Below, piece by piece: positions 1 to 64,000 of a stretch of 64,000 nucleotides of DNA (the stretch's first letter is position 1; each line of letters opens with the position of its first letter). This stretch comes from Phyllosticta citribraziliensis (Eukaryota): positions 124,001 through 188,000 of the forward strand of contig NW_027117341.1 of assembly GCF_038025025.1 (NCBI RefSeq), given 5' to 3'. The position numbers were made by a program, and so were the translations under genes. The notes beneath the pieces are model-generated. The model saw only the letters and a list, made by a program, of their open reading frames with translations, was not told the DNA's origin and did no database searches.

Positions 1-10907: not shown

Positions 10908-11224
10908 GTCCATGGCCGGGAGCCGGACTTGCGTCTCTACTTACCCTACCTTACTCTCCAGGCAGACTCGTCAGCCGGTGGCTTGCGCGTTGCGCCATTT
11001 AGTCTACCTACGCCACGCAGCGCAGCAACCTGCTGAGCGTGAAGCCAAGGATGGATGAGCTGCGCTGACGATGCAGCAGCTCCCTGACAATTTCAACGTC
11101 TGCGCCGCAAGAGGAAGAACGCGCTGACGACGCACAGCAGCACAGCGAGGCTACTCGCGCTGGCGAGTACTCCGGCTCAGTGGAGAACGACGCGGTAAGT
11201 ATTCGACCGCTACTTCAGGGCGGA
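10908..11224 (-). pseudogene. Degenerate third tRNA-like copy
   Basis: 3' part GAGTCTGCCTGGAGA matches copy 1, followed by an insertion and a decayed T arm/acceptor. 5' TCCGCCC-TG-AAGTA..TACTT is a D-arm-like hairpin. Confidence 0.55.
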
Positions 11225-14200
11225 TACGTAGATCGGTAGGTCAGTAGGATAGGGGAAATTCTTGGTTTTGTTTGTGACCATGCCGCGTCAGCACCATCTC
11301 CCTCTTCATATCAGTCAGTCTGCATGTAAAGAGGATGGGACGGGCATGCCTACTACTCTTTCCCACCACTCTATTTTATTCCTTGCCATGCTGTTCGATA
11401 ATAAATAAGAAATCTGAGCTTGCTTTCCACTTACGTGTGTGTCTTGCATGGTTTGGCTACTTAGGTAGGTGAACTAGATTCAGAGAAGACGGTAAATATT
11501 ATCTTTCTACTTTCCTCGTTTCCGTGGCGTAGCTGGGATTAGACGCGCTTCATGGCGGCCTCTACTCAAGGCAGCGGGACGGGGCTTTTTCGACTTTGCT
11601 GAAAGGAGAGAGGAGAGGGTGTAGTGGAAAGCAGTAGCTAGGAATTTTATCTTTAGATGGCAAGGTAGGGTGTTATTTGTTTGCTATTGCTTCATATCAA
11701 CAGTGACAACGCGGCCGCATAATTCCCTTCTTACTTCACTTCTTTTCCTCGCTGTCATCCAACAACGAATCCTACAATTCAAAACATTCCACCGGCTCTT
11801 AACGCAGGTCGTCTTCGATGAGCAAGCATGGAGTAGGCTGCTAGTTTCTTCCTTACTCCCCTGTCTACCTGCCTACATACCGCCGAATGACAGCGCCTCA
11901 CATACAACTACCACGACATGACGCGCCGCCGTGCCGTGCACAGCGAACATACGCTTCGTGCAGTCAGCAGCGGCGGTGGTGCAATCGAGTCAGAGGGCGG
12001 GATCACCGGCTCACTCGCCAGTGGATAGATAGATATGCTAGGTTGTCGCGTGGTGTGGACAAGGCAGCACGCTAGATGTCATGCCGGACCGGCGCAGCAA
12101 AAGGATAGGCAGGCGAGGGGACAGTGGTAGGGAAGGATGCCGTATGCTAGGGTGTGTCAATCTTTCAATCAGCCTGTCAGACGGCATAGCCTTTTGACTT
12201 TGGTTCCTGGCGCTAGGCGTGTAGCTGAGGTAGTTCCTCAGCTTAAGGTTCCCAGGTACATGTTTGTCAGCTGAGGCGCCAGGCACATAGGTAGGTGTCC
12301 GGGTATCCCAGATCCCGGGACGGGATGCGCGCAGCAGCTGGCCGAAAGGCAGAAAGGAAGGCTGGCTGGCTGGCCGGTGCCCACCTTACCTACATGATCT
12401 AGTCCAAGGCAACGCACCGCACCGCGCCGGGCGTAGGACGATTGCACGAATGAGCGAGTCCACAAGCTAGCTGACGAGCCGGGCTGTTGATCGTCGCGCG
12501 GTGAGGCGGTGACCAGTTGGCGCAATCAATGGATTCGGCGCTGTTTGGCAACAAAGAGGCGCGAAGACAATGGTTGGCTGACTGACTAGCGGGCTCACGA
12601 GCAGGGGAATGATGTTAGATCCGGGGACGGCGGGCTGGCTGGGGTTTGTTTGTCGCCGCCTACCTACCTACCCAGCAAGCTCGCTAGCTGGCATCCTGCT
12701 CTGGCAGCCAACCCAAGATATGAGCGTAGTTGCAGTAGTGCAATGTGACGGCGTCGCCGTGGCGGTTTCGAAGACGCGAGAGATGTGTTGTTGGAGCGGC
12801 TGGTTGGTCGTTGGCCGTTGGTCGGATGGCGCGCTCGATGGTATGTGTATATCCAGTAAGTAGCAGTACACTATTGGTCTCGCTGACACTGCTGGATCGA
12901 GACTGGCTTGAGATGATGCGGCGCTTTTCGCGACGCGGAGGGGAAACATTGCGGACCGCGGCTGAGGGTTGGTCGTGTTTCAGTATTTGCACTGCAGCCT
13001 CTCTGTCGGCCGCTCACGAACGACGCTTGTTGTTGCAATTCGCCTGCGGGGCTGCATGTCGAACCGCATGCGTTGGGAGATTCCAACTCCACGGAGGTCA
13101 TCCTGGGAGCAGCTCTCGTCGGACCGCCAACAAAATTGCATCATGCGTTTGGTGCTTTGCCACAGGGGCAAGACCAGGACAGAGAGGTGTTTGCCGGGAA
13201 GAGCCCTGCATGCTGTGTCGTCGACAAGCACCACTAGGGCACGGCAAGAGATCTGCAGTCTTCGAGGGTTGGCGAGACCAAGTCGTGCGAATGCCGTTTT
13301 CTTGTCGCGTGGCGGCGCTCGTATGTATTTGGTGATTCGGCACCACCACCACCACCACCATATCGGCGACGGGCGAGTAGCAGGGCAATGTCATGAAATG
13401 TCTCACACGGCCCTTTTTGGAATGTAGCACTGTGCCAGTCAGAGTGAGGTGAGGCATTGGTAGGATGGTTTCACGAGACCGGAATTGGTCTACCACGTTG
13501 ATCAGGGGATAGCTGTCGCACGAGAGCGACCCAGCGATCAAGACTGCGGGCGTGGCGCGAAAGAAGTAGACAATGAAGACTGGGTGTGTGATGTGGTAGA
13601 AGTGCGCGGAATGGGCTGGACCGAGTGGAGAGGAAGGATCGAGGAGAATGCAGATGCGGCACCGGTGCTTTTCGCGACGGCCGTAGATTTGCGACAGGCT
13701 CGTACTCGGAGAGTTGCCGAGGTCGCGAGGCTTAGTCGGAGAGTGTTTTTTCGGTGTAGGATAGAAACGTGGTGTCGTTGAATGTCTTTGATTGAGTCGA
13801 GGTGGAGGGAAGGCGGCCAAAAGCAGGGAAAGGGAACTAGCGGGACGGTCCATAGATGACGCACTCAACCTTGGATAAAGTGTGGCAGACGGGCCGCCTA
13901 TTGCATCTAGCAGCACAGGATTGCGGGTCGTCGAGTGTTGAGGGTTTGAGGCGTCTCATTGGAAAAGCAACGACTGGACGGCGTGTGAGGATGTGGGAGC
14001 TAGAGAGGTGAGGTGCGACGCTGGCGAGAGAGGTGTTGGTGAAGGAGATGGACGTTGACGGACGAGAAGGTTGGGCAGCGTTTTCGAAGGAATGATGCAT
14101 GAAGATGGAGATGGTGATGGAGATGGAGAAGTGGAGTCGAGTCGAGTCGAGTGGTGGTCGGTTGACGGGCGGTCCGTCCCTGGCGATCCAGCGCCACTGC

Positions 14201-14997
14201 GCAAGTCGTCGGCCTCTCTCCACCACCTCACCTCACGACACCCATCAACACCACACCATCCATCGCCACGACATCCATGGCCATCTGCATCCCAGCCGCA
14301 TCTTCAGCCATCGACTGCAAACCCGCCCTAGTTCAGACTCGCACAGCGCCACGGCATCCTCGTCGCGGCCCACGGCCCACGGGCGACGGCTGGCCGACCT
14401 GGACGGGTGCCACACCTCCTTGCGTGCCGCCGTCTTTGTCGACAGCTGACCCGTGGCGAGCATGCAAAAGCAACGCGACACCGAGGCCATCCTGGTTGCT
14501 GGCGCCGGGAATGGCATACACACAGCCTGCATTCCTGGCCGCGCCCTTGTTCCTTGCCGGCGACTGGACCTGACCTGGCCTGAACGCTCAAAATAATCCA
14601 CCCACCGCATGGTCGTCGGTCGTCCCGCCGCTCAAAACCAAAACACTGTCGCCTTTAGGACGTGCCACTATTACCGTCCGGCGCAGTCCATCTTTGCTGC
14701 ACGTGGACTAGGGCCTGCTCCGCTGTGCTACTCTCGCTCTCGCTAATCCCGCGTCTGTAACCCAGCCCTCGAGAGCACAGGACGTGCTCATCTAATTGTA
14801 CAACCACCCTATGCACCCGCTGCCGCCAATCTGATCTGCCCAAGGCCAACGGTCGCCGCCGACGCACTCTCGCTCTCACGTCCAAAATCGCCCGACTTTC
14901 CGTCTGGTTATTATCCACCTCTCTGCCTTATCCAGCCGCGCCCACAACCTCTCAGCACATGTCCCCAACATTGCCGCCTTCGTGACCGAGGCCCACC

Positions 14998-17188
14998 ATG
15001 CCTGGCGGCCTACATCCCCCGGCTGATCTCTACAGACAATGGCAGACGGATGACTTTCCTCACGGAGAGCGCAGAGACTGGTCCATTGTCATCATCGTCA
15101 CCTTCTTTGGCTTCCTCGCCTACGCCACCGTTGCCGCGCGATTATGGGCTCGAGTCATTGTCAATCGCAACTCTGGCCTCGACGACGCCCTCATTGTAAT
15201 AGCTCTGGTCTGTCAACTCTGGAGTTGCCGGGGCTTGCGCTGACGGGCTCAGATTTTCACCTCTGGACTTGCAATATCTGTAATGCTAGGTCAGCGACTC
15301 TCCCCGTCCCTCGAATCTTCTAACGTCCTCCAGGAAGTCGACTCTATGGTTTTGACCGACACGTTTGGGATCTTACTCCAGCAATGGGCGTTCAGTCGCG
15401 CGAGGCAAGTCTGGCGTCAAAATGGCGATCAAAACTAACAAATGGCAGATTACAATGGCCATCGAAGCCACATATATCATCGCAACAGGCATCACCAAAA
15501 TCTCCATCCTCTGCTTCTACCGGCGCATCGCGTCGGGCACCGTCGCCAACTGGTTCCTGTACGCGACCTGGGCCAGCATCGCCTTTGTCGTTGCCTACAT
15601 GATTGCGTTCCTCGGAACCCTCTTTTTCGGCTGCAGCCCCATCAGCGCGTTTTGGAACCAAGTCGACCCCGAGTGGCTCGTGACCAACGACGGCAAGTGG
15701 CACTGCATTAATGAGCCCGGCAACCTGCTCGCCGCCAGCTCCGTCAGCATTGTGCAAGACTTTCTCGCCTGTGGCCTGCCCTACTTGTTGTTGCGCAAGC
15801 TGCAAATGTCGCGCCGGCAAAAGATTGCGCTGACCGCCGTCTTTGGCGTCGGAATCTTGTGAGTTTTTCCATGCGCCGGTCAACTTCCAGCCCTAACCCG
15901 CATTCCGAACGGCGCCCTTGTGGCGAGCACACCATGGTACCACTTGTCGTGCTAACATCAACGTGGCAGTCTCTGCGTAACGGGAATCTTACGCATTTAC
16001 TACATCCGTCTGTTGTTCTACACCACCTACGACATCACGTGGGCCGCACAACCCTGCTGGCTATGGACCGCCGTCGAAGCCGAACTCGCAATTGTGTGCG
16101 CCTCGGCCCCCGCTCTCAAGCCCTTCTTCGGACGCATCTTGCACGCCTCGGGCATCACAGCCATTGGCGGCAGCGGCAGCAACAACAGCGGCGTCGGCCG
16201 ACGTACACCAAACTTTGGAGGCGCCAAGAGCCCGAGGAAGAAGATGAGCCCCGGCGGTAGCACCAGCTTTAGCTTCGGGGATTCCAACGACGCATCCATC
16301 GCCGATCGCAGCATGAGTCCTAGTTTGAAAAAGCCCCGCGACTTTGAGATGGAGCAGTTGGCCAAGCACGGCACCGATGTCAGCGTCACGGCATTACCGC
16401 CGTACTCGCCCTCGTCCGGCCCCGTCTCGCCCTCGTCGACCGCGCGCTCCCCGCTGCATCGCCGCGCCAGTCGCACGACGCCGGGTTCCCTCACCTTTGG
16501 CGAGCCGCTGACGCGCTACGGCTTCGAAGCCGACATTTCGGGCGGCAACCACCACAACCACCATCATCATCATCATCACCGCAAAGTCAGCAGCAAGCTC
16601 CCCGACCTCGAGCGCGGCTCCGACTGGGACGACGACGACTCGCCCGACGACGAAATCGCCTACCAGCCGCTCGCCGCACACCCATCGTCGCCCGCGGCGC
16701 CCTCACCTACAACCATGGCCGCCGCCGCCGCGCCCCTCGGCGGCATCAAGGTCGAGCAGCGCGTCGACGTCGACTTCTCCGGCAACGAGCAGTGGCCGCT
16801 GGCGCTGGCGGGCGGGCCCCTGGGCCCTAACGGCGCGCCGCCCTCGGCTCTGCCCGTGCCTCTTGAGCCGCGCGGCTACCACGGCGGCGGCGGCGGCAGC
16901 TACCACCACGGCGGCTTCGGCTTTGGCGCATTTGGCGACAAGGAGCGCGAGGCCAACGGCGGCGGCGGTGACAGTGGCAGCGAGAATGACAACGCGAATG
17001 GCAGCGAGAAGAGAGGCGCGGCGGGGTCGCGGACGGGCTCGGACGAGGTCAAACTCGTCGATGTTGGCGGAGGCGGCGGCGGCAGAGGCGCTGATGGCGG
17101 TGGTGTTGGCGTCGGGCGCAGCACCAGTAGTAGCAGTGCCATGGCGACGAGCCACCACGCGCGCATCGTGCGCAAGTTCTTTGGGTAG
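14998..17188 (+). CDS. PTH11-like (rhodopsin-domain) integral membrane protein with long low-complexity tail
   Basis: ARLWAR...GLDDALI, TKISILCFYRRI, FFGCSPISAFW, QDFLACGLP..L.KLQM..RQKIAL, WTAVEAELAIVCASAPALKPFF. Four introns. Confidence 0.9.
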
Positions 17189-17703
17189 TGAGTACTGTAT
17201 GAAGTGCGGTTCCGGAATTGCTTGCTTGGGCGGATTGATGCGATGGGTCGGTATCTGGCGTGTCTAGGGTGGGATCTTTTGGTGCGCAGCCACGGCTGCG
17301 TCGATTTGTGCATGGGTGTGTGGATGGGTAAGTCGAGTCCTGCCGGGCGACGTGCGTGTTGCTCGTCGCGCCTGTTCGAGGCCGCAGTGTTTTCTTTTCC
17401 TTCTTGTTACCCCCCTTTTCTTCTCATGTCCGTTATTGACGTCACGAGCGAACGAACGTAAAAAAGTCCTAATCAACATGTCTTCGACACTTCACCACAT
17501 GTTGCGTGTTAGAGACTTGCTTTTCCTGCTTGTCTCATGACGACTACCGCATTGGATTTGGGAGAATTGAAAAGAGTCTTTGGAACATGTACAGCGAACA
17601 CCCTCCGCCAACCTTACAACATATACACAACACCAGCACCCCCAACCCCCAATTACCCCCGTGCTTTCCCCCCTGTTTCTTGACCTTCCTCACCCTCTCT
17701 CAT

Positions 17704-19521
17704 CTAGTTCTGCAACTGCAACTGCCACCACCGACACCGATCATTACTCGCCGGATCCCGCCCCTCCCTAATCGCGCTGTTCCCGACATCCAGCACGCGC
17801 GCCTGCTCGCCGACCATCGGGAAATCCGGCACGCCATCGACCGCACTGTCCGGCTTCCCGTTCGCCGCGAAACTGACGAGGTAATCCTGCAGCGCAAACG
17901 CCGCCGTCTCGTTGACGGGGAAATCGGCAATGTACGTGTCGCCGCCGCCGCCGCTGTATCTCTGCCCCGGCACGTAGTACGTGAGGCCGTTGTCCTGCCC
18001 GTGGAGGCCCGGGAACGTGCTGAAGAGGTAGGAGTACGTGTTGTTGCTGAACGCGGAGGAGAGGCCGACCGTGTTGCACGTGAAGGCGGCTTCGGAGATC
18101 AGCAGCGCGGCGCGCGCGACTTGGTCGCGGTAGCCGAGCGAGCCGTCCAGCCGGTTCGGGTACAGCGTGTCGGTGATGTAGGACAGCACGGCGGGCTGTG
18201 CGTAGCGGAACGCGTTGCGCGCCCAGCCCTGAAAGTCGGCGTCGCTGTTGAGCGGCGGCGTGAAGAGGAGGCCCTCGTTCGTGTTGTGCGCGCTCAGGAT
18301 GCGCAGCTTGCGCGCGAACTGCCGGTGGTTGAGCAGCGTCTTGGGGTCCGCGGGGACGAAGAAGCCGTCGGGGGATGGCCCGTATTTGAAGAAGCCGTAC
18401 GGCGAGGCCGCGACGTCGCGGCGGTTGGCGCGCTGCAGGTCGGCGGTGGGGAGCGCGCGCAGCTCGTCGACGCCGCCGCCGGCAGGCACGCTGGCCTCGC
18501 GCAGCAGGTCGTTGAACTGGTCCTCCTGCTCTCGAGGCGAGGTAGTCGGGAACCAGGCCGGGCTCTGCGGGATGGCGGACGCGAACGGCACGTCGAGCAG
18601 GCCGCCGTAGGCCGTGATTTGGTGCAGGATGCTGCCGCCGCCGGCGGACTCGCCCAGCAGCGTGACGCGGTCTTTGTCGCCGCCGAACTTGCTGATGTGC
18701 TTTTGCACCCACTCGAGCGCGAAGCGCTGGTCGTGCAGGCCGGCGTTGGCGATGCCGTTCTTTTGGAAGGATGGCCCGGAGAGGAAGCCGAAAGCCCCGA
18801 GACGGTAGTTGATCGAGACGTAGATGATTTCTTCGCCCACGACACGACTGCGGTTGAGGAGGCCGTACGCATCGCCTAGATCGGCTTTGGAGCCGTATGT
18901 GTAGCCGCCGCCTTTGTACTTCATCAGTGACTGCTATTCAACTTGGACGAGAGACTTACCATGGAACGCAACAACCACTGGCGCGCCTCGGGTAGTAGGC
19001 TTCTCATAGACATCCTGAGGAACAAGCACGTCCAGGAACAGGCAGTCCTCGGTCTGGCGCGGGTCACTGAGCAAGGTGGCGCCTGACGGGTTCGACAAAT
19101 CGCCAGGACTCGGGAGACTGGGAGGAATGACTCCGCGAGTGATGTAGTCGGTCAACCACACCCTCGAGATACCTGCCCAACGCGGGAGCGCCTGCGGGCA
19201 GATCTTGCCCTCAGACCCAGTGCGGACGGCTGACCTGTCGAATGCCGGGCTTTCGGGGGCTTTGAACCGCAACTCGCCCACGGGAGGCGCGGCATATCGG
19301 ATGTTGGAAAAGTTGTAAAACTTGCGGTCCTCCTGAAAGAATTGTCAGAAGGTGGAAACTTGAAGGGGGACCACACCTACGTTGAAGCTGTTGGCTTGAT
19401 ACAACTCGTAATCCAAATCAACAACGGGCAGCTGCCGACTCGACCCCTGAGCCTGCGGGCGAGCCCAACCCCCTCCCACCAACACCGACACAACACCGAT
19501 TCCAAGTAGCGAGGCCTTCAT
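17704..19521 (-). CDS. Secreted type-B carboxylesterase/lipase
   Basis: NIRYAAPP.GELRF, EDCLFLDV, HGGGY (across an intron), NYRLGAFGF, GESAGG nucleophile elbow. Two introns. Confidence 0.93.
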
Positions 19522-21417
19522 AACGAGAAAAATCGAATTCCGTAAAGAGCGACTGGTGAATTCTCTATATCGCGACGACGAAGGCCAGGGTACGACTAGC
19601 AATAGCCAAACGTAGAAGAGGAGCGCCAGAACGGTATAAAAAGGCTGCGGCGCGGCGATCATCTAAGATGGCTTCAATTTCCCAAATATTGGGACTCGAG
19701 AAGTAAAATTGGAAAAAGATGGCGCTTGGGTTTCGTCTTTACAATCGCCTTCTTCCAGAACCGCAACTTCCGGCCATGCTCGACGGGTGAGGTCCTTGGC
19801 TTGTTGTGGTTCGGACGAAAAGCGAAGGAAAGATGGCTCTCTGACGTTCTGGTCGGTGGAGTCGCCGTCATAGTCATGGTCCCGCTGTCTGCTGCGGGGT
19901 GAGGAGTACCGCTGAGGAGTTGCGCTACCCGTCGAGCACATGCAAAGCTGAAGAAGCTGTACCCCTGACCGAGTGCCCGAAAAGGTAGGTCGAGGGCAGT
20001 GCCGACGGCTAGACGGAAGGGGACCCAAGGCCTTTTCGCAGCTGATCGCATTCGAACGTTTTTGCGGGGAGCGGACTGCGGAGAGATGCAGATGAAGTTG
20101 CAGCAGCACAAGGCGTGATTGGTCGACGCAGGGAGTTGTCATCTGTTCCTGGGCAGCCATGTGAGGCATCCATGGATGAGTAAGGAGGCTTGGGGCTTGG
20201 GACGCGGGTTTGTACTTGGCTCTTCCCTGTGCTACGTCACCAACCGAGGTACGGCTGCGGCTCATCTCTTTGCCTGTTGACAAAATGTTGCCGGCAGTTT
20301 TCCACCGGCAGTCGTAAGTAAAATTGATGAATTCGCTTGGCTCGGAATGGTGCGAGACTAAGCGGATCACGACCCGAGAGCTTGTCGTAGTTGTCGCTCG
20401 TACTCGTAGATCTCGAGTGTCTTGGTATGCAGCAGTCAATTCTCTGTCGCACCTGTCTGAGACAAACTTGAGTCTGAAAAAGACTGCGACTTGTAGCCTA
20501 CAGTCTGTCAGTCTCAGTCTTGCAATTGCAACTCGAGCGCTGAATTCGTGTTGTCGAATAAAGAGCGCGAGACGTTGCGACCTGGTTGGTGTTGGTGTGG
20601 CGCCGACGCCCCGACAACCATAAAACAACCGTAAAACAATCCCGAACCTTACGATAACCTAAAACTGACAGCTTTCACTACGTTCAAAGTTGTCGAAATT
20701 GCCTTTTCCGGTTACCTGCATCATCTCCATGACCAATCAGCTCGCATCGTGTCTTGAGACCAGACTTTGTGGACAACTGGACAGTTGCATGGGCTGGTAA
20801 AGAGGTTAAAATTGCAAACTATGTGCGCAATTACTTCACGCACTTTGTTGGTTTGTTTGCACGTCCTTGGTGGGTCGACACGTGGGAGAGGAATGTGGAA
20901 AATCAAATTAGGAAGTTGAATCCCGGCATGGGAAACACGCCTTTTCCATGTACCGGGATGTCGATATTGTTGCTTGATCAATTCTCGCCTGTGGACTGCT
21001 CGGCATGATGCTAAGTGATAGGAAAATGTGTTTTCATAGGCTGGGCCAAGCTATTTTCCGGTGGTTATGGCGGAGATCGATTCTGTGCGGAGGGTGAGAT
21101 GGCGCGTTTGGGGAGATTCAGGGGCATCGTGATCTTGCGGGCTGTGTACAGTCGGTTTTTACTCATCCGAGTGCCTCGCTCGGGTGTGATTCTCATCTCG
21201 TCACTTTCGCAGGATTGCCTTGCGCATCAGGTAGAATTCGAAGATTGTGTCGGAGAAAAGACCAGTCTTGTCCCGTGGACGATGAAGTGCCAAGTAAGAG
21301 ACTCCAACAGACTGTTTACTCATCCCTGGGAGGATGTGGATGGAGGCTCCTAAACTAACCTGCGCCGATTGTCAGCGACAACACGATATGGGTTTGAAAA
21401 ATGGCTGGTCACTTACC

Positions 21418-22890
21418 TCAGACGAGACAAAAGTCTTGCAGATCCTTTTCCTCCAGCCCCTTCATGGCTTCTCCAGCCATGATGTCTCCGACGAACGCCT
21501 CTCCAATGAAACAGCACTTTCCTTCGTCGCCCGGAATCTTCCTTACAATGTAGGGAACCGCTCCTCCAGAGAAGATGCAAACTATGTCTCCTTCAGCGCA
21601 TGAACCTGGTTTCCGTCGCATGTGACCACGGTGGCCGCGAGAAGTTTTGAAGGAATTAGTAGTGGCCCTTCTGATTGAGTCGAACACGATGCCTCGAAGG
21701 AAGAGCACGGAATACTCTGCAGACTTTTGTTCCTTGGTCGACGTGAACCTGTCACATGCATTGTACGACTTCCGAGAGCCCATCGGATCCAAGATTGACG
21801 CATAGTTGGCATCCAGCTTGTCCCACTGCACTGCCCAGGACACAAGCCGCTCAGATACAAGGGAGGCACTAGTGATGCTCAGAAGATCGAGATTCCGGGT
21901 TTTGTTGATGAACTTTTGGGAAAGTTCTGCAAAAACGGAGCCGGTTGGCTTTCCGTAGTCCATGTTGTCGCGAAAATCACCTCCGTCGGAGGCGATGCCG
22001 ACGAGTGCGTATAGTTTATCTTCAGGTATCGTCGTTTTGCTCGCTCGCGATTGATAGGCAAGTTGCATCAGGGTTTTGTTTGAAAGCGAGAGCAACGATC
22101 GATGGAGATCGATTTTGGACAATATGGCCTTTCCGTGCGACCTTTTGGGTGAGTCCGCATAAGGGTCATTTGCAGCTTCAACTTCAAGGACCTCAAGAAT
22201 TTCGTCGAATGGAATCTCGGCATTCTCGAACATCATGACAGCCTCTCTGGCCAATGCTGCTTCTTGAATGACCCATGTGCGACCGAACCATGTTGAAAAT
22301 GCCTGCAGTCGATCAGGTCGGAGTGATTCCATACGTTCTAATTTGAACGAGTCCTGGTCTTCTTGCTGGAAATCGTGGTATTCTTGGCGGAACCGAGTCG
22401 GAATGACCAGATGTTGCTCGTTGCGCTTAGAGCGAGCCATGTTGACCTGAAAGAATGTGTGGATGAAAGTTGCCCTGCGCCATCCAATGTAAGGAACCGG
22501 ACAGATTAGGACACGAGATGCGTGTTTGTAAATCTTGTCCATCAGCTTGAGTTGGTGATTTTTCTCCTCAACAAACTCTTGGTCGATGCAAATTGCATCT
22601 ATCCACAGATTCCTTGGCTTGTCGGAGAACCGCAGATCTTTTAGGACTCGCATGCAGTTTGGAGTGACCTTGACTTCTGCCTCGGAAGGCTCGCAGAGCA
22701 CCGAGAATCTTCGGCCACCCTGACCCCATACATAGGACACTGCTTCATAATCCGGATTTTCATCCATGGAAGCTTGCAGAATCTCGATTCGAGGCCTGTC
22801 CTGACGGTCTCCAGGTAGAAGTTTGAGAATTCGAAACGAGCCTGGTCCTTGCAATGGCGAGTATTGATATTCAAGGTTTTGTTGGGCCAT
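21418..22890 (-). CDS. HET-domain (heterokaryon incompatibility) protein
   Basis: FRILKLLPG, YEAVSYVWG, LWIDAICIDQ, MDKIY, WFGRTWVIQE, C-terminal GDIVCIFSGG..FIGEAFV..IM.GEA. Confidence 0.92.
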   Translation of the reverse strand: MAQQNLEYQYSPLQGPGSFRILKLLPGDRQDRPRIEILQASMDENPDYEAVSYVWGQGGRRFSVLCEPSEAEVKVTPNCMRVLKDLRFSDKPRNLWIDAICIDQEFVEEKNHQLKLMDKIYKHASRVLICPVPYIGWRRATFIHTFFQVNMARSKRNEQHLVIPTRFRQEYHDFQQEDQDSFKLERMESLRPDRLQAFSTWFGRTWVIQEAALAREAVMMFENAEIPFDEILEVLEVEAANDPYADSPKRSHGKAILSKIDLHRSLLSLSNKTLMQLAYQSRASKTTIPEDKLYALVGIASDGGDFRDNMDYGKPTGSVFAELSQKFINKTRNLDLLSITSASLVSERLVSWAVQWDKLDANYASILDPMGSRKSYNACDRFTSTKEQKSAEYSVLFLRGIVFDSIRRATTNSFKTSRGHRGHMRRKPGSCAEGDIVCIFSGGAVPYIVRKIPGDEGKCCFIGEAFVGDIMAGEAMKGLEEKDLQDFCLV

Positions 22891-23508
22891 GATCGTGGTT
22901 TCTGAAGTAGCAGTTGGAGGAAGTTCTTCGAGACAGTCAGCCTGGAATTTCAGGGGTAGATAGAAACGAAGAGCGTAATGAAGCCTTACCAACCGCGTGT
23001 GATTCCCGGTCTTTCGGAGGTTCGATTGTTGGCGTCGGTCACTGTGAAGTCGTTCTGGGAGGGTAAGAGGAGAGGAGAAAGGGAGATTGAATGTGCACAA
23101 GAGAAGAGTGGCAGTTCAGCCGAGTCACAATCTGACTTTGGCGACTCATTGCTCAGCGGCCCCCATGAGGGAGGCTATGACATCGGTGGGGTCCGTTAGC
23201 GCAGCACTCTGCATCGCCTCTGATGACATGTTGCCGCGTGATGTGGGGTCACAATCAGTGTTGAAGGGCAGCTCTCAGTTTGCAGTCCCTGGATACAGCC
23301 GTGGTAGCAGAACACATTGTGTGTTGGAGCTGGACAGTGATGAAATGGGTGCAGAGGAGCGGAGCGGAGCGGAGTGGAGAAGGAGCCGCAGGTCTGTGCA
23401 CCTACCCATCTTGGCGCTCCGGGCGACCCCCCGGCCAGACACCAGCTGCTCCCCCAGCTACCTGCACCAGCTCCCCACCTTTAATCACACACAATCCGCG
23501 TCGCCGCC

Positions 23509-24806
23509 ATGTCAGCAAACAAGCGGATAGAGCAAGAGGAGGTCGAGCGCTACTGGGAAATCTTCTACACCCTCGCAAACGGCGGCACCCACCTCGATGG
23601 ACAACAGGCAGCCTCCGTACTAAAGAACAGCCGGCTCCGCGATGACCAGCTCGAGCGCATTTGGGATCTGGCCGACGTTGACAATGACGGACGGCTGGAC
23701 TTTGAAGAATTCTGCGTGGCCATGAGGCTCATCTACGACGTCGTCAATGGGGTACGTCTGACCGCGCCGTTGGGCACCGAGCATCGGCTTCCTTGGGATG
23801 TACAGGGGCGACAAGACTGATAGCATCACCATGACAGGAAACAGCCGATGTCCCCCAACACCTGCCAGACTGGCTCGTCCCCGAGTCCAAAGCCCACCTC
23901 GTCCAAGCAACCCGCGCAATAAGTGGCCGGCAACCCGAGTTTGAGCGCGTAGAAGACGATGACGACACCCCGGGCCTCAAGGATGGCTTCGACTGGTACA
24001 TGTCACCATCGGACAAGTCCAAGTACGAGGAGATATACTCGGCGAACAAAGACCACCGCGGCGACATTTCGTTTGAAGACCTAGCCCCTCTGTATGAGTC
24101 CCTGGACGTCCCGGATACCGACATTCGCAGCGCATGGAATCTGGTCAATGCGCGGGGGCACGAGGGAATTGGCAAAGATGCTTGCCTGGCATTCTTACAC
24201 ATCCTCAACATGCGACACGAAGGTTACCGTGTTCCGAGGAGCGTGCCGCCCAGTTTGCGGGCGAGCTTCGAAAAGGGCAACATCGAATACAACATTGACC
24301 GCGTTCAAAGTCCGGCGGAGAGATGGGGCGTGAACAGGCGCGACAACACAACGACAGGGCGCAAAGCCAAGTTTGGAGACGCGTACCTCAGCCGGCTGGG
24401 AATTGGCGACAAGGGCAAGTACATGCCCAAGGGCACGGATTTCAGCGGGACCAAGACGTCAGAGGACTGGGAAGAGGTGCGACTGAAGAAGCAATTGCGC
24501 GAACTGGACGACAAGCTGGCAAACGTGGAGCAAACGATGAAGGCCAAGGGCAAAGACAGGCGCGAAGACAGCAAGCCTGCGTTGGTCAAGCGGGAACTTG
24601 AGCAGCTCCTGGAATACAAGCGGAGACAGTTGCGCGATCTAGAGCTGGGTGAAGGCCAAGCAGCGGAAGGACAGAGTCTCAAGGGAATGCAAGAGGAGAT
24701 TCAGACGGTGAGAGAGCAGGTCGAGGGCTTGGAACAGCATCTTCGGACCAGAGAAGGCGTGCTGGAAGATTTGAAGAGGCAGATCGAAGAAGAGAAGCGC
24801 AGATAG
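23509..24806 (+). CDS. END3: Actin/endocytosis EH-domain protein End3
   Basis: Two EH domains ([37 protein letters not shown]), [16 protein letters not shown], coiled-coil tail. One intron. Confidence 0.95.
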
Positions 24807-25411
24807 ACGGCTTGGTATTGGTTACATTGTTTACAGGGCATTCGACGTGTTGATTTAGTAATTATAGCGATTCTTGACTGCCCGCGGTATTAGGGCCATC
24901 GAGTAGTCGATGTCCCTGGGGAATGATGCGGCTCGTGATCGCCAAGTCTGCTGATGTCATAGGAAGACCTTCCGGTTCCTGTCCAAAATTTAGCTGGACG
25001 GTGGGAGGCGTGACGAATGGAGAAAGGAGCCTCTTGGTAAACCAGCCATCTCGACAGAGTAGGATTTCTTGTTGTGAGTAGACGTGTTGCTTGGAGAAAG
25101 GGGTTGATCAAGACAGTGCCCTGCGTTTCGGTGCCCGCCACACTTCCGATACCCGCGCATCGCGTCTTCCCGCGGTCGTTGACGTCGACGCGTTTTGGCT
25201 TCAAATTAGCCATTGGCCACCCGTTCCGCACTCTTCCTGGTCTTACCCGTTCCACGTTTCGCCTGCCGCACACATTCCTTTCCAGTTCTTCCTCTGAAGA
25301 ACTTTTTGACCTCTCTCCTCGCCAGAACGCGCCGTCTCCGTGTCTGCGACGTCGAAACGCAGATTACGCCACCACCGCCGCTGAGCCGACGAAAGACCCA
25401 ATTTCAGCACG

Positions 25412-28183
25412 ATGCCATCCACGGCCCCGTCTACCTCGAGCGACGACAAGATGGCCGTTTCGAACGCCATGGTCAAGGAAGAGGAGCACATGCGTCAAGC
25501 ACGCGAGAAAGCCGAAGCCCAGCGCGAAGAAGAGCTGCGACAGGAACGGCAGAAGGACATTCAATCAGGATCGGAGGCTGTAGACACCAAATTCCGTGCG
25601 CTCGAGTACCTCTTGAGTCAGAGCAAGCTGTACAGTAGCATCATGCTGGCGCAGATGCAGCGACAGGAGCAGGAAGACGAGGCCAAGGACAAGCGGGCGA
25701 AGCAGCGCGAGGTAAAGGCTGAAAAGGCGGCCGAAGTCAGCCAGCGACGAGCCACACGCGCGGCGGCTGGCAAAGACGACGATGCCGATGAGCTGGCGCA
25801 AACGCCTCAGCAAAATAAGAAGTTGCCTGTCAGAGGTCGAGGCAGACCGAAAAAGGACGGGGGAAACAAGATTTCGAGCTACTTCAACAAGGCCGACATC
25901 GAGGCCAAAGCTGGGAGCAAAGATGTCAAGGATGCGCTCGAAGAGGCGGTTGAAGAAGATGTCAAGCCCAGCGAGGTTGGTGTGCAGAGTCTCAGTTCGG
26001 CCAGGCAGCCGAGTCTGGTTACTGGTGGCACGATGCGGTCCTACCAGCTCGAAGGCCTCGAGTGGTTGACGTCGCTGTACGAGAATGGTCTCAATGGAAT
26101 TCTCGCCGACGAAATGGGGTTGGGCAAAACGATCCAGACGATTGCTTTTCTCGCTTTTCTGCGGGAGAAGGGCGTCTACGGGCCATTCCTGATTGCCGCC
26201 CCTCTCAGCACAACGATGAACTGGGTTGAGGAGGTCAAAAAGTGGACGCCCAAGGTTCCAGTGCTGCTCTACCACGGCAGCAAGGCTGAGCGCGCCGAGC
26301 TTCGCAGGAAGAGGCTCAAGAAGCCTGGCAGCCCCGAATTTCCGATTGTCATCACGAGCTACGAGATTTGCATGAACGACCGCAAGTTCCTGGCCAACTT
26401 TGGCTGGAAATTCATCATTGTCGACGAGGGACACCGGATCAAGAACCTCGACTGCAAGCTCATCCGCGAGCTTCAATCTTACCAGTCGGCGAATCGACTC
26501 CTCATCACTGGCACGCCTTTGCAGAACAACCTTGCCGAATTGTGGTCGCTGTTGCACTTTCTCATGCCCACCATTTTTGACAAGCTGTCTTCGTTTGAGT
26601 CGTGGTTTGACTTTTCTGCTCTCAAGGACCGCGAGGGCTACGAGACCATCTTTACGGAAGAGCGTGAGCAGAAGCTCATTGCTAGCTTGCATGCCATCCT
26701 CAAACCGTTCTTGCTCCGGCGTGTCAAGACTGACGTTGAGAGACTGATGCCGAAGAAGCGAGAATACGTCCTGTATGCACCGCTCACTCCGCTTCAGCGG
26801 GAACTCTATCAGGCGATCTTGGATGGTACAAGTCGGACATACCTGGAAGAAAAGGCAGTCGAATCGATGAGCAGCAATGCGGGCACGCCGCGTTCATCCC
26901 GAAGCACGACCAGCCTCAAGCGCAAGGCTCTTGACAGTGGCTATGCGACTCCGAGTAAGAGCTCCAAGACCAGCCGCGATACCACTCCAGGCTCCGTTGC
27001 AGGCAGCACTGGCCGGCGTCGCCGAGGTGCGGCCAACAAAAGTTATGAGGAGGTCAGCGATACGAAATATTTCAAGCAGCTCGAAGCCGAGGCCGCCGAA
27101 GACTCGGATGCAACTCCAAACTCTCGGGAGACGCCTGATACCGAGGCCGAAGAAGAGGATCTACGGGCGGCGACGCTCCAGCTCGCCAAGAGGCAGATTG
27201 GTGCAAAGAAGCTGCAGAATCCGGTCATGCAACTGCGTCTTTGCTGCGACTCGCCCTACAACTTCTTCTACCCCTTCATCGACCCTTCGACCGGTGACAC
27301 CAAACCTCCCGATGAGACATTGATCTCGACTTCTGGGAAGATGCTCCTCCTCGACACGCTGCTCCCGCGGCTTTTTGACGAGGGCCACAAGGTGCTAGTT
27401 TTCAGCCAGTTCAAGACCATGCTCGACCTGCTCGAAAGCTACGCTGAAGAGCTACGTGGCTGGCGCACCTGTCGCATCGACGGCAGCGTCAAGCAAGAAG
27501 ACCGGCAAAGGCTGATCAAAGCCTTCAACAAGCCCACTTCTGCTGAACCCGCTGAAACCAAGCCAACCAAACGCACCAGTCGCCGCCGAGCGCCCTCCTC
27601 ATCCCCCGATCCCCTTGCTCCATCCTCCGACGTTGACGAAGAAGACGATCCTCGCCCAGCCAACCTCTTCCTCCTCAGCACGCGTGCCGGTGGCCAAGGC
27701 ATCAACCTGGCGGCCGCCGACACGGTCATTCTGTTTGACAGCGACTGGAACCCGCAGCAGGACCTGCAGGCCCAAGACCGCGCACACCGCATTGGACAGA
27801 CGCGCAACGTGCTTGTGTACCGCTTTGCAACGCGCAACACGGTGGAGACGCAGCTGCTGCACTCGGCCGAGGGAAAGCGTCGCCTTGAAAAGCTCGTCAT
27901 TCGCAAGGGCGGCTTGAGTCGCAACGCCCCAAGAGAGGAACGCGAGGAGGTGGAGGAGTTGAGGCGTCTGTTGCGCAAGGAGGATGGCGTGAGGTGGGAT
28001 GTTGAGGGCAAGGAGGCTGGGAGAGGTCTGCTTGGTGAGGAGGAGTTGAAGATTCTCACTGACCGCAGTGATGAGGCGTATGAGCGGGCGGAGAAGGGTG
28101 TCGATGTGGGCGGTGAGGGTAAGGTGTTTATGGCTGTGGAGGCCAAAGGAGACGGGGCACTGTTGGAGGGCTTGAAGGCGTAA
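25412..28183 (+). CDS. SNF2-family chromatin remodeller, LSH/HELLS/DDM1 (Irc5-like) subfamily
   Basis: LYENGLNGILADEMGLGKT, DEGH, LITGTPLQNNL, LLSTRAGGQGINL, DSDWNPQQDLQAQDRAHRIGQ. Confidence 0.93.
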   Translation: MPSTAPSTSSDDKMAVSNAMVKEEEHMRQAREKAEAQREEELRQERQKDIQSGSEAVDTKFRALEYLLSQSKLYSSIMLAQMQRQEQEDEAKDKRAKQREVKAEKAAEVSQRRATRAAAGKDDDADELAQTPQQNKKLPVRGRGRPKKDGGNKISSYFNKADIEAKAGSKDVKDALEEAVEEDVKPSEVGVQSLSSARQPSLVTGGTMRSYQLEGLEWLTSLYENGLNGILADEMGLGKTIQTIAFLAFLREKGVYGPFLIAAPLSTTMNWVEEVKKWTPKVPVLLYHGSKAERAELRRKRLKKPGSPEFPIVITSYEICMNDRKFLANFGWKFIIVDEGHRIKNLDCKLIRELQSYQSANRLLITGTPLQNNLAELWSLLHFLMPTIFDKLSSFESWFDFSALKDREGYETIFTEEREQKLIASLHAILKPFLLRRVKTDVERLMPKKREYVLYAPLTPLQRELYQAILDGTSRTYLEEKAVESMSSNAGTPRSSRSTTSLKRKALDSGYATPSKSSKTSRDTTPGSVAGSTGRRRRGAANKSYEEVSDTKYFKQLEAEAAEDSDATPNSRETPDTEAEEEDLRAATLQLAKRQIGAKKLQNPVMQLRLCCDSPYNFFYPFIDPSTGDTKPPDETLISTSGKMLLLDTLLPRLFDEGHKVLVFSQFKTMLDLLESYAEELRGWRTCRIDGSVKQEDRQRLIKAFNKPTSAEPAETKPTKRTSRRRAPSSSPDPLAPSSDVDEEDDPRPANLFLLSTRAGGQGINLAAADTVILFDSDWNPQQDLQAQDRAHRIGQTRNVLVYRFATRNTVETQLLHSAEGKRRLEKLVIRKGGLSRNAPREEREEVEELRRLLRKEDGVRWDVEGKEAGRGLLGEEELKILTDRSDEAYERAEKGVDVGGEGKVFMAVEAKGDGALLEGLKA

Positions 28184-29334
28184 AGGTATTGTCGGTGTAT
28201 GCTTTTCCTTGACTCTTTTGTCTCTCCCCTTTGTTCTGATTTTTTGACTTTTCTGCTTTCAAGACTTGTTGGCATTTGATGCTAGAATAGCCGCACGCGC
28301 GATTCCGAATTTCTCAAGGGCAAGCGACATTGGCTTAGAAGGTAACACTGCGGATTGGCTGAGCTGTGTTGTGGTCGGATCTTTTGACGTCGTGGTTGAG
28401 CATTCGGGTCTCTAAGCGAGCAGGGGTAACTCCTCGTATGATCTGCGCTTCACATTGATCTCTTACAACCCCTTCCACTCCAAACAGACCCACATGGTTG
28501 CTTCAGTCTTTGTGTGGACTTTTCTTTTCTCCTTGTTTCTTCTGCAATTGTTTGTGTTTTTGGGAGTAAAACGCATGGCTTTAGAAACAACGCTCTCTCG
28601 CTCCGCTAGTCTGCAGCATCACAGAAATTCAAGAGCTTGGAATCATGGCGACAACAAAACAACTGCCAAGGCCTTTCCAACGCCTTCGCACCCTTTTCAT
28701 CTCTCTTCCTCAGATGCAACGCCTTTGAAACATTTCCACGCTTCGCTACGAACAGACTTCGCCATACGCCCTCCTAACCGCCAGCGCGGACCTCTCCGTC
28801 CCAATCCCACCAATCACGGGCGCCCTGCATATTCTATCATGTTTCAAACATACTCGACAATGTCTACATCTCCGCTCAAGCTTTGCGCCAAGAGCCGCTA
28901 AAATGCTTGTTTCTGCGCTTAACACGTGTGCAAGGTACCCGAGCTCCACTCCCTACGCCTGCTGGAGCTGGCTCGGTTGACGCGATTGGGCCCTCCTCGA
29001 CGTCACTGCGCTTCGCTCCGAGTTCTGCGTCTTCGCTTGGTCCGGCGGCAAGCGAGCATCGTTGCCGTCTATCCGTCCCGTGCCCTCTACAGGGCTGGCG
29101 GCGGCAGAAGCGCGATTCCAGGACGCCGACAATCATGCAGTGGGCTCAAGCGCCGAAGCTGGATGGGGATCTGGAGGTGGTATAAATGGAGAGCGATTCC
29201 CACACCCAGTTTGAGCTCGCCAGTGCTGGTCACGAGTCTCTCATTCGCTTTGCTTCTACCCTTTTCTCCGCTCGCCGTCTTCCAATCCGATCTTTGGCAG
29301 TTTCGTCTTTGAGCCGCTCTCTTGCACACTCACC

Positions 29335-30170
29335 ATGAAGTTTGCTACTACGCTCGCCCTGCTGGGCGCCGCCGGATTGAGCAGTGCTCACTGTACTTAT
29401 TCCTGTTCACTCAAACCACATCAACACGCCCCTAACACGACGCAGACACATTCCCCTCGCTCGTCGCCAACGGCAACACGACCGAAGAATGGCAATACGT
29501 GCGCATGACGGCGAACCACTACAGCCACGGGCCCGTCACGGACGTGACGTCGCAGGACATCCGCTGCTGGACGGACAGCAGCGTCGACCACACGGCCGAA
29601 ACGTACAGCGTGGCCGCCGGCTCCAAGGTCGGCTTCACCGTCGACCCGGACATCAGCCACCCCGGCCCGCTGCAGTTCTACATGGCCAAGGTGCCCGAGG
29701 GCAAGACGGCCGTCGGCTGGGATGGCAGCGGGCAGGTGTGGTTTAAGATTTTCGGCCAGGGTCCGACGATTAACTCGACGGGGCTTTCGTGGCCGAGCTC
29801 TGGTGAGTCGCTACGCCCTTTTTCTCTTCCTCTCTTCCCTTCTTCTCGAAGTAAACAACCGCATCCCAAACTGACGCCTCGCCCAGGCAAAAAACAAGTC
29901 GACGTGACCCTCCCCGCCTCGCTGCCCAACGGCCAATACCTGCTGCGCGCCGAGCACATTGCGCTGCACGGCGCGGGCAGCGAGGGCGGTGCGCAGTTCT
30001 ACATTGCCTGCGCCCAGCTGCAGGTGACGGGCGGCGGCAACGGCGAGCCCTCGCCCAAGGTCGCCCTCCCCGGCGCCTACAAGGCTACGGACCCGGGCAT
30101 TTTGATCAACATTTACTACCCCGTGCCTACCAACTACACCCTCCCTGGGCCGGCTGTGTGGAGTGGTTGA
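29335..30170 (+). CDS. AA9 lytic polysaccharide monooxygenase
   Basis: Signal peptide then mature N-terminal His (HYTFP), HPGPLQFYMAK, WFKI, GQYLLRAEHIALH, AQFYIACAQ. Two introns. Confidence 0.95.
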
Positions 30171-31515
30171 TTTGGTGGTGCGTGAGAGGGATGGGGATGT
30201 CTTGGGGGAGTGGAAATGGAAGAGGAAGACGGCTGTGAGTTGGTCGGAGAGGAGGAAGAGTGTGAGTGCAAGTTTCTTGTAGATTTATACAACGCAGTTC
30301 TTCCGATGTACCTTTCAGCTTCCTTCGCTTTGGCCCGAAGTTTGAGCATCATCATTAATCTCCTGGATTTAAGCTGTTCTATCGTGGGCATTGGGATTAA
30401 TGATTTCTTCCCCATCATTGTCGTCCCCGACGGATTTTGCTGTTCACTGGTCCGTTGTGGATTCTTTTCATTCGACTCGGGATCTCGCGATTGATGTACA
30501 CCTGCCTTGTTCCTTGCGACGATGGGCTTTTTCCTTGCAATGTGGGGGTGCTTGAGCATTGTTTGCCGACAAAGCAAGAGGTGTTCCATTAAAAAAAGAG
30601 ACATAAACGTAAGCAAGTCTGGTCGTCCAAAAAGCTCTGCCTCGTATGGAAGACGTTGGAGGACCAAGCAAGACAGGGCGCAGGCGGTGTACTTGTCGTG
30701 GTCGAAGTCTAGCGCGCAGTGTTGGCCGTCGATCTTGTGAGAGTCTTTGTTTCGCCGGCCTGTGTTTCGATCAGTGAGGAGCAGGAGCTGAAGGGAGTGG
30801 AAGCTTCACTGCGGTCTACGTGGTGTGAGTTGGGGGCAATCAGCAAACAGTTCCATGCATCGAGAACAGGCGGTTTTGGCGTTTGCTGAGCAGGGAGCAT
30901 CATGGAGAGATTTTTCAGTCGCAGTCCTTGAGATCAGTCTCCAGCTCGTGGGCAGCCTGCTCAAGCACCCAATCCTCTTGCGTGCTGGAACTTCTTGAGG
31001 TTGCTGCAGAGCAGTGGACTACGTCGTCGACACGCTCTGTGTTTCTTTCTGTTCCCACCGATCAGACCGCGCCTGCTCCGCCATCTCTCGCTCCTGCGCA
31101 ACGCAACTGTTCATCCACCTCAACGCCTCTCCTCTGCTTCTCTTCGGCCTCCAACATCTACGCCGACTCTTTTAACGTAACATCATTTACGCCAACGCTG
31201 TCGCTGTCAAAGCCAGCCCTCACGAAGCCAGCCTCCAGCCAAAGCCAATCCTCAAGCCAGTGACGTCAAAGCCAATGCCAGAGCCAGAATAGCCAAATCC
31301 AGAAAACCGGCTTTTGGACCTATTTTCCGGGCGAATTCATCCATTATACTGCGGTGATCATCTCCTTTACCACAGGGTCCGTCCTTGGCGACTGATGCAT
31401 GTGCCCACAGATTTGTCGGGCCTCCCTAGAAGCGGCTGCACCCCGCGCTCTCTCCAGCAGTATCGTCACCCCCAGCCGGAATCACCAAGCCTCCTGAACT
31501 CCGCCCATACATAGC

Positions 31516-32196
31516 TACGCGCTCTCGCCGACCTCAACGTCATCTTTCGACAGAGGCTTCGCCCTCCGGTCTTCTTCCTCGAAACAACGCGCATTGGTTA
31601 TTGAACCTTCCAAGGCCATAATGCCTCCCGGAATGATATTGCCTCCCGGAATAATGACCGCGCAAGATCGGTTCAACATCAACAAGGCCAAGATGACAAT
31701 CACTGCGCTTGATCCAGACCTGGTTGGACTCCTTGTTGAGTGTCATGCTCTGCAAGACGAAAACATTACCAACTACACTTGGCTTGAAGATTTCGTTCGG
31801 ACCTACGTTCAATTGCACTCCCGCAAGGAACTTGATGTTTTAAGATACGAACCGAGTAGCCATACCTTGGAGATCATAATCCTCGCGCTTCCAGTCGAGA
31901 CTTACCTGATGTTGATCGACGCCAACTTGCTGACCAATAAGTTCCGTCCGGAGATGCATCAAAACGTCGCCGACGTAATGACAGCCCGCGTGGACAAGAC
32001 CGACCGGAAGAATATCCCCAAACGCCTCAAGGAGAACTGCCATCACGCCTTTCTGGAGGAATTCATCACGGCCCAGCCGACGGACTGGAGACTTGTCCGC
32101 GAGCGTTTCGCCGCCGTTTGGAACCCTCCTCCCCCTGAGTCCTGGAACCCTCCGCACACTGAGTCCTCAAAAGCTTCCACCCCAAAATCAATTTAG
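31516..32196 (+). CDS. Hypothetical protein, 'LDPD..G.L.EC.A' family member 1 (start uncertain)
   Basis: Open frame. Aligns by eye with 34372..35121 over ~120 aa. Confidence 0.6.
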   Translation, partial: YALSPTSTSSFDRGFALRSSSSKQRALVIEPSKAIMPPGMILPPGIMTAQDRFNINKAKMTITALDPDLVGLLVECHALQDENITNYTWLEDFVRTYVQLHSRKELDVLRYEPSSHTLEIIILALPVETYLMLIDANLLTNKFRPEMHQNVADVMTARVDKTDRKNIPKRLKENCHHAFLEEFITAQPTDWRLVRERFAAVWNPPPPESWNPPHTESSKASTPKSI

Positions 32197-33149
32197 CTTC
32201 ACGCACACCCGCTCGGCCGCCGTCAGCTCCTCCGTCATCTTGCTCGGTGGCGACTCGCTAGTTGAAAAACGTCCAGATTCACCAAAAACATACAATACCC
32301 TTCGTCTCTCTGTCTTCAACACTTTCTGCATCCCCAGTCTGGAGGCCCCCACATCGCTCGCTACGACACAACATCGGCTTGGCTCGCTACACTTCTTTTT
32401 GGTTATTCCTCTTTCGAGTGCACGATTCTCAATGCTTTGTCTTTTCAACGGTCCAGGCTTTTCATCTTTCCTTTCAATCCATCCTCACAGCCACTCTCTG
32501 CTGAGTCAAATTCCCAGAGCATGAGCAGAACTCTTCGGCGTTCTACACATCGAAGGCGGTAGAATGGACGGCAAGGCGGACGCAAAAACGCCCCAACTCA
32601 CCACAAGCTTAGCTGATTAATCAAAAGCCTTCCAGTACTAGTATGCGTTCAATCAATGCACAATCAATGTCCATATGCAGTAATCTTCGGCCGAAAAGCT
32701 GCTCGTACTCTTCGCAATCCGCTTTCGCAATGTTTTTGCTGCTTTTCTGGTGTTTTGACAAACTCTTCAATGTTGTCGCTTTCCATCCATTGCCGTTTGT
32801 CGGAGTAGCGCGGTAGACCATTCATCGGCTATATATACGCCCCCGGCCTGCGTCCTTTGAAATTGCTGGGGAATCAGTGTCGTGTATAGGGGATCTCTAT
32901 ACTTTGTGAAACTTTTGCAAGACGCGGTGCGAGGCTTCCAGTCCGCTGCTTTGGCTTCCTCAAGTCACTCTACCCAGTTTATATATTTGCACCTTCTTCG
33001 ACCTGAATATCAGGCTCTGGCAACATCAGCCACATATACAATCGCCTCTCCGTACCTTGAGGTCCGATTATCTAGGACCTTTTGTGAGTGTTCCTGAAGG
33101 GCGGGTTTCGGAATCGCTTGTGATGAGATGACTGACGCAATTCAGGGGC

Positions 33150-33636
33150 TGCGTCAAGTACTCCTTGTACATTCTCGACGCCGACCTCAGGGGTTTTCTT
33201 GCAGAGTCGGGTGCATTGAATCTGGAAGTCGCAACTAATGTGTGGTTCGAGGGATACATTCACAACTTCAAAGCCACTCGGCATGGGAGACTATCGATCT
33301 CGACGAGTGTAACTCCGATGCCCAGCACCAGTTCCCGGAGCGCTCCATGGACCACGAGAGTTCGAGGGCCCTCGTGCACCTCCTGGACCCGGAAATGGTG
33401 GCCTTCGATGCTCTGCTTTCCACGTCGATGCCACTTCGCCCAAGATGTCGCCTCCTCCGTTCAACCTCGATGCCCTTGCGGCGTGGTTCGAAGACAACAA
33501 GGACATCCTTCTCGCGCTCAAGGAGCGCACGACCCAAGCCGAGTCCCCAGAGGAAAACTTCTCTCTACACGGCAGCGGTTGGAACACCGACAAGATGCAT
33601 TTTGAGGAAACTGGACGCCGGACATGTGTGACTTGA
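33150..33636 (+). pseudogene. Frameshifted/rearranged member of the same family
   Basis: ILDADLRGFLAESGAL..W in one frame, LLDPEMV in a second, MSPPPFNLDALAAWFEDNKD in a third. Confidence 0.6.
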
Positions 33637-33672
33637 CGCCGTGCCGTGCTTTGGGCCTTCATTTATCTTCTC

Positions 33673-33905
33673 AAGCAGTCAAGTGTCAACTTGCCGCGCT
33701 TGGAGCATTCGTCTGTTCGTCCAAGCGGTCAACTGTAAACGTGACGCGCTGGGAGCACTCATCCACTCCAGCCGTCAACCATTGACGTCGTGCTCTAGAA
33801 GCACCCATCCGCCTACACCAGCAGTCAACTGTCAACGTGCCGCGCTGGGAGCATTCGTCCGCCTGCTCTGTTAACATCAGAAGATGGGAACATTCATGCG
33901 CCTGC
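33673..33905 (-). repeat. 4-5 x ~49-bp degenerate tandem repeat with GAATGCTCC core on the minus strand
   Basis: Plus-strand units AGCRGTCAACTGTCAACGTGCCGCGCTGGGAGCATTCGTCC at ~33673, 33723, 33770, 33820, plus a partial fifth. Confidence 0.85.
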
Positions 33906-34371
33906 TTACATCTGATGTCGACATCCAGTTCGCTTAAGTACCGCCTGCGCCTGTACCATGCCTAATTCGGATGTGTGCCTTCTTCACAACCACCGCCCAC
34001 TACCGCCGTGCACCGCCGTGCGCTGCTGGAACTACCGCATATAAAAGCGTCTATTCTGCTGCTGCTCCTCCATCTCTCTTCCTCGCCACTCTTCTCTCTC
34101 CACATTCCACCGTTCCAATCCCTTGGCCTTCCAACTTCCCTTTGCTCTTTGCCCCATCGCCCTCTATCAGATCATCACCGCCATCTGCATATCTCAGGTC
34201 GACTTCCAAGGTCAGATCATCCGAAGCGTTCCAGTAAGTTTCGCACCTACCTCACGAAGACCATGCCAGATCATGTCGTCGGAAAAGCTTGGATGCTTCA
34301 ACATTGTGACAAAATCACCAACCGAAGCAGCAGAATTTCGATACTCTTCACCAACCCAATTACCGGTCAAC

Positions 34372-35121
34372 ATGTCCATGCAGCCTCCCCCCTTCAACGT
34401 CGACGCCCTTGTCGCCTGGTTTGAAGAAAACAAGGACGCCCTTCTCGCGCTCAAGGAGCGCACGACTAAAGCGGAGTCACTCGAGGAAGACCTTTGCCTG
34501 CACGTCTGGGACGAAACCGCCGCTCAAACTCACGTTTGCGATACCACCATCTCCGACTTGGGCTCAGAGACCCCCCGCTCGGTTTCCCGTTCGGCTTCCC
34601 CCGCGTGCACCTGGAACCCAGACGTTGGCGTCGATGACGTTGCCTCCGAGGCCTCCACTGAGCCAGTGGTTAAGGTTGACCGCATTCGCTTTGGAATTTC
34701 TCAGCTCGACCCGGACATGCTCGGCTACCTGGCTGAGTGCGGTGCAATCGCTATGGAAATTGCCCACCAGCGCTGGTTCTCTTTCTACGTTGACGCCACT
34801 GCGTCCAAGCCTCTGAACATGGCCTGGCCCTCCAGCTCCAAGGTCGACACAGAGTGCGCTCTCTTGTGCATCTCGGCCCAGGCCTACGTTACGCTGGCCG
34901 AGCTCCAGGTCCTTCATCCAGATTATATGCCCGAAAACAACAAGCTTCTGGCCGCAGTCATGCATGCGCGCCTGGAAGGGAGCAATTACGGAATTCCGTC
35001 CTGCTTGAGCGGCCTTTCGGACCCTGAGTTCGACAAGAACACTTTCTTCGACTTTCACGAGCACGACTTCTCTTCGCTTCGTCAACGTGAAGTCGTTCGC
35101 GCCCAGGCTGGCTACTGGTAA
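34372..35121 (+). CDS. Hypothetical protein, 'LDPD..G.L.EC.A' family member 3
   Basis: MSMQPPPFNVDALVAWFEENKD...LDPDMLGYLAECGAI. TATA-like catataaaa at ~34038. Confidence 0.7.
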   Translation: MSMQPPPFNVDALVAWFEENKDALLALKERTTKAESLEEDLCLHVWDETAAQTHVCDTTISDLGSETPRSVSRSASPACTWNPDVGVDDVASEASTEPVVKVDRIRFGISQLDPDMLGYLAECGAIAMEIAHQRWFSFYVDATASKPLNMAWPSSSKVDTECALLCISAQAYVTLAELQVLHPDYMPENNKLLAAVMHARLEGSNYGIPSCLSGLSDPEFDKNTFFDFHEHDFSSLRQREVVRAQAGYW

Positions 35122-36481
35122 ACGTGCTCAACATCTGTGCCGTCGACGAAACATGGCTTTCTTCTGGCCTCTTTCTTCAAAGGTAAGCACCAAAAGCAAA
35201 GCTTCAGCCCACCAGTCTTCTTTTCTGACCTTCCTTCAGCAGACAGTGCAGTCATCGTCGTCCGGCACTTCTTCGACGACCGGGCCACCAATCTTCGACA
35301 GTGCTCTTCTGCCCGATGCTGCTGTCCATCCGACAGCACTGACTTTTCCTTGGTTCCTTCTTGCATTCGGTTTCGACAGGTCACGAATCTCAACTTTTGC
35401 TTCTGCGCGACACACTAATGCTCCTTCATCACCACGGTTCGGCTTTTGCTTTGTTCCTCCTTCAGGTTTCTCTCAACAATCGGCTTGCGGCTTGGTGTTT
35501 CGGCTTGCATACACCTCCAACCGGGAGAATTGGGTTGAACGGCAGGCGGGCAAACGGGCGAAAAAAAAAGAACAGGTAGAAAAACAGGGCGGCGGTGAAA
35601 AAGACTTCAAAAACATTGGGGAGTGTACGTAGCAAAAGCATCGAAAATGGATATCCTATTTCCGCCACCAGTCGTGCCTTGATTCTTGCACTTGCGTCTT
35701 TGGTAAGGCTCGAGGATGTGACATGCGTCTTCCTGCAGGACAAATGGCTCCCGTTGCGGGCGCTGGGCTGAGAAGACGACCTGCAAGATCCGCATCGCCG
35801 CGCTTGACATGCCGCAAAGCTAACAGACTCAGACCAGCGACAGCCACCATCACCACCTTGATTGCAGATCGCTCGAGCATCGAATGCTCAACAAAAGCGA
35901 CAAGCCGAATGCGCAAAGCGACAGCGCCGGTCGCGCTCAAAAGAGATGGCGGATACACGGCCCGGCGCCACTTCGACGACAACAGCACTTCCACTCTTCC
36001 ACTTCAAGACGCCCCAACCGAAGCGACCGCCCCGTCAGTCGCCAGCACCAGATAGCCAGACGAAGAAATCCGCCCACCCGTCAAACACATCGCATTCGGC
36101 GTCGAAAAGATCCCAGACCATTGGCCACGTCGAGACGCCGCCTCGACCAATGAGAGCGCCGAAGCGGCCGCAGACAGTGACAAGCTGCACGCGCAGCCGC
36201 CGACGCCCGCCGCATGTACCGGCCGCCCCGAAGGTCGGCTTCCGACTCGCGGCCGCTGCGCTCGTCACATACGGTCGTTGGCGACTTTGCAGCGGCGCGG
36301 CGGCGCGGATAGGCGGCGCCGCAGCATCACGCTGACGGACGGACGGCATCCTGGGCGCGCATCGGCTGCTGCTGCTGCGGTGCTACATACTTGAAGGCGC
36401 GCCCGAGTGCGTGCGTGCGATGTGGCTGTTGAACCTTTTGCTGCCTTTGGCTCTTGAGGCCTTGACGCAGGCCCGACAGAC

Positions 36482-37742
36482 ATGTCCCGCGTCGACGCGA
36501 TACGCATCGTGCCGTGGGTGTTTACGTCGCTCGCGGTCGTCGCCGTCTGCCTGCGCGTGTATACGCGCGCGTGGGTGGTGCGGTATTTCTGGTGGGACGA
36601 CGTGACGGTCGTCGTGGCCATGGTGCTGGCGCTTGGGATGCCGATTTTGTGGACGATCGGTAGGTTTTCTGTACTCGTCTTGTGGTGGATTGTGGAGAGG
36701 TGGTTGGAGGCTGATAGCTGACGTGACGCGCAGAGATTCCGTATGGGCTTGGGAGACACTTGCTTGATATACCGCAGGAGGACTGGCCTGTGCATTGGAA
36801 GGTGGGTGGGTTTCTTCGAGCCGCGGTGCAAGGCGTGTCCGTGTTGACTGCCGGGAGACGGTTGTCGAAATTTTGCGTTGAGTTGCTGCTCGAATGCTCC
36901 AAATGCTGACTTGTGAGACTTGCAGCTCCTGTGGATCGTCCTCTTCCCCTACTACTCGTCCCTCGGATTCATCAAAATCTCCGTACTCCTCCAATGTCTT
37001 CGAATCTTCAGCATACAGCGCTTCCGGGTCGCGTGCTACATCCTCCTTTTGACGGTGGCCATCTGGACGGCATGGACCATTGCAAGCGCAATCATAACTT
37101 GCAATCCGGTGGCGTACACCTGGGACAAGACCATCTCGGGCGGGACGTGCAAGAATCAGTCGCCGATTCTGTACACGAATGCCGCGGTCAATATTTTCAC
37201 TGATTTTGCGACCATCATCCTCCCCATGCCGGTTCTCAACAAGCTCAGTCTGGACCGGCGGCAGAAATGGCTGCTGATGGGGATATTTGCCGTTGGCATC
37301 TTGTGAGTCTTGACAGATGTGTCCCGGAAGAGCGAGCCTCAAAAGCTGATTCGTGGGCAGTGCCAGCATCACGTCGATTCTTCGGCTTCAATCGCTCGTC
37401 AACGCAGACGACTTTGACGTTACATATGCGATTGTTTCGACGTGCCTCTGGAGCGTTGTGGAAATTGATGTTGGCATAATTTGCGCGTGCTTGCCCGCCA
37501 TTCGGCCCCTCATCAATCGGATGTGTGGTGAGTTGAGCATGCACAGGAGCTGGCCGTCAGGTTCAACGCCAGTGCCAGCCTCCCGACGCGGGAGCAGCTA
37601 CATTGCGGCCAAACTGTCTCACGGCTCGTCGCGGATTGCAAGGACAGATACGGCAGGATTCGAGACATTGGAAGGTGGAGAGACTGAGCTTGAGAGGTTG
37701 CCATTGTCGCACGCGAGAAGCTTAGAAAGATTGAGCATGTAG
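36482..37742 (+). CDS. Second PTH11-like (rhodopsin-domain) membrane protein
   Basis: LRVYTR...WWDD, IKISVLLQCLRIF, CNPVAYTWD, NIFTDFATIILPMP, WSVVEIDVGIICACLPAIRP. Three introns. Confidence 0.9.
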
Positions 37743-38012
37743 AATGTGTAATGAAAGAGACATCTGAAAGATTTGGTTACTGAGAGGTTGAGGTGAACTG
37801 ACAAGGAAGTCGTCGAGCGCTGGACGGGACGGCGTTCAACGTCCCGCATGTGGCGGTGCGCCACCGCAGCCACCACTCCACCGCCACCCATTGATCTGTG
37901 ACGCCATCTGCTGCACCAACAAGGCCAGGCATCGTCGTCGACATACATCCACCTTCTCCCTGCATCTCGTCCTCTCGCAAACCCTGTTGCCTACCTCTCG
38001 ACCGTCCGCACA

Positions 38013-39206
38013 ATGTCGACCAGCTCGCCTTCTCCTCTTCTCAACCTCCCCGCAGAGATTCGCGAGGAAATCTTCACCCACGTCCTTAGCCCCGCCGCTG
38101 CCCGCATCGAACTCCCCGATGACTACGTCAAGTATCGCTTTCACTTGGACCTGTTTCGAGTGAGCCGACAGATCTACCGCGAAGCCCGCCATGTCTTCTA
38201 TCGCCTCAATACCTTTGTGCGCATCGAGACGCCCTGGCCCGAAGCCAAACAACACATTACGGAGGAGGGGCGGGTTCCTTTGGTAGTTTGTGGCGAAGAG
38301 GCAGAGGTCTTTGGGAATGCGCACCTCTGGGCCGATATCGAACCTTATCAGTACAGTTATCCGCTCGACAAGTCGTGCAACATGGTCCTCTTGTTGGATG
38401 ACCTGCCGGCCTTTTGCAAGATATGGTACTACTCGGACCTGACCCATCCAGGCCTGAATATGCATTTGCGGCTTACGTTGAGACTACGCAATCCACACAC
38501 CACCGACGACAAGGATTCCATATTGCCCAAATCGCTACAACAAAAGCTGTTGGAACCCTTTGCCTGCATCAAGAGCCTGAACGAGACGCAAATAGTTGGT
38601 CAACACGACGAATCCGTTTTTCAAGCCCTACGCGCAGCCCAGGCCATACCAAACGATTCTCCAGAAGAGTGTTTGGAAAAGGCGACTCGGCTGAAAGATG
38701 CTGGCAATGCGGCACTCAAGAAGAATGAGCCCAAGGAGGCGATTCGACTCTATGAAGAAGCCTTTCTAGCTATCCACATTGTCTGCTGCGGGCGGCGACG
38801 GTCCATCTGGGGAAACGCGCATTTCGAGACCATCCTTACCTCTGGTCAGTACGAAACACAACACGGGCAGCTGGTACGGCTCATCCTCCGGGTCAAGCTG
38901 GTGGCAAACACGATGCAGGCACACATCAAGATGGAGAATTGGGACGAAGTCAGATTCTGGGGCATGCGCAGCATACAGCTTCTGCGCGAAAGCATGGGAA
39001 TGGATCCTTATGACGAGGATGATGAGCCCATGCTTGGGTTTGCTGCTGCCAATGAGATGGGCAAGATTTACTACCGGACTGGCCTCGCTTGCAAGTACAT
39101 GGAGGATACTGAGCAGGCGAGGAAGCTGTTCAGAGTTGCAGCCCGCTATCTGCCACACGACCCTCTGGTGGCCAGGGATTTGGCGTCTGTTGCGCTGCGG
39201 ATTTGA
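38013..39206 (+). CDS. F-box-like N terminus plus TPR-repeat protein
   Basis: LLNLPAEIREEIF; ATRLKDAGNAALKKNEPKEAIRLYEEA; GKIYYRTGLA..A.RYLPHD. Confidence 0.8.
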   Translation: MSTSSPSPLLNLPAEIREEIFTHVLSPAAARIELPDDYVKYRFHLDLFRVSRQIYREARHVFYRLNTFVRIETPWPEAKQHITEEGRVPLVVCGEEAEVFGNAHLWADIEPYQYSYPLDKSCNMVLLLDDLPAFCKIWYYSDLTHPGLNMHLRLTLRLRNPHTTDDKDSILPKSLQQKLLEPFACIKSLNETQIVGQHDESVFQALRAAQAIPNDSPEECLEKATRLKDAGNAALKKNEPKEAIRLYEEAFLAIHIVCCGRRRSIWGNAHFETILTSGQYETQHGQLVRLILRVKLVANTMQAHIKMENWDEVRFWGMRSIQLLRESMGMDPYDEDDEPMLGFAAANEMGKIYYRTGLACKYMEDTEQARKLFRVAARYLPHDPLVARDLASVALRI

Positions 39207-40745
39207 ATGGTCTCCGCGAAGGCTGAGCGAGCCCTTGCCTCGGTCGACATATGCACCCAAGCCTTCATGTCCAAGAGTTGATTCATCGTCTTGCCGACTA
39301 GCCTGATGCTGCGCTCCTGGAGATATCACCTCGACTTGTTCACAAACTCAAACTATGTGGAGCCGTGACTCTGCGAATGACTGGAACACGCAAAAAGAGT
39401 CTTTCGGGGCGCTGTCTGGACATGTTTCGCTCAAAACAACGCAGGGGAGATTGTCTTGGACGCAAAAGATGTCACGGGCGATATGGTTGATAAGTACCAT
39501 CAGTCCTGCTATTCCGCATTCCTTGGGTATCTTTCCTCGACTCACAGTAGCAAGACCGACGAGGCTTGGTGCAAAAGGCCGTGGCACAGAACAACGTCAT
39601 CTACCAAGGCGCGCATCCAATCAAATTCAGGGACGACCCGATGATATTCAGTCTTCTTCCTATTTATGGACGCTGTCATTGCGACCGTTTCCAACGCGCC
39701 TCGGATGCTCCCGTCAGTTGTGCCAGGGTCCATTTGGATGTTACCAAGGAACTTGGTCAGTGACAATGTCGTCCTTTGTCCAAGTTGACACTGTAAGGAC
39801 CAAATTAGACCTCGAATCGACTTATTCTCTACATTATAATCTCGACCAACGACTTTGAGACATCCCGCGTGATCCTTTGGTATCGCACGTTTCAATATCA
39901 ACGTCACACGCCAACATTAAATCTGGACTGCTGCGACCGAACCATTGGTTGTTTGAAACTCTTGGAATTGAACGAGTACTCGAATTCATGACAAGGCCCT
40001 TGCTTGGACACAGTCCGCGCCTCCACTGTCAACCCGGCGAAAAGTCTGCCCGTGTCATGGCACTACTGGATCGTTGCATCAGTGCCGGGTGACCTCAATA
40101 AACCCAATCTGTGGACGGTTCTGGTGTGCGGTAAGGACCCGAGACATTTTTGAAATTCTTGAATTCGCTAAAGAGAAGATGCCTCACAATACCAGTCACC
40201 TTTCAAGTTGAAGTAACAGCGTGCAATGGACCGGTCCAAGTCTAGAGTGTTTAGAGCAAATCTCGGGGCTGACTCGGGTACCCTCAGGAGGCAACCGTTT
40301 GCCATCGACTTCTTGTTTCGGCGGCTCCCCGCTCAAAGAGGTTGAACAAAGCCACATGTGTTTCACAGAGTAACAGATTCTGTGCCGCCGTGATGGGCGA
40401 TTTTCCATCTTTTGGCTTCATTCGCGACGCATCTTGAGCAAGGCTGTCAGCCGCTTGTGCTTCAATTTCCTATCAAGTGCAAAGCCTCCAGAATCAACCT
40501 TCGTCTTCGAGAGGCTGCCTAATCGAGCAGGGTTAACGAAAGCAGTCTGCCCTGTTGTGTCACGATCAACCGGCCTACTGCAGTGCAGCTGCCACGATGT
40601 TTCTTGGTCGTTACGCAAGCCGTCCCTGGCAACGATGATTTCCTTTTATATTCTTCACCCGTATCCCGGGGCACTCTCAACATCTCTCCATCCAGATTCA
40701 GGCACTGGCCCTTCACACGACCTTCTTGCGGCGAAAAGTACTGAC

Positions 40746-42082
40746 ATGATCGAATTACTCGTGCTTGCTTTGGTCGCCTATGGAGGAGCAGGTTATTCCC
40801 AATCTCCCTTTCAGACTTCCAAGGCTGATTGACAAAAGTCCCGGCAACTGCGATAAATGGACCCCCTGAGTACGCGAATCCAACAGTACAAGGCCTGGAT
40901 ATCAACTCGATTCTCCAATGCAACAATGAATTCATCCTATTCAACAGCTCTTCGAGAGACTGGGCGCTTAGCCACCGTTCCGAGTTTACGGGCACGCCAA
41001 ACGTCGTCACCAGCATAGAAGACCACTTCCACTATGTGACGTCAATTCCCACGGCGCCCGTCACGACCCTCTGCGATGGAATCACTCGAGCAGGGAAAAG
41101 GCGCATCGCAACGCAAATCTCTGTCACGACTATTACAACCACCGTGACTCCTGTCAGCAGCGTGGTCGAGCCTTATACGGGTAGCACGCCGACCTGCTCA
41201 TTGAATGCAGACGCCTGCACGAGCATCGCCGACTACCAGGCCTCGCTCTTCCCGAGCTCCACGCTCGACGTCGATTGCAGCATCCCCGTCACATACACGC
41301 GCTGCGCCGCATGTAAAATCTACGCCCCCTCGGCCACGCTGTACCACTGGCACGCCGAGCCCACCGAGCCCTGCAACGCGGCGTCGTATGTCGGCCCTGA
41401 CACCTCGCCCACAAGCAGCAGACTCATCACCGCCGAACTGCCACCCGGCCGCACGCTCACATCGCCCAGCCTGTACCTCTCCTTCCCCACCGTCTACGCA
41501 TACAACTACGCGCTCAACCCGGCCGCCGGCCACTGCGGCAGCGCGCCCTCGCCGACCGTCAGCGCCGCTCTGGCCGGCGGCGTCAGCAGCGGGCCCGGCA
41601 CCAACGCGAGCGAGTCGATCCCGCTCTTCGCGGCGCCCCCCAGCGCCGACGGCACCATCGTCGCGCTGGACCCCGCCGAGGTGTCTTCGCTGCGCGGCTT
41701 CCACGGCACCGCTGGCGTCTTCCCCTTCAACACCGACGACCTAGCGCACGTCACGGCGTACGTCGAGACGACGGGTGCGAACGGCGCCATCACCACGACC
41801 AGCACGCCGCTCCCCGTCGTCCCCAGCGCCGCCTACTTCCACACCTGCGTCGGCGTGCCCAATGTGGCAGTTTGTGGTGGAGAGACCATCTTTGACGACT
41901 ACCAGCCGACGCTCGCGTGGCCGACGCAGCGGCTGCGCGCCCTCGATGCGGGGTGGCTCAAGTGCGTCGTCGGCGAGGGCGACGGCTCCGGGCTGGTTGT
42001 CGTGTTGAGTGAGTTGACGGGCCGGCCGGCGTTGCCGACGACGCTGTATGGTGGTGCTGTGGGCACGGGGTCGGGAAAGTGA
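40746..42082 (+). CDS. Secreted Ser/Thr- and Cys-rich hypothetical protein
   Basis: Signal-like exon MIELLVLALVAYGGA, intron ~40792-40838, then TLTSPSLYLSF..CG..DYQPTLAWP..LDAGWLKC. Confidence 0.75.
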
Positions 42083-42359
42083 GGTTGTTCTGTGCAGGCG
42101 AGAAGTGAGTGCAATTTGAGAGGTACCTATGTACTGTAGCAATGAAAAGGCAGGCCGCGTTCTCCAAACACTTTCCGCTGCGCCGTCCTTGCAAGAATGA
42201 GTCGTGCTGCGCGCTGCATCCAAAGCCAACCAACATCCCTTGACCAATTCTTTCTTTCCCTGTTGCTCGTTCAATCTCTTGAGAAGAAATGCCCGATTCC
42301 AATAGCACGCCCCACCCCTCCATCCGTCTATCCAATACAAAGAAAGAAAACCACCACAC

Positions 42360-43392
42360 TCAACGCCCCCCCTCCTCAGACGAACCCTCATCCAACCACT
42401 CCTCAATCCCCTTCTCGCCCAACTCATCCAAAACGCCATGCAAAACACAAAACGCCTTCAACGTGGCGGCCGAAACCTTGGCCCCGGGCTTCAGCAGCAG
42501 AGCAAAGCGCTCGCACAGCTGCCGCAGCGGCCGCTCAGCCAGGATCTCGTACAGCTGCGCGTGGCGAAGGTTGAACAGCGCGTGCGCGCCGTCCGCGACG
42601 GTGATGGCGTCTTGTTCGTCGTGCGTGGTCGGGTACGCGGCGTCGGCGAAGGGGCCCATGAGCGGCAGCGTCGGCGAGAAGGGTGTGTCGCCGGCGGCAG
42701 CGGCGGGCGCGAGGAGCCGCGTGTCTGGGGGCAGTGGGGGCAGGACGCGCTCGCCGGCGAGGCAGGCGAGGGCGAGGATGTCGCGCTGCGTGCTGGGGTA
42801 GGTGGAGAAGGGGGATGGGCCGGCGTTGGCGTAGCCGGGGGCGTAGACGGCGGTGATGGCGCCGTGGACGGAGAACATGAGGACGGCGTGCTGCGGGCCG
42901 GTGTACAAGGGCGTGCCGACGAGGACGTTGGAGGGCGCTTTCGTGGTTTTGTCTCCGATGGCGATAGTGACGTCCTTGGATGCGCCGATGGGCAGGATGG
43001 CGACGGCGCCGACGAGCTGCTTCAGCGCGCCGCCGAAGTACTCGAAGCGAGGGTCGTCTCGCACTTCGGGCAGCATATCAGCCGTCATGACAGGCGACGG
43101 GGGCGGCTTGACGTAGTCGTCATACATGGCGAGCAGGGCTTCGCGCACGTTGGTGAAGGCGTGCGAGACGGATCTCCTGGAGCATAAAAACTCGTCGCTG
43201 GCCATATTGGTGCTCCAGCAGCTCCGGGACACGAGCAGGAAGATTGCGGCCTGTTCAAATTCTGACAACTCTTCCGTTTCGACGAGGCGCGCGTCGCTGT
43301 CGAGATGTGCGAGCTTTTTTGCTAGCTCCAAGATTTGGTACGTGTTGACGCCGTAGAAGTCGTCTCCAATGTCAAAACCCTTTGCGTCCATG
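42360..43392 (-). CDS. Hypothetical protein (~340 aa)
   Basis: Long ORF with coding-like codon bias from MDAKGFDIG. No motif recognised. Confidence 0.65.
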
Positions 43393-44185
43393 ATTGTCCT
43401 TGGGTCGCTGTTGGGGAGGCGGATGGTGAAGAAGGGTCTGCGACTGGATAGGATGTGTACATGTAGCTGGCCGTTTCTTAGGGAGAAAGAGCGATTTTGT
43501 GTTGCGGGAAAGAACCATAGCAGAATATTCACACTTCAAAAGCTTGTAGTCAGTACTTTCCCCAAACGAATTGTGCTCCCCTTCTCATCGTCAGGGGCTG
43601 AAGTACTTCTCAACATGTGAGCTTTGAATTTCATGGGCCGCATCTCCAAAGGGATTTAGTGGTGCAGTGCATAAGTCACACATCCAGGGGCTTGGCCATG
43701 AGTAGAAACCTTCTCCAAATGGCAATGACTTCCGAGGCCGGCCTCTTGGTAAATGAGACAGATAACCTTGGTTCCAAAAGGCCATCTGCACTGTTCTGGG
43801 GGAAGATAATTTCGAGCGCCAGGGCTTGGTCAATGATCTTGCCGCTCCATTCACGAAATCACTTCACTAGGTGATAGCCTTTCCAGATTCTCAGAAGAGT
43901 CGAAGGGCAGGAGAGAAAATGACCACACACCATTCACCTTTCATAGGGGGAACACAAAAGACGGGAAAGCTGGTTCGCGCGCGAGCAGAGCAAGATACAA
44001 GGGCCGCGCACCGACGACATAATCTTCCTCGGCAGGGCACACGACGCCGTTGTCGAGGGTTGCTATTTTTCTGTCGTGCTGGCCCGAGGTGACTGAAACT
44101 CTGCACCCGCGTTTGTTTCCTGGACGGACTACCGCCGACGCTTTTGTCAAGTCAATCCAACCAGCACATTCTGCCCTCGGCAGCC

Positions 44186-44961
44186 ATGATGGCGGAAATG
44201 GAGGACAACGACGAGGTACGTTTGAGCTGCAGGACTGCTCGACCGACGGCGGGTGGGGTGGCCCAGTAAAGGGACGCTCCCGTCACCAACACGGGCAGCT
44301 GGTGTTTGCTCGCTGTCGCTCCCGTCGAGCCTCATCTCTTTCTCTTGCTCTCGACTGACGCACCGCGTAGCTAATCAGGAGCGACGCTCTCGACGCCGAC
44401 AGCGCCATCGTCCCGCCCGCTCAAGCCGGCAGCCAGGAAAACGGCGACAACGAGAAGGGCAAAGGCAAAGCCAAAGACACCAACAGCGACAGCGACTCTT
44501 CCGACGAGAGCTGGACCGAGATCGCTGCGCCAGACCCCGCAGCCAGCTCCGCCGCCACACTGCGCGCCTACTTCAAATCGCAGGAAACCGCCATCGCCGC
44601 CGCCATCGCGAAGGGCGACCGCGCGCGCGCCAGCAAGCTCGCCATCAAGGCTCTGCGCGGCCCGCCCGTGCTCCCGCTCTACTACCGCTGCAAGTGGGCG
44701 GCGTACCTGGCGCTTTTGCCGGAGACGGCGCTGCACCTGCGCCGCTACTACGTGCAGCAGTGGGCGGCCAGCCTGAAGCGCCTGGAGGAGACAACCGACA
44801 ACGTGCGCTACGTCCGCGAGGCCGTCGTTCCTGACGACGTGCAGCCCTTGGCCGAGGAGTACAGCTTCCTTGCCACGTGCCGCGAGCTCTTGGACGAGTG
44901 TCTGGAGAAAGTTGACAATGCGGAGCGCCGCATCCCGGCGATCCGTCCGCTCAATCGGTGA
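44186..44961 (+). CDS. Small hypothetical protein, 'P.LPL..R' family copy A
   Basis: Exon 1 MMAEMEDNDE, intron GTACGT..CTGAC..TAG, exon 2 ...IAAAIAKGDRARASKLAIKALRGPPVLPLYYRC. Confidence 0.7.
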
Positions 44962-46049
44962 GTGTTGAGGCGTCAAGGAAAGAGATGACTGGCTAATGAA
45001 AACGAAGCAACTCGAACGCTTGATGCCTGAATGGCTTTTTCCGCAAGACTCGCGAGTCGACCTGGCTTGAGGGAACGGTAAAGGAAATCGGCGAAAGAAG
45101 GCTGGCAAAAGAGCACCAAAAAGGACGATCGACGAAAAGGAAAGCTGGAAGACGTGCAGGTTGAAGGAATGAAGACTGGAGAGGCTTGGAGACGATTCGC
45201 GGCGTTCCATAGAGCTCCACAATCCACGGTTCTTCAACCTTCTCTTCTCAACATCGTGCACCCTCAGAAGTGGGCAAAACTCGTGGCATCGGCCGAAAAG
45301 ATGCCTCAATCAAAGACAACTGGAAGTAGGAAAAGTCAACGAGAGATGAAGAGGGTTGAAAAGAGTTGGAGAAGCAATGTCGGGCCGGAGCAGATGTAGT
45401 CAAAAGACTCTCTGGTCAAAGCGTTAAGCGCAGCCAATCGGCGATATCCGATGTTTTAGCGTCAGATTCCCCAAGAACAACCACTCACGTGTTTCCTCTG
45501 CATTCGGCTGAAAGCCAGTAGACAGAAATGCAATACAGATGGGACATAGATATCGCTTCCGAGAATTGAAGGAGGAAAGCCCTTGCTTTTCATACAGCCC
45601 GGAGTGCAAATGTCTGCAGCACAACTTGAGAGTCCTATTCGGACTGTCAAGGCAGGACTGACAACGGAAGAAGAGTAGGAAAAGAACTCCAAAAGCAAAT
45701 CCGCGATTTCAAGGACGAATTACTGCTGCAGCCTGATCACTATGAAAGGTTTATCTAGAGCGCCCACACTCAAACACCGTGAGAACTGTAAAGTGAAGGA
45801 AAGCCACAGTAGTCTAACAGTGTTCTTGTTCCAAGAGTATACGCGTCCATAGTTGGAATTTAAACAACCAGAAGAAAGCCAGTGTCTTCCGGCAGCTGCT
45901 CAAGAGCGTGGTAAGCCGCTTGACAGCATAACAATCCAATTCACGGCAGAAGTCGTCGCGCGACGTTCAGGACGAAAGACTGCCTGCCAGCTCACTGCCC
46001 TCTCATTTCGAGTCTGCCAACAGTCTTTGATATAGTAAAAGCGCCTCTC

Positions 46050-46522
46050 TCACGCCACAGTGGCATCCTGCCCCACACTCTCCCCATCGCCATCGCCCTG
46101 GTCCTGCGCTTCCTCCTTCGCCATGAGCTCCTCCACAACCATCAAACCCTCGCACAAATCGGCAATGCGTTCATCCGCCCCTTTACTATTCTCGGGATCC
46201 TCCAATCATCAGCTGAGCCCAGCTTTTCCAAACCCCACCGCAACACAAGCAATGCACCCACCACATCTGCATTCTCCCGCATCGCGTCAATCGCCTCGAC
46301 GCACTTGTCACAGTGGTACCGCACGTGGCACGCGCAGCCGAGAAACGAGGCGAGGCAGCATTCATACAGCGCGCGGAAGAAGAGTGGGAGGGTGGGGTCG
46401 AGCAGCGCGGCCTGGCTGAGCGAGGTGGCGCGCGGCCAGTCTGCGTCCTTGATGGCGCTGGCGATATCTTCGTCTGCGGCGACATGCGCCCGGAATTCGT
46501 TGGCTTGGGCTGGGGTTGTCAT
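46050..46522 (-). CDS. Small hypothetical protein, 'P.LPL..R' family copy B
   Basis: IASAIKDADWPRATSLSQAALLDPTLPLFFRA. A 62-nt intron restores the acidic tail DPENSKGADERIADLC. Confidence 0.65.
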
Positions 46523-46792
46523 GGTGGTGGGTGCTGCGGTTGAAAGTGTGTGAGGGTACTGGGTGCTGGGTCATTGGGGGTGGGTTGGCTGTGTTGTGTG
46601 GGAGTGTGTGCGGCGGGCAGTTGCGACGTCCACCTGTACATCGCTGCTAGCATTTGCATGTCGTACCTCTTTCTACCAGTCCCGCGATACCATTTCACCC
46701 GGGTATTTCACACTCATGAATCCACAAAAAAAAAAAAAAATGGAAAGAAAGAAACAGAAGTATTCCCCAAGCGGCGGCGCAGCCGCCGCGCG

Positions 46793-46903
46793 CTCCATGC
46801 TAACCTTTTCTATAGGATGGCGCGTCGCAAGCGCTACTATTTTTTCGGATGAAGAGTAGCGTGATCTAGCTACATGAGGGTTCTGGTGATGCTGGGGGGG
46901 GTG
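46793..46903 (+). repeat. Inverted duplicate of the EF-3 branch point, 3' splice site, last exon and proximal 3' UTR
   Basis: Matches the reverse complement of ~47380-47494: first ~42 nt identical, short altered core, then a further ~39 nt identical. Confidence 0.95.
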
Positions 46904-47422
46904 GTCGACAGCGGTCCCTCGTTAGAGGGACCGCTTGGAGACTGCAGTGAGCACTGGGTTGGAGTGGGTTGGAGCTGAGGGTTATCAGTGGCTGAAGGAA
47001 AAGGAGGAGTACGGATGTTTGAGGTTGTGTTGTGGTGGAAGAGAGTCGTGGAGAAAGCTGGATCGAAGCAATCTGGAGGTTCTTCCATGAACTCCGCCTG
47101 GCAGGTGACTAAGCGCTCATGAGGTGCTGCCGGAGTTTCCCCGTTTGGGCGGGTCACGTGTTGGGATATCAGAAGGAATGAATCACTCGTCTTTCAACAT
47201 TGATCCATAGACTCGGGGACAGCAGAAATAAAAGGGCATCACTTTTTGATTCCGTCTATCATAGCAGGTCTTGTTTCCTGCTCTATCAGATTATCCTTAC
47301 GAGCGCCAATGGGAAAAACTCGTCAAAAACCTCGTTAACCGAATGCATTCTTTCCAGAACTCGAAAACCACCAGAAATTCACCTCCCCAGCATCGCCAGG
47401 AGCCTCATGTAGCTAGATCACG

Positions 47423-50400
47423 CTACTCTTCATCCGAAAATACTTCCTCTCCGCGCTTGCGACGCGCCATCCTATAGAAAAGGTTAGCATGGAGTCCTGG
47501 GGGCCGAGGGAAGGCTGGAAGAGGTGTGGTGACGGGGAAAAGGCGAGGGGGGCAAGTCGGGGCAGAATCGACATGGAACCCGGCCGATGCGACGACTGGA
47601 GTGAAAGAGGAAAGAGGGGAGAGGTAACAGTGGAAGTGAAAGAGTGATGGGTGGTATGAGGGGGCGGGGTATCCAGGGGTTGACATACCTGTCCTTCTTC
47701 TTCTTGCGGAGCTCAGCCGAAGAAAGCTTTTGCTTCTTCTTGGTGCCCTCGATCTTGTTGCCCATGGCGTCGAACTTGTCCTCCTCGTCACCCTTCTCGG
47801 CGAGACGGGGACCAGAGCCCTGGCCGGCAACCCAGTTGTGACCGGAGGGAGTCATCTTGCCGTCAACGACAGCCCAGACTTCCTCAGTCAGGTCCTTGGT
47901 GAACTCGGCAGAGTGGGTAATGATGATGACACCACCCTCGAACGACTTGATGGCCTTGGACAGGGCACCGAGCGAGTCACGGTCGAGGTAGTTGGTGGGC
48001 TCGTCAAGGACGATCAAGTGGGGACGCTGCCACGAGCAGGCAGCAAGGACAACCTTGACACGCTGGCCACCAGACAGACCGCGCATGCGCGAGTGAGAGA
48101 CGAGCTCAGCGTCGAGACCAAAGTTGGCGCAGTGGGCCTCAATCTCCTTGCGGACCAGGGGACGGAACTGACCGCTGGCGAGGGCCTCCTTCTGGTCGAC
48201 ATCGGCGACCATCTTGCCGTGAGAGGCAATCAGCTCGTTACGGGGAATCCAGGCGTTGTCGGCGGTCATCATGGGAGTCCACCTCTCGCCCTTCATGCCA
48301 ATGTTGTCACCAAGGGCGAACGAACACTCGTACTCGTAGCTGTTCTTGAACTTTCTACGCGAGTGGATGCCAATGACGCGGCGCGAGGTACCCTCGATCT
48401 TGAAGATCTTGTCCATGGCCTTCTCATCCTCCTCAGTGATGATCTTGTTGGCGCGGTCCATGGTCTCACGGTCCTCGCCAGTCTGGAAACGCCACTGGAT
48501 GTACTCGGAGGGGGTCTTGTCGAGGTGGTGGTCAATGTGGGCAAAGGCGTGCTGCTTGATGTAGGCGATACGGATGTTCTCGTGCTGGTAGACCTCACCG
48601 AGGGTGGGGATGAGCTCACCAGTCAGGACGTTGACCAGGGTGGACTTGCCGGCACCGTTGGGGCCAATGACGGCAATACGGGAGCCGAGCGAGCACTGGA
48701 AGGTAATGTCGCTGATTTGGGGCTTGGAGGTACCGGGGTACTGGAAGGTCATGTTGGAGACACGAACAATGGCCTTGGCCTTGGTCTTGACACCCTCAAG
48801 GAAACCGGGCTCGGGGAACTTGAACTCCATCTCGGAGGCGCTGAGCTCGTAGTAGGAGCGGGCAGAGGGAACCTTCTTGACGAACTCGGACAAAGTACCA
48901 CGGTAACGCTTAAGCTTGAAGCGCTCAATGTGGATGACGTGCTGGATGACATTGTCCAAGAACCTGGTGTCGTGAGAGATGATGATGGAAGTGCAAGGAG
49001 AGGTCTTGAGGTAGTTCTCCAACCAGGCAACGTTCTTGACGTCCAAGTGGTTGGTGGGCTCGTCGAGCAGGAGGATATCGGGCTCCTCGAAGACGGCACG
49101 AGCAAGAGCCAGCTTCATCTTCCATCCACCGGAAAGCGAGGTGATGGGAGCGTTGAGCTGCTCAGGGTCGAAGCCGAACTCGACAAGCTTCTCCCGGACG
49201 TCCTCCTCGGTCTTGGTGATACCGACGGACTCGAGCTTCTTCATGGTCCAGCCAATGACAGTCTGCTCAGTGTCGGCAGAGTCAAGGTCGTGCTCGACGT
49301 AGACAGTCTTGACCTCGTTCTGCTTGGGGAAACCCTCGACCTGCTCGTTGTTGATGGCGCGCATGAGGGTGGTCTTTCCGGCACCGTTGGGGCCGAGCAG
49401 ACCGTAGCGCTGGCCACGCTTCAGGCGGAGATGGGTCTGGTTGAGCAGAATCTTGGCACCGTAGGCAAGGTTGAACGTGCAGTTGCAGAGGTCCTCACCC
49501 TCCTCCTCGTCCGAGGCAATCTCGCCAGACTCCTCGAAACCGGGCAGAGTCTTCTTGCGGAGCTGCTCGGCAGCGTCCTTGGCCTTCTCGTCGCCGACGA
49601 TGGCGGCGAGGTAGGGAGAGGTGCTCTGGAACCAGATGCTGTGCTCCGACTCCTTCTCGTCAACGAGCTGACCAGCAATGGCGGAGATGTACTCGAAGAT
49701 GGGCTCAAACTTGTCGTTCTTGGCCTTGTCGCCGATGATGGACTTCAGGATGGGCAGGATGGTGGAAACGTGGCTGGCGTTGGAAACCTCGGGGAGCTTT
49801 CCGTCGACAATGTTACCAACACGCTCGAGGGTCTCGATGGCCTGCTGGGTCTTGCCACGGGCCTCGGGGTCGGCGAGAGTGTCGTTGTTCTTGACAAGCG
49901 CGGGGTAGAGCTTGGGCAAGAAAGAGGCGACAATGTTGGGGTCCTCGACGAGCTTGCACATGTTGTCGATGATGACGGCCGACTTACGCTTGATGGCAGT
50001 CTCGCGCTCGACAAGACCACGCTCAAGCAGGGGCACCATGATGGCGAGGGTGGGCTCGTGGACGTCAGTGACGAAAGTGGTGGCACCGAGCAAGTGGACC
50101 GTCTCGGGGACGTTCTCAGGCTTGGCGATACACTTGATGAGCTCGGGAATGAAGCGCTCGATATCCTTGTTGGAGATGAGCTCGCAGAGCTTCTCCATGG
50201 TGTGGTAGGCGGCCTTCTTGACCTCGGCCTTGGTGTCCCACATGACCTCGGAAACGACGGGGATCAGGTCGGGGACGCGGAAGCCCATCTGAGCAGGCGA
50301 CTTCTCGCACAGAATCTCAATGGCCTTGAGGTCGGTCATCTTCTCGGGCCACTTCTGGGCGTTGCGGAGCGAGTCGACGATGGGCGGCAGGACGACCTTG

Positions 50401-50884
50401 AGCGAGTTGGCGGCGACGGCGCCAACGATGGCCTCGGCAGCCGCCTGAGCGGCGTTCTTGACGGGGGTCATCTTGTCGCCAATGGCGGCCAGAGTGACGG
50501 GGAGGAGGGCGACGAGGTAGGGCTCGACGGCAGGGGAAACGCTCGAGTGGGACGCAATAGCGCGGATGGCGTCCAGCGCCCGCTCCCTCGCGAGGGCATC
50601 CTTCTTGCTGGCAAGCTGCTTCTTCAGCAGCGCGACAGCCCTGCGAGGCGTTTGTTAGCAGGTGAAACGAGCGGGCGAGGTGTCGCGACTTACTGGGTGG
50701 GAGCATCGCCCTCCTCGATGTCGCCGTTGATGAAGGTGGCGAGGTCATTGGAAGAGGCGTTGATCTCATCCTGGGCCTTGGAGATGGTGAGCTTGTTGAG
50801 GAGCTCCTCCAGGACCTTGACGCTCTTCTGGTTCTCGGCCTTGACCTGGCCGGGCGTGTGGGCGGCGTCGACAGCGGGAGCCAT
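47423..50884 (-). CDS. YEF3: Translation elongation factor 3
   Basis: HEAT N terminus, two ABC domains ([26 protein letters not shown]), chromo insert, last exon [15 protein letters not shown]. Introns 50641-50693 and 47472-47688. Confidence 0.97.
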
Positions 50885-53605
50885 GTTGTTGGTTGGGCGA
50901 GTTGCGCTTGGAGGAAAAAAAGCGACGGTCGGGGCGGGTCGAGGTTATAAAGGGAAAACCTTTGTGGGTCCGTGAAAACTCTAAGCGGAAATCTAGAGCT
51001 CGGGTATCAAGAGCGGCGACTTGGCCACGGCGGTCCAACGCGGAGGCAGACCAGATCTATTGAAGACCAGAAAATAAAGAAACGCGCGGAGGAGGGGGGA
51101 GAGGAGAGGAGAGTGTCGGGAGTGGCGGGTCAGTTAGAGGGCGGAGGGTGGGCAGGCAAGGCTTTTATCGCCCAAGACCAGAAAAATTCACACGGCGCAA
51201 AGTCAGCACGCCCAGGCATTGTGCGTGGGAATACAACCACCCGCCTCCGATTGGCTGGGAGCGTTGACCGCCCGGTCAGAACCGCCATCAAAACACGCTG
51301 ACTCGGTAATGTAACCGCGGGTCTTTGCCACCGCCCCTTGGCCGCCGTCCCTCGTCTTCACCTCGCCCCCCATTCCGGTAGCCTTGACGAATGTGGCTCT
51401 CTCTCGCTGCCGCACGGCCCTGGGCTCTTCCCAACATCCATCACGTCCACGACAAACTCTTCATCCATCTCGAGCCGTTCTGTTGTTGACGCGCCCGAGG
51501 CCAGCTCTCTCACTCGCCTCCCGGTCGGCACTTCAGCTTAGCCCCAACACAAACACCATGCACCACTACCGCACGCTTACCTTGTCACACACCGACTCAA
51601 GCTCTTCAGCCTCGATGCGCCGCCCGCCGAACCCTTCCAGAACTTTGTCCGACGCCTGAGCGGACCTTTTCGACACCTCTCTCGGCTGTCGCCCTGTCGC
51701 CCGCCTCGTGCCTGGATTGCTCGCTTGTCAACCTGCTCATTTCTTCTTCTTCTCCTTTTCTTTTCCCCGTCGCCGCATGAAGCGTGCAAGGTTTCGTCGC
51801 TGCTTCTGTCGTACCTCGCGTCTGTTCCGTTTCTGCTGTCTGATGTCTCCTGCACCCACGCGCCCGGTTCGGCGTGCCTGGCCTGGCCTAGCTTGGCCCA
51901 TCGCTGCACATGGAACAATTTTCTCTAGAAGTGGCTATCCACGCAGACTCATCCACTCATCAACAGCGCTTGGACAGCGCCGTCTTCTCCCTCGCTACCC
52001 CAGATTTTCTCCGCTCCCGCTCAGATAAGGCGCTGTCCTTGGCGCTGTCTACCTCACTAGCCCCGTCTGACTGTGCACTTGATTTGAACAGTAATTGTTG
52101 CCCTTTATTACCCAGACTTCGTCTTGTTTGCTGGGGTTGTCTGTCGTCAGCTCAGCATGACTGCAGCAAGTGTGACTAGTTACGGTTCCTCGAGTCGACG
52201 ATCATGTTTTCCCCATCCGTGCGCCGTCGACGGTGTCGATGCTTTTTGCGTGTGTTTGGAAGCGCTCGGTGTCTATAACAAGGCGCTTTGTTGTGAGCGG
52301 TGTTCGACTTTGGACACCCAAAGGTGACACCGGTGCGGACTTGGCCGCAAAAAGTCACGGGACCTGCAACTCTGGACCAGTACGCGGATAAGTCGTCTGC
52401 TTCAACCGCAGTGGTCGAGAAGCATTTTTGCAGTTGATGGGTCCTCATCAAGAGACTGAGACTGGACATTCGTTGACCAGGCTCTTCACGGAAATGACTG
52501 CTGTTACAACACCTGTCGTATCAAGCCTCGACCTGCCAAAAAGACAACTGCCGGGACTTCAACAACAATCTTCCATGCCCAGACGGTATGAAAAGAACTT
52601 GGATGAGCGGTGGATGACTGCAAAATCTCATTCCTGCGCCGGCAATGCCATGTAAGTTATTTCAAGTCTATTCTCGGCAGCTTACTGGAGTTCGTTTCCC
52701 GTCATGATTCCGCGCCGAATTCTATGGCCCTCGGCGCCAGAGTCAGCGGGAAGCCAGCGGAATTTTCTTCTGAAAGAGATGGGGACAAGGAACGTTCATC
52801 AGCCTGAGACTTCACGAAGCTGGCCGCAGTACTCGCCGCTGCCATTTGCATCAAACACCCGACTGAAAGATCTTGCCAAATTTACGTGACTACATCGTTT
52901 TCAAAGCTTTGCTAAAGCTTTCTGTGTTGACAGCCGCTGGCGCTTCACGACTGGACGCACCCGACGCGGAGTTGAATTTCGCTTCTATTGAATTGGTGAT
53001 TCCTCCCCCGAATTGGGCATGGTCTGACAGTGAACGGAGATGGAAAGGCACTGTCTTTGTGCTCTATACCAACTTTGCCGTCGAATACCTTTCAATCGTT
53101 GCTTACAGTAAAATGGTCCTTCCAAAGTTCGCCGCGGCTGTTCAATCCACACTGAACCTTGACGGCAGGGGGCATACCTACTTGCGGACAAAGTCTGCGA
53201 GGAGTTTTCCTTTACACTTTTCTTCCCACGAGATCTGGAAAAGCTCTCTAATGGCAGGTCGAGGCCCGTAGCATCGTCATCAATAGGGGGCTAGAAAGCA
53301 CTCAGTCACCTACTCGCGGATCGAGGGTCAGTGCGGACTTTCACTTGCAGCCTTCGCATGGCAGCCAAAGAACCAGGTGGTGCAGCTATCGTGCAGACTT
53401 GAGAACTCACAGTAAAAGCACGGTCGACGCAGTCACCTGCGATGATGTCGCCGCCGTAACGCAAAGTCCCAAAGGGGGCGCCGAGAGGTCTACGCCGCCC
53501 ACAAACCGTACAATCAAAATCAACATGGCTGGCCAAACATTTCCGACTCTTCCCTCTCCCTGTCGCTCTTCAAGACAATACCGCAACAACACCAGTCCTT
53601 TGGCA

Positions 53606-54612
53606 ATGGCCTCGCCTCGCGATCCGGTCGCTGGACCATCTGGCAAAGAGGTGGAAGCGAACAACGGAGAGATCGGTCGCCCAACGCCTCCCAACTCGAT
53701 TCAACTGGAGCTGGCGCTTGGTGGTAGCGTTTTGGTCAAGATTGGCGACAGCAACGTCAAGCTCGCCATTCACTATGACGGCCTGAACCGCATCAGGTTC
53801 TCCATTGATGAATCCGACCACCTTTACCCCCTGACGGTAAGTCAAGGCCAAAGTTTTCATGGACCTGCGACTAATGCATTCACCTTTCACGACAGATCAA
53901 GCGCCCTGAAGGTATCGATGTCCTCCTCTCATCGCGCCACTACGGCCACAAGTTCGACTTCATCAACCTTCCGGCCGAGCTTCGCAACAAGATCTACGCC
54001 CTCGTCTTTCCGAACGTGTCCGGGCCTACCACCGAGGTGTTCCGCAACAAGAGGGCTCTGAAGCCATTGCAATTTCTGGCGCGCCTCAACAAGACGGTCA
54101 CCGGTGGATCCGCTCTCACCTTCCTCAACCACCAGACCGTTGCGGAGACCCTCGCGTTCCTCCTGAACAGCAAGCGCTTCATCATCCCGGGCGACAAGCA
54201 AGCTCTGGCTTTCTTCAAGTCTCTCGGCCCCGCCGGCCTCGCCAACTTCAGAGGCCCGCTCGTCTTCAGGCTCCACCACTGGGAAAGGGCTGATCTCGCC
54301 GTCCACTGGTCCAACCTTTTCATCAGCTGCCGCAACCTCCGCGAGCTCGTCTTCGAGGGCCACTCCGACGCCTACTACACGTTCGGCTCGAACAACCCGT
54401 TCTTCAAGCTCAGCGGTTGCGGCGCCGAGGCCAAGTTCCCCAAGCTGGAGAGGCTCGTCTTCAATCCGCCCATCGACGAGGAGGTCCACGCCGCCTTTCT
54501 CCACTTCCTCACCGGCGAAGACGACGGCGATGGCGAATTCGACCACCTTCTCATGATGAAGGCGGTTTATGCCGCCGTCAAAACGGCCAACACGACTCGA
54601 TTTTCGGCTTGA
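53606..54612 (+). CDS. Hypothetical protein with F-box-like motif
   Basis: Intron 53837-53895 joins the first exon to FDFINLPAELRNKIYALVF. Confidence 0.7.
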
Positions 54613-55271
54613 AATTCTGCCTCTTCTTGATGGGAATGGCACGACGCAACGAAGTCATACGGTTCACGAGCAGGGAGTTGTATAATATAGTCTTGGAGCT
54701 TTCATTCAAACACCGTTCCTCTCTCTCCCTCTCTCTATCTCTCTCCTTTCGTTCCCCGACAAAGTGCTATTTCAGTGATCATGATGCCCTCAAATGTTTC
54801 CCACGATGCCTCCACGTTCTCTGCCAAACCTATTTATCAAACCATGTAAAACCACGGTGCTGACGGGAGACAGACAAGGAAGGAGCCCAACGGTCCACTC
54901 CGTCCGCCGCACACCAGCATGATTGCTGGCTTTCTTGCCATCCGCCCGCGTCTCCGCATCTCTTCCAGAAGCACCGAGCAATGTCTAGTGTACCGCCATC
55001 CACCTGCTTGTCTTGCGCCGCCATTGCCAACGTAGGTAAAACCACTTTCAACATTACTCTCATTTGGGTTTGTCGACAGAAAGCCTGCGCAATGTCTAAC
55101 AAATCAGTAGTCTTTACGTTCTCTCTTCTCTCCACGTCCGCCCGCCCGTCCATCCGTTGTACAAACGAATTCGTTCTTCCATAAGCCACTGCTGCTAAAC
55201 GATCCCGCCTTCTTGAAACCTCTGCGTCACCTCGAGATTGAGGTCTCTCTCCGCTCACCATTACCAGAGCC

Positions 55272-57812
55272 CTACGCCTCGCTGGGTTCGCTTGAAGACG
55301 ATGACACCGAGTCCCGACCTGCGCCCGCTGCCGGACTGCTGAAAAGCTCGCCCGTGCCCGTGTACACCAGCAGTGCCCGTTTGGCCAACTCTTCGGCCGG
55401 TGACAGAAATTCACCCTCTGCAAGCGGCTCTCCTTTCTGCTTTGGCTTCGGCTTTGGCTTTGGCTTCGGCTTCTCAGCGCTCCTCTCACGGCCGAGGAGT
55501 TTGTCAACCTTGCCAGGACCATGGCGCGCACTCTTCTTCATCTTCCCCGATCCCGATGGTCGCGGCATGGGAGACATCCAGTCTTCCATTGGGAAGTGCG
55601 GCGGCGGAGGCATTGGCGGAGGCATTGGCGGAGGCATTGACGGAGGCATTGACGGAGGCATTTGTGGAGGCTGAGGCGGCGGTTCTGGATCTTCCATGGG
55701 CCACATATCCATCGTGACTTGCCAGCCCGGCTGCACAAGCACGTTCCAGATCTGAGGAAGAATGATTTCGCCGCTTGGACCGACCAAGTCATAGAAGCCG
55801 TCGCGAACAAGGGGGCCGAGCACATCGACGTGTGAGAAGGCCTGGTTTATCAACTCCTCCACACCCTTCCATGTGCAGCTGATGTGCCAGGGGAATATGA
55901 ATTTGCGGCCAACTGCGTCCTTGAAGGCGATTGGTAGCTTCTTCTCCTCGGCCTTGGGGGCAGCGGCAGCATCCGCTTTCTTTGCGGCTTCTTCCTTTAC
56001 TTTGGCATCTTCTTCTGCTCTCGTTTCTGCTTCCTCCCTTGCTCTTTTGGCGGCGTCGAGTAGTTTTGCGGCGTCTTCAGCTGCCTTCTGCTTCTCAGCA
56101 GCTTCCTCTGTCCTCTCCGGTGCGCGCTGGGCTTTCATTGCCTCTTCGTGCGCAATTTGCTCATCCCGCAATGCAGTGATGCTCTCGCGGATCTCGAGGA
56201 GCTGATTGTTTTGGCCGCTCCTCCTTTCTTCTTCGGCCGCTTCTTTCATCGCAGCCAGCTCTTCAACCATCGCTTTGGCTTCTTGCAGAGCTTTCAGAAC
56301 GTCAGATCCCAACTGTTTCTGTTGCCCTTCTGATCGCAGCGAACTTTGCTCGTCCTGAATTATCTCTTTGCTGGCACGCTTCCTAACGCGCTGGTCTACC
56401 CCGCCTTGGAGACGCGCCGTGCTGCGCAAGACCTTATTTTCAATCTTCAACTGGGCGCTCTGGGACACAAATGTGCTGAAATCCTCAAGAGTCCTTGTCA
56501 ATTCACGATCAGGGTCAATGATGCGTCGACAGCGTTTCAAGACGGCGAGCACGCCGGAAACATCACTTGCCTGGCCCGACTCTTTTCTCAAAAGCCGCGA
56601 TATCCACGACTTCCTCCGGCTTGGCATTGGATCGAGCAGCGACGCCGTCCAGAAGAAGTCGTCCGCGGTGTCATGCTGACATATTTGCGTTATCAAGTCT
56701 TTGCACGGCTGCGGGAGGGTCTGAAAGGTGCGCATCGCCTCTTGTGCAGCATGCTTGCGATCCAGACGCTTTGCGAGCTCCTGCAGCGGGTATTCCCATT
56801 CGCAAGACGTCCACTCTTCCGACCCGTTTTTGCTCAGCAGGAAGGAGCGTGTGGTTGCGACGCCATCCTGACTTTCCTCGTCGCGCAGGAGATGTGGAAT
56901 CTGCGCATCACGCTTTTTCCGCAAGCTGGACTGCAGCTTCGGACGACGGGAGCCCTGTTCGACTTGATTGCGCAGGAGACGGTGCCAGAGTGGACTGTCT
57001 CCCAGATTCTCGAATTTGGCCGACTTCGTCGAAGAGTTTTCTGGCGAACCGTTCTGCCGACTTGGAGTGGAAGAAGATGTCGTGAAAGACTCTCTCCTTG
57101 AGGCTGATGACGGTGAGGAAGCTTCTGGAGACCCCCCAGAGCTTGCCGCCATGACGCCCACGTCGCTCCCCATGGCACTCGAAGATCTAGAGCCTTCATC
57201 GACATCAGAAGGGTCTTCCTCCCCGGGCACAAAATACTCCACCGCAGTGCCCGTGTCCACGAACAACTGGAACAACCCCACCAACTCCCTCACCCTCTTT
57301 TTCTTCTCCTCGTCTCGGTGTGCAACCTGAATACTGTACACCTGCAGCGCAATCACGACGCTGTTGTTGACGGCCTCCAAATCGCGCGTCACGGCCTCGA
57401 ATCCGCTCTTATGCCGTGCCCAATCCACCTTGCGAAAAACCGACCTCTCGATATCGGCGGCGCGCAATTTGTAAAATTGACCCGCGCCCAGCGGTGCCGC
57501 CGCTGCCGCTGCATCCGCGCGCACCGTCGCGCCCGCCTTGAGCAGCAGCAGCCGCAGGCGCTCGAGGACGTCCTCGCACTCGGCGCGCGACGCGCGCACC
57601 AGGCGCAGGCCGTTCGCGTCGAAGCCGCGCGTGCGTCTGTTCTCGTCGATGACGCGGTCCAGCTCCTTGACGACCAGCACCGTCCGCTCGATGGCGGTGA
57701 TGAGCTTGCGCGCGTCGGCCGCCCCGCCGTGGATGGAGGCGGCGACGCGGGAGACGGCGCTCGCGCAGCTCAGCCCGAATTCGACGAGCCCGACGATGCT
57801 GGCTGGGTCCAT
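55272..57812 (-). CDS. Helo-like/fungal STAND N-terminal domain, coiled coil and ubiquitin-like domain protein
   Basis: MDPASIVGLV.. helical N terminus; PIAFKDAVGRKFIFPW..TWKGVEELINQAF..GFYDL..GEIILPQIW..VQPGW.VTM.MWP. Confidence 0.8.
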   Translation of the reverse strand: MDPASIVGLVEFGLSCASAVSRVAASIHGGAADARKLITAIERTVLVVKELDRVIDENRRTRGFDANGLRLVRASRAECEDVLERLRLLLLKAGATVRADAAAAAAPLGAGQFYKLRAADIERSVFRKVDWARHKSGFEAVTRDLEAVNNSVVIALQVYSIQVAHRDEEKKKRVRELVGLFQLFVDTGTAVEYFVPGEEDPSDVDEGSRSSSAMGSDVGVMAASSGGSPEASSPSSASRRESFTTSSSTPSRQNGSPENSSTKSAKFENLGDSPLWHRLLRNQVEQGSRRPKLQSSLRKKRDAQIPHLLRDEESQDGVATTRSFLLSKNGSEEWTSCEWEYPLQELAKRLDRKHAAQEAMRTFQTLPQPCKDLITQICQHDTADDFFWTASLLDPMPSRRKSWISRLLRKESGQASDVSGVLAVLKRCRRIIDPDRELTRTLEDFSTFVSQSAQLKIENKVLRSTARLQGGVDQRVRKRASKEIIQDEQSSLRSEGQQKQLGSDVLKALQEAKAMVEELAAMKEAAEEERRSGQNNQLLEIRESITALRDEQIAHEEAMKAQRAPERTEEAAEKQKAAEDAAKLLDAAKRAREEAETRAEEDAKVKEEAAKKADAAAAPKAEEKKLPIAFKDAVGRKFIFPWHISCTWKGVEELINQAFSHVDVLGPLVRDGFYDLVGPSGEIILPQIWNVLVQPGWQVTMDMWPMEDPEPPPQPPQMPPSMPPSMPPPMPPPMPPPPHFPMEDWMSPMPRPSGSGKMKKSARHGPGKVDKLLGRERSAEKPKPKPKPKPKQKGEPLAEGEFLSPAEELAKRALLVYTGTGELFSSPAAGAGRDSVSSSSSEPSEA

Positions 57813-58332
57813 TGTGCGGCCATGCTATGTGTGGATTGGAGCCGGGAGGGAGGGGAGGGGGGGGGGTGAGGACCGAACGATCTGTGGACCCTGGAAGTGT
57901 ACGTCGTGGGCTTCTGCGCATTTTATCCCAGCGGAAAGCTGGCCGCTGTACGAAGCTGGCCGGCTGATGAGCCCATCCAGTGGGGGCCTTTTGGATGATC
58001 GGCCTGCAGATGCAGAGCGTGCATGAGATGACAGACGTGTTCGGCTCCCGAGAAACGGTAAGTATGTTCTCAACCTGCATACGGAACATGGGCGAGATGA
58101 CTCTTTGGAGAAACAACTCACGCCTTGTTTTTGTCGCATCTTATATCCGCGATTTCAACTAAAACTTTCTAGGATCGAGCTGTGAACAAGGCTATCAAGG
58201 TAGCTGGCAGCCATGCAGCAACGACAGACACCAATCGTCCCACGCGGATCAAGCGAGTCTTACAACTTGAACCTCGTCCTCTACACTTCCCCCAGACGAT
58301 GATCTCGAAGCAAGTAACGACTTCTAAGCTGG

Positions 58333-64000: not shown

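Follow-up and report, generated by a model that had tools for sequence, protein, structure and literature searches.

Why is the end of a working elongation factor gene written a second time, reversed, a few hundred nucleotides beyond the gene itself, and does this second copy affect the first? We analysed a 64,000-nt stretch of DNA (the window) from Phyllosticta citribraziliensis, a citrus endophyte, in which the 3′ end of the eEF3 gene forms one arm of a long inverted repeat.

The inverted copy and its host gene

The eEF3 gene occupies 47423–50884 on the minus strand, with intron 1 at 50693–50641 and intron 2 at 47688–47472. Its product carries the Pfam domains HEAT_EF3_N, 4HB (four-helix bundle) and ABC_tran and a basic C-terminal tail, as is characteristic of fungal eEF3. 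The spliced product of 1063 aa is identical at 1063 of 1063 residues to P0123 (elongation factor 3, Phyllosticta citribraziliensis), and shares 98.6% identity with the P. citrichinensis protein and about 95% with those of P. citricarpa and P. citriasiana. Besides loci that appear to be New1-like and GCN1-like, it is the only strong eEF3 match in the genome. Intron 2 (217 nt, GT..AG, minus strand) has its branch A, within CTAAC, at 47484, and the first in-frame stop within it is the TAA of the branch motif; a transcript that keeps the intron would encode 1115 aa, without the 15 residues that normally end the protein. The last exon (47423–47471, minus strand) contains 16 codons including the stop, with unusually poor codon adaptation for eEF3.

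The copy, on the plus strand at 46793–46900, matches the original arm inside the eEF3 gene at 47494–47382 on the minus strand, and takes in the branch point, the acceptor, the entire last exon and 41 nt of the 3′ UTR. BLAST self-comparison of the 64-kb window aligned the arms over 113 columns at 87.6% identity (E 7.6e-34), and this was the sole minus-strand match at E ≤ 1e-3; the inverted repeat is far beyond chance. Two blocks are perfect. The outer one, 46793–46834, is the exact reverse complement of 47453–47494 (42/42) and holds the last 23 nt of intron 2, with branch point and acceptor, and the first 19 nt of the last exon. The inner one, 46842–46879, is the exact reverse complement of 47403–47440 (38/38) and holds the end of the coding sequence, the stop codon and the first 20 nt of the 3′ UTR. 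Between them, at 46835–46841, the 12-nt GGAGAGGAAGTA of the original arm is replaced in the copy by the 7-nt TACTATT, which forms an internal loop in the predicted fold. The distal end of the copy (46880–46904) is decayed: 21 further nt are aligned with four mismatches up to 46900, beyond which G-U pairs would extend the pairing by a few nt on plus-strand RNA. The inner arm ends lie 481 nt apart, and this loop (46901–47381) is single-copy and consists of the remaining eEF3 3′ UTR and intergenic DNA. Sequence and folds also revealed two small hairpins, one at 46771–46789 (8-bp stem, 3-nt loop), 3 nt beyond the outer end of the copy, and the other at 46910–46935 (11-bp stem, 4-nt loop), just inside its distal end. 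The original prediction had described an inverted EF-3 repeat with ~110-bp arms and a ~480-bp loop, a copy beginning just before the branch point, and a replacement by TACTATT; its coordinates were correct, the start of the copy precedes the branch A by 10 nt, and the replacement is as described.

The same prediction had named an assembly artefact as its refutation, which now appears unlikely. The evidence came from four of 24 listed runs, all in the form of contigs, and the run type was assumed to be RNA, as supported by the spliced joints. One contig of run X1 (45809–46822) is free of substitutions and reaches 30 letters into the copy arm before it stops, the intron contig of this run ends at 47465, the mirror position of 46822, and a third contig (46883–47250) carries the copy's own diverged distal letters. 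Such mirrored ends would be expected because a graph of 31-letter words must branch at a true repeat, and the presence of copy-side sequence in contigs of an independent run argues that the inverted repeat is real DNA. A fold-back chimera in the assembly could still appeal to the fact that no contig bridges the outer junction, the X1 overlap being 30 letters where the rule needs 31; yet a chimera would not create the differences between the arms (one replacement and four substitutions), the X1 contigs and the mirror stop match a true repeat, and the assembly comprises 31.35 Mb in only 22 contigs. We consider a chimera extremely improbable.

Real DNA might also be DNA that inverts. Crossover between the arms would flip the loop, while crossover in the outer block would leave eEF3 with a different 3′ UTR and a tail reading MARRKRYYFFG; the geometry permits this, and the copy, read in the frame of the exon, encodes MARRKRYYFFG followed by a stop. 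However, a run X3 contig proceeds in assembly orientation to 47254, no strand-changing joint was present in the contigs of the four runs (contigs drop rare forms), the tail MARRKRYYFFG occurred in none of the 126 proteins inspected, no recombinase family was represented among the 11 nearby ORFs scanned, and the perfect blocks are just 42 and 38 nt long. An invertible segment is thus very unlikely.

Rarity and surroundings of the repeat

When the original arm was searched against its own genome, it matched two places only, itself and the copy; loop and left flank are likewise single-copy, in a search that skips very common words. No other inverted repeat of like length and identity within 5 kb was found in 658,000 bases of the genome (window included), where the remaining inverted matches came down to A/T runs, short palindromes, one AT-rich stretch and a pair of genes in inverted orientation. 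Nor did we find a comparable repeat at 46 partly overlapping loci (158,412 bases) chosen around translation-GTPase, HSP70, histone and HEAT families, the best inverted match there scoring 43 bits versus 141 for the repeat; the repeat is therefore not a general device of housekeeping genes in this genome. A MITE or other terminal-inverted-repeat transposon would resemble this locus in having inverted ends that flank non-coding DNA of a few hundred bases. It was rejected because arm partner, loop and flank occur in one place each (very common words being skipped). Unlike such elements, the repeat is single-copy, one of its ends is an essential exon, and no target-site duplication is seen, as the flanks of 46793 and 47494 differ. 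Within the limits of these searches, the copy was shown to be neither a transposon nor a member of a repeat family.

For comparison with other fungi, we turned to metagenome loci that carry the eEF3 tail motif, at least 113 in number. Among the 113 matches listed, one of which (L046) is not eEF3-like, 58 had at least 700 nt of downstream sequence and were used, and the 55 with less were left out. An inverted tail copy was present at none of these 58 other fungal eEF3 loci (50 distinct), the best score being 29 versus 160 for the repeat. Among the metagenome loci listed, none had an intron at this position and none was closer than about 92% protein identity. As far as these sequences can tell, the repeat is no general feature of filamentous ascomycetes; the comparison covers distant fungi and not the genus, and we read the repeat best as lineage-restricted. 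No Rfam match above chance was obtained for the repeat, the one match being at chance level. No published description of an eEF3 inverted repeat was found in the literature outside subscription journals and supplements, and neither 'elongation factor' nor 'eEF3' occurs in the accessible text of a paper on fungal milRNA hairpins (PMC9757828). The locus is of a known kind, a local inverted duplication of a gene end, and is unusual in what the copy covers.

Left of the copy lies a neighbouring unit (45809–46690, with contigs in three runs), for which the start context suggests the minus strand. Its 126-codon ORF (46522–46142) gave a weak DUF6099 match only; neither this ORF nor the frames of the copy had a homologue in the proteins of other species, and the ESM Atlas returned matches under 0.9 only. 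A segment at 46115–46612 has a homologue, with a 25-nt gap, in another species (that of run X8). Substitutions relative to this species fell on the three codon positions 11, 10 and 7 times (28 of the 32 listed sites, the four beyond a replaced segment being excluded), so that the ORF is not clearly under protein selection; the unit is probably a degenerate gene or a non-coding RNA. An A-tract and a neighbouring start region lie 50–100 nt from the copy. Further left, a 343-aa gene (43391–42360) belongs to a two-member cluster, which suggests that parts of the interval may be species-specific. Nevertheless, the proposal that the copy sits at the edge of a 40–47 kb accessory block was weakened by the X8 homologue of the DNA to its left, and by the gene at 38013–39206 staying near eEF3: the two are 2–4 accession numbers apart in P. 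citriasiana and P. citrichinensis, an indirect sign of synteny. The copy does not mark a boundary of DNA that this genome alone possesses.

Divergence of the arms and of the last exon

Arm decay is not uniform. Mismatches number 0 of 80 positions in the core versus 4 of 21 at the distal end (Fisher p 0.0015, with boundaries set post hoc), and an estimate of end-clustering gave p 0.004–0.008. A perfect core is explained equally by selection for pairing and by homogenisation between the arms. Together with the 3 nt that precede it, the replaced middle completes a 7-nt stretch whose reverse complement occurs in the same arm, 20 nt further on; only 4 nt of this match are new, and it could have arisen by chance. 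The middle nonetheless looks templated from the neighbouring inverted stretch, as in quasi-palindrome mutations. No extra microhomology is visible at the outer junction of the copy.

The last exon itself is odd. Relative to the run X8 species it differs at 5 of 51 nt, whereas the coding sequence next to it differs at 6 of 513 (p 0.0015). Codon adaptation is 0.20 in the last exon versus 0.79 in the rest of the gene, with none of 1032 windows as low, and the tail-to-body ratio of 0.25 compares with a minimum of 0.61 and a median of 0.86 in 39 other fungi. Four of its 15 codons end in A (simulated p 6e-5). By a fixed list of rare codons it contains seven, a number equalled or exceeded in 6 of 76 other tails, and three of them sit in the middle that is no longer common to the copy. 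Last-exon codons elsewhere in the genome gave no usable control, since many open frames terminate inside introns. We infer that silent changes leaked from the unconstrained copy into the last exon.

Taken with the rarity of the repeat, we lean, at slightly better than even confidence, towards a lineage-restricted inverted duplication made by template switching, whose arms have been homogenised since and which falls largely outside the mature mRNA and has little effect. During DNA synthesis near the very highly expressed eEF3 gene, a polymerase would have switched template and, ~480 nt downstream, placed in the intergenic DNA a reversed copy of ~110 nt from the 3′ end of eEF3. Later switches, or conversion between the arms, may then have held the core identical and replaced the 12-nt middle, and the same events probably brought silent changes into the last exon. 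A template-switch origin had been offered as an alternative at the outset, and it fits the end-clustered mismatches, the templated-looking middle and the odd, fast-diverging last exon; small palindromes beside both ends of the copy also speak for it. Templated insertions are reportedly a product of MMBIR too. In yeast, repeat arms become homogenised through template switching (PMC8604942, in excerpt), and template switching arises in highly transcribed DNA (PMC3820800, in excerpt); the yeast quasi-palindrome events described in both papers share with our locus a nearby inverted copy, a multi-nt replacement readable nearby and a highly expressed gene.

Several points weigh against this duplication. 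The yeast cases are much smaller, with arms from 7 bp and spacers of ≤ 70 nt in the template-switch survey (PMC8604942), as opposed to the ~110-nt arms and 481-nt spacer here. The perfect core and decayed end are equally expected from selection for pairing, the outer end of the copy falls right before the branch motif, its junction has no visible microhomology, and the codon oddity is weaker by the fixed rare-codon list. Two other ideas were rejected: a reverse-transcribed lariat, because the copy runs 10 nt past the branch A, and a RIP substrate, on length, the perfect blocks of 42 and 38 nt comparing with the about 155 bp of perfect homology, or 100 bp beside interspersed homology, that RIP needs in Neurospora (PMC4858203, in excerpt).

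Transcripts over the repeat and possible effects

The arms alone are predicted to pair with −191.2 kcal/mol on minus-strand RNA versus −202.6 kcal/mol on plus-strand RNA, and the fold z-scores were −12.3 and −16.4 respectively, with 0 of 20 shuffles as stable. On any molecule with both arms, the predicted duplex would mask branch point, acceptor and stop. We rejected a circular RNA formed via flanking repeats, given that one arm reaches over the exon and its acceptor.

Intron 2 was spliced (217-nt joint) in contigs of all four runs. In run X1 the spliced joint had a depth of 17139, the exon contig 15854 and the intron contig 553, whereas contigs at copy and loop had 47 and 81; these depths correspond to about 3.1% for the intron contig, 0.3% for the copy and 0.5% for the loop. 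Contigs over copy and loop thus lie roughly 200–340 times below the exon contig, although contig depth is a poor, strandless measure of gene parts and the library may include DNA. These values hint that RNA over the copy exists but is scarce. Since dsRNA and unpolyadenylated RNA are under-read in ordinary libraries, low depth may understate hairpin RNA. From the spliced exon, a run X3 contig crosses the original middle and reaches 47254, identical to the assembly and in its orientation; spliced contigs end there in run X3 and at 47355 in run X2, which leaves the poly(A) site unfixed, and a motif scan for poly(A) signals gave nothing clear. An adapter-bearing contig end at 47250, in the same orientation as those in eEF3 mRNA, faintly hints at minus-strand RNA. 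In the contigs of the four runs, no joint used the acceptor of the copy on the plus strand, none changed strand, and none of the contigs spanned both arms; absence of contigs was not counted for runs X2, X3 and X8 over the copy, nor for X1 at 47258–47419. The usual mRNA, observed as spliced, probably ends before the copy, which would confine the long hairpin to few read-through or stray transcripts, and its effect on eEF3 output would be small or nil.

The original prediction had a read-through EF-3 transcript folding back over its own splice site. Of this, the predicted pairing over branch point, acceptor and stop stands, and low-depth X1 contigs do lie on the loop and the edge of the copy; on the other hand, no contig spans both arms and spliced contigs dominate. 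In its stronger form, the repeat would be a selected, cis-acting RNA clamp, in which the copy on read-through RNA pairs over unspliced intron 2 and blocks late splicing, leading to decay or to a retained form. The duplex (−191.2 kcal/mol for the arms alone) covers the required signals, the core is perfect while the distal end decayed, and run X1 provides the intron-retaining contig besides those on loop and copy edge. In S. pombe it is the unspliced nascent RNAs that continue beyond the poly(A) site, and the exosome degrades them (PMC6028129, in excerpt); 3′-extended RNAs of S. cerevisiae, in contrast, are mostly spliced (PMC12358841, in excerpt), which counts against a clamp. Retained-intron tails are annotated in proteins of P. 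citriasiana (P0001) and P. citricarpa (P0002), and the tail missing from the retained product belongs to the eEF3 C-terminal extension, which in yeast binds eEF1A (PMC6723617, in excerpt). Yet one P. capitalensis protein is annotated with a run-on into a differently placed tail intron, so that such annotations are not specific to the inverted repeat. Moreover, in the run X8 species the same intron is spliced with a retained contig at a depth of 205 versus 912 (~18% of the sum), and retention, as far as seen, may need no such repeat. The repeat is also missing at the 58 other fungal loci, among the matches listed. We regard a selected clamp as unlikely, if worth keeping in view. The same doubt attaches to its fuller version, a self-targeting clamp on read-through RNA enriched for unspliced molecules, in which a ~100-bp duplex with the purine-rich exon middle looped out would route the RNA to Dicer or the exosome, and concerted evolution of the arms would have rewritten silent sites of the last exon.

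Rather less probable still is a young hairpin-RNA or antisense locus, in which a separate, low-level transcript would give dsRNA and Dicer-made small RNAs against eEF3. Such a transcript could run on the plus strand through copy, loop and exon, or on the minus strand from the loop, with the antisense arm in its leader. In its favour, the genome has two Dicer-domain genes (Dicer_dimer matches) and five Piwi domain matches, and the A-tract and start region lie 50–100 nt from the copy. All three transitions in the aligned distal end form G-U pairs on plus-strand RNA and A-C mismatches on minus-strand RNA, and the distal transitions thereby favour the plus-strand duplex (−202.6 versus −191.2). Three are too few to decide, however, as three or four transitions in the same direction are a 1-in-4 to 1-in-8 event (two-sided). 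The acceptor of the copy is unused on the plus strand in the contigs of the four runs, the adapter end at 47250 faintly hints at minus-strand RNA instead, no Rfam match rose above chance, and there would presumably be a cost to silencing a factor that is essential. In plants, siRNA loci built on inverted repeats form an established class (PMC10827316, in excerpt), and with these and the fungal milRNA hairpins (PMC9757828, in excerpt) our locus shares a long predicted fold-back, an arm derived from a protein gene, and a host with Dicer and Argonaute. It differs in that the working gene itself, together with the end of its intron, supplies one arm, and in that it is known from sequence and contigs. 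Young miRNA genes are said, in work of Allen and co-workers from 2004, to arise by inverted duplication of the target gene.

Inverted Alu pairs and fungal TPP riboswitch introns are long-range pairings at splice signals. As in the pairings that mask or bridge such signals (reviewed in PMC11802352, in excerpt), the pairing predicted here lies over branch point and acceptor. The partner here, unlike theirs, is a near-exact duplicate that distant fungi do not conserve; it lies beyond the stop codon and probably also beyond the poly(A) site.

On the modelled pairing, an effect of the repeat on splicing or RNA silencing is possible. If the inverted duplication is neutral, it offers a clean single case that may alter silent sites of an essential exon, useful to work on template switching and on codon bias. 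If functional, it would connect failed termination with eEF3 splicing and RNA silencing via a duplicated splice site, with a regulatory hairpin arising from a gene's own 3′ end in a fungus. Should the clamp be true, this would be a fungal gene caught in the act of converting its own 3′ end to a regulatory hairpin.

Conservation within intron 2 of the eEF3 gene

Contig comparison with run X8, which derives from another species, showed that both ends of eEF3 intron 2 (window 47661-47688 and 47475-47540) can be aligned, but that its middle cannot. When the intron is retained, eight codons open its reading frame that in P. citricarpa and P. citriasiana are almost alike (YVDPWIPP versus YVNPWIPR). 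Judged from these sequences, conservation of the intron ends and of the start of the retained frame is greater than splice signals alone would need.

Reading frames near the inverted copy, and repeats in the window and elsewhere

On the + strand, a short frame (window 46716-46859) runs from an ATG before an A-tract across the inverted copy of the last eEF3 acceptor and exon, and ends in FSDEE. It encodes a lysine run reminiscent of the eEF3 tail, a likeness that is probably due to chance. Here the contig of run X1 exceeds the assembly by 3 letters, which probably lie in the A-tract. Left of the copy, a 126-codon ORF (window 46142-46522, - strand) has a good start context, a weak DUF6099 match and contig cover in three runs. 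Against X8 the ORF has a gap of 25 nt, and its substitutions show no bias towards third codon positions; we read it as a degenerate gene or a non-coding RNA. A 343-aa protein (window 42360-43391, - strand) gave no match in a Pfam search, and its 90% cluster has two members only.

Self-comparison of the window returned direct repeats at 33450-33571 and 34383-34504, at 10200-10447 and 10551-10825, and at 6944-7788. In another fungus (metagenome locus L026), an inverted repeat of 63 bp (92%, spacer ∼350 nt) lies downstream of eEF3, its arms 1429-1491 and 1837-1898 nt past the tail motif; the last eEF3 exon is not part of it. Elsewhere in the genome, two histone-fold matches recur with equal scores and equal spacing on two contigs in opposite orientations (G000:C5:76195-76485 and 129056-129274; G000:C13:1281700-1281990 and 1228909-1229127), which we read either as an overlap between contigs in the assembly or as duplication of a segment at least 53 kb long.

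Tail introns of fungal eEF3 genes

In fungal eEF3 genes the short basic tail is interrupted by a last intron, which occupies about nine different positions spanning ∼50 nt. Such introns occur in the window (47472-47688) and at metagenome loci including L006, L008, L014, L019, L055, L068, L070 and L097; acceptor offsets are -1, -4, -6, -12, -13, -14 and -15, and donors fall at two positions within the tail. AAG-rich proto-splice sites may explain these varied positions, and a common cause for having an intron in the eEF3 tail at all is conceivable.
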